NCBI GenBank assembly: GCA_021106655.1
Contig: JAIOTT010000066.1
Location: 1 to 34,106 of the forward strand
Direction of reading: 5' to 3'
DNA length: 34,106 nt
Source: Bacteroidales bacterium
GTDB taxonomy: Bacteria; Bacteroidota; Bacteroidia; Bacteroidales; SMBSF77
The notes beneath the pieces were generated by a model. It searched no databases, was not told the origin of the DNA, and saw only the letters and a list, made by a program, of their open reading frames with translations. Positions 1 through 34,106 of this stretch are shown one piece after another. The position numbers and the translations under genes were made by a program. The first letter of the stretch is position 1. Every line of letters starts with the position of its first letter.

Positions 1-1226
1 TGAATCTTGCCAATATGGGATTAAAAGTACTTCTTGTTGAAAAAGATTACTCCATAGGTGGAAAAATGATCCATCTGAGTAAAGTATTTCCAACACTCGA
101 CTGTTCAGCCTGTATCGCAACACCCAAAATTTCCGAAACAGCACGACATCCGAATATTACAATATTTACTTTTAGTGAAGTACGGGATATTGAAAAATCC
201 GGCAATACATATATTGCAAAAATCATTAAAAAGCCAAGATATGTTAAGGAAGAATTATGTACAGGATGTCAGGAGTGTGAATATGTATGCCCGGTTTATG
301 CACCGGATCAATATCAGTTCGATCTGGTTGGGCGAAAAGCAATATTTGTACCCTTTAGTTTAGCAAATCCAAGAGTAGCTGGTATTGATATTGAAAATTG
401 TATCCTATGTGGGGCTTGTGAAAAAATATGCCCAACGGAAGCTATTGATTTTACAATGGAAGCCGAAGAAGTTTCAATAAGTTTTAAGTCAGCAATTATT
501 GCCACAGGCTTTAACTTATTTGATGCCCGTAACAAACCACAATATGGTTTCGGGAAATTCAAAAATGTTGTTAACAGTATGCAAATGGAGCGTCATTTAG
601 TTCCAACACGGCCATTCAACGCTGTATTGAGGCCATCAGACGGGAAAATGCCGGATAATATTGCCTATGTTCTTTGCACAGGGTCAAGAGATAAATCAAT
701 TGGGAACCCTCTGTGCTCACAAATTTGTTGCATGTACTCAATAAAACAAGCTCAGTTATTAATGGGAGCATTGCCAATGGCTGATGTTACAATATACTAT
801 ATTAATATCAGAGCCTTCGGAAAGGGATTTTGTGAATTTTACCAGCAATCGAAAACAATGGGGATAGAATTTGTAAAAGGAAAAGTGGCCCAGATTACCC
901 AAACAGAAAAAGATGATCTAATAGTACGATACGAAGACATTTTTGAGGGAAAAGTAAAAGAAGCTAAACACGACCTTGTTGTCTTAGCAATTGGAGCACT
1001 CCCAAATCCGGATGTTCCGGATATGTTTAAAAACGAAAAGGTTGAATTAGGTGAATTTAAATATGTAAAACAGGTTGATCGCTTCGCATGTCCTGCAAAA
1101 ACAAGCATGGAAGGTGTTTTTGTTGCAGGAACTGCGGCTGTGCCACTTGATATTCCAGATTCCATTTTATCGGCCGGTGCAGCTTCATCTGAAGCCAATA
1201 GTTATATTAAGAAACTTGGATTATAA
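1..1226 (+). CDS. HdrA/QmoA-like FAD-dependent iron-sulfur oxidoreductase subunit (5' end lies outside the window)
   Basis: Frame 3 is open from the window edge. The sequence ..NLANMGLKVLLVEKDYSIGG is the tail of a dinucleotide-binding fold, so the real start is upstream. HdrA hallmarks are present: FPTLDCSACI, the inserted 2x[4Fe-4S] ferredoxin motifs CTGCQECEYVCP and CILCGACEKICP, and GNPLCSQICCMYSIK. TAA stop at 1224-1226. Confidence 0.8.
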   Translation, partial: NLANMGLKVLLVEKDYSIGGKMIHLSKVFPTLDCSACIATPKISETARHPNITIFTFSEVRDIEKSGNTYIAKIIKKPRYVKEELCTGCQECEYVCPVYAPDQYQFDLVGRKAIFVPFSLANPRVAGIDIENCILCGACEKICPTEAIDFTMEAEEVSISFKSAIIATGFNLFDARNKPQYGFGKFKNVVNSMQMERHLVPTRPFNAVLRPSDGKMPDNIAYVLCTGSRDKSIGNPLCSQICCMYSIKQAQLLMGALPMADVTIYYINIRAFGKGFCEFYQQSKTMGIEFVKGKVAQITQTEKDDLIVRYEDIFEGKVKEAKHDLVVLAIGALPNPDVPDMFKNEKVELGEFKYVKQVDRFACPAKTSMEGVFVAGTAAVPLDIPDSILSAGAASSEANSYIKKLGL

Positions 1227-1232
1227 AATAAT

Positions 1233-3176
1233 TTGATAATGAGTAACAAAATAGGAGTATATATTTGTCATTGCGGTAATAATATATCCGAGTATGTTGA
1301 TGTTGAAAGAGTTAAAGAGAGCGTGAAAAATGAGGAAGGGGTGTTTATTGCGCGAACGACTATGTTTGCGTGTGCTGATTCAGCCCAGACTGAAATAATT
1401 GATGATATAAAAAATAATGCACTTGATGGTATTGTAATAGCCTCATGCTCACCAAAGCTACACCTACAAACCTTCAGAGAGGTTGCCAAACGAGCTGGAT
1501 TGAATCCTTATAATTATGTTCAGGTAAATATCAGGGAACAAGGATCATGGGCACATTCGAATGATCCTGAAGGAGCTACAGAAAAATCTATTGGTTTAGT
1601 TAAAGCAGGAATTGCCAGAACTCGTGTCTCCAAATCACTTGAACCACTTACAATTCCGGCAAAAAATATCGTTTTAATTATTGGTGCAGGTATTGCCGGC
1701 ATGAGAGCTGCTATTGAATTAGCAGAGATGGGAACAAAAGTCTATATAATTGAAAGAGAACATTTCGTTGGTGGAAGATTGTCGCAATGGGGCGTACTAT
1801 GCTCACTTAATGAAACAGGGAAAGAACTAATTTCACGCATTTACAAAAGACTCAAGGAGTTAGATAATATCACCCTGTTCACCGGTGCAGATTTAATTTC
1901 CAAAACAGGTAGCAGTGGTAACTTTGAAGTGGAAATCAAAATTACTCCAAGGTATGTCAAATCAAAATGCGATCCCGAAAGCCTGAAAAATGCAATTGAA
2001 GCCTGCCCTGTTGAAGTTACTGATGAGTTTAATTTTCATCTGACAAAAAGAAAAGCAATATTTAAAAACTTCGAAAGTGAATTTCCTGAAGCTCCGGTTA
2101 TAAATATGGAAGACTGTACCCGCTGTGGTGATTGCCTTAAGCACTGCGACAGCATTGACCTTGACCAAAAAACCGAGATAATAAAATTAAAAATTGGAGC
2201 AATCCAGGTATGTACAGGTTTTGACCCCTATGAACCCAAAGAAGGGGAATTCGGATATAAAACAATTGACAATGTTATTACACTTCAACAGTTCAAGCGA
2301 TTGGTTGAGTTGAATAAAGACCAACTACTTTTCAAGGGGAAGGAAATTCATAATATTGCTCTTATATACTGCGTCGGAAGCAGGCAATTTGGCAAAATAA
2401 ACGGGAGTAACCAATATTGCTCACGATACTGTTGCACAGTGGCTATTCACTCATCCCTGGTAGTAGGAAAAAAATATAATGATATCCATTGCCTGCATTT
2501 TACACGAGGTGTGAGAACTTATGGAAAACAAGAATTAATTTATGATGAAGCATCTCAAAAAGGTGATATCTTTTTTCATTTTGATGAAAATACTCCTCCC
2601 ACGATTGAAAAATCAGGAAGCAAAACTATTGTTAAAGTAAATGATGTTTATACTGATCAAATAGAACTAGGTGTTGAAGCTGATCTGGTAGTACTTGTTT
2701 CAGGGATGGTTCCACGAAAAAATAATTCCTCGGTTGAAATATTAAAAACACCTGTTGGAAGAGATGGCTTTTTAAATGAAATACACCCAAAATTAAGGCC
2801 GGTTGAAACAGTTATTGATGGTGTATTTATTTCAGGTGCGGCACAAGGACCAAAAAACATTGAAGAAACAGTAAACTCAACGCTTTCTGCAGCATCAAAA
2901 GTAAATGCAATGATCTGCAGGGAAGAAATAAAACTTGAACCGACCATTGCAAAAATTAATGAAGACACTTGCGAGTGGTGTGGGAAATGTTCAGAAACAT
3001 GTCCCTTCGAAGCCATATCGCAAATAACTCATAACGGAAAACAAATAGCATCAATAATTACAACAAACTGTAAAGGCTGTGGAATATGTACACCAGTTTG
3101 CCCTGTCGATGCTATTGATGTTATTGGTTATACAAACGTGGAAATTGAAAATATGATCATGTCTTTGGCGAAATAA
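1233..3176 (+). CDS. HdrA/QmoB-like iron-sulfur flavoprotein (HdrA N-terminal Cys domain, FAD domain, C-terminal 2x[4Fe-4S] ferredoxin)
   Basis: 647-aa ORF. The track start at 1233 is TTG; the ATG at 1239 is more likely. Motifs: IGVYICHCGNNISEYVDV...ASCSPKLH...NIREQGSWAH (HdrA N-domain), IIGAGIAGMRAAIELAEMG (GxGxxG), YCSRYCC, CEWCGKCSETCP and CKGCGICTPVCP. Only 6 nt separate it from the upstream gene. Confidence 0.8.
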   Translation: MIMSNKIGVYICHCGNNISEYVDVERVKESVKNEEGVFIARTTMFACADSAQTEIIDDIKNNALDGIVIASCSPKLHLQTFREVAKRAGLNPYNYVQVNIREQGSWAHSNDPEGATEKSIGLVKAGIARTRVSKSLEPLTIPAKNIVLIIGAGIAGMRAAIELAEMGTKVYIIEREHFVGGRLSQWGVLCSLNETGKELISRIYKRLKELDNITLFTGADLISKTGSSGNFEVEIKITPRYVKSKCDPESLKNAIEACPVEVTDEFNFHLTKRKAIFKNFESEFPEAPVINMEDCTRCGDCLKHCDSIDLDQKTEIIKLKIGAIQVCTGFDPYEPKEGEFGYKTIDNVITLQQFKRLVELNKDQLLFKGKEIHNIALIYCVGSRQFGKINGSNQYCSRYCCTVAIHSSLVVGKKYNDIHCLHFTRGVRTYGKQELIYDEASQKGDIFFHFDENTPPTIEKSGSKTIVKVNDVYTDQIELGVEADLVVLVSGMVPRKNNSSVEILKTPVGRDGFLNEIHPKLRPVETVIDGVFISGAAQGPKNIEETVNSTLSAASKVNAMICREEIKLEPTIAKINEDTCEWCGKCSETCPFEAISQITHNGKQIASIITTNCKGCGICTPVCPVDAIDVIGYTNVEIENMIMSLAK

Positions 3177-3203
3177 TAATTTAATCCAATAAAACCTAAA
3201 AAA

Positions 3204-3593
3204 ATGGAAACAACAACTGATATTATTAAGGAAAACAAAACAGTTCCTGAAGAAGCAAAAGAGAAAAAGCTCGAGAAAATAAAAGAAGGTCCAAAAACCA
3301 TTTCTCAAAACCCTGAAAAAAGGGTAATGACAATTGATGTTATTAAGAAAAAAAGAACTGTCCCTAAAGAAATACATGAGAAAAGGAAAGAGTTCTTAAG
3401 AATGAAAAAATTGATACTTAATTCATTAAAAGAGGGCCCAAAAACTATTCCTCAAATTGCAAAGGAAACCTCTGTTCCGGACATAGAGATAACATATTAT
3501 TTGATGACCCTAAGAAAATTCAGAGAAGTCATTACAGGTGAATTAGATGATAATGATGAATACTTTACTTACGAATTAAATAATAATAAGTAA
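3204..3593 (+). CDS. Small Lys/Glu-rich protein with an internal tandem duplication and a C-terminal winged-helix-like segment
   Basis: 129-aa ORF between the HdrA-like and QmoC-like genes; its stop is 2 nt before the next start. Repeat 1 is aa 5-35 (TDIIKENKTVPEEAKEK..KEGPKTISQ) and repeat 2 is aa 43-84 (TIDVIKKKRTVPKEIHEK..KEGPKTIPQ). LILNSLKEGPKTIPQIAKETSVPDIEITYYLMTLRKFREV resembles a wHTH. Confidence 0.6.
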   Translation: METTTDIIKENKTVPEEAKEKKLEKIKEGPKTISQNPEKRVMTIDVIKKKRTVPKEIHEKRKEFLRMKKLILNSLKEGPKTIPQIAKETSVPDIEITYYLMTLRKFREVITGELDDNDEYFTYELNNNK

Positions 3594-3595
3594 TA

Positions 3596-4723
3596 ATGGA
3601 GAAAATTGATCTTGAATTTTCAAAATCCCTGAAAAAATATGGAGCAGTTGACATTAGTCCTTGCTTTAACTGTGGAAACTGCACAGCGATTTGCTCTCTT
3701 TCAACAGAAGATAATTCGTTTCCAAGAAAAATGCTAAGATATAGCATACTTGGGTTACAAGATCGAATTTCCAGCTCCGTCGATCCATGGCTTTGCTATT
3801 ATTGTGGAGAATGCAGTGAAACTTGCCCCAAAGAGGCAAATCCCGGCGAATTAATGATGGCACTACGGAGATTTCTGGTTGCCCAATATGATTGGACTGG
3901 CCTTGCCAGAAAATTTTATACTTCGAAAATATGGGAAATGGGTGCTATACTATTTCTTGCCCTTATTATTCTGGCTATATTTGTTGTTTTCCACGGACCC
4001 CTCACTACAGAATTAACAGCTGAAGGTGGAGTGAAACTTAATACCTTCGCTCCATGGCACCAAATTCATATAGGCGATTGGATAATGGCTGGATTCCTCG
4101 CATTCTTCTTGCTATCTAATGTATTTAATATGTACTTAAAGATACTTAGAAATGACAAAAAAATAAAAATTCCTTTTCGCTTATATTTCACTGAGCTTAT
4201 TTCACTGGTCAGAAATTTTATAACCCAGGAGAGAATTAAGGATTGTGAAAAAGGAAAAGTATATTGGCTTATTCATCTTTTACTTATGTCGGGTTATGTG
4301 ATCTTATTTACAATGATTGTAGGTTTCCTGGGATGGTTTCAAACTGATAACATCTATGAATGGTGGCATCCGCAAAGATTATTGGGTTATTATGCAACGT
4401 TTGGATTGCTGGTGGGATGTGTATATTTCTTTATCGGAAGAATAAAAAAAGATAAAGAGCTCAATAAACATTCTCATTACACTGACTGGACTTTCCTGGT
4501 TTTGTTATTTTTTACAACATTAACCGGAATATTACTTCATTTTTTCAGAATCTATGGAATGCCAATGGCAACATATTATATGTATGTAATTCATCTAATG
4601 GTACTTTTCCCAATGTTGATGATAGAAGTACCGTTTTCTAAATGGTCACATCTTGCCTATCGCCCTGTTGCTATTTATTTTTCAAACGTTCTTAACAAGG
4701 CAAAAGAATTACAGAAAAGTTAG
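3596..4723 (+). CDS. QmoC-type subunit: HdrC-like 2x[4Fe-4S] N-domain fused to an HdrE/NarI-like multi-TM (putative heme b) domain
   Basis: 375-aa ORF with CFNCGNCTAICS and CYYCGECSETCP, followed by about 6 hydrophobic helices carrying conserved His residues (WHQIHIGDW, HLLLMSGY, LLHFFRIYG, HLMVLFPM, FSKWSHLAYRP). TAG stop. Confidence 0.75.
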   Translation: MEKIDLEFSKSLKKYGAVDISPCFNCGNCTAICSLSTEDNSFPRKMLRYSILGLQDRISSSVDPWLCYYCGECSETCPKEANPGELMMALRRFLVAQYDWTGLARKFYTSKIWEMGAILFLALIILAIFVVFHGPLTTELTAEGGVKLNTFAPWHQIHIGDWIMAGFLAFFLLSNVFNMYLKILRNDKKIKIPFRLYFTELISLVRNFITQERIKDCEKGKVYWLIHLLLMSGYVILFTMIVGFLGWFQTDNIYEWWHPQRLLGYYATFGLLVGCVYFFIGRIKKDKELNKHSHYTDWTFLVLLFFTTLTGILLHFFRIYGMPMATYYMYVIHLMVLFPMLMIEVPFSKWSHLAYRPVAIYFSNVLNKAKELQKS

Positions 4724-4766
4724 GTCTCCTTGCCTAAATATGTTGGCCGGAATTAAGAAAAAACCA

Positions 4767-4774
4767 TACTTTTG
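4767..4774 (+). promoter_or_regulatory. Bacteroidota-type -7 box (TAnnTTTG)
   Basis: TACTTTTG lies 32 nt upstream of the ATG at 4806. Confidence 0.4.
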
Positions 4775-4805
4775 TTTGCTATAAAGTAAATACTTTCTAG
4801 CATCA

Positions 4806-6410
4806 ATGGCTGAACCCTTTTACATAGACGCTATCTGGCTTAGCTTAGCCTTTCTCAGTGGAATCCTCGCTAAAAGAGTAAATCTCCCCCCTTTAATAGG
4901 ATTTTTGCTTACCGGAATCATCCTGAATGCATCTGGTTTAACACATGGACATATTAGTGGAGTTTTGCATACACTCTCCGATTTGGGCGTTATGTTGCTG
5001 CTATTTACTATTGGCTTAAAAATAAGTATTAAATCTTTGATAAAACGGGAAATCTGGGCTGCTGCAAGCATCCACATGATAATTTCCGTATTAGCTATTG
5101 GGAGTTTTGTTTTTTTTCTAAGTTATTTGGGGTTACGCCTTCTAAGCGATATTTCTATTAAAAGTGCAATGCTCATTGGTTTTGCATTGAGTTTTTCAAG
5201 CACTGTATTTGTTATAAAAATTTTAGAGGAGCGAGGTGAACTGAATTCCTTTCATGGTAAGATAGCAATTGGAATACTGGTAATACAAGATATTTTTGCC
5301 ATTATTTTTCTAACGGTATCAACAAGTGAATTACCAAGTCTTTGGGTTCTGACAATACCTGTTTACCTATACATTATTCGTTTTGTTCTTTTCAAAATAT
5401 TGAACATGACAGGACATGGTGAGCTGCTTACTGTATTTGGATTTTTTGCAACTTTTGTTACAGGTGCCCTTAGTTTTGAATTAGTCGGACTGAAACCCGA
5501 TCTGGGTGCCCTGATAATAGGAATGCTGCTGGTAGGGCATAATAAGTCAAAAGAACTTTTTGAACGTATGATGAGTTATAAGGATTTTTTCCTTATTGCC
5601 TTCTTTATCAATATCGGCCTGTCGGGAATACCTACATGGAATATGATCTTTACCGCTCTTATCTTATTGGCTTTTATCGTTTTTAAAGGAGGTTTATTCC
5701 TGATAATTTTCTCGCGTTTTAATTTAAGATCACGAACAGCATTTCTCTCTTCAATAAGCCTTGCAAATTTTAGTGAATTTGGTTTAATTACAGGGCTTGT
5801 TGGTGTACAATTAGGTTTAATAAGTAATGATTGGGTGATTATTATTGCCGTACTTATGTCCTTCTCTTTTTTAGTCTCATCCCCATTAAATAATTATGCA
5901 CATAATCTCTTTAATAAATTCAAACCGGCATTAATGAAGCTTAATAGTGGACAAATGTGTGTTGATGACGAACCTGTTTTTTTGGGTAATGCAAATTATC
6001 TTATTATCGGAATGGGGAGTATAGGGCAATCAGCATACACCTACATTAACTCAGAACATAACACTAAAGCTATCGGAATTGATTATGATCATGAATTAAT
6101 AAAGAAGATTCAAAAGCAAAACATAAATGCTCTTTGGGGGGATGCAACCGACAGTATATTCTGGGAAAATGTTGATTTATCAAAAATTAAGATGATATTA
6201 TTCACTATGAGTGATCATGTTTCTAATATTAACTCCATTAAAGAAGTAGTTAAATTTAGTAACAGAAGCTTTAAGATTGGGGCTATCTGTCATTATCTTG
6301 ACGAAAGAACTGATTTTGAAGAATTGAAAGTCGATTATATTTTCAATTATAAAGTCCATCTGGGTAGTGACTTTGCGCATGGATTTCTTGGTGATTTTAA
6401 TAAAGTTTAA
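4806..6410 (+). CDS. CPA2-family monovalent cation:proton antiporter with C-terminal RCK/TrkA-N domain (KefB/KefC-like)
   Basis: 534-aa ORF. About 12 TM helices are followed by a Rossmann-like IIGMGSIGQSAY (GxGxxG) soluble domain. Confidence 0.75.
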   Translation: MAEPFYIDAIWLSLAFLSGILAKRVNLPPLIGFLLTGIILNASGLTHGHISGVLHTLSDLGVMLLLFTIGLKISIKSLIKREIWAAASIHMIISVLAIGSFVFFLSYLGLRLLSDISIKSAMLIGFALSFSSTVFVIKILEERGELNSFHGKIAIGILVIQDIFAIIFLTVSTSELPSLWVLTIPVYLYIIRFVLFKILNMTGHGELLTVFGFFATFVTGALSFELVGLKPDLGALIIGMLLVGHNKSKELFERMMSYKDFFLIAFFINIGLSGIPTWNMIFTALILLAFIVFKGGLFLIIFSRFNLRSRTAFLSSISLANFSEFGLITGLVGVQLGLISNDWVIIIAVLMSFSFLVSSPLNNYAHNLFNKFKPALMKLNSGQMCVDDEPVFLGNANYLIIGMGSIGQSAYTYINSEHNTKAIGIDYDHELIKKIQKQNINALWGDATDSIFWENVDLSKIKMILFTMSDHVSNINSIKEVVKFSNRSFKIGAICHYLDERTDFEELKVDYIFNYKVHLGSDFAHGFLGDFNKV

Positions 6411-6427
6411 TTACCTGGAAACCCCGG

Positions 6428-6448
6428 CTGAGCGGAGTTTCCTGACTT
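6428..6448. repeat. Degenerate half-copy of the GCTGAGCGGAGT hairpin element
   Basis: gctgagcggagtttcctgact matches 14823-14843 (gctgagcggagtctccagact) at 19/21 positions. It sits 18 nt after the antiporter stop, and the 3' stem half is missing. Confidence 0.6.
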
Positions 6449-6880
6449 ACAAAAACATGAAGCATTTCTTCTGCTGTCCATCTTGATTTCATTCACCGTA
6501 GGTGATATAAACCGGTAGCCTGCAGAATAGAGAAAAGCCATTATACCTCGTAGAGGTTTCATAAAGTTTTTTTGTTTTTTCATATTCTTTTTTCTTGATA
6601 AAAAAGAATCAAAAAATCAAGACTGATTATAATTCACTAAGAACCTCTAAGCAGCAATAATATGCGCAATCCAAGCCGCTATTTTATTATTTTATGCATC
6701 ATGATTTTATTTAAATTACATATTTCGTTTCTTTAAGTTATCTATACTAATCCCGCTCGTGGATTGCTTTTAATTCGCAAACATTTTTATTGCTCCAAGA
6801 GATTCTAAGAGTATTCTAAAATGTCATTTCTATTACAAAGTTCACCTTTCCCTGATAAGCATAACATAAGAAAAATAAAC

Positions 6881-6909
6881 GTTAGGCGAAGCGTCCACGC
6901 TTCGCCTAA
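6881..6909. repeat. REP-like perfect hairpin (12-bp stem, TCCA loop); a 26-nt core is repeated at 11739-11764
   Basis: TTAGGCGAAGCG-TCCA-CGCTTCGCCTAA. The string GTTAGGCGAAGCGTCCACGCTTCGCC is identical at both loci. Confidence 0.85.
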
Positions 6910-7142
6910 AATAAGCAATCTGCTAACCTACTAAACAAAATAACACACCCAAGATCCAGAACCCCATTAAAAAAATTCATTATTGCGTTAACGAGATATT
7001 AAGAAATTTTCAATATATTTGTGAAATAATTAACAACAAGTATAGACAATTCATATTACATGGGTCTACTCAATTGTTGTGATTTGCGATCTGACATAAA
7101 CTAAATAACACCTATTGATTAGTAAATCTATAGAAGTTTATT

Positions 7143-7150
7143 TAGTTTTG
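7143..7150 (+). promoter_or_regulatory. Bacteroidota-type -7 box (TAnnTTTG)
   Basis: TAGTTTTG lies 18 nt upstream of the antitoxin ATG at 7168. Confidence 0.45.
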
Positions 7151-7167
7151 TATTAAAACAATAAGAT

Positions 7168-7401
7168 ATGAATATTCAGACAGAAAAATTAAACTTAATC
7201 GAATGGATTTCAAGACTTAATGACACATCCTTATTAGAGAAACTTCGAAAAATCAAGGACGATTATTCTAAATCAACGGATTGGTGGGATACATTAAAAA
7301 TCGAAGAAATAGAATCTATAAATAGAGGATTAAAGGATTTTGAAGAAGGCAGAGTTCATTCTCATGAAACTGCTCGGGAAATTTATGAAAAATACCTATA
7401 A
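7168..7401 (+). CDS. Type II antitoxin-like small protein (addiction module component)
   Basis: 77-aa acidic helical ORF. It overlaps the downstream RelE/ParE-like reading frame by 17 nt, which is classic TA organisation. Confidence 0.6.
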   Translation: MNIQTEKLNLIEWISRLNDTSLLEKLRKIKDDYSKSTDWWDTLKIEEIESINRGLKDFEEGRVHSHETAREIYEKYL

Positions 7402-7690
7402 ACTTATTTGGTCTGATGAAGCACTAAATAACTTAAAAGAAATACTTGACTACCTAGAGCAACGTTGGACTAACAGAGAAATTAAGAGATTCTCTCAATT
7501 ACTTGATTATTAACTAAAACTGATTGAAGATAATCCATTATTATTTGCAAAGAGTGATAAATCTAACGGGATGAGAAAATCAGTACTATCAAAGCAGACA
7601 ACAATTTATTATCGTATAATTAATTATGAAATTCGTATAATAACTTTATATGATAATAGGCAAAACCCTAATAAATTGAGAATTAAATAA
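7385..7690 (+). pseudogene. RelE/ParE-family toxin interrupted by an in-frame TAA at codon 43 (7511-7513)
   Basis: ATG at 7385. The translation MKNTYKLIWSDEALNNLKEILDYLEQRWTNREIKRFSQLLDY-stop-LKLIEDNPLLFAKSDKSNGMRKSVLSKQTTIYYRIINYEIRIITLYDNRQNPNKL continues in the same frame to the TAA at 7688-7690. The ..YYRI..I.I..L.D.RQNP tail is typical of the family. Confidence 0.7.
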
Positions 7691-7956
7691 AACACAAGTC
7701 GGTTAAGCAAAGTCTCCAAAATCACTTACCTAACATCCCACTCTCAAGCCCTCTTACCGAATAATGAATTTCATAGTATTAAAAAATGAGGATGTGATCT
7801 ATATCAAAAATCGCTAACCAACAATCGAATATCAAAAATCCTGTTACAATTGTTCCCTCCTGTTTTTTGCTTTTCTTTAATGGATAGTAGTGGTTCAATT
7901 ATTAAGTAAAAGTAAAAGTAAAATTTAAAAAACTGTTTTTTATATTCCAAATTTTC

Positions 7957-7964
7957 TATTTTTG
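7957..7964 (+). promoter_or_regulatory. Bacteroidota-type -7 box (TAnnTTTG)
   Basis: TATTTTTG lies 26 nt upstream of the AOR ATG at 7990. Confidence 0.45.
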
Positions 7965-7989
7965 TATCATCAAAATAAAACTTTCAAAT

Positions 7990-10146
7990 ATGGATATTAA
8001 TAAATTAAAAGCAGCGCATAAATCTTTAAAGAAGTTTAAATATGATATTCCTGTTATCGACAGAGGATATGCCAATAAAACATTGTATATTAATGTTGGC
8101 GATAACGAAATAAAAGAAAAACCGGTAACTAAGTTAATGAAGGATAAGTTCATTGGTGGTAAAGGTTTTGGTTTAAAATTATTGTGGGAAGGTACAAAAC
8201 CTGACACAAAGTGGAATGATCCTGAAAATGAGATCATCATTTCAGGTGGTCCTATTTGTGGTATTACACAATATTCCGGTACAGTAAAATCCCTGGTGGT
8301 AAGTATTTCACCGCAAACAAACTCTGTTATTGATAGTAACGTTGGTGGTTATTTCGGGCCTTTTTTGAAATTTTGTGGATTTGACTCCCTTGAGCTTCAG
8401 GGAAAAGCTGAAAATGATATCATAATATATATTGATGGCATCAAAGGTGAAATAGAAATTTTTGAAGCTCCGGAAGAGGCTATCGACAGTCATATTCTTG
8501 CCGAACAACTCACTGAAATGTTTGCTGATGATGAGAAGGACAGGAAAAATGTTGCTGTTGTATCAGCAGGTAAAGCTGCCGACAATTCACTTATCGGGAT
8601 GCTTAACTTTAGCTTTTTTGATGTCAGAAGAAAGAAAGCCAGACTAAAACAAGCAGGCCGTGGAGGTATTGGAACTGTATTCAGAGATAAAAAGATCAAG
8701 GCACTTGTTACTAAAATCGGTGGAGTTAAAGGTAATATGAACAATGTAGTAGATCTTAAGGCTATTATTGAGAGAGGGAAAATCTTTAATAAGGAAATGA
8801 GAGACCTTGATGATTCTCAGGCTGAAATGAGAACAAAAGGAACTGCCCACCTCACTAATGTTATGAATGATTATGACCTTCTACCAACAAATAATTTTAA
8901 GTTTGGTAAGCATGAAGATGCATATAAAATTCATAGCGATATATTAAAAAAGGACTATTTTACTCAAGGTGTCCCGGATGGATGCTGGCACGGATGTAAT
9001 ATGTCATGTACCAAAGGTGTTGATGATTTTACAATCAAAACAGGGCCTTATAAAGGTCAGGTTGTTCTTGTTGACGGGCCGGAATATGAAAATGCCGGCG
9101 GATTAGGTTCAAACTGTGGAATATTTGATTTTGATTATATCGTAGAGGCTAATTTCTACTGCGACACATACGGCAGCTGTACAATTTCCTGGGGTACATT
9201 GCTGGCATTTATTATGGAATGTTTTGAGAATGGTATAATAAATGAAGAAATAACAGGTGGGCTCAAGCTAAATTTTGGAAATGCTGACGCAGCTATTGAG
9301 CTCATGCACCAGTTAGCCAGAGGAGAAGGATTCGGGCTTATTGCCGGTCAGGGTACTCGCAAAATGAAGGAGATCTTCGTTAAGGAATATGGCGCAGATC
9401 CAAACTTCTTACAGGATATTGCAAGGGAAAATAAAGGACTCGAATATTCTGAATATGTTTCAAAAGAATCTCTTGCTCAACAAGGCGGATTTGCAATGAC
9501 AAATAAAGGCCCACAACATGATGAAGCATGGCTGATCTTTATGGACATGGTAAATAACCAAATCCCAACTTTCGAAGATAAAGCCGAAGCATTACACTAT
9601 TTCCCTATGTTCAGAACATGGTTTGGATTGGTAGGATTATGTAAGCTGCCATGGAACGATGTTGAACCTGTAAATAATGCCGAAACAGACGAACCCGCAA
9701 AAGTTTCCGAACATGTTGATAATTATGTGACAGTCTTTAATGCTGTAACAGGATTAAATATTCATAAAGAAGAACTTATCAGACAATCTGAAAGAGTATA
9801 TAACTACCAACGTATCTTTAACCTTAGAAGAGGATATGGGACAAGAAAATGGGATGCACAGCCTTATAGAGCAGCAGGCCCTGTAACAACAGAAGAATAT
9901 GAGTCAAGAACAGAAAGATATGACAAGCAAATGAAAGAACTCATTGGTGTAGACCCAACAGATAAAACTGTTGAGGAAAAAGTTGATATAACCCGTAAAT
10001 ACCGTGAACAACAATATGAAGACCTTTTAGATGCTGTTTATAAGAGAAGAGGCTGGAATAACAACGGTATTCCTACTATTGAACACTTGAAAAGCCTTGA
10101 GATGGATCTTCCGGAACTAACTGAATTAATTAAAGAACATCTGTAA
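7990..10146 (+). CDS. Aldehyde:ferredoxin oxidoreductase family (tungstopterin enzyme)
   Basis: 718-aa ORF. The N-terminal signature is DRGYANKTLYINV...FIGGKGFGLKLLWE. Other motifs: QAGRGGIGTVFRDKKIKALV, a Cys cluster GCWHGCNMSC, EYENAGGLGSNCGI, CDTYGSCTISWG and a C-terminal YKRRGWNNNGIPT. Confidence 0.85.
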   Translation: MDINKLKAAHKSLKKFKYDIPVIDRGYANKTLYINVGDNEIKEKPVTKLMKDKFIGGKGFGLKLLWEGTKPDTKWNDPENEIIISGGPICGITQYSGTVKSLVVSISPQTNSVIDSNVGGYFGPFLKFCGFDSLELQGKAENDIIIYIDGIKGEIEIFEAPEEAIDSHILAEQLTEMFADDEKDRKNVAVVSAGKAADNSLIGMLNFSFFDVRRKKARLKQAGRGGIGTVFRDKKIKALVTKIGGVKGNMNNVVDLKAIIERGKIFNKEMRDLDDSQAEMRTKGTAHLTNVMNDYDLLPTNNFKFGKHEDAYKIHSDILKKDYFTQGVPDGCWHGCNMSCTKGVDDFTIKTGPYKGQVVLVDGPEYENAGGLGSNCGIFDFDYIVEANFYCDTYGSCTISWGTLLAFIMECFENGIINEEITGGLKLNFGNADAAIELMHQLARGEGFGLIAGQGTRKMKEIFVKEYGADPNFLQDIARENKGLEYSEYVSKESLAQQGGFAMTNKGPQHDEAWLIFMDMVNNQIPTFEDKAEALHYFPMFRTWFGLVGLCKLPWNDVEPVNNAETDEPAKVSEHVDNYVTVFNAVTGLNIHKEELIRQSERVYNYQRIFNLRRGYGTRKWDAQPYRAAGPVTTEEYESRTERYDKQMKELIGVDPTDKTVEEKVDITRKYREQQYEDLLDAVYKRRGWNNNGIPTIEHLKSLEMDLPELTELIKEHL

Positions 10147-10167
10147 AATTTAATTAAAACTAATGTA

Positions 10168-10211
10168 AAGAAAACCGTGCATTTTTTTAAAGCAGGTTTT
10201 CTTTTATTTTT
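10168..10211 (+). terminator. Rho-independent terminator after the AOR gene
   Basis: AAGAAAACC(g)TGC ... GCAGGTTTTCTT stem followed by TTATTTTT, 22 nt after the stop. Confidence 0.6.
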
Positions 10212-10216
10212 CAAAG

Positions 10217-10239
10217 CGTTATGCAAATTTCGCATAACG
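10217..10239. promoter_or_regulatory. Mo-box-like palindrome (candidate ModE-type operator)
   Basis: CGTTATGC-aaatttc-GCATAACG has perfect 8-bp arms and lies 16 nt upstream of the ModE-like ATG. The CGnTAT...ATAnCG half-sites resemble described ModE operators. Confidence 0.5.
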
Positions 10240-10254
10240 ACAATAAATAAAAAA

Positions 10255-10647
10255 ATGAATAAAACTAGCACTAGCATTTATGATAATGTTAAATGTAATT
10301 TTAAAATATGGCTTTCAACCAATGATGATGAAGGTATTATTGGTGATGGTAAATGGAAGATACTTAAAGCTATCGAAAAACATGGATCGTTAACAGCTGC
10401 AACAAAAGCCCTCGGAATAACATACCGCTGAACCTGGAGTGATCTTAAAAAAATCGAAGATTACCTGGGATTTGCCTTGATTGAAAAAGTAAGAGGTGGT
10501 AGAAATGGCGGACAAACAACACTTACCAAAAAAGGGAGAAGCCTTATAAATGCATTTGACAAACTCCATTACAAAATAGATGGGATCATTGAAGATGCTT
10601 TTGTTGAATTCAAAAAAGAATTGAAAAACACTACTAATGAAAAATAA
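10255..10647 (+). pseudogene. ModE N-terminal-domain-like (molybdate/tungstate-responsive wHTH) regulator with an in-frame TGA at 10429-10431
   Basis: MNKTS...GDGKWKILKAIEKHGSLTAATKALGITYR-TGA-TWSDLKKIEDYLGFALIEKVRGGRNGGQTTLTKKGRSLINAF continues in the same frame to the TAA at 10645-10647. It overlaps the wtpA start by 11 nt. The 10177 start in the ORF track lies inside the terminator and is unlikely. Confidence 0.7.
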
Positions 10648-11638
10648 GATTTTTTGTATAAAAATGGTAGTTTATTTATTGTCATCTCTCCTATTTATTG
10701 CATGTGGGAATGAGGCAGAAAAAAAAGATAGCACTAAGTCAGAAGATACATCTCATATATCCGGTGAACTTATAATTTTTCATGCAGGCAGCCTGTCAGT
10801 TCCCTTTAAAGAAATCTCTTCTGCCTTTAATCAGGAATATCCTGACTTGAAAATTTCAATGGAAGCTGCCGGCAGTGTTGCATGTGCAAGAAAGATAACC
10901 GACCTTAAACGTAAATGTGATGTTTTTGGATCGGCGGATTATAATGTTATCGATAAAATGCTGATACCTGAATATGCTAGCTGGAATATTAAATTCGTAA
11001 GCAATGAGATGGCAATTGTATATACTGAAAAATCAAAATATCATGATATTATTAATATTGATAGCTGGACTGATATTTTATTGAAGGAAGATGTTTATTA
11101 TGGAAGATCTGATCCGAATTCTGACCCTTGTGGATACAGGTCTGTACTCACTATGAAACTTGCTGAGAAGTTTTATGAGAAACCTGACCTTGCAAAAGCA
11201 TTTCTTAATAAAGATATGAATTTTATCCGCCCAAAAGAAGTTGACCTCATTGCATTACTCGAGACAAATTCTCTTGACTATATTTTTCTTTATAGATCGG
11301 TAGCCGAACAACATGGACTGGAATATTTGCTTCTTCCGGATCATGTAAATCTCAAGAACCCTGAATTTGCCAATTATTATTCAACGGTAAGTGTTGATAT
11401 CAATGGCAAAAAACCGGGTGAGACAATTACTCAAACAGGTGAGCCTATGGTCTATGGTATCACAATACCTAAAAACGCACCAAACCCGAAAGCCGCCAAA
11501 GCATTTGTAAACTTCGTCCTTTCAAAAGAAAAGGGAATGGCCATATTGGAAAAGAATGGTCAGCCATCATTAGTTCCTGCAAAAACAAATACTTATAAAA
11601 ATATACTTGATAATCTGAAAAAATTTGCAATAGAATAG
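10637..11638 (+). CDS. wtpA: Tungstate/molybdate ABC transporter substrate-binding lipoprotein, WtpA type
   Basis: 333-aa ORF with a signal peptide and lipobox (LLFIACG). Motifs recalled from archaeal WtpA are present: IFHAGSL, EAAGS, SADY, SDPNSDPCGYRS, VYGITIPKNAPN. Confidence 0.75.
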   Translation: MKNKIFCIKMVVYLLSSLLFIACGNEAEKKDSTKSEDTSHISGELIIFHAGSLSVPFKEISSAFNQEYPDLKISMEAAGSVACARKITDLKRKCDVFGSADYNVIDKMLIPEYASWNIKFVSNEMAIVYTEKSKYHDIINIDSWTDILLKEDVYYGRSDPNSDPCGYRSVLTMKLAEKFYEKPDLAKAFLNKDMNFIRPKEVDLIALLETNSLDYIFLYRSVAEQHGLEYLLLPDHVNLKNPEFANYYSTVSVDINGKKPGETITQTGEPMVYGITIPKNAPNPKAAKAFVNFVLSKEKGMAILEKNGQPSLVPAKTNTYKNILDNLKKFAIE

Positions 11639-11738
11639 AATATAGCCACAGATTTCACAGATTATTATTATCAGTGAATCTGCAGCAAAAATTTTTAAAG
11701 GATGAAAAAATCAATCATTATTTTATTAATTGCCATGT

Positions 11739-11800
11739 GTTAGGCGAAGCGTCCACGCTTCGCCAGTAATTTTTCATCATAGCGTGTACGCTACGATGAA
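11739..11800. repeat. Hairpin pair: second copy of the GGCGAAGCG-TCCA-CGCTTCGCC element plus an adjacent TCATCATAGCG-TGTA-CGCTACGATGA hairpin
   Basis: 11739-11764 is identical to 6881-6906. The second stem at 11774-11799 has one mismatch. Confidence 0.8.
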
Positions 11801-11823
11801 ACCAAAATCAATAAACTAATACC

Positions 11824-12900
11824 ATGAAACAAACAATCATCATATTATTATTAACATCATTTACCTGGAGTTGTAATCAAACAAAAGATCAAAAAAGCAG
11901 TGAAAAAGCTTTACCCGATTTAAGCTATGATGTTGATAAAGACAAAACAAATGATTTTTATGATGATGCAAAGCCATTTATTTTAAAGGGAAAAAGAATA
12001 ATAACAATAGATGGGGAAATAGCTAATCCCGGAGAAATGAACATTGAAAAGTTGCCCCTCCGCTCTTTGATTGTTAAAGAGGCTCATATTTCGGGAGATA
12101 GCAATAAATTTATTGGCGCCTATAGATATGATGGATATTCTTTATATGACATATTGAATGAATACAAACTTAAAAAGAAAAATGCCGATTCATTTAAACC
12201 AATAATTGATCTTTATGTAATAGTTGAAAATGATGAAGGTGACAAGGTAGTTCTAAGCTGGGGGGAGCTCTATTATCCTGCAAATCTGCATAATATTATC
12301 ATTGCAACAAGAGTTACAAGAATTGTTCCATCAAAGACAAATGATCTCTGGCCACTACCAGAAACAACCAAACTGATTATATCACATGATCTATTGACAG
12401 AAAGAAACATTACAAATCCGGTTAAGATCTCAATTATTTCTGATGATATTGAACTTATAGTCAGAAAGGGGCTAAAGCCCATGTATGCTTCTGAAATATC
12501 TCTGTTTATCGACAAGGAAAATATCCGGACGATCAAAACTATTCCTAAAGGACTTGATGAGATTGAATATGAAACCATCTTTTATGGCCGTGGCAGAGGC
12601 ATACACAGCACCACACCTTTTAATGGATTTTTATTAAAGGATATTCTAAAAGAAGATCTATCTGTTACAAAAGAAAATATCTGTCAGGGAATATTTATAA
12701 TTTCTGCTGAAGATGGTTATCGAGGCGTATTTACTTTTAGTGAGATATTTAACAGGAATGATCAATCCGGGCTTCTGCTAATTTATGACCCGTCAAATAT
12801 GGATGGTGGGGCATTCAGGCTGTTTCCTTCATTTGATTTCTTCTCCGACCGAGCAATAAAGTCTGTCAACGGAATATATTTTAAAACTCAAACCCGTTAA
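11824..12900 (+). CDS. Uncharacterised lipoprotein with two tandem domains reminiscent of the molybdopterin-oxidoreductase (SUOX-like) substrate/cofactor domain
   Basis: 358-aa ORF with the lipoprotein signal MKQTIIILLLTSFTWSC. Two similar halves are visible: ITIDGEIANPGEMNIEKLPL...YRYDGYSLYDILNE...VENDEGDKVVLSWGEL and ...FNGFLLKDILKE...ISAEDGYRGVFTFSEIF...LLLIYD. The domain assignment is motif-level only. Confidence 0.5.
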   Translation: MKQTIIILLLTSFTWSCNQTKDQKSSEKALPDLSYDVDKDKTNDFYDDAKPFILKGKRIITIDGEIANPGEMNIEKLPLRSLIVKEAHISGDSNKFIGAYRYDGYSLYDILNEYKLKKKNADSFKPIIDLYVIVENDEGDKVVLSWGELYYPANLHNIIIATRVTRIVPSKTNDLWPLPETTKLIISHDLLTERNITNPVKISIISDDIELIVRKGLKPMYASEISLFIDKENIRTIKTIPKGLDEIEYETIFYGRGRGIHSTTPFNGFLLKDILKEDLSVTKENICQGIFIISAEDGYRGVFTFSEIFNRNDQSGLLLIYDPSNMDGGAFRLFPSFDFFSDRAIKSVNGIYFKTQTR

Positions 12901-12936
12901 ACCAGCAACCTGTAACTTGCAACCCGCAACCTAATA

Positions 12937-13737
12937 TTGAGTGATCAAAGAAACATAAACCTGCTATTTACTGCCTTAGGTGGTCTGGTTTTATTGTTCA
13001 TCATTGCACCATTGGCCGGCCTGTTCTTTTCTACATCTCCAGGAAACATAATCGAGACCTCAGCTGATCCGGAAGTTCAGAGGAGTATTTGGTTAACACT
13101 AATGACATCTATGGCAGCTACCTTATGTTTTGCTATTGCTGCAATACCCTTAGCCTATCTGCTTGCCAAAAGAAATTTCAGGTTTAAGCGTCTTGTTCTG
13201 GGTATTATTGACCTGCCAATAGTTATTCCACATTCAGCGGCAGGTATTGCCATACTGGGATTTATTTCCAGAGATTCCGCAGTTGGACAGTTTGCCTCGA
13301 TGTTTGGATTAAACCTTGTTGGACATCCTATCGGGATTTCACTTGCGATGGCTTTTGTAAGTATCCCCTTTCTCATGAATGCAGCAAGGGATGGTTTTGC
13401 AAATGTCCCGATAAGACTGGAAAAAGCCGCACTAAATTTAGGCGCTTCACCTCTTCGTGTGTTTTTTACCATCTCTCTCCCTTTGGCATGGAGAAATATT
13501 ATATCAGGACTGATAATGATGTTTGCCAGGGGAATGAGTGAATTCGGTGCAGTAATTATTGTTGCTTATCATCCTATGATAACACCGGTTCTCATCTATG
13601 AAAGATTTGGTGCATTTGGTTTAAAGTATGCTCGACCGGTTTCTGTTATTTTTATTGTTGTTGCTCTTATCTTTTTTATTGCATTACGCTTATTATCTAA
13701 AGAGAATAAAAATGCTGGAAATCAAAAAAATAACTAA
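12937..13737 (+). CDS. wtpB: Tungstate/molybdate ABC transporter permease (WtpB/ModB-like)
   Basis: 266-aa ORF with an apparent TTG start, 6 TM helices and the EAA loop LEKAALNLGASPLRVFFTISLP. Confidence 0.7.
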   Translation: MSDQRNINLLFTALGGLVLLFIIAPLAGLFFSTSPGNIIETSADPEVQRSIWLTLMTSMAATLCFAIAAIPLAYLLAKRNFRFKRLVLGIIDLPIVIPHSAAGIAILGFISRDSAVGQFASMFGLNLVGHPIGISLAMAFVSIPFLMNAARDGFANVPIRLEKAALNLGASPLRVFFTISLPLAWRNIISGLIMMFARGMSEFGAVIIVAYHPMITPVLIYERFGAFGLKYARPVSVIFIVVALIFFIALRLLSKENKNAGNQKNN

Positions 13738-14770
13738 GATATATAAGGAATTTGCCATTAAAGATTTCAGCATTAATGTTGAAAAAGGTGACTATTTTAT
13801 GATACTTGGGGTTTCAGGTGCTGGTAAGTCATTACTGCTTGAATTGATCGCAGGACTTATAAAACCGGATTCCGGAACTATCATTTTTGAAGGCGAGGAT
13901 ATCACTAATAAAAATATTCATCATCGTAAGATAGGTCTGCTTTTTCAGGATTATGCCATCTTTCCACACCTCTCAGTAAAAGATAACATTGCCTATCCTT
14001 TGCGATTGAAAAAGCTTAGCTCAGCTGAAAGGAATAAAAGAGTGTCAGAATATGCAGAAAAAGCCAGCATTTCCCATTTGATACACAGAGATCCTTCAAC
14101 TTTGTCGGGAGGAGAGTTGCAGCGTGTTTCCTTAGCCCGTATTCTGGCAATGGAGCCTGATTGCCTCCTTCTGGATGAGCCATTATCATCACTTGATGTA
14201 CAATTAAAAGAAGGCCTGAGAACTTTACTCCGGAAGCTAAACAGAGAGGGATTGACAATAATACATATAACACATGATTTTGAAGAGACAATATCTCTGG
14301 CAAACCGTCTTGCAGTTATTCATGATGGAACTATTGTTCAACAAGGAACACCAAAAGAAGTTTTTCAATATCCCGGAAATGAGTTCGTCGCAAAAATGAC
14401 AGGGATAAAAAATTTCTTCAAAACCAAGCTAATAAAAGAACCTCCGGACAATAATGCAACAGCCTTAATAAATGAGAATATTAAAATAAATTTGCTAAGT
14501 GAGGAACAAAACTGTGAAGGACACATTTTGATCCGTAGAAGAGATATAATCATTTCTGAAAGCAAACTTCAATCAAGTGCATGCAATAATTTTGAAGGAA
14601 TTATTACAGAAACCATCCCTCAAAACACAGGAATAGAAGTTATTATTGATATTGGTGTTAAGTTTTTTGTTCTGCTTACTGAATTATCTTTTGAAGAACT
14701 CAAACTGGGAGAAGGGAAAAAAGTCTGGATATCTTTTAAAGCCTCTTCTGTCAGGTTTATAAAAAATTAA
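13712..14770 (+). CDS. wtpC: Tungstate/molybdate ABC transporter ATPase with C-terminal TOBE/Mop-like domain (WtpC/ModC-like)
   Basis: The ATG at 13712 (MLEIKKITKIY) overlaps the permease end by 26 nt; the track start at 13628 is an artefactual extension. Walker A GVSGAGKS, signature LSGGELQRV, Walker B LLLDEP. The C-terminal segment NFEGIITE...GKKVWISFKASSV is TOBE-like. Confidence 0.8.
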   Translation: MLEIKKITKIYKEFAIKDFSINVEKGDYFMILGVSGAGKSLLLELIAGLIKPDSGTIIFEGEDITNKNIHHRKIGLLFQDYAIFPHLSVKDNIAYPLRLKKLSSAERNKRVSEYAEKASISHLIHRDPSTLSGGELQRVSLARILAMEPDCLLLDEPLSSLDVQLKEGLRTLLRKLNREGLTIIHITHDFEETISLANRLAVIHDGTIVQQGTPKEVFQYPGNEFVAKMTGIKNFFKTKLIKEPPDNNATALINENIKINLLSEEQNCEGHILIRRRDIIISESKLQSSACNNFEGIITETIPQNTGIEVIIDIGVKFFVLLTELSFEELKLGEGKKVWISFKASSVRFIKN

Positions 14771-14819
14771 ACCTCTGATTTCTAAGTTGAGGCTCAAAAC
14801 CTGCCTCTTTGATCGCCTC
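14769..14819 (-). repeat. Direct repeat copy A: orphan duplicate of the radical-SAM gene 3' end (att-like)
   Basis: 45/51 identical to 15640-15690 with no gaps. The minus strand reads EAIKEAGFEPQLRNQRF, then NFL-stop. Confidence 0.85.
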
Positions 14820-14825
14820 TTAGCT

Positions 14826-14849
14826 GAGCGGAGTCTCCAGACTCCGCTC
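14826..14849. repeat. Perfect palindromic hairpin GAGCGGAGTCT-CC-AGACTCCGCTC
   Basis: 11-bp perfect arms. It starts 7 nt beyond repeat copy A, and a related half-copy lies at 6428-6448. Confidence 0.85.
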
Positions 14850-15073
14850 CAAAATAAACTGTAATTTGTAATTGCATTATCCCGATAGAATGATAAGAAT
14901 CATTGCTTTCATAATTGCATTGATGTAAAATTATTTACCCGATTAGTGATTACCTTTTAATATTATTATATACTAAGCTAATGAATTATCCAGAAGTGGT
15001 TATTTCTAAGTATAATAACTAATATTTAATGATTTTCAATATAAAGTAGCTTATACTTTTAAAATGTTATAGA

Positions 15074-15610
15074 ATGGATTCAAAAAATAATACAATTGAT
15101 ATTGCTGAAGAGATCATTGTGAGTAGAATTCACAATATCAGAGGTAAACAGGTCATGCTCTCCCATGATTTAGCTGAATTGTATCAGGTTGAAACGAAGG
15201 TATTGAATCAACAAGTTAAAAGAAATATCGGGAAGTTTCCTGAGAGATATATGTTTCAACTTACTCAGGAAGAATACAGCCGTTTAAGGTCACAAAATGT
15301 GACCTTAAATAGGGGGCAGCACATGAAATATTTGCCTTATGCTTTTTCTGAGCATGGTATATTAATGTTGTCAAGTGTTCTGCGAAGTGATAGAGCTGAT
15401 AAGGTTAACATGTTAATCATTGATACTTTTGTCAAAGTAAGGGAATTAATGTACATACATAAAGATATTATCCACCAGCTTGAACAGGTACAAAATAAAC
15501 TTACAGAACATGACAATCATATCCTTGTCATCTTTGAATATTTAAAACAATTTGAAAAGTCAAAACAATTAGAGCAAGAATACAAAGACAGAAAACGGAT
15601 TGGATATTAG
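15074..15610 (+). CDS. ORF6N-domain (KilA-N-like) DNA-binding protein
   Basis: 178-aa ORF. IRGKQVMLSHDLAELYQVETKVLNQQVKRNIGKFPERYMFQLTQEEYSRLRSQ...YLPYAFSEHGILMLSSVLRSDRA closely follows the ORF6N consensus as I recall it. Confidence 0.8.
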   Translation: MDSKNNTIDIAEEIIVSRIHNIRGKQVMLSHDLAELYQVETKVLNQQVKRNIGKFPERYMFQLTQEEYSRLRSQNVTLNRGQHMKYLPYAFSEHGILMLSSVLRSDRADKVNMLIIDTFVKVRELMYIHKDIIHQLEQVQNKLTEHDNHILVIFEYLKQFEKSKQLEQEYKDRKRIGY

Positions 15611-16713
15611 CAATAACGATTCAACAACTCAATAAACTCAAACCTCTGATTCCGCAATTGTGGCTCAAAACCTGCCTCTCTGATCGCCTCCTGAATTCCA
15701 GGAATATCGAATTGGTGATCAGCACCTGCTTTTGAGACAACATTCTCCTCTATCATCACCGAACCAAAATCATTTGCCCCGCCATGAAGACAAAGTTGAG
15801 CAGTCTCCTTGCCTACTGTTAACCAAGATGCCTGTATGTTGTTTATATTAGGAAGCATTATCCTGCTTATAGCGATCAATCTGACATACTCATCAGCCAT
15901 AACTTTATTGAAAACACCATATCGTTTTTTCAAAACTGTCCCTTCAGCCTGAAAAGGCCAGGGAATAAAAGAAACAAAACCTATAGCATCTACCGGTTTT
16001 TCATTTTGTACTCTCCTGATTGCCACCAGGTGCTCCATACGTTCAGCAATAGTTTCAATGTGTCCGAACATCATTGTAGCAGATGTTGAAATACCCAGGT
16101 GATGAGCTGCCCTCATAACATCCAGCCACTCTTTTGCTGTGCATTTATTCCGAGAGATCTTCGAACGAACTCTCTCAACAAGTATCTCGGCACCGGCTCC
16201 GGGCAAACTGTCCATTCCCGCTTCAATAAGAGTAGTCAATATTTCTTTATAGGATTGCTTTTCCATTTCCGACAGATGAACTATCTCAGGTGGGCCTAAA
16301 GCATGTAGCTTTAAGTCAGGAAAAAAAGTCTTCAGATCCCTGAATAACCTTAAATAGAAATCAAGTCCAAGCTCAGGATGCATGCCTCCCTGTATTAGTA
16401 ATTGCTTTCCTCCATAACTATATAGTTCTTCAATCTTTTTTTTATACTGATCCAAAGTTGTGATATAAGCTTCAGGGTGATTTAAGGATTTATAAAAATT
16501 ACAGAACTGACATCCAGAAACACAAACATTTGTAATATTTACATTCCTGTCGATGATCCATGTTACAATTTTATCAGGATGTAACTCTTTTCTAATGCTA
16601 TCAGCAATCAGCATTAATTCAGATGTCGGTGCATTCTCAAAAAGGAAACAGGCTTCCTCAACCGATATTTCCTGTTGATCCAATGATCTATTATATAGCT
16701 TTTCAAGATTCAT
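15607..16713 (-). CDS. Radical SAM enzyme of the MqnC/MqnE/CofH family (futalosine-pathway menaquinone biosynthesis type)
   Basis: CVSGCQFCNFY is a CxxxCxxC cluster. LIQGGMHPEL, SLPGAGAEIL and ATMMFGHIET are also present. The ATG at 16713 (MNLEKLYN) is preferred over the TTG at 16740. The stop overlaps the ORF6N stop region by 4 nt, convergently. I cannot separate MqnC from MqnE by eye. Confidence 0.7.
   Translation of the reverse strand: MNLEKLYNRSLDQQEISVEEACFLFENAPTSELMLIADSIRKELHPDKIVTWIIDRNVNITNVCVSGCQFCNFYKSLNHPEAYITTLDQYKKKIEELYSYGGKQLLIQGGMHPELGLDFYLRLFRDLKTFFPDLKLHALGPPEIVHLSEMEKQSYKEILTTLIEAGMDSLPGAGAEILVERVRSKISRNKCTAKEWLDVMRAAHHLGISTSATMMFGHIETIAERMEHLVAIRRVQNEKPVDAIGFVSFIPWPFQAEGTVLKKRYGVFNKVMADEYVRLIAISRIMLPNINNIQASWLTVGKETAQLCLHGGANDFGSVMIEENVVSKAGADHQFDIPGIQEAIREAGFEPQLRNQRFEFIELLNRYC
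15640..15690 (-). repeat. Direct repeat copy B, inside the live 3' end of the radical-SAM gene
   Basis: The minus strand reads EAIREAGFEPQLRNQRF. See copy A at 14769-14819. Confidence 0.85.
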
Positions 16714-16746
16714 GTAATGTAATTCAAATAGAGGCAGCAAAATTAC

Positions 16747-16754
16747 TATTTTTG
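16747..16754 (+). promoter_or_regulatory. Bacteroidota-type -7 box (TAnnTTTG)
   Basis: TATTTTTG lies about 145 nt upstream of the pepA start, so the inverted-repeat element at 16781-16870 would be in the leader. Confidence 0.35.
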
Positions 16755-16780
16755 TGCAATTGTAATTAAAATAAAAAATG

Positions 16781-16870
16781 CCACCAAGACACTAAGTCAC
16801 CAAGAGTCACAAAAAAGTTAAACATGATAATATAACTTTGTGAATTCTTTGAGCCTTAGAGTCTTTACGG
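16781..16870. repeat. Imperfect ~33-nt inverted repeat (CCACCAAGACACTAAGTCACCAAGAGTCACAAA / TTTGTGAATTCTTTGAGCCTTAGAGTCTTTACGG)
   Basis: The arms are at 16781-16813 and 16837-16870 with a 23-nt loop. Several arm differences would be G-U pairs in a plus-strand RNA. Confidence 0.6.
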
Positions 16871-16898
16871 CTAATTAATCCCTAATTAATAAGGCTCA

Positions 16899-18332
16899 AT
16901 GAAAACACTAATCAAAAAAACCAACAGCATAGCTTCAAATGCTAATGTTGTTTTGCTAATAAAAAATACTAAATCCATCCCGAATGGATACCTTAATGCA
17001 AAAGAAAAAAAATATGTGGTAACACAACACAAACAAAAGAAACATCTGATTCCGTTCAACCGACTAGACAAGTGGGTTTTTATTCAGTTTTTAAGTGATG
17101 AAAAAGAGGCCTGTAAAAGACTGGAAGAGTGTCGAAAAGCAGGAAATAAGTTACAGGAAATACTTAATGAAAATAAACTTAAAGAGATTACAATTATTGA
17201 TGTTGAAGAAAATAATGATGATACTATTGCCTTTGCTGAGGGGATGGTACTTGGAAACTATCAATTTCTGAAATATCTTAAAAAAACTGATGAAAGGCTA
17301 AACACCTTAGGAGAAATAAAACTGTTTTCTTCTAAAATTAAAAAGAATCAGCTTGACACTTTAAATATTATTCTCATAAGCACTTGCAAATGCAGGGATC
17401 TTATTAATGAACCAGTATCTTTCATGACAGCTAAGCAACTGGCAAGCGAAGTTCAGTCTTTAGGCAAAGATTGTGGAGCAAAAGTAGAAGTAATGAACAA
17501 GAAGAAAATTGAAAGTTTGAAGATGGGCGGATTGTTGGCAGTGAATAAGGGAAGCATCGACCCTCCTGCTTTTATTATTATGGAATGGAAGCCGGAAAAA
17601 TACACCAATAACAAGCCATATGTTTTTGTCGGGAAAGGAATAGTATACGACACAGGAGGATTGAACATTAAGACCGGTAAGTATATGGAAGATATGAAGA
17701 GTGATATGTCTGGTGCAGCGGCAGTTGCAGCGGCAGTATATGCTATTTCGAAAGCGAAACTTCCGATCCATGTTATTGGCTTAATCCCGGCAACAGATAA
17801 CCGTCTTAATGGTAACGCTTATGCTTCCGGTGATGTCATTAAGATGCATAATGGAAGTACAGTTGAAGTGATAAATACTGATGCAGAGGGGAGGATGATA
17901 CTTGCAGATGCATTAAGTTATGCAAAAGAATTTGACCCGTTATTGGTGATTGATCTGGCAACTCTGACAGGATCAGCTGTGATGGCAATTGGCTCCAAAG
18001 GAATAGTTGCTATGTCAGCAAAGTGCATAAAACAATTTAAAGAGCTTGAAAAAAGTGGCTTAAATGTATACGAACGCCTTGTTAAATTCCCTTTCTGGGA
18101 TGAATATAAAGAAGATCTTAAATCAAATATTGCTGACATAAAAAACCTCGGAGGACCTGAAGCTGGTGCTATCACAGCTGGAAAATTCCTGGAACATTTC
18201 ACCGATTATCCTTACATACATCTCGATATTGCCGGACCTGCATTCCTAAATAAAAAAGACTCATACAGAGGGCAAGGTGGAAGCGGTACCGGCGTCAGGC
18301 TGCTTTTCGATTTTATTTCCCGAAAAGTCTAA
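16899..18332 (+). CDS. pepA: Leucyl aminopeptidase (M17 family)
   Basis: 477-aa ORF with VGKGIVYDTGGLNIK and the NTDAEGRMILADAL signature. Confidence 0.9.
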   Translation: MKTLIKKTNSIASNANVVLLIKNTKSIPNGYLNAKEKKYVVTQHKQKKHLIPFNRLDKWVFIQFLSDEKEACKRLEECRKAGNKLQEILNENKLKEITIIDVEENNDDTIAFAEGMVLGNYQFLKYLKKTDERLNTLGEIKLFSSKIKKNQLDTLNIILISTCKCRDLINEPVSFMTAKQLASEVQSLGKDCGAKVEVMNKKKIESLKMGGLLAVNKGSIDPPAFIIMEWKPEKYTNNKPYVFVGKGIVYDTGGLNIKTGKYMEDMKSDMSGAAAVAAAVYAISKAKLPIHVIGLIPATDNRLNGNAYASGDVIKMHNGSTVEVINTDAEGRMILADALSYAKEFDPLLVIDLATLTGSAVMAIGSKGIVAMSAKCIKQFKELEKSGLNVYERLVKFPFWDEYKEDLKSNIADIKNLGGPEAGAITAGKFLEHFTDYPYIHLDIAGPAFLNKKDSYRGQGGSGTGVRLLFDFISRKV

Positions 18333-18374
18333 GCTAACATTATTACCTACAATCATCCGAACTTGTTAACCTTT

Positions 18375-18427
18375 AAACCTGCATATCTGTATATCTTAAA
18401 CCTGTATATCTTACACCTATATATCTT
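18375..18427. repeat. Degenerate tandem repeat with core ACCTRTATATCTT (~15-bp period, 3-4 units)
   Basis: aaacctgcatatct gtatatctt aaacctgtatatctt acacctatatatctt, immediately upstream of the pdxA -7 box. Confidence 0.7.
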
Positions 18428-18441
18428 TATAATAATAGTTC

Positions 18442-18449
18442 TATATTTG
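18442..18449 (+). promoter_or_regulatory. Bacteroidota-type -7 box (TAnnTTTG)
   Basis: TATATTTG lies 18 nt upstream of the pdxA ATG. Confidence 0.5.
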
Positions 18450-18466
18450 TAAAAAATATTTAAGCG

Positions 18467-19552
18467 ATGAACAAAGTGCCTGAAAAAGAAAAAAGAATAA
18501 GAATAGGAATAACCCATGGTGATCTTAATAGCATAAGTTATGAAGTTATTATTAAAACATTTTTAGATTCCCAGATATTGGAATTATTTACACCAATATT
18601 ATACGGATCCTCAAAAATTGCATCCTATCATAGAAAATCTTTAAATATCACTGATTTTAGTTTTAACCTGATAAAAAGACCTGAACTTGCAAATCCCAAG
18701 CGACCAAATATTTATAATATACTGGATCAGGAAGTAAAGATTGAACTTGGAAAATCAACTAAAATTGCAGGCGAACTTGCACTTCTATCGCTTGAGACAG
18801 CAACGAAAGATCTTCATAATAATCTTATAGATGTTCTTGTAACAGGGCCAATCAATAAAAGTAATATCCAATCTGCTAGTTTTGACTTTCCCGGCCATAC
18901 TGAATATCTTGCAAAAAAATTTAATACAAAAGACTATTTAATGCTTATGGTAAGTGAAGACCTTAGGGTTGGAGCGATCACCGGGCATATTCCTTTAAAG
19001 GATGTTGCACCCAGCATAACTGCTGAGCTGATCATCGATAAAGTTCAAATATTGAATGATTCACTCATAAAGGATTTCAGAATCAGAAAACCTAAAATTG
19101 CTATTCTGGGACTTAATCCACATGCCAGTGATGAGAGTCTACATGGAAATGAAGAAGAAGAGATCATAATTCCTGCTATTAAACAAGCATTTGACAAGAA
19201 CATCCTTGTTTACGGGCCATATCCGGCTGATGGATTTTTTGGGTCTTCAAAGTATACTAAATTTGATGGAATACTTGCAATGTATCACGATCAGGCTATG
19301 ATACCTTTTAAGACTATGGCCAGTAAAAGTGGTGTTAATTTCACAGCCGGCTTGCCAGTTGTAAGAACTTCACCTTCTCATGGTACTGCATTCGACCTTG
19401 CAGGAAAAGATAGTGCTTCGCCGGATTCATTCCGTAATGCATTATATCTTGCATGTGATATATACAAAAACCGTGAATTGCATAAAGAATTAAACAAAGA
19501 TCCTCTTGACATAAAAATTTCTGAAAACAATTCAGAGAATAAAAGTGCCTGA
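18467..19552 (+). CDS. pdxA: 4-hydroxythreonine-4-phosphate dehydrogenase
   Basis: 361-aa ORF with IGITHGDLNSISYEV, PGHTEYLA, LGLNPHASD and TSPSHGTAFDLAGK. It is the only gene in the window that ends in TGA. Confidence 0.85.
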   Translation: MNKVPEKEKRIRIGITHGDLNSISYEVIIKTFLDSQILELFTPILYGSSKIASYHRKSLNITDFSFNLIKRPELANPKRPNIYNILDQEVKIELGKSTKIAGELALLSLETATKDLHNNLIDVLVTGPINKSNIQSASFDFPGHTEYLAKKFNTKDYLMLMVSEDLRVGAITGHIPLKDVAPSITAELIIDKVQILNDSLIKDFRIRKPKIAILGLNPHASDESLHGNEEEEIIIPAIKQAFDKNILVYGPYPADGFFGSSKYTKFDGILAMYHDQAMIPFKTMASKSGVNFTAGLPVVRTSPSHGTAFDLAGKDSASPDSFRNALYLACDIYKNRELHKELNKDPLDIKISENNSENKSA

Positions 19553-19603
19553 TCCCGAGTACTTGGGAGGAGTGACTAGAATGCCTTAAGTTATCTATTA
19601 TTT

Positions 19604-22096
19604 ATGACTTCTACCCTAAGCTATAGTATTGAAAAAATTACCAGAATTATAAATGGTAAGGTGCTGTATATGCCGGAACCGGATAGTGTTATCAAAGATA
19701 TATTATTCGATAGCCGGAAACTTGTTTCACCTGAAAAAAGTTTGTTCTTTGCTATATCCACAAAAAAAAATGATGGGCATAAATACATTCCTGAACTATA
19801 CAAAAATGGTATCAGGAACTTTGTAATATCAAGCAAAGATGAAGATATTAATAAACTCTCAAATACTAATTTCATATTAACTAACAACACTCTTAAAGCA
19901 CTTCAGGATCTTTGCTCTCACCACCGTCAACAATTTAATATCCCTGTTCTTGGAATTACTGGCAGCAATGGTAAAACAATAGTGAAAGAATGGCTATATC
20001 AGTTAATGAGCCCTGATAAAAATATAATACGAAGTCCGAAAAGTTATAATTCACAGATTGGAGTTCCATTATCAGTATGGCAGATTGATCCTACAAATGA
20101 GCTGGCAATATTTGAAGCAGGAATATCAATGGAAGGAGAGATGAAAAGTCTTCAGGAAATTATCAGGCCGGATATTGGGATATTTACAAATATCGGTTCG
20201 GCCCACGATGAAAACTTTAAGGGGAAACAACAAAAAATCAGAGAGAAATTAAAATTATTTTACAGTGCTAAAACACTGATATATTGTAAGGATTATCGTG
20301 AGTTAGATCATGAGATCCTTGATACTTACGAATTAAACAAAGTTAAAAAACACAGCTGGGGAAAGGATAGTAACAATGATCTTCATGTTTTAAATATCAA
20401 TCGACAAACGAATAAAACAAAAATTATTGGTGCATATAATAATGAAAAACTGGAAATTGATATCCCGTTTAGCGATAATGCCTCCATCGAAAACGCCATA
20501 CATTGCTGGCTTACTCTTCTCTTATTGGGTTACAATAACGAAATAATAAAGTTGAGGATGGCAGATCTTCATCCTGTTGCTATGCGCCTGGAGCTTAAAG
20601 AAGGAATTAACGACTGCTCCATAATAAACGACAGCTACAGTTCAGATATTAACTCTCTCGAAATTGCTCTCGACTTCCTTGACCAACAGCAACAACACAA
20701 CAAAAAAACAGTTATTCTATCAGATATCCTTCAAAGTGGAAGGCAGGATGATGAACTATATCATGAAGTTGGGCAGCTTTTATCTAATAAGGGTGTGAGT
20801 AAAATAGTGGGAATAGGGCCGGCGATAAGCAAGCAATCCGTGAATTTTAAAATGGAAAAAACCTTTTATCTGTCAACTGAGAATTTCCTTAACAATTTTC
20901 CATTCTCAAACTTTTTTAAAGAGAATATCCTTCTTAAAGGAGCCAGAGTCTTTGAATTTGAAAAGATAAGTGCTTCTCTGCAGGAAAAAACCCATGCTAC
21001 AATTCTTGAAATAAACCTTGATTCACTTGTACATAACCTCAATTATTTCCGCTCTAAACTCAATGCCAAAACAAAAATAATGGCAATGGTGAAAGCCTTT
21101 TCATATGGTAGCGGAAGTTATGAAATCGCTAACATTCTCCAATTTCATCATATCGACTATTTGACTGTTGCTTATGCAGATGAAGGTGTGCAACTGAGAA
21201 ATACCGGAATTAATGTTCCCATCATGGTAATGAGTCCCGACAAAGAAAGTCTTGAAATTATCCGGAAATATAATCTTGAACCTGAAATATACAGTTTCAG
21301 GATACTTGATCAGTTGATCAATTCTATTAAAGATAATGGAAACAGGCAAAACTCCTTTAAAGTTCACATCAAACTGGATACAGGAATGCACAGGCTGGGC
21401 TTTGAAGCAGAGGAAATTGATCGCCTGGTTTCAAAATTAAGAGAAAATAAAAATATAAAAATCTGCTCAATATTTTCTCATCTGACATCCAGTGAAGATC
21501 CAAAACACGACACTTTTACAAAACAACAGATACAGCAATTCAAAGAAATGAGCAGTAAGATCACTACGGCTCTTGAATACCCTGTTCTTCTTCATATCCT
21601 TAACTCAGCCGGCATCAACAGGTTTCCCGAAGCACAGTTTGATATGGTAAGGCTTGGAATAAGCCTGTATGGTATATCTGCAAATAAATCAGAACAGGAA
21701 AACCTGCAACAAATCGGAAGCCTGAAATCTTCCATTTCACAAATAAAACATATAAACCCTAATGAAACAATAGGCTATAACAGGCAATGGACAACGCAAA
21801 AACACACTGACATTGCTACAATAGCTGTTGGCTATGCTGACGGACTAAACAGGAAACTGGGAAATGGAAAAGGCATCGTCCTTATTAATAACAAGCTTGT
21901 TCCAATAATTGGAAATATATGCATGGACATGTGTATGGTTGACATTACCGGAATAAATGTCAAAGAAGGCGATGAAGTTATTATTTTTGGCAAGAATAAC
22001 ACAATCAGTAAAATGGCTGAAACCTTAAACACTATCCCTTATGAGATATTAACCAGCATTTCACAAAGAGTCAAACGAGTTTATTACCGGGAGTAA
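19604..22096 (+). CDS. Bifunctional UDP-MurNAc-tripeptide:D-Ala-D-Ala ligase (MurF) / alanine racemase (Alr) fusion
   Basis: 830-aa ORF. The Mur ligase P-loop GITGSNGKT is in the N-half. The C-half has the PLP-lysine motif MVKAFSYGSG and a racemase C-terminal (GYADG, PYEILTSISQRV). Confidence 0.85.
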   Translation: MTSTLSYSIEKITRIINGKVLYMPEPDSVIKDILFDSRKLVSPEKSLFFAISTKKNDGHKYIPELYKNGIRNFVISSKDEDINKLSNTNFILTNNTLKALQDLCSHHRQQFNIPVLGITGSNGKTIVKEWLYQLMSPDKNIIRSPKSYNSQIGVPLSVWQIDPTNELAIFEAGISMEGEMKSLQEIIRPDIGIFTNIGSAHDENFKGKQQKIREKLKLFYSAKTLIYCKDYRELDHEILDTYELNKVKKHSWGKDSNNDLHVLNINRQTNKTKIIGAYNNEKLEIDIPFSDNASIENAIHCWLTLLLLGYNNEIIKLRMADLHPVAMRLELKEGINDCSIINDSYSSDINSLEIALDFLDQQQQHNKKTVILSDILQSGRQDDELYHEVGQLLSNKGVSKIVGIGPAISKQSVNFKMEKTFYLSTENFLNNFPFSNFFKENILLKGARVFEFEKISASLQEKTHATILEINLDSLVHNLNYFRSKLNAKTKIMAMVKAFSYGSGSYEIANILQFHHIDYLTVAYADEGVQLRNTGINVPIMVMSPDKESLEIIRKYNLEPEIYSFRILDQLINSIKDNGNRQNSFKVHIKLDTGMHRLGFEAEEIDRLVSKLRENKNIKICSIFSHLTSSEDPKHDTFTKQQIQQFKEMSSKITTALEYPVLLHILNSAGINRFPEAQFDMVRLGISLYGISANKSEQENLQQIGSLKSSISQIKHINPNETIGYNRQWTTQKHTDIATIAVGYADGLNRKLGNGKGIVLINNKLVPIIGNICMDMCMVDITGINVKEGDEVIIFGKNNTISKMAETLNTIPYEILTSISQRVKRVYYRE

Positions 22097-22109
22097 TTCA
22101 TTACACAAA

Positions 22110-22140
22110 CAATTTAACAATATAGCAATTTAACAATATA
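22110..22140. repeat. Perfect 15-bp direct repeat CAATTTAACAATATA x2 (1-nt spacer)
   Basis: 22110-22124 and 22126-22140, ending 6 nt before the GT2 start. Confidence 0.8.
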
Positions 22141-22146
22141 TCCTCC

Positions 22147-22872
22147 ATGAAACTTTCAATCATTATTCCTGCATATAATGAAGAAGCTACAATTCAGCAG
22201 ATCCTTGATAAGGTAATTGAAGTATCTTTAATTAATAATATTCAAAAGGAGATCATTATTATAAATGACTCCTCCACAGATAACACACAGGCAATAGTTG
22301 AAGACTATATGTCAACACATAAAGAAATATCCATTGAACTTATTAACCAGCAACGAAATAGGGGAAAAGGAGCTGCAATACATAAAGGTATTGATGTAGC
22401 AGGCGGCGACTATTTGATTATACAGGATGCAGACATGGAATATGACCCAGAGGAATATAACACTCTCCTTAAACCTGTTATGATGGGTACAGCAGATGTC
22501 GTTTACGGATCACGGTTTTCAGGTGGTGAACCTCACAGGATCCTATTTTTCTGGCATTCCATCGGAAATAAATTCCTGACACTTCTTTCTAATATTTTCA
22601 CCAATCTGAATCTAACTGATATGGAAACATGTTATAAGCTCTTCCGGTCAGATATTATTAAGAAATTACTGTTTAAAGAAAATCGTTTTGGCTTTGAGCC
22701 TGAAGTAACTGCAAAAATTTCCAGGGTCCCCAACATACGTATTTATGAAGTGGGTATCTCATATTATGGCAGAACCTATGCAGAAGGGAAAAAAATCAAT
22801 TATAAAGATGGTTTTAGGGCTATCTATTGCATACTTAAATACAATATCTTTGACCGCAAGTTTTTAAAGTAA
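22147..22872 (+). CDS. Family 2 glycosyltransferase (polyprenyl-phosphate sugar synthase-like)
   Basis: 241-aa ORF with LSIIIPAYNEE, INDSSTD and IIQDADMEYDP. Confidence 0.8.
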   Translation: MKLSIIIPAYNEEATIQQILDKVIEVSLINNIQKEIIIINDSSTDNTQAIVEDYMSTHKEISIELINQQRNRGKGAAIHKGIDVAGGDYLIIQDADMEYDPEEYNTLLKPVMMGTADVVYGSRFSGGEPHRILFFWHSIGNKFLTLLSNIFTNLNLTDMETCYKLFRSDIIKKLLFKENRFGFEPEVTAKISRVPNIRIYEVGISYYGRTYAEGKKINYKDGFRAIYCILKYNIFDRKFLK

Positions 22873-22906
22873 GAGACTACAATTAACACTTTTAGATTAT
22901 GGTTTT

Positions 22907-22990
22907 CTTAGTGCCACTTTGTGAATATCCTTAGTGCACCTTTGTGTTAATTTTTTTTATCACAAAGTACATCACGAAGGAACCACAAAG
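22907..22990. repeat. Composite element: two direct CTTAGTGC..CTTTGTG units followed by two inverted CACAAAG units
   Basis: Direct units at 22907-22923 and 22930-22946. CACAAAG occurs at 22961-22967 and 22984-22990, with a T8 tract between the halves. Confidence 0.6.
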
Positions 22991-23022
22991 AAATAATTAG
23001 ATTTTTAAGCTTTTCAGGCAAA

Positions 23023-23898
23023 ATGTATTTATTCAATTTTCATACACACACTTGTTTTTGTGACGGTTCTGATGAACCTCTTGCCTATGTGGAAGAGGCT
23101 GTAAGAAAAAGATTTACTGCTTTAGGATTTTCAGGTCATGCGCCAATTCCAATTGAAAATAACTTTGCCATTAAAGATAAATACCTTGGTAAATTCTGTG
23201 ATACTATCAGGGATCTCCAAACAAAATTTGCAGACAAGATAAAGATATTCCTTGCTCTTGAACTGGATTACATCCCGGGATTATCTCAAGAATTCAGTTT
23301 TTTCAAGAAACTTTGCCGGCTTGATTATACTATTGGATCTGTACATCTTATCCCTAACACAACCAATGATCGAATCTGGTTCATCGACGGACCAAAAACA
23401 GAAACCTATGATCAGGGCTTAAAGGAATTGTTTGATGGCAATATAAAAAGAGCTGTTAAAGCATATTATGAGCAGATCATCCAAATGATACTTACCCAAA
23501 AACCCGATATTATCGGACATATTGATAAAATAAAAATGCATAATCAGGACAGATTTTTTACTGAAGATGAGAGGTGGTATCAGGAACTGGTGGATAAAAC
23601 ACTCAAAATTATTCAGACCAAAGGAAACATCATAGAAATTAATACCAGGGGTATCTATAAAAAACGATCACCTTCTTTGTTCCCCGGAGTAAAGGTTCTG
23701 GAAAAGGCATATATGCTTGGAATACCTGTAACCATCAGCTCCGATGCACACAAACCTTCTGAGTTAGATTCATGTTTCGACATTGCATTGCAAACACTAA
23801 AAGATATTGGTTACAAAAGACTATCCGTTTATGATCATGATGGATGGAATTCGATTGACATCAGGGAATTTGCAATAAATAGTGACAAAGAAAAATAA
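23023..23898 (+). CDS. PHP-family histidinol-phosphatase-like hydrolase (HisJ family)
   Basis: 291-aa ORF with FHTHTCFCDGS, GFSGHAP, GSVH, IGHIDKIK and SSDAH. Confidence 0.75.
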   Translation: MYLFNFHTHTCFCDGSDEPLAYVEEAVRKRFTALGFSGHAPIPIENNFAIKDKYLGKFCDTIRDLQTKFADKIKIFLALELDYIPGLSQEFSFFKKLCRLDYTIGSVHLIPNTTNDRIWFIDGPKTETYDQGLKELFDGNIKRAVKAYYEQIIQMILTQKPDIIGHIDKIKMHNQDRFFTEDERWYQELVDKTLKIIQTKGNIIEINTRGIYKKRSPSLFPGVKVLEKAYMLGIPVTISSDAHKPSELDSCFDIALQTLKDIGYKRLSVYDHDGWNSIDIREFAINSDKEK

Positions 23899-24219
23899 AT
23901 GATTTCTACACCACCGCATCACAACTAGCCATATCTCTCATTTTTTTCAAAAGTCCCAGAGGGACTACATATTGGTAAAAAGCAAAGCTCATATTAGCGT
24001 CAAGTGCCGTTAGGTACGAAATATTTTGCATCAACAGCCTGGAAATTAAAAATTAATGCGAATCAAGGATTGAGATCATATTAAACAAAATAACACAAAG
24101 TATCAAAGAAAAAACGCCACTGATTTCACAGATTATCACAGAAAGAAAATAATTCTAATTAGCGCATTTGCGGCAAAAAAAGCTTTTTTCACCTCTTGAT
24201 TTGCATAATTAACATTATG

Positions 24220-24591
24220 TTATCGTGGAAGTATCGTAATAACCTCGTAAACCGAAAAGATCACATAAAAAATAAAGAAAGTGACAATAAAAGGAACTGC
24301 ATCAGGGCGATTGATGAAAACGTAGGCTAATATTACAATCAGATACAGAAAAAACCTTGAAAATGTAGCAAGCATATAATTAGAAATAAACCTTCGGGAT
24401 TTTTTCTCTTCTGCTTTTCTTAACATAGAATGTACTATCAAATTTACCGAGAAAAAGAAAATTATCAGATAAGGGAGAGTTGGTGTAATATAATTTTCAG
24501 GAAGAATAAAAGTCAAGGCATAGGATAATATTCCAATAATGATTGTAAAAACCATCAAATTCCTGATATGTGTTTTGAAACTTATAATCAT
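24220..24591 (-). CDS. Small 4-TM membrane protein of unknown function
   Basis: 123-aa ORF with four hydrophobic helices, 9 nt downstream of the AtpZ-like gene. Confidence 0.55.
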   Translation of the reverse strand: MIISFKTHIRNLMVFTIIIGILSYALTFILPENYITPTLPYLIIFFFSVNLIVHSMLRKAEEKKSRRFISNYMLATFSRFFLYLIVILAYVFINRPDAVPFIVTFFIFYVIFSVYEVITILPR

Positions 24592-24600
24592 AGATTTTGC

Positions 24601-24819
24601 TTATTTCTTCAAAAGATCTTTAATGACAACATAAATTGCGAGGCTAACTGACAATAGGGAAAAGATAAGTGTGAAAATCGGAAATTGTATCTTCAGGAGT
24701 TCATCAAGTTTATAGCCTCCAAAAACTCCTGCTAAAATTATAACAAGCATTTGCAGGGCAATACTTGAATATTTAGCATAGCTATTTAACTGCTTCTTCT
24801 TTTGCCTTATTGGCTTCAT
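24601..24819 (-). CDS. AtpZ/AtpI-family small membrane protein
   Basis: The likely start is MKPIRQKKKQLNSYAKYSSIALQMLVIILAGVFGGYKLDE at 24819, followed by two TM helices. The track start at 24888 runs deep into the bactofilin gene. Confidence 0.6.
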   Translation of the reverse strand: MKPIRQKKKQLNSYAKYSSIALQMLVIILAGVFGGYKLDELLKIQFPIFTLIFSLLSVSLAIYVVIKDLLKK

Positions 24820-25192
24820 CTTTAGTTTTTGTTCCAGGATCACCGGGAAGATTGCTGTCCATATTGCAACTTCCTGAGAATTTGGCACCAGGTTCTATAG
24901 ACAGTTTATTCGTGATTATATCTCCCGCTAGTTTCGAAGAGGCTTTCAAGGCCATTAATTCGCTAACTTTAACATTCGCTCTTATCTCTCCTGAGAAATC
25001 AGCATTCTGGCAATATATTTCACCCTCCACAATACCGGTATTTCCAACTATAATTTTCCCTTTACAATCAATTGAGCCTATAAGAGTACCATCGATACGA
25101 AAATTTCCGCTTGATTTAATATCTCCTTTAATAACTGTGCCTGCACCAATAGTATTGATAGATTGAGAATCTATTTCAACATTCTTTGCCAT
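24782..25192 (-). CDS. Bactofilin-family cytoskeletal protein
   Basis: The ATG at 25192 gives MAKNVEIDSQSINTIGAGTVIKGDIKSSGNFRIDGTLIGSIDCKGKIIVG.., a beta-helix repeat pattern with a Lys/Glu-rich tail. The track start at 25219 is TTG. Confidence 0.8.
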   Translation of the reverse strand: MAKNVEIDSQSINTIGAGTVIKGDIKSSGNFRIDGTLIGSIDCKGKIIVGNTGIVEGEIYCQNADFSGEIRANVKVSELMALKASSKLAGDIITNKLSIEPGAKFSGSCNMDSNLPGDPGTKTKDEANKAKEEAVK

Positions 25193-25273
25193 TTTTATTT
25201 TCTTTTTTCTAGTTAACAATCGCTGATTTTTAGATCAAACAAAGATAGGGAATTTTCTTTTGTGTTTTGAATC

Positions 25274-27925
25274 TTAATTATTCAGATAATTCTCCTGATA
25301 AAAACTCATATATTGCTCAATCTCCCTGTTTTTATAAAACACCGGATAATTATCAACTGATATCGCAAAATCCTTATAATCAGTATTTTTAAGTTTAGTG
25401 AAAATATAATCACTCCGGTTAATAGCATCGTAATAATTAATCGCCCTGTCTTTATCTGAGAAATTACTTACAGTTACAATCTGATGCATATCATCAAGAA
25501 AAACACTTGTTATTGTAAGTTTGTCAAGACTATAATACTTTGCATTAAAGTCAGATATCTTAATCTTCAGGGCATTAATATTAACTTCTTTAATATTAAC
25601 TACTAATGCATATAAATGGATTGCTCCTGCATCATAGCTATATATATTAAAGTTTGTTTGAGTTCCCGTAGAGCCTCCGGCTATAGTCCCATCTCCTGAA
25701 GAAACGATAGTATCAACACCAGTAAGACGTCCAAGAATTAACTGTGCGAGTGGCATCACTTCACTCCCGGGATAGGTTGACAGCAGGCCTTCCAGCGAAG
25801 ATTTTAAAGTATCCACACTGTTTGTAATTCCAAGCGACAAAGCTTTCAGATATGAAAATTTTGCAAGAAGCTCTATGTCAGAATAATTATTAAGAGCTTC
25901 ATTACTGTTATTTATAACAACAGCATACTCCCTGTTTTGATATGCAAGATAAGTTTGTTTATAAAGTTTTGAAGCAAGGTCTTTACTCGCCTGGATTTGC
26001 TTATAATAATCCGGATCAAGAATAATATTTGCATAATCGCTATCAGGATATTTGGTAAGGATCTGGTTCTTATAAAAATCAGACTTTGGGCTTTCACCTA
26101 GTTCTGCATAAAGTTTATATAGCTGATAAAATACTTTTAATTCATATAAGCTGTCGTTTGGGTATCTCTCCAGAAGTTCCTCATAAGACTCTACTGACTT
26201 CCCATAATCATTCAGACCTTCCTGATATATTACACCCAGATCAAATAAAGCTTTAATAATTTTCTGGTTTGAAATTGCCATAAGTTCATCAGATAAAGGA
26301 ATATTTTTCAGATAAGTATTTCGCTTTTTGGGGTCATTAGCTAATCTCAGGCTGTCGGCCAAAAGAGAATCGCCAGCAGCAATACCATCTTCTCCAAAAT
26401 CCATCGACATTATTTGTTTATTACTTAATCTCCAATTATCCTCCAGTTTTCTTTTCCCCCATTTTTTCATGAATTCAGTATATCCAAAACTCATAGCCGA
26501 AGTATTATAGAAATACCATCCTCCTCCTGTTTGCATATTTCTATTCGTTTGACGATTTGTCTGCTCTAAAAAGCCCAGTCCTCTCTGCATTTCCATCTCC
26601 ATTGCTCTTTCGAGTTGCTCCTGACGGTTTATCTCAGCAATTATATCATCAATAATTTTAGTTCTCTCTTCCTCTGTCATTCCGGCAAGTTTCTGCAGGC
26701 TGTCTTCTAAACTGATAATTTCAAGGTTATCCACCAGATCAGAAAGTAATTGAGCTTTATTTGCTATTATATCATAATCGGGGTAGTCGCTTGGAAGAAC
26801 CTGCATGGTAGTATCATAATAAGCTTCAGCCAGCTTATAATCAGGCTCCTCAAAATAAATATCAGCAAGTCTTAAAGCAGAAATAGATTTTTGATGATTA
26901 TTTGAAACACTTGTACTAACAGATTTTTTAAGGTACTCAATTGCTACAGGAATATCATTTTCCTTAAAAGATATTTCAGCTAATGCAAAATATATCTGAT
27001 CAAAATATTCACTATTCTTCTCATCCCTGAGCATTTTCGCAAGCCTTTTAATAAGCTGCTTGCTATCGCCGCTAGCTGCATCATAACATTTCGCCAGGTT
27101 GATCTTGGAATTAAATGCCATGATATAAGGACAATTGCGCTTGATGACCTTTCTATAATGATCTGAAGCGAGGTCAAGCATTCCTCTTTTTTGATAAATT
27201 TGGGCTATAATAAAATTCAGGCGGTATTTTAATTGTCTCTTAGTTGTTAACCTGACTGCTTTTAATAAATGTTCAAGAGCCGGAGGATAGTTTTCCTGAC
27301 TAATGTAAAAATCCGCATATATTAAAGCCAAATCCTTATTAAGCTTTTCATAAGCTTGTTTTCGGTTTATTTTATTTTGAACCAGATCAAGCAATGATTC
27401 AGCCTGGCTGAATTCATCGAGTTGGTTATGAGTTCTGGCTTTCCATAGCATTGCGTCATAAATAATAGGATTTTTCCTGTACCTGCTAACAATAAAATCG
27501 AATGTACGTTTAGCCATTTTATATTCCTTTTTATAGAAAAAGGCCTTTCCCATCAATAGGTAACTATCGTCAATCCATTTAACATGTTCCTTTCTTTTTA
27601 TATATATGGAATGTCGATCGATAACTTTGGTTGCTTTTTCAATGGCTCTGTCCATATAAGGACCAACAGACTGTGCTTCGGCTTTAGTACCATAATTATA
27701 TACCGGAAGGACTTTATTATAATTATCAGCAGTAATATTACTCAATTCAAACACCCCTGCTTTTAAGGCTTCGTTCCCATTCCAATAAGCATTATAATGA
27801 GCAGTAAGATTATGATATGCCCTGCTTGTGAACGTATTTTTCTTGGTAGAGCAGGAATTAACAAAAATAGCTGCAATAATAATGGCCGAAAGGCCTAATG
27901 TTCTAATAAATCTCTTAATGATCAA
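25274..27925 (-). CDS. Large TPR-repeat lipoprotein, PorW/SprE-like (type IX secretion/gliding associated)
   Basis: 883-aa ORF with signal peptide and lipobox (FVNSC). The sequence STKKNTFTSRAYHNLTAHYNAYWNG after the Cys resembles the SprE/PorW N-terminus as I recall it. Multiple TPR-like helices follow. Confidence 0.55.
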   Translation of the reverse strand: MIIKRFIRTLGLSAIIIAAIFVNSCSTKKNTFTSRAYHNLTAHYNAYWNGNEALKAGVFELSNITADNYNKVLPVYNYGTKAEAQSVGPYMDRAIEKATKVIDRHSIYIKRKEHVKWIDDSYLLMGKAFFYKKEYKMAKRTFDFIVSRYRKNPIIYDAMLWKARTHNQLDEFSQAESLLDLVQNKINRKQAYEKLNKDLALIYADFYISQENYPPALEHLLKAVRLTTKRQLKYRLNFIIAQIYQKRGMLDLASDHYRKVIKRNCPYIMAFNSKINLAKCYDAASGDSKQLIKRLAKMLRDEKNSEYFDQIYFALAEISFKENDIPVAIEYLKKSVSTSVSNNHQKSISALRLADIYFEEPDYKLAEAYYDTTMQVLPSDYPDYDIIANKAQLLSDLVDNLEIISLEDSLQKLAGMTEEERTKIIDDIIAEINRQEQLERAMEMEMQRGLGFLEQTNRQTNRNMQTGGGWYFYNTSAMSFGYTEFMKKWGKRKLEDNWRLSNKQIMSMDFGEDGIAAGDSLLADSLRLANDPKKRNTYLKNIPLSDELMAISNQKIIKALFDLGVIYQEGLNDYGKSVESYEELLERYPNDSLYELKVFYQLYKLYAELGESPKSDFYKNQILTKYPDSDYANIILDPDYYKQIQASKDLASKLYKQTYLAYQNREYAVVINNSNEALNNYSDIELLAKFSYLKALSLGITNSVDTLKSSLEGLLSTYPGSEVMPLAQLILGRLTGVDTIVSSGDGTIAGGSTGTQTNFNIYSYDAGAIHLYALVVNIKEVNINALKIKISDFNAKYYSLDKLTITSVFLDDMHQIVTVSNFSDKDRAINYYDAINRSDYIFTKLKNTDYKDFAISVDNYPVFYKNREIEQYMSFYQENYLNN

Positions 27926-27990
27926 TTAACTTATTTCTAATACAATAACGACAAACAACAACAGTTTACGTCCTAATAACTATAATTGTG

Positions 27991-27998
27991 CAAAATTA
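27991..27998 (-). promoter_or_regulatory. Bacteroidota-type -7 box on the minus strand
   Basis: The reverse complement reads TAATTTTG, about 66 nt upstream of the 27925 start. Confidence 0.4.
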
Positions 27999-28074
27999 TT
28001 TTATTTTTTTCAAAACCAAATAAATTAGTAAACTATTTTCATCACGATCACAATTAGACAAAAACTCCAAACAC

Positions 28075-28119
28075 TTTAAATACTCTAAATACTCTAAATA
28101 CTCTAAATACTTTAAGTAC
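28075..28119. repeat. 9-bp tandem repeat TYTAAATAC x5 (three perfect TCTAAATAC units flanked by variants)
   Basis: tttaaatac tctaaatac tctaaatac tctaaatac tttaagtac, located in the divergent spacer between the PorW-like and M23 genes. Confidence 0.9.
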
Positions 28120-28162
28120 TTCTAACATATTTTGCACCCGGATATTATAAAATTCTCTATTG

Positions 28163-29053
28163 ATGCCTGTTGAAGAAAAAAATAAAAAGAAAAAGTGGAT
28201 TCATAAGCTTCGAAACAAATACCGTCTGGTAATTATGAATGATGAAACTTATGAAGAGAGATTATCATTCAGGCTATCACGCTTAAATGTATTTGTTTTT
28301 ACAGGAGCAATTGCGATACTTTTAATTATTCTTACTATTTACATCATTGCTTTCACACCTCTGCGTGAGTATATCCCCGGGTATACTGATGTAAGCTTAC
28401 AGAAAAACATCTACGACTTACAGCTTAGAGCCGATTCTCTGGAACAAACGTGTAGGGTAAATGACTTATACATTCATAATATTAATAATATTATTAGCGG
28501 CAAAGAGATTGTTGAAGCTTTGCCGGAACTACCTGAATCGACTGCCAATTACGACAGCATAAAACTTGAGAGATCAGTTGAAGATTCATTATTGAGAGCT
28601 GAAATGGAAAGCCAGGATCAATATAATATCGCATTTTATAATGAGCCTGAAGAATTGTACAAAGGAAAAGTAACATCAATAGCTAATTTTAATTTCTTTA
28701 CTCCACTTAAAGGAATTATCACCAATAATTTTAATCCCGCTGAAAATCATTATGGTGTAGATATCGTGGCAAAAAGAAATGATGCCATTAAGGCAACTCT
28801 TGATGGTACCGTAATCTTTGCCGACTGGACTCTGGAAACAGGATTTATAATCGGAATTCAACATCAACGAAACTTAATATCTGTATACAAACATAATTCT
28901 TCACTATTAAAAAAAGAGGGAAATGTTGTTAAAGCAGGGTAACCTATAGCCATAATAGGTGAAAGCGGTGAATTATCCACCGTGCCACATCTGCATTTTG
29001 AACTGTGGTTTAATGGTAAACCTATTAATCCAAGAGATTATTTAACTTTCTAA
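28163..29053 (+). pseudogene. M23-family metallopeptidase (membrane anchored) interrupted by an in-frame TAA at 28940-28942
   Basis: NHYGVDIV (HxxxD) lies upstream of the stop. The frame continues ..VKAG-TAA-PIAIIGESGELSTVPHLHFELWFNGKPINPRDYLTF to the TAA at 29051-29053, so the catalytic HLH motif is stranded downstream. Confidence 0.75.
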
Positions 29054-29183
29054 AAGCAAAAAGTTATTTGTTATACGTTATAAGTTAAATGATTAAAAAC
29101 TCTTACATATTCCTAATAACTAATAACATATAACTTATAACAATTTATTTATAGGACAAAGTATTAAGGAGTTTATACCTGCA

Positions 29184-30341
29184 ATGAAGAAACGAATAGC
29201 AATATTAGGATCTACCGGCTCGATTGGTATTCAAGCACTTGAAGTTATCAGGCAACATTCTGATGTTTTTGAGCTGGAGGTCCTTACTGCCCAAAACAAT
29301 ATAAAACTATTAATTTCACAAGCCAGAGAATTTAAACCAAACGCTGTAGTCATTGGCAATGAAGATTATTATCTACAGGTATTTGAAGCCTTAAATGATT
29401 TAGGAATAAAGATATTTGCCGGAGAAGAATCTATTTCTCAAATAGTAGAAATGGACACTATTGATATTGTTCTTGTAGCTCTTGTTGGTTTTGCCGGTCT
29501 TAAACCAAGCATATCAGCTATTGAGGCCGGAAAGCATATTGCCCTTGCAAACAAGGAAACTATTGTAGTTGCCGGAGAGATCATTATGCAAATGGCAGAA
29601 AAGAAACATGTAAGAATCTACCCGGTTGACTCAGAACATTCTGCAATATTTCAATGCCTTATCGGTGAGAATAGCAATAGTGTTGAAAAAATTTACCTGA
29701 CTGCTTCAGGGGGTCCTTTCCTGGGGAAGGATATTAATTACCTTAAAGGTGTTAAAAAAGAAGACGCACTTGCTCATCCAAACTGGGATATGGGGCAGAA
29801 AATTTCAATCGATTCCGCAAGCCTGATGAATAAAGGTTTTGAAGTAATTGAAGCCAAATGGTTATTCGGTTTGCAAGCAGATCAAATAGAAGTGATAATT
29901 CACCCTCAATCAATAATACACTCAATAGTCCAGTTCAAAGATGGTTCTATGAAAGCGCAGATGGGCCTGCCGGATATGAAGCTACCAATTCTTTATGCCT
30001 TGTCATATCCGGAGAGGTTAAAAACAAAATTTCCACGTTTTAATTTCCTGGATTATCCCGAACTAAATTTTGAAACTCCCAATATAAAAAAATTTCGTAA
30101 TCTTGCACTCGCTTATGAAGCTCTTCAAAATGGAGGAAGTATGCCTTGCATCTTAAATGCAGCAAATGAAATCGCAGTAGATGCTTTTTTAAATGATCGT
30201 ATTGGGTTTTTAGATATACCACATATATTAGAAAAAAGTATACAATCAGTTGAGTTTATCAAAAATCCGACATTTGAAGACCTTATTGCCACGAACACTG
30301 AAGCAAGAAAAAAAGCCGAAGAACTTATTAAAAAAATTTGA
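29184..30341 (+). CDS. dxr: 1-deoxy-D-xylulose 5-phosphate reductoisomerase
   Basis: 385-aa ORF with ILGSTGSIG, LANKETIV, PVDSEHSA, LTASGGPF, HPNWDMG and NAANE. Confidence 0.92.
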   Translation: MKKRIAILGSTGSIGIQALEVIRQHSDVFELEVLTAQNNIKLLISQAREFKPNAVVIGNEDYYLQVFEALNDLGIKIFAGEESISQIVEMDTIDIVLVALVGFAGLKPSISAIEAGKHIALANKETIVVAGEIIMQMAEKKHVRIYPVDSEHSAIFQCLIGENSNSVEKIYLTASGGPFLGKDINYLKGVKKEDALAHPNWDMGQKISIDSASLMNKGFEVIEAKWLFGLQADQIEVIIHPQSIIHSIVQFKDGSMKAQMGLPDMKLPILYALSYPERLKTKFPRFNFLDYPELNFETPNIKKFRNLALAYEALQNGGSMPCILNAANEIAVDAFLNDRIGFLDIPHILEKSIQSVEFIKNPTFEDLIATNTEARKKAEELIKKI

Positions 30342-30347
30342 TCATAA

Positions 30348-31670
30348 ATGGAAATCTTAATAAAAGCCTCACAACTAATTCTGAGTTTATCAATATTGGT
30401 AATATTCCATGAATTTGGACATTTTACTGCAGCAAAAATATTCAAAACAAGAGTGGAGAAATTCTACCTGTTTTTCAATCCCTGGTTTTCTTTATTGAAA
30501 ATTAAAATAGGTGAAACTTTATACGGAATCGGATGGCTACCCCTTGGAGGATATGTGAAAATATCCGGTATGATTGATGAGTCAATGGACAAGGAGCAGT
30601 TAAAACAACCACCTCAACCGTGGGAGTTCCGTTCCAAGCCTGCCTGGCAAAGACTTATTATAATGCTTGGCGGAGTTATTGTTAATGTTATTCTTGCCAT
30701 TTTTATTTATATTTTCATGCTTTTTTTCTGGGGTGAAGAATATCTTCCAACCAAAGAAGTTAAATATGGTATTACCTGTGATTCGCTTGCTTTGGAAGCC
30801 GGATTACGTAACGGAGATAAAATTATTTCGATAGATGGTGAAGCTGTAGAGATATTTAGAGAAATCCCAGCCAAGATAATTCTCGATGATGTTAAAACAA
30901 TACAGATCATTCGAGAAGAATCCGAACATGAAATAAATATTCCTCCTGAATTTATTGGAAAACTCATCAAAACAAAATCAGTCAATTTTATTGGTATCCG
31001 ATTCCCTTTTGAGGTTGAGAAGTTCTCGAAAAACTCTCCAGCCAGAGATGCTGGAATTATGATAGATGATAAAATCATTGGTATTAATGACGTAAACACT
31101 GTCTTTTTTGATGAGTTCAGAAATGAAATTCTTGAGCATAAAGGTGAAGAAATTTCTATGGTTATTATCAGAGATATCGACACACTTAGAAAAAATGTAA
31201 GCGTTGGAGAAAACGGACTTGTTGGCATACACGGAAAATCCCTTGATAATTATTTTACTTTTAAAAAGAAAGATTACTCAATAGTACAAGCATTTCCGGC
31301 GGGTTTAAATAAAGCTGTTAAAGGAATTAACAACTATTTTAAACAACTAAGACTTTTATTCTCTCCCGAGGTTAAAGCTTACGAATCAGTTGGTGGGTTT
31401 ATCTCTATCGCAGATATTTTCCCTCCAATATGGGACTGGCATGCATTCTGGAGTTTAACAGCCTTCCTTTCAATTATGCTTGCAATATTAAATGTGCTCC
31501 CTATTCCTGCTCTTGATGGTGGCCATGTTATGTTCCTTTTTTATGAAATAATTACCAGAAGAAAACCGGGAGATAAATTCATGGAATATGCACAAGTAGT
31601 CGGAATGATTTTATTATTCTCACTGCTGATATTTGCAAATGCAAATGATATCATTAAGCTATTCGATTAG
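30348..31670 (+). CDS. rseP: RIP site-2 metalloprotease (M50 family, PDZ-containing)
   Basis: 440-aa ORF with HEFGHF, central PDZ-like segments and LNVLPIPALDGGH. Confidence 0.9.
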   Translation: MEILIKASQLILSLSILVIFHEFGHFTAAKIFKTRVEKFYLFFNPWFSLLKIKIGETLYGIGWLPLGGYVKISGMIDESMDKEQLKQPPQPWEFRSKPAWQRLIIMLGGVIVNVILAIFIYIFMLFFWGEEYLPTKEVKYGITCDSLALEAGLRNGDKIISIDGEAVEIFREIPAKIILDDVKTIQIIREESEHEINIPPEFIGKLIKTKSVNFIGIRFPFEVEKFSKNSPARDAGIMIDDKIIGINDVNTVFFDEFRNEILEHKGEEISMVIIRDIDTLRKNVSVGENGLVGIHGKSLDNYFTFKKKDYSIVQAFPAGLNKAVKGINNYFKQLRLLFSPEVKAYESVGGFISIADIFPPIWDWHAFWSLTAFLSIMLAILNVLPIPALDGGHVMFLFYEIITRRKPGDKFMEYAQVVGMILLFSLLIFANANDIIKLFD

Positions 31671-31691
31671 TTAATACAAAGAACCTTATTT

Positions 31692-32612
31692 TTACGATTC
31701 TATTTTTTCTTTCAATGACTTGAAACCTTCTCCAAGAATCTCATTAGCATTGTGAACTGTTAAAAATGCATCCGGATCAATTTCATTAATAAACGATTCC
31801 AATATTGCAAGTTCCCTCCTGTTAACAACAGTAAATATAACAGGCTTGTCTGAATTGTCGTACATCCCCTTTCCCTGTATATATGTTCCACCTCTGTTCA
31901 GGTCATTAATAATTTTGTCACGTATTTCCTTATGCTTTTTTGAAATAATCATTAAAGATTTGTCATAACTAATTCCCTCAAGCACTACATCAATAACCTT
32001 CCCGGTTATAAAAATAACGATCCATGAATAAAGAGGAATTTTCCAGTCCTGGAAGGCTATTAAACCAACCAGTACAATAACAGAATCAACGTAAATCATT
32101 AACTGGCCCAATGGTAATTTTGTATATTTACTAATGATCATTGCAATTATATCAGATCCTCCTGACGTTGCTTTGGATTTAAAAATTAAGCCAAGACCTA
32201 ATCCTAACAAAACACCACCAAAAACAGAAGATAACAAAGCATCATCCATGACTAGGGGGGCATCTCCATAGAAATATGTCAGGCCATCCATAAAAACTGA
32301 TGTTAAAACAAAGCCTAAAACTGTTTTGAATCCAAACCGAGGTCCCAAAACCTTAATCCCTATAATTGTTAAAGGAATATTCAGTATTAACCCTGTTAAA
32401 CCTATAGGGAGTCCATCCGGAGCAAACGAAAACATCCCTTTTGTAACAGAATGAATTACAATAGCTATCCCATAAACACCTCCTGGAACGATAGTATATG
32501 GTGAGATAAAAAACACAAAACCCGCAGCTAAAATAAATGATCCAATAATTATTTTGCTGTATGAAATAAACCACTTCTTTGAAAACAATTTGTCTTTAGG
32601 TACAAAAGTCAT
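31692..32612 (-). CDS. YitT-family membrane protein with C-terminal DUF2179-like domain
   Basis: 306-aa ORF with 5-6 TM helices and a soluble tail ..GGTYIQGKGMY...VIFTVVNRRELAILESFINEIDPDAFLTV. Confidence 0.7.
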   Translation of the reverse strand: MTFVPKDKLFSKKWFISYSKIIIGSFILAAGFVFFISPYTIVPGGVYGIAIVIHSVTKGMFSFAPDGLPIGLTGLILNIPLTIIGIKVLGPRFGFKTVLGFVLTSVFMDGLTYFYGDAPLVMDDALLSSVFGGVLLGLGLGLIFKSKATSGGSDIIAMIISKYTKLPLGQLMIYVDSVIVLVGLIAFQDWKIPLYSWIVIFITGKVIDVVLEGISYDKSLMIISKKHKEIRDKIINDLNRGGTYIQGKGMYDNSDKPVIFTVVNRRELAILESFINEIDPDAFLTVHNANEILGEGFKSLKEKIES

Positions 32613-32844
32613 AAATCCTCCTTTATCTTTATATAAAAATAATAACTTAAACTACTTATAATAAATCTCTTAACTACAATATCAACTAAATATCACTCAT
32701 TAAAGGCCGGCAAAAGTAAATAATTTTTCCATATCCAATAATAATTTAAAATTAATTTTCAAGGCAATACTAAATATTATGAATCAAGAATTGAAATATC
32801 CATATAACCAACTTATTAAACAAGTTATGAATGATTAATAATAT

Positions 32845-32934
32845 TTTTTACCCTCCCCAACCCCTCCCTACAAGTAGGGAAGGGCTTATAAGTGTTCTCC
32901 CACTATTCCTAGGGGGAGTTAGAGGGGGTAAAAA
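32845..32934. repeat. ~90-nt composite C-tract/G-tract palindromic element
   Basis: The outer arms TTTTTACCCTCCCCAAC.. and ..GTTAGAGGGGGTAAAAA have 9 perfect terminal bp, then imperfect pairing. The inner hairpin is CCCTCCCTAC-AA-GTAGGGAAGGG. GC content is strikingly above the surrounding spacer. Confidence 0.75.
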
Positions 32935-33092
32935 TTGAAGAGATAAATAGTAGTAGTTTATATTTATAGACAGACTCAAAATAAGTTACAATAATTATTA
33001 TAAGCATTTGTCGTTCATACTAATATTGTTAAAAAACCATCTTGAAGTTCTGATCATAATTATTTATTTTAGCATCTTATTCATTCCCGGAT

Positions 33093-34106
33093 TTGAAAAA
33101 ACTTAGCCTGTCATATGCTTTGGGGTTTATTTTATTTGCTGTCCTTACACAGGCTCAGGATTTGAATAACCTGCGCTGTCGAAATATTAATATAACTTCT
33201 GACACGATCAGCATTGATACTCTGAGTATTATTCCAGGTAGCTTTTATATTAAAAACTCCATTGGTAGTTATCTGGATGATAGCCTTTTCAGTATTAACT
33301 TTCCAGACTCAAGATTATACTTTAAAGATATCTCAGCTTTGACTGATAAAACATATACTATTTGTTACAGATACTTTCCTTATGATTTTTCGAGACAGTA
33401 CTACAATAAGAACAAGTCAATTATTGTACCTGATGGGTCAGGATCCTATAATCCTTTTAAGTTTAGTCCAGAAAAGAAGTCTCCTGATATATTCGAATTC
33501 GATGGTTTAAATAAAAGTGGTAGTATTTCACGCGGGATCAATTTTGGAAATAATCAGGATGTAGTTGTTAATTCAAATCTTAATCTGCAATTATCAGGTA
33601 AACTAAGCAAAGAAGTAGAGATACTTGCAGCAATCACTGACAATAACATGCCAATACAACCTTATGGAAACACTCAGTACATACAGGATTTTGATAAAGT
33701 TTATATTCAACTGTCAGGGAAAAATTCAAAACTTATTGCAGGTGATTTTGAACTTAACAGGCCACGAAGCTATTTCATGAATTTCTTTAAAAAAGTTCAG
33801 GGAGGAGACTTCCAGACCAAATTCAACATAAATACCAAATCTCGTGGAATAATGAATTTACATGCAGCAGCTGCTTTATCAAAAGGAAAATTTGCAAGAA
33901 ATAATATTCAGGGAATTGAAGGAAATCGGGGGCCATATCGACTAAGAGGAAATGAAAACGAATTATATATTATTGTGCTAGCCGGGACAGAGAAAGTTTT
34001 TATAGACGGGCAATTATTAACACGTGGACAGGAAAATGATTATATTATCGACTATAATACTGCTGAAATTATTTTTACACCGGAAATCTTAATTACTAAG
34101 GATAAA
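33093..34106 (+). CDS. Secreted/outer-membrane-type protein of unknown function (3' end outside the window)
   Basis: This ORF is not in the supplied track because no stop is reached. The frame is open from the TAA at 33057-33059 to the window end. A TTG at 33093 gives (M)KKLSLSYALGFILFAVLTQAQD, a signal peptide. It continues ..GSISRGINFGNNQDVVVNSNLNLQLSGK..GNRGPYRLRGNENELYIIVLAGTEKVFIDGQLLTRGQENDYIIDYNTAEIIFTP. Start codon choice is uncertain. Confidence 0.65.
   Translation, partial: MKKLSLSYALGFILFAVLTQAQDLNNLRCRNINITSDTISIDTLSIIPGSFYIKNSIGSYLDDSLFSINFPDSRLYFKDISALTDKTYTICYRYFPYDFSRQYYNKNKSIIVPDGSGSYNPFKFSPEKKSPDIFEFDGLNKSGSISRGINFGNNQDVVVNSNLNLQLSGKLSKEVEILAAITDNNMPIQPYGNTQYIQDFDKVYIQLSGKNSKLIAGDFELNRPRSYFMNFFKKVQGGDFQTKFNINTKSRGIMNLHAAAALSKGKFARNNIQGIEGNRGPYRLRGNENELYIIVLAGTEKVFIDGQLLTRGQENDYIIDYNTAEIIFTPEILITKDK

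Follow-up and report, generated by a model that had tools for sequence, protein, structure and literature searches.

A TusA-linked Qmo-like operon in Bacteroidales and its putative role in electron exchange between sulfane sulfur, menaquinone, and ferredoxin

What does a Qmo-type complex do where no gene of sulfate reduction follows it? The AprBA-QmoABC module is used by sulfur oxidizers as well as by sulfate reducers. HdrA-like "type II Qmo," with no role assigned, has also been noted in published work for organisms lacking Apr or Dsr. The window analyzed here, a stretch of 34,106 nucleotides from a Bacteroidales bacterium (GCA_021106655.1 JAIOTT010000066.1:1-34106), opens with Qmo-like genes that the first-pass annotation had described as a four-gene module, possibly with a ferredoxin/quinone role unrelated to APS reduction, and had set beside a tungsten AOR encoded downstream.

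Recomputed open reading frames at 3-1226 (open at the 5′ end), 1233-3176, 3204-3593, and 3596-4723, all on the + strand, reproduced the four tightly spaced genes and their intergenic gaps of 6, 27, and 2 nt. The genes are thus as described, but the module is not complete: base 1 of the window is a contig end that truncates the first gene, and two further operon genes lie on another contig of the same genome, C284. This contig carries a divergently transcribed crp/fnr-type regulator gene, followed by tusA, an mvhD-like gene, and the first 19 codons of the QmoA-like gene. Reverse-complemented, its end lies about 19 nt from base 1 of the window, and about seven codons are lost in the assembly gap. 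C284 and the window are colinear with, and 87 to 89% identical to, the public contig L034; it is from this colinearity with a related contig, not from reads, that C284 is placed next to the window. Joined in this way, the six genes form one operon, of which positions 1-4723 hold the last four, with the order tusA, mvhD-like gene (encoding a C-terminal CxxC), hdrA with FPTLDC, full-length hdrA, winged-helix gene, and qmoC-like gene, which is the order of the TusA-linked Qmo-like operon family. The same six-gene order is repeated in L033, L034, and L035, dN/dS relative to L034 is 0.07 to 0.33 across all six genes, and the operon is common in anaerobic Bacteroidales. The region upstream of the window, where aprAB or sat would have pointed to a canonical Qmo, contains tusA and the mvhD-like gene and neither aprAB nor sat.

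The presence of two paralogous HdrA-like flavo-FeS proteins was borne out by comparison with HdrA profiles and structures (NCBIfam HdrA2, 434 and 531 bits for the A and B subunits; PDB HdrA entries, E values of 1e-101 to 1e-121). The QmoA-like HdrA-core flavoprotein (3-1226, cut at its 5′ end; full length of about 433 amino acids) scores 434 bits of these and aligns with HdrA residues 162-562 (5odc_A and 9sfi_A). As had been proposed, FPTLDC is retained, and so are the two CxxCxxCxxxCP motifs of its inserted ferredoxin. It is 69% identical to its paralogue on contig C97. The QmoB-like protein (1233-3176, 647 amino acids) is a full-length HdrA homologue whose residues 6-639 align with residues 5-643 of 5odc_A (E = 2e-121), which confirms the N-terminal Cys domain and C-terminal ferredoxin ascribed to it; an FAD domain and an inserted ferredoxin lie between. 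Its FPTxDC cysteine is replaced, its inserted ferredoxin has a single complete cluster motif (the first motif retains two of four cysteines), and its C-terminal 2x[4Fe-4S] ferredoxin matches Pfam Fer4_21 at residues 573-629. The larger subunit had been thought to lack the C-terminal MvhD-like domain. A Pfam search indeed found no FlpD/MvhD domain in the 647 residues; the function is not absent, however, since a separate FlpD-family protein (90 bits) is encoded upstream. The A and B subunits are only 27 to 34% identical to the genome's own type I QmoA and QmoB.

The QmoC-like subunit (3596-4723, 375 amino acids) has the canonical QmoC architecture, an HdrC-like 2x[4Fe-4S] head fused to a multihelix NarI/HdrE-like membrane domain of dihaem type, in which haem binding is predicted from sequence. 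The evidence for this fusion, which had been recognized at first reading, comprises profile matches, that to NarI being weak, and six hydrophobic segments. The match to the NCBIfam qmoC profile (NF038018) is full-length (5-362 of 360 positions) but scores 218.6 bits, below the cut-off of 300, while the copy on contig C334 scores 399.2 bits. All eight FeS cysteines are invariant in 90 of 90 homologues. His227, His333, and His352 are nearly universal, canonical QmoC included; the fourth putative haem ligand is ambiguous (H258, H294, or H315). In a tree, the protein falls within a Bacteroidota TusA-linked clade.

Between the QmoB-like and QmoC-like genes lies a gene for a small winged-helix protein (3204-3593, 129 amino acids). 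Codons 1-41 are a diverged tandem duplication absent from 30 aligned homologues, and the real start is likely the ATG at 3327, which would give 88 amino acids. In an AF2 model (pLDDT of 80.9), residues 1-39 are disordered and residues 40-125 form a winged helix, for which a fold search returned only generic MarR/ArsR/Z-alpha matches (best E = 1.4e-3). The gene is located directly 5′ of qmoC in 40 of 45 TusA-type loci and in 0 of 18 hydrogenase-type loci, so that the protein appears specific to the TusA-linked operon type. Elsewhere, a winged helix is fused to the C terminus of the QmoB-like protein (in 10 of the 48 genomes of the order that carry the operon marker; also in L040, L042, and L058). 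Because of these fusions, we read it as a probable subunit of the complex.

Both upstream genes on C284 were identified by Pfam matches (62 bits for TusA; 90 bits for FlpD, as above). The MvhD-like protein is a separate polypeptide of 130 amino acids without the MvhD cysteine set: the N-terminal CxxC and three other cysteine columns, present in 18 of 18 hydrogenase-linked MvhD proteins, are missing from it, whereas the C-terminal CxxC is found in 47 of 47 TusA-type and 0 of 18 hydrogenase-type sequences. The TusA of this lineage carries an altered motif, RYCPES, in place of GxxCPxP. The operon here includes no DsrE gene. It also includes no CCG/HdrB domain and no molybdopterin subunit, and thus no recognized site at which sulfur chemistry could be catalyzed. 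HdrABC-type complexes have as their catalytic subunit HdrB, with its pair of CCG domains and its non-cubane clusters; the operon encodes none, and the CCG proteins of the genome are confined to the unrelated contigs C235 and C279.

When gene neighborhoods were tabulated for 80 related loci, 45 had tusA and an mvhD-like gene upstream, and 18 had an Mvh hydrogenase instead; aprA or aprB was present in none of the 80. The TusA-type loci span Bacteroidota, Krumholzibacteriota, Chloroflexota, Verrucomicrobiota, Planctomycetota, and Desulfobacterota, and 30 of the 45 include a DsrE-like gene. The sister QmoC clade (52 to 58% identity) carries mvhDGA hydrogenase genes where tusA would be; this genome has one such copy, on contig C262. 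Next to the paralogous operon on C97 lie a YeeE-type transporter, rhodaneses, and a porin, and sulfur importers and carriers also adjoin Chloroflexota loci. In the literature, no published description of the TusA link was found.

These data bear on two proposals in which sulfane sulfur plays no part. According to one, the APS reductase of the genome is served from a distance by this complex as a second, divergent Qmo, comparable to type II Qmo in Vulcanisaeta and Ammonifex. In its favor, the two flavoproteins resemble HdrA, as described for type II Qmo (PMC10504309), the genome does encode AprBA, and the operon marker occurs in 9 of the 11 genomes of the order that are AprA-positive. Yet a canonical aprBA-qmoABC is present on contigs C414 and C334, with a complete qmoABC directly beside aprA on C334, and AprA is missing from 38 of the 47 genomes of the order that have the marker. 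Given this, and the lack of aprAB at any related locus, we rejected the complex as an electron partner of APS reductase and regard this proposal as very unlikely; the initial claim of a Qmo-shaped complex unrelated to APS reduction stands. A peculiarity of this genome is the coexistence of four Qmo-type loci.

According to the other, a sulfur-independent and possibly bifurcating ferredoxin:menaquinone module reoxidizes ferredoxin from the tungsten AOR (7990-10146), which is encoded 3.3 kb downstream on the same strand; the complex does have a ferredoxin-type domain, as well as a quinone-facing subunit. However, the AOR gene is set apart from the module by a Kef-type antiporter gene plus another 1.6 kb or so. 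Of 80 related loci, a single one has an AOR fragment close by, on the opposite strand, and orthologues have other genes downstream (TP_0789-like and MMPL genes in a 94%-identical orthologue; fur and ahpC in L033). Moreover, the gene for the sulfur carrier TusA and the mvhD-like gene are conserved as operon members across phyla, often with a DsrE-like gene, which argues against a plain module without a sulfur connection. The link to the AOR was therefore dropped, and we consider this scenario highly improbable. The AOR gene is followed by genes of a tungstate/molybdate ABC transporter and by housekeeping genes; a MqnC-like gene (menaquinone) is also in the window, and none of the downstream genes resembles apr, sat, or dsr, as had been observed.

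Overall, we think it probable that the TusA-linked six-gene operon encodes a complex for exchange of sulfane sulfur electrons with menaquinone and ferredoxin, which is neither a partner of Apr nor tied to the AOR. By homology, the two HdrA paralogues would pair into an asymmetric unit resembling an HdrA dimer, with FAD and [4Fe-4S] clusters. By way of two [4Fe-4S] clusters, and probably of a pair of b hemes, QmoC would join this unit to the menaquinone pool, and the C-terminal ferredoxin domain of the QmoB-like subunit would serve as the ferredoxin port. The MvhD-like protein would occupy the place where MvhD connects a substrate module to HdrA, the module here being TusA, which a DsrE-like protein may join in many relatives. 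A two-electron exchange between the persulfide sulfane sulfur on TusA and flavin would be coupled to menaquinone and ferredoxin. Electron transfer among these three is likely; its coupling by bifurcation or confurcation is possible. The lack of a recognized site for sulfur catalysis, the RYCPES motif of TusA, the lack of DsrE in the operon, and the AprBA-QmoABC of the genome were counted against this explanation.

The direction of flow is less certain. Slightly favored, at roughly even chances, is that menaquinol and reduced ferredoxin together reduce imported sulfane sulfur to sulfide, because sulfur importers and carriers adjoin the C97 operon and the Chloroflexota loci. The lack from the operon of any HdrB, Dsr, or sHdr catalytic module able to oxygenate sulfur was also counted for reduction. 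Judging from standard potentials, menaquinol does not have the reducing power for persulfide by itself, so reduction would need a second, low-potential donor. The opposite direction is a more doubtful possibility: the complex would oxidize sulfide or a protein-bound thiol/persulfide couple, load sulfane sulfur onto TusA, and bifurcate electrons to menaquinone (downhill) and ferredoxin (uphill). Since MvhD-type proteins are on the electron-donor side in known HdrA complexes, with the MvhD-like protein here in the donor-module position of Mvh/Fdh/Flx-Hdr complexes, oxidation would be favored. It would also parallel the hydrogenase-linked complex of the closest QmoC clade, a cluster type read as bifurcating electrons from H2 to menaquinone and ferredoxin (bioRxiv 10.1101/2023.09.08.556235), and the co-occurrence of the operon marker with AprA in the order agrees with it, as does a Cloacimonadota cluster of Hdr genes, a rhodanese-type sulfurtransferase, TusA, and a sulfur transporter that has been interpreted as oxidative (PMC8542988). 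On the other hand, sulfide does not have to be imported, but many loci come with YeeE-type importers, periplasmic rhodaneses, and a porin; ferredoxin reduction would be near equilibrium, as estimated from standard potentials; and TusA-bound sulfur would have no evident fate, as Dsr, sHdr, and DsrC/TusE were not found in the genome, which is 85.6% complete.

Sulfane sulfur exchange can be specified further, in a form that we regard as improbable: a flavin-based confurcating or bifurcating sulfane-sulfur:menaquinone/ferredoxin oxidoreductase, a previously unrecognized respiratory enzyme, would work alongside the orphan AprBA-QmoABC in genomes like this one. Thiosulfate would give TusA-persulfide and sulfite in a rhodanese-type cleavage; sulfite would be oxidized via Apr and canonical Qmo, and persulfide would be reduced by the TusA-linked complex. 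If so, "fermentative" Bacteroidales and several other anaerobic phyla would have a quinone-linked route, independent of Dsr, Psr, and sHdr, for the respiration or disproportionation of thiosulfate or zero-valent sulfur.

Comparison with known systems sets the operon apart from each of them. With canonical type I QmoABC of sulfate reducers and green sulfur bacteria, it shares two HdrA-related flavoproteins, the HdrC-NarI/HdrE-like fusion, a tight operon, and a likely quinone link; it differs in the low qmoC score (218.6 bits against 399 for the genome's real qmoC), in the distance from type I subunits, in having TusA rather than aprBA or sat as neighbor, in its extra winged-helix subunit, and in that the MvhD-like domain, located at the QmoB C terminus in type I, is a separate protein with different cysteines. 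As in the type II Qmo of Vulcanisaeta moutnovskia and Ammonifex degensii (PMC10504309, PMC8477390), subunits A and B are closer to HdrA than to type I QmoA and QmoB (the definition of Chernyh 2020 and Neukirchen 2023), a likeness drawn from resemblance to HdrA; characterized type II hosts tie the complex to sulfate reduction, whereas here the link is to TusA. The Mvh-HdrA-QmoC ("Mvh-Qmo-Hdr") clusters of Ca. Methanoglobus (bioRxiv 10.1101/2023.09.08.556235) and of C262 have QmoC-like proteins of the sister clade, two complementary HdrA paralogues and, in Bacteroidota, an adjacent crp/fnr-type regulator, but their order is hdrA, qmoC, hdrA, mvhDGA, and they encode a true MvhD with the full cysteine set and a [NiFe] hydrogenase in place of TusA, without the winged-helix gene.

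The MvhADG-HdrABC and Fdh-MvhD-HdrABC complexes of methanogens (PDB 5odc, 8rvu, 7bkb, and 9sfi) resemble the system in that the QmoB-like protein aligns with HdrA end to end, the QmoC head aligns with HdrC, and an MvhD-family adaptor is present. Here, however, the operon encodes no HdrB, and the non-cubane clusters and heterodisulfide site are therefore absent; two paralogues share the HdrA functions between them, and a membrane anchor is added. The sulfur-oxidizing sHdr-LbpA system is soluble and comprises HdrB1/B2, HdrC1/C2, and lipoate-binding proteins with a TusA/DsrE/rhodanese relay. The operon described here has none of these HdrB, HdrC, or lipoate-binding components and is not of the soluble type, but it shares with sHdr-LbpA the genetic coupling of an Hdr-type complex to the sulfur transferases TusA and DsrE.

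The window opens with four genes on the same strand, separated by gaps of 6, 27, and 2 nt: a QmoA-like gene (3–1226), a QmoB-like gene (1233–3176), a winged-helix gene annotated as a 129-aa frame (3204–3593), and a qmoC-like gene (3596–4723). The first two products are HdrA paralogs that match the NCBIfam HdrA2 model with 434 bits (QmoA-like) and 531 bits (QmoB-like), both below the family cutoff. The QmoA-like protein covers HdrA residues 162–562 in the alignment and keeps FPTLDC, and its inserted ferredoxin retains the two CxxCxxCxxxCP motifs. The 647-aa QmoB-like protein aligns end to end with Methanothermococcus HdrA (5odc_A; 6–639 versus 5–643, E = 2e-121) and has a C-terminal 2x[4Fe-4S] domain; its FPTxDC position lacks the cysteine, and its inserted ferredoxin has only two of four cysteines in the first motif. 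No FlpD/MvhD domain was found in this protein, which confirms what the first-pass annotation had suspected. The qmoC-like protein covers the entire NCBIfam qmoC model with 218.6 bits (cutoff, 300) and contains six hydrophobic segments. Its eight ferredoxin-type cysteines are invariant in 90 of 90 homologs, and His227, His333, and His352 are near-universal in the homolog alignment, canonical QmoC included. The open reading frames, gaps, HdrA and qmoC matches, and motifs agree with the initial description of the four-gene module, which on sequence grounds belongs to the Qmo/Hdr-type complexes, its function being proposed. A PDB sequence search returned methanogen Hdr only and no solved Qmo complex, and a promoter/terminator scan of positions 1–8200 gave no more sites than shuffled sequence.

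The assembly consists of 517 contigs (85.6% complete); the window is one of these contigs in full and hence begins at a contig end. A related locus from another sample, L034, whose QmoC is 94% identical to that of the window, shows the order crp (divergent), tusA, FlpD-family gene, hdrA (433 aa), hdrA (645 aa), a 90-aa gene, and qmoC. When the upstream region of L034 was blasted against the window's own genome, it identified C284, a 3116-bp contig ending exactly at the window start. In the orientation of the window, a divergent crp/fnr-type gene on C284 is followed by tusA (102 aa; 62 bits with Pfam TusA), a 130-aa gene of the MvhD/FlpD family (90 bits), and the 19 initial codons of the QmoA-like gene. 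Judged against L034, the gap between C284 and the window is 19 nt (about 7 codons), with the frame kept. Judging by colinearity with L034, C284 probably lies directly before the window, in the same operon. The assembly broke at a run of eight G, in which C284 stops; in the QmoA-like gene, this run falls inside the FAD-binding GxGxxG motif. The first-pass annotation, made without knowledge of the two operon genes past the contig end, had held that aprAB/sat immediately upstream would make the module a canonical Qmo; since crp, tusA, and the mvhD-like gene occupy this position instead, its reading is upheld on this point. Beyond crp, C284 contains fragments of ThiS-like (GG end) and ThiF/MoeB-like genes (reverse complement 509–1175), a neighborhood that differs from that of L034.

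At the start of both small genes of the operon, the gene's own N terminus is duplicated in tandem and in frame (window 3204–3326; C284 reverse complement 2339–2455). The duplication in tusA spans 55 nt, 51 of them identical, and the copy in the winged-helix gene is older and more diverged; neither was found in the 87 to 89% identical L034 contig. Since the diverged copy that opens the annotated 129-aa winged-helix frame is also absent from 30 homologs, the ATG at 3327 is the likelier true start of this gene.

A search of the genome with the qmoC model detected four full-length QmoC-like genes, one of them that of the window. A canonical set, aprB, aprA, qmoA, qmoB, an MvhD-like piece, and qmoC, in which AprA (776 bits) and qmoC (399 bits) score above their cutoffs, is divided between two contigs (C414:3485–5683 and C334:2320–7898). 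In this set, QmoB (574 aa) has no fused MvhD-like domain; an MvhD-like frame of 118 aa stands by itself 54 nt further on. The split may be real or an assembly frameshift. A hydrogenase-linked locus (C262:11411–19873) comprises crp, hdrA (605 aa), a qmoC-like gene, hdrA (578 aa), mvhD, mvhG, and mvhA, with hypF, hypD, and hypE upstream. At C97:3209–15611, a long sulfur-handling stretch of crp, tusA, a YeeE-type transporter gene, four rhodanese-like genes, and genes for a porin and a DsrE-like protein precedes a second TusA-linked operon. This operon consists of a second tusA followed by mvhD-like, QmoA-like, QmoB-like, winged-helix (93 aa), and qmoC-like genes. The spacer between crp and tusA on C97 contains a perfect FNR-type box, ATTGAT-ATAG-ATCAAT; in contrast, no clear palindrome is common to the crp-tusA spacers of C284 and L034. 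Of the 48 genomes in the order with the winged-helix marker, only two, this one and G092, have it twice.

For the cytoplasmic subunits, the C97 operon is closest to that of the window (identity of 69% for QmoA, 61% for QmoB, 70% for the MvhD-like protein, and 59% for the winged helix), while the QmoC of the window is only 35% identical to the C97 copy and 53% identical to its closest paralog, the hydrogenase-linked copy on C262. Identity to the canonical subunits of the genome is 27 to 34% throughout. Canonical Qmo membership is excluded by the qmoC cutoff (218.6 versus 300), by synteny, and by identity, and the APS reductase has a Qmo of its own on C334/C414, in line with the earlier proposal that the module is separate from Apr-linked Qmo. 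With one Apr-linked, one hydrogenase-linked, and two TusA-linked loci in one genome, it is evident that the loci differ in their partner module. The window's operon is also not a decaying duplicate of that on C97: its frames are intact, the cofactor cysteines are conserved, and dN/dS of 0.07 to 0.33 for the six operon genes against the L034 lineage reveals purifying selection.

To assess conservation, one genome per species was scanned for QmoC-like relatives, which yielded 80 loci (47 to 70% identity) whose surroundings were classified with profiles built from this genome's proteins. At 45 of the 80, tusA and an mvhD-family gene are located 3.5 to 6.5 kb upstream on the same strand; 18 have the hydrogenase arrangement found on C262, 8 are too short to class and have the winged-helix gene, and 9 are other or cut loci. 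The winged-helix gene directly precedes qmoC in 40 of 45 TusA-type and in none of 18 hydrogenase-type loci, and a DsrE-like gene is present in 30 of the TusA-type loci. Neither aprA nor aprB was detected at any of the 80 loci. The conserved TusA pairing contradicts the initial view that the module has no sulfur connection. The suggested link to the downstream tungsten AOR likewise fails, coupling being rejected on synteny: an AOR fragment occurs near a single locus of the 80, on the opposite strand. The Kef-type neighbor gene was found at none of them.

In a quick maximum-likelihood tree, whose deep branches have moderate support, the QmoC of the window falls within a Bacteroidota TusA-linked clade adjoining Krumholzibacteriota TusA-linked and Bacteroidota hydrogenase-linked clades. 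QmoC proteins of the C97 type group apart from these, and the branch leading to canonical QmoC is very long. In a sister clade, hydrogenase replaces TusA. Among 200 other species genomes drawn evenly from the same order, 47 have the winged-helix marker, and AprA is absent from 38 of these. AprA above the cutoff was detected in 11 of the 200 genomes, 9 of which also have the marker; TIGR00339-type Sat was present in only one of the 11, and DsrA, searched for without a positive control, in none of 201. APS reductase and Qmo therefore seem to exist in the order without a Dsr pathway, with the same proviso on the DsrA search.

The MvhD-like protein departs consistently from true MvhD: it lacks the N-terminal CxxC and three other cysteine columns, all of which are present in 18 of 18 hydrogenase-linked MvhD proteins. 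Conversely, 47 of 47 TusA-linked MvhD-like proteins have a C-terminal CxxC, which no hydrogenase-linked MvhD has; it may provide either substitute cluster ligands or a redox-active disulfide. The winged-helix protein matched no Pfam or NCBIfam family apart from a weak hit to HTH_5. Its predicted structure is a confident winged helix (pLDDT of 80.9) with 39 disordered N-terminal residues, and a fold search gave generic MarR/ArsR/Z-alpha matches only, none at E ≤ 1e-3. It constitutes a distinct family, for which a search of 1.84 billion representatives yielded 325 clusters at E ≤ 1e-10. Fusion of the winged helix to the QmoB-like C terminus, in open frames of 666 to 746 aa, was seen in 10 of the 48 genomes in the order that have the marker (G073, G154, G070, G117, G121, G181, G009, G172, G045, and G173) and at 3 of the 80 loci (L040, L042, and L058). 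We take these fusions as evidence that the protein is a subunit of the complex and not a free regulator; with only generic fold matches, a specific known regulator or a DsrD-like factor was rejected.

What is observed directly is which genes are present, their cofactor motifs, the conserved TusA pairing, and the hydrogenase-for-TusA swap in the sister clade; from solved Hdr structures and the Qmo literature, we infer how the parts could work together. The two HdrA paralogs would form one asymmetric HdrA-like dimer, in which the bridging FPTLDC cysteine could come from the QmoA-like subunit only. QmoC would connect the dimer to menaquinone, the C-terminal ferredoxin domain of the QmoB-like subunit would be the ferredoxin port, and the MvhD-like protein would join the substrate module to the complex. 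The window also encodes an MqnC-like radical-SAM protein (15607–16740, minus strand) whose C-terminal domain is of the CofH/MqnC type (207 bits), which indicates the futalosine route to menaquinone. With TusA, frequently accompanied by DsrE, as the substrate module, the simplest candidate for the substrate would be a persulfide on a carrier cysteine. In a variant operon from other Bacteroidales (L040:5222–7972), a GltD/NfnB-like NAD(P)H module (Fer4_20 and Pyr_redox_2) is inserted into the 917-aa QmoA-like protein, so the third redox partner is exchangeable.

As for the direction of electron flow, we give reduction to sulfide an even chance. By standard potentials, menaquinol alone is too weak a reductant for this step, so reduction would require a low-potential co-donor, that is, confurcation; such a scheme was reportedly proposed for canonical Qmo by Ramos et al. 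in 2012. Importers, periplasmic rhodaneses, and a porin near many loci, and the lack of any module able to oxygenate sulfur, argue for reduction and against the converse, in which sulfide would be oxidized with bifurcation of electrons to menaquinone and ferredoxin. Oxidation is a somewhat weaker candidate; in its favor, MvhD usually lies on the electron-donor side and the operon is enriched among AprA-positive genomes. The sulfide-oxidizing model also parallels the H2-driven bifurcation to menaquinone and ferredoxin proposed for hydrogenase-linked clusters (bioRxiv 10.1101/2023.09.08.556235). A process other than these two appears less probable still.

If the proposed function holds, many Bacteroidales supposed to be plain fermenters swap electrons between the quinone pool and carrier-bound sulfur, and the same exchange takes place in at least five other phyla. 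The complex would then be an unrecognized enzyme in the anoxic sulfur cycling of sediments and digesters. The genome, with four Qmo-type loci side by side and different partners, provides a useful natural comparison.

In the literature searched for TusA with QmoC, MvhD, or HdrA, we found no description or test of an operon of tusA, mvhD-like, hdrA, hdrA, winged-helix, and qmoC genes. For Cloacimonadota, one report mentions Hdr genes beside those for TusA, a sulfur transporter, and a rhodanese-type sulfurtransferase, interpreted as oxidative (PMC8542988). Neukirchen and colleagues distinguish canonical Qmo, their type I, from type II, whose A and B subunits are near HdrA (PMC10504309). By similarity, the complex of the window fits their description of type II; if the proposed function is correct, it would give this HdrA-like “type II Qmo” a role that the literature has left open.

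What the first reader, a model, noticed from the sequence alone, without database searches (positions are those of the whole stretch)
14769..15690. ORF6N/KilA-N mini-cassette bracketed by a 51-bp direct repeat that is a diverged second copy of a gene's 3' end
Positions 14769-14819 and 15640-15690 align without gaps at 45/51 identity. On the minus strand, copy B (inside the live radical-SAM gene) encodes EAIREAGFEPQLRNQRF. Copy A is an orphan that overlaps the wtpC stop codon and encodes EAIKEAGFEPQLRNQRF, then NFL-stop at 14757-14759. Five of the six nucleotide differences are synonymous (cca/cct, ttg/ctt, cgg/aga) and the sixth is R/K. The two copies therefore diverged while both were under coding constraint. 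They look like 3' ends of two different alleles or orthologues rather than a fresh target-site duplication. Homology ends abruptly at 14820, with an in-frame TAA just upstream of copy A. The 820 bp in between hold one gene (an ORF6N DNA-binding protein, a family typical of phage and ICEs), its own AT-rich upstream region, and a perfect 11-bp hairpin at the left junction. Integrative elements that insert into the 3' end of a conserved gene and supply a replacement end leave this footprint. Here there is no integrase, no tRNA target and only 0.8 kb of cargo. It may be a decayed remnant or a trans-mobilised mini-cassette, which would be unusual. The inferred ancestral state is wtpC and the radical-SAM gene converging with a 14-nt overlap.
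Basis: partly seen in the sequence, partly recalled or inferred. Interest (0 to 1): 0.7.

Follow-up and report, generated by a model that had tools for sequence, protein, structure and literature searches.

The report
Small gene islet with duplicated gene-end
About 0.8 kb of extra DNA carrying one candidate anti-phage gene sits between two housekeeping genes of a Bacteroidales bacterium and has displaced and replaced the last codons of one of them, but a sister strain holds a small transposase in the same duplicated frame, so this looks like a variable hotspot rather than a new kind of mobile cassette.

Summary
Positions 14769-14819 and 15640-15690 match at 45/51 (57 nt at 86% when extended). 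Copy B is the live 3' end of mqnC and copy A is an orphan. The predicted ancestral state exists: more than 20 contigs of close relatives have mqnC (…QRFNFL*) overlapping wtpC by 14 nt, with no ORF6N, and an outgroup also lacks it.

The bracketed DNA is not a one-gene cassette whose insertion made the repeat. Positions 14820-14881 (TTAG, a 10-bp hairpin, 32 nt) match the left end of a REP-associated tyrosine transposase (RAYT) unit. In a sister strain that unit lies at the same place, inside the same frame: a decayed orphan, the REP hairpin, a homologous replacement tail and a live copy. ORF6N (14882-15614) and the RAYT are therefore alternative occupants of an older duplicated frame.

The 48-nt patch is hypervariable and mosaic among haplotypes. 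Gene conversion can explain the mostly synonymous A/B differences (p about 0.05 against simple drift).

ORF6N matches PADLOC PDC-S05, a candidate single-gene defence family. No integrase, no second cassette copy, and no other ORF6N locus with a gene-end duplication was found. The footprint resembles icd/e14 in miniature. Interest is moderate.

The parts
13712..14770 (+). wtpC, the tungstate ABC transporter ATPase (352-aa form; the ORF opens at 13628)
   Evidence: The best NCBIfam match is NF040840 WtpC (372.7 bits, below its 440-bit cut-off), so the name is a best match and not a confirmed membership. Pfam finds ABC_tran plus TOBE. It is 98% identical to P0246 of the empty-site relatives.
14757..14819 (-). 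Orphan 3' end of mqnC. Copy A is 14769-14819 (EAIKEAGFEPQLRNQRF), followed by NFL and a stop at 14757-14759 that lies inside the wtpC end.
   Evidence: The tail and the wtpC flank match the real mqnC/wtpC overlap of L177 and L195.
14820..14881 (.). REP-type unit end: TTAG (14820-14823), a perfect hairpin at 14826-14849 (10-bp stem, TCCA loop), and 32 conserved nt (14850-14881)
   Evidence: Positions 14824-14881 match the left end of the RAYT unit in L203 with a single mismatch. The fold is. The same 27-mer occurs in L187. Related TTAG-tagged hairpins lie at 6882-6909 and 11743-11764, with a decayed copy at 6427-6447.
14882..15073 (+). AT-rich upstream region of ORF6N (GC as low as 0.21), unique to this haplotype
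   Evidence: Composition is. No similarity was found to any other ORF6N locus or to the RAYT haplotype.
15074..15610 (+). ORF6N-domain gene (178 aa), a member of the PADLOC candidate defence family PDC-S05. The ORF6N module that replaces the RAYT spans 14882-15614.
   Evidence: Pfam PF10543 E 3.7e-34. PADLOC PDLC04856 E 1.9e-58 over the whole length. PHROG anti-repressor. The family has 3125 relatives, the nearest at 81%. DNA homology to other loci is confined to the CDS.
15283..15309 (.). Perfect 12-bp palindrome with a 3-nt spacer inside the ORF6N CDS (TTTAAGGTCACAAAATGTGACCTTAAA)
   Evidence: The core AGGTCRCAAWWTGYGACCT is kept at the same place in most homologues. It occurs again upstream of the gene in several loci.
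15607..15639 (-). Replacement tail of mqnC (EFIELLNRYC*). Positions 15615-15639 are homologous to the tail of the RAYT haplotype. The last codons and the stop (15607-15614) lie in the ORF6N module and overlap the ORF6N stop by 4 nt.
   Evidence: The tail similarity to L187 scores above all 300 shuffles. The alignment is.
15640..15690 (-). Copy B, the live codons EAIREAGFEPQLRNQRF of mqnC
15607..16713 (-). mqnC (cyclic dehypoxanthinyl futalosine synthase, 368 aa = NCBI MCD4679133.1)
   Evidence: NCBIfam TIGR03699 at 444 bits, above the 428 cut-off. Pfam Radical_SAM plus CofH_C, aligned to residue 372 of the 377-aa ORF. P0121 is.

Best explanation
The wtpC/mqnC junction is a polymorphic insertion hotspot in this Bacteroidales population, and the repeat marks an older, non-allelic recombination.

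First event (inferred). A DNA segment entered a chromosome in which mqnC overlapped wtpC. The segment carried a foreign, E-type mqnC 3' end with its own tail, plus a REP/RAYT unit. The joint lies 57 nt before the resident mqnC stop, at or within 3 nt of the outer end of the REP hairpin unit. The route was either homology-facilitated illegitimate recombination or Campbell-type insertion of a circle. The incoming end keeps mqnC intact (copy B plus a new tail). The resident last 20 codons were pushed aside as an orphan (copy A), still overlapping wtpC.

Second event (partly inferred). Inside this frame the occupant was exchanged. A sister strain has REP-RAYT-REP. The window has only the left REP end (14820-14881) followed by a 733-nt module: a promoter region plus a single ORF6N/PDC-S05 gene. 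That gene is a KilA-N-like DNA-binding protein of a candidate single-gene anti-phage family.

Afterwards, gene conversion between the two copies and homologous exchange between strains scrambled the 48-nt patch.

Shown here: the insertion polymorphism, the shared frame, the RAYT/ORF6N alternation, and the mosaic patch. Inferred: the order of events, the recombination route, and the defence role of the gene.
For: Empty site. L177, L188-L194 and L195-L202 have mqnC (361 aa...QRFNFL*) overlapping wtpC by 14 nt. L177 positions 9024-9080 match both copies. The outgroup L178 has mqnC, a 95-nt spacer and wtpC, with no ORF6N and no orphan.

Shared frame. L203 has wtpC, then a 36-nt orphan with two in-frame stops, then a hairpin plus 32 nt matching window 14824-14881 with one mismatch. 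A 188-aa gene follows, matching NCBIfam REP_Tyr_transpos at 103 bits (cut-off 80), then the inverted hairpin. L187, from the same sample, has mqnC with tail ERLVD*, 75 nt, and the hairpin. The two contigs overlap by 15 nt inside the hairpin. The tails are homologous (0 of 300 shuffles).

Breakpoints. The joined sequence J 1-1348 equals window 13515-14881, and J 2046-3148 equals window 15615-16714. The ORF6N module is therefore 14882-15614.

E-type haplotype. The window and J share an mqnC 3' half that differs from the empty-site allele from about nt 600 onward. This fits a homologous crossover upstream of the repeat.

Mosaic patch. L177 differs from A by 12, from B by 11 and from L187's copy by 11 nt of 51. 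A and B differ by 6, and at 8 positions A = B but not L177. The adjoining wtpC is about 98% identical. The orphan in L203 carries B-type codons TTG CGG AAT CAG AGG TTT.

ORF6N and mobility genes. ORF6N matches PDC-S05. One PDC-S05 representative lowered plating of T7 and T5 about 1000-fold (bioRxiv 10.1101/2024.09.26.614923). Homologues sit in toxin-antitoxin/RHS islands. No integrase or transposase is present in the window.
Against: The join of L203 and L187 rests on a 15-nt overlap inside a palindrome, the shared sample, and matching flanks. It is not a contiguous read.

Neither recombination route explains on its own why both copies differ from the empty-site allele at 8 shared positions. 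This needs gene conversion, or a recipient allele that has not been sampled.

The direction of the RAYT-to-ORF6N exchange is inferred only from the window keeping a partial RAYT unit. An ancestor with both genes, followed by differential loss, is not excluded. L140 shows the two genes can be neighbours.

The donor of the ORF6N module is unknown.

The defence role is untested for this protein. The tested PDC-S05 representative was annotated with a RhuM domain.
Confidence: 0.55

Rival explanations
1. The 0.8-kb ORF6N segment is itself a small integrative cassette moved in trans. Copies A and B are attR and attL. The cassette brings its own mqnC end.
For: The structure has direct repeats with a replaced gene end. 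An empty site exists in relatives. The replacement tail looks like a natural MqnC tail. The A/B differences are mostly synonymous.
Against: The same repeats, tail and hairpin bracket a RAYT instead of ORF6N in a sister strain, so the frame is not specific to ORF6N. No second copy of 14820-15639 was found in 203 fetched loci, plasmids or phages. No other ORF6N locus among about 100 has a coding gene-end duplication. No mqnC locus of 80 other species has an orphan end within 4 kb. There is no integrase in 34 kb.
Confidence: 0.07
2. The frame is the decayed remnant of a larger integrase-bearing element (prophage, ICE or IME) that targeted the mqnC 3' end and supplied a replacement end, as e14 does at icd. 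Most of the element was deleted. The RAYT and ORF6N are survivors or later passengers, making this a CIME-like relic.
For: It shows the same footprint as icd/icdC around e14: a live gene running into the element and a C-terminal pseudogene at the far end (PMC13626634). Three different mqnC tails occur among alleles at least 93% identical (NFL, EFIELLNRYC, ERLVD), as expected at a recurrent attachment site. The 48-nt patch is hypervariable.
Against: No integrase, excisionase or other phage or ICE gene is seen in either occupied haplotype or in the window. Divergence of the E-type allele starts about 400 nt upstream of the repeat, which a crossover inside an att core would not give. The orphan's boundary coincides with the end of a REP unit rather than with any recognisable arm-type site. 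Viral contigs hold no mqnC-end mimic.
Confidence: 0.2
3. This is a local duplication of 57 nt of the resident gene. It arose either as a long target-site duplication or as a tandem duplication with later capture of DNA. The two copies then drifted apart.
For: A and B are closer to each other (6 differences) than either is to the empty-site allele (11-12 differences), and they share 8 derived positions.
Against: The live copy continues into a different tail of the E type, which is found in other MqnC proteins. The orphan continues into the N-type tail, so the copies stem from two arrangement types. A simulation with a neutral orphan gives at most one amino-acid difference and no stop in only about 5% of runs. 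No known transposition mechanism makes 57-bp duplications, and Y1 transposases make none (established knowledge of IS200/IS605).
Confidence: 0.08

Closest known systems
e14 (and phage 21) integration into icd of E. coli, with the icdC pseudogene
   Same: Incoming DNA supplies an alternative 3' end, so the target gene stays intact. The original end is left as a C-terminal pseudogene at the far side. The two ends differ mainly at synonymous sites, and recombination between them restores a single chimeric gene (PMC13626634, which cites Hill et al. 1989).
   Different: e14 is about 15 kb and encodes its own integrase and excisionase. Here the insert is 0.8 kb with no recombinase in the window. Its only mobility-related part is a REP hairpin end, and no att core or excision product has been shown.
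RAYT/REP units (REP-associated tyrosine transposases flanked by inverted REP hairpins; REPINs)
   Same: The sister haplotype has a 188-aa protein above the NCBIfam RAYT cut-off, flanked by two inverted copies of the 26-nt hairpin. The window keeps one such hairpin. It also has three further TTAG-tagged GC-rich hairpins. This agrees with the descriptions in PMC3116915, PMC5581495 and PMC3733652.
   Different: The window has no RAYT gene. Copy number is low (4 hairpins in 34 kb, in two sequence families). RAYT/REP systems are not known to duplicate gene ends or to be swapped for a defence gene.
CIMEs (cis-mobilisable elements: att-flanked relics of ICEs lacking their recombination genes)
   Same: It is a short segment bracketed by direct repeats, one of which restores the target gene end, and it has no recombinase of its own.
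   Different: No cognate ICE or integrase is known for this site. The repeats have not been shown to be recombination sites. The comparison rests on my knowledge of the Streptococcus thermophilus CIME literature and was not tested here.
PADLOC PDC-S05 (candidate single-gene anti-phage system)
   Same: The protein gives a full-length HMM match (E 1.9e-58). Homologues lie among toxin-antitoxin, RHS and Fic genes.
   Different: This protein has not been tested. The one tested representative was annotated with a RhuM domain. The mechanism is unknown.
Integron gene cassettes
   Same: It is a gene-sized unit with a nearby hairpin.
   Different: Integron insertion makes no duplication of flanking genes. 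No attC-like imperfect palindrome lies at the gene's 3' end, and there is no integron integrase. This was rejected.

Membership tests
Integrative element inserted in a gene 3' end (icd/e14 type) | Direct repeats at both ends, one of which completes the target gene | tested here: met
   Copies A and B match at 45/51. B plus its tail gives an intact MqnC that aligns to the end of CofH_C.
Integrative element inserted in a gene 3' end (icd/e14 type) | Uninterrupted attB in related genomes | tested here: met
   L177 and all places shown for the 22 contigs read for P0243 and the 22 read for P0246 have the empty site.
Integrative element inserted in a gene 3' end (icd/e14 type) | Element-encoded tyrosine or serine integrase next to an att site | tested here: not met
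   Pfam scans of all ORFs of at least 120 aa in the 34-kb window find no integrase. The sister haplotype has only a Y1 HUH transposase.
Integrative element inserted in a gene 3' end (icd/e14 type) | The same element, or its att core, found at this target in independent lineages | tested here: not met
   None of 80 mqnC loci of other species has an orphan end within 4 kb. The second occupied haplotype shares the same frame, so it is not independent.
Integrative element inserted in a gene 3' end (icd/e14 type) | Excision as a circle, with junction reads | not testable with these tools
   This needs raw reads of ERZ26872897, SRR15668619 and SRR32546281.
RAYT/REP unit | Y1 HUH transposase matching the RAYT model | tested here: not met
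   No such gene is in the window (tblastn). It is met only in the sister haplotype L203 (NF047646, 103 bits against a cut-off of 80).
RAYT/REP unit | RAYT gene flanked by REP hairpins in inverted orientation | tested here: inconclusive
   This is seen in the joined L203 plus L187 sequence, where the right hairpin is split between two contig ends. The window keeps only the left hairpin.
RAYT/REP unit | REP hairpins repeated in the genome | tested here: inconclusive
   Four TTAG-tagged GC-rich hairpins of two sequence families, one of them decayed, lie in 34 kb. The rest of the genome is not available.
PADLOC PDC-S05 | Match to the family HMM over its full length | tested here: met
   PDLC04856 E 1.9e-58, covering residues 7-168 of 178 and profile positions 4-169 of 177.
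PADLOC PDC-S05 | Protection against phage | not testable with these tools
   There is only a report for another representative.
Pfam ORF6N (KilA-N-like DNA-binding domain) | Domain match above the gathering score | tested here: met
   117.3 bits against a cut-off of 27.8, covering profile positions 2-86 of 86.
Integron cassette | attC site at the cassette end and no flanking duplication | tested here: not met
   A 57-nt duplication is present. The only hairpin is a perfect REP-type palindrome 224 nt upstream of the gene.

The most novel reading that the evidence does not exclude
Copies A and B are the attachment sites of a family of integrase-less elements of about 0.8 kb with exchangeable cargo, either a RAYT or a PDC-S05 defence gene. 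These elements target the 3' end of mqnC and bring a replacement gene end. They are moved by the Y1 (RAYT) transposase acting at the TTAG-tagged REP hairpin, or by a recombinase in trans. REP/RAYT units would then be vehicles, or landing pads, for single defence genes. The arrangement in L140, where ORF6N lies between two identical RAYT units, would be another example.
Probability: 0.1. Interest if true: 0.75.

Novelty: new variant of a known kind. Interest (0 to 1): 0.4.

Why it matters
Single-gene defence candidates such as PDC-S05 are scattered across Bacteroidales at 75-81% protein identity, with no shared flanks, and how they move is unknown. This locus offers a rare case with both junctions readable. 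Three haplotypes are available: the empty site, a RAYT-occupied form and a defence-gene-occupied form. Together they show gene-sized exchange inside a pre-existing frame next to a REP hairpin. They also show how an essential menaquinone gene survives insertion by having its end swapped. The locus further suggests that an orphan gene end can feed variation back into the live gene by gene conversion. It is a useful worked example and a testable lead on REP/RAYT involvement, not a new class of element.

Tried and rejected
The following searches and ideas led nowhere or were rejected.

- GTDB genome scan with MqnC. The nearest species is only 68% identical, with no synteny to wtpC and no ORF6N, so it was useless for finding the empty site. 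The protein search then found it.
- Orphan mqnC ends in 80 other species. The only hit, in L037, was a chance match inside an AbgT-type transporter gene.
- Flanking repeats at about 100 ORF6N loci, by blastn-short and tblastx. Only non-coding repeats or tandem paralogues turned up, and no gene-end duplication.
- Viral contigs, phages and plasmids. There was no close relative of the gene, no copy of the cassette, and no mqnC-end mimic.
- Rfam on the region and on the 325-nt element. Nothing credible was found.
- The motif CTGAGCGG as a shared recombination core of ORF6N loci. It gave 16 hits against about 12 expected, so it was rejected.
- The L187 spacer against the ORF6N upstream region. No similarity above shuffles was found.
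- Exact look-ups of the window's MqnC (377-aa ORF form) and WtpC. Neither was on record.
- Integron, IS200/IS605 peel-and-paste and long target-site duplication models. These were rejected because they give either no duplication or only very short ones.
- A PDB sequence search for ORF6N. It gave no hit.


Full report
THE OBSERVATION

The window around 14.4-16.0 kb holds three genes. wtpC (+) ends at 14770. An ORF6N gene (+) spans 15074-15610. mqnC (-) spans 15607-16713.

Positions 14769-14819 and 15640-15690 align without gaps at 45/51. The match runs to 57 nt at 86%. The core 29-mer occurs only at these two places, against 0.00 expected.

On the minus strand copy B encodes EAIREAGFEPQLRNQRF and continues as EFIELLNRYC*. 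Copy A encodes EAIKEAGFEPQLRNQRF and continues as NFL*, with its stop inside the end of wtpC. The six differences fall in four codons: K/R and three synonymous codons, two of them double changes. The hairpin next to copy A has a 10-bp stem and a TCCA loop.

THE EMPTY SITE

Species representatives in GTDB were too distant to help. The best MqnC match was 68% identical, with no synteny. The protein search found closer relatives.

P0122 and P0243 (93% identical, 361 aa) end in ...QRFNFL. Their contigs show mqnC overlapping wtpC by 14 nt, with the same neighbours as in the window (pepA, pdxA and the wtp operon) and no ORF6N. This holds for L177 and for all places shown among the 22 contigs read for P0243 and the 22 read for P0246.

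L177 positions 9024-9080 align to both copies. The window therefore has 814 extra nt plus a 57-nt duplication. An outgroup, L178 (MqnC 83% identical), has mqnC, a 95-nt spacer and wtpC, with neither ORF6N nor an orphan.

A THIRD HAPLOTYPE CHANGES THE PICTURE

The 90% cluster of the window's MqnC holds a variant, P0242, that ends in ...QRFERLVD. Its contig L187 (sample SRR32546281) continues for 75 nt and stops inside the same hairpin. The match to the window is 27/27 nt.

A WtpC variant from the same sample, P0263, lies on L203. After the wtpC stop L203 has, in order:
- a 36-nt orphan reading *CFEP*LRNQRF;
- a hairpin plus 32 nt that match window 14824-14881 with one mismatch;
- a 188-aa gene on the minus strand, matching NCBIfam REP-associated tyrosine transposase (103 bits, cut-off 80) and Pfam Y1_Tnp;
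- an inverted copy of the hairpin at the contig end.

The two contig ends overlap by 15 nt inside the hairpin. The joined sequence reads wtpC, A', REP, RAYT, REP, 95 nt, B', mqnC. This join is an inference.

Against the window, homology runs from wtpC to 14881 and resumes at 15615. The replacement tails of the two haplotypes are homologous (0 of 300 shuffles).

Two conclusions follow. First, 14820-14881 is the left end of a RAYT/REP unit. Second, the ORF6N module is 14882-15614, and the frame of orphan, REP end, tail and live copy is common to both haplotypes. The repeat is therefore not the footprint of ORF6N's arrival. Because the window keeps only part of the RAYT unit, I infer that ORF6N replaced the RAYT. 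Differential loss from an ancestor holding both genes is not excluded.

THE PATCH

Across the 51 nt the counts are as follows:
- the empty-site allele differs from A by 12, from B by 11, and from L187's copy by 11;
- A and B differ by 6;
- at 8 positions A = B but not L177.

The wtpC DNA that starts right after the F codon is about 98% identical, and the centre of mqnC is 98-99% identical. The window and the RAYT haplotype share an mqnC 3' half that differs from the empty-site allele from about nt 600 onward. The window's first 200 nt of mqnC differ from both. The locus is thus a recombination mosaic.

The orphan in L203 carries B-type codons, which points to gene conversion between orphan and live copy. 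A simulation with a neutral orphan gives the observed pattern in about 5% of runs, so the argument is suggestive only.

Both tail types (N-F-L-like and E-F/L-like) occur in natural MqnC proteins. The two copies therefore do stem from two arrangement types.

MECHANISM

The structure needs a non-allelic joint between two partners. One is an E-type segment: an mqnC end with its own tail, a spacer and a RAYT unit. The other is an N-type chromosome with mqnC overlapping wtpC.

Homology-facilitated illegitimate recombination fits the divergence that begins upstream of the repeat. Campbell-type insertion of a circle fits the icd/e14 analogy. Either route needs later conversion to explain the 8 shared positions.

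The orphan's boundary lies at or within 3 nt of the outer end of the REP unit. Three of the four REP-like hairpins in the window carry the same TTAG at that side. I therefore suspect that breakage at the REP end made the joint. This is inference.

No integrase is present. No second copy of the cassette was found. No other ORF6N locus has a coding duplication. No other mqnC has an orphan end.

THE GENE

The 178-aa protein has a full ORF6N domain. It matches phage anti-repressor PHROGs only over that domain. It matches PADLOC PDC-S05 over its whole length. One PDC-S05 representative reduced plating of T7 and T5 about 1000-fold in E. coli.

Relatives number in the thousands. They are 75-81% identical in many contexts, with DNA similarity confined to the coding sequence, and they often lie among toxin-antitoxin, RHS and Fic genes. 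Viral contigs hold only distant relatives.

COMPARISON AND VERDICT

The locus works like icd/e14 in miniature: gene end replaced, original end kept as a pseudogene. It fails the membership test for an integrative element on the integrase and on independent recurrence. Its only mobility-related part belongs to a RAYT/REP unit, and that is complete only in the sister strain.

I file it as a new variant of known kinds: a polymorphic hotspot in which a RAYT unit and a single candidate defence gene alternate inside a frame made by a gene-end duplication. It is of moderate interest. It would be worth more if REP/RAYT units prove to be general landing pads for such genes.

Noticed in passing
window 11611-12908: This is a second gene-sized difference from the empty-site relatives. 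Here 1298 nt replace 59 nt at the wtpA/wtpB junction of L195. The segment carries a 358-aa lipoprotein-like ORF (11824-12900) with no Pfam match, and a TTAG-tagged GC hairpin at 11743-11764. The ends of both neighbouring genes are altered.
   Followed up: partly
window 6427-6447, 6882-6909, 11743-11764, 14826-14849: These are the only GC-rich perfect hairpins in the 34-kb window, apart from a decayed copy. They form two REP-like families (GGCGAAGCG-TCCA-CGCTTCGCC and GAGCGGAGTC-TCCA-GACTCCGCTC). They share the TCCA loop, a TTAG on the 5' side and mostly TAAAATAA on the 3' side. Two of them lie in segments that relatives lack.
   Followed up: partly
window 6410-7990: This is a 1.6-kb stretch with no long ORF. 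It holds two of the REP-like hairpins and small ORFs at 7168-7401, 7340-7513 and 7571-7690. These look like a broken toxin-antitoxin pair. The ParE_toxin match is weak (E 0.017) and below the Pfam cut-off.
   Followed up: partly
window 15283-15309; also L106 250-268, L107 690-708, L115 1872-1890, L118 602-620, L130 2150-2168: The palindrome AGGTCRCAAWWTGYGACCT lies at a fixed place inside the ORF6N coding sequence in most homologues. In several loci it occurs again upstream of the gene. It may be the protein's own binding site.
   Followed up: partly
L115 2557-2884, L116 3491-3811, L118 1287-1609, L133 383-703/1409-1737/2437-2761, L127, L129, L120, L145: A conserved non-coding element of about 325 nt (80-86% identical) starts about 5 nt after the ORF6N stop. 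It ends a constant 233 nt before residue 17 of the next ORF6N paralogue, forming tandem arrays. The element is more conserved than the genes it separates. It has no Rfam match and only one compensatory pair in a predicted fold.
   Followed up: partly
L140 5-736 and 2470-3201: Two 100% identical 732-nt RAYT units (hairpin, 189-aa RAYT, inverted hairpin) flank a 264-aa ORF and an ORF6N gene (1842-2396). The arrangement is either composite-transposon-like or a 2465-nt circle or tandem repeat. L169 also has a RAYT fragment about 1 kb upstream of its ORF6N.
   Followed up: partly
window 16514-16713 (first 200 nt of mqnC): The 5' end of mqnC differs at 20-21 of the first 100 nt from both the RAYT haplotype and the empty-site allele, which agree with each other there. 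This is a separate recombination tract.
   Followed up: no
L002 (window 14871-15787) and L187/L203 contig ends: Short-read assemblies of three samples break at or next to the REP hairpin and about 100 nt inside mqnC. This pattern is expected if several haplotypes of this junction coexist in one sample.
   Followed up: no
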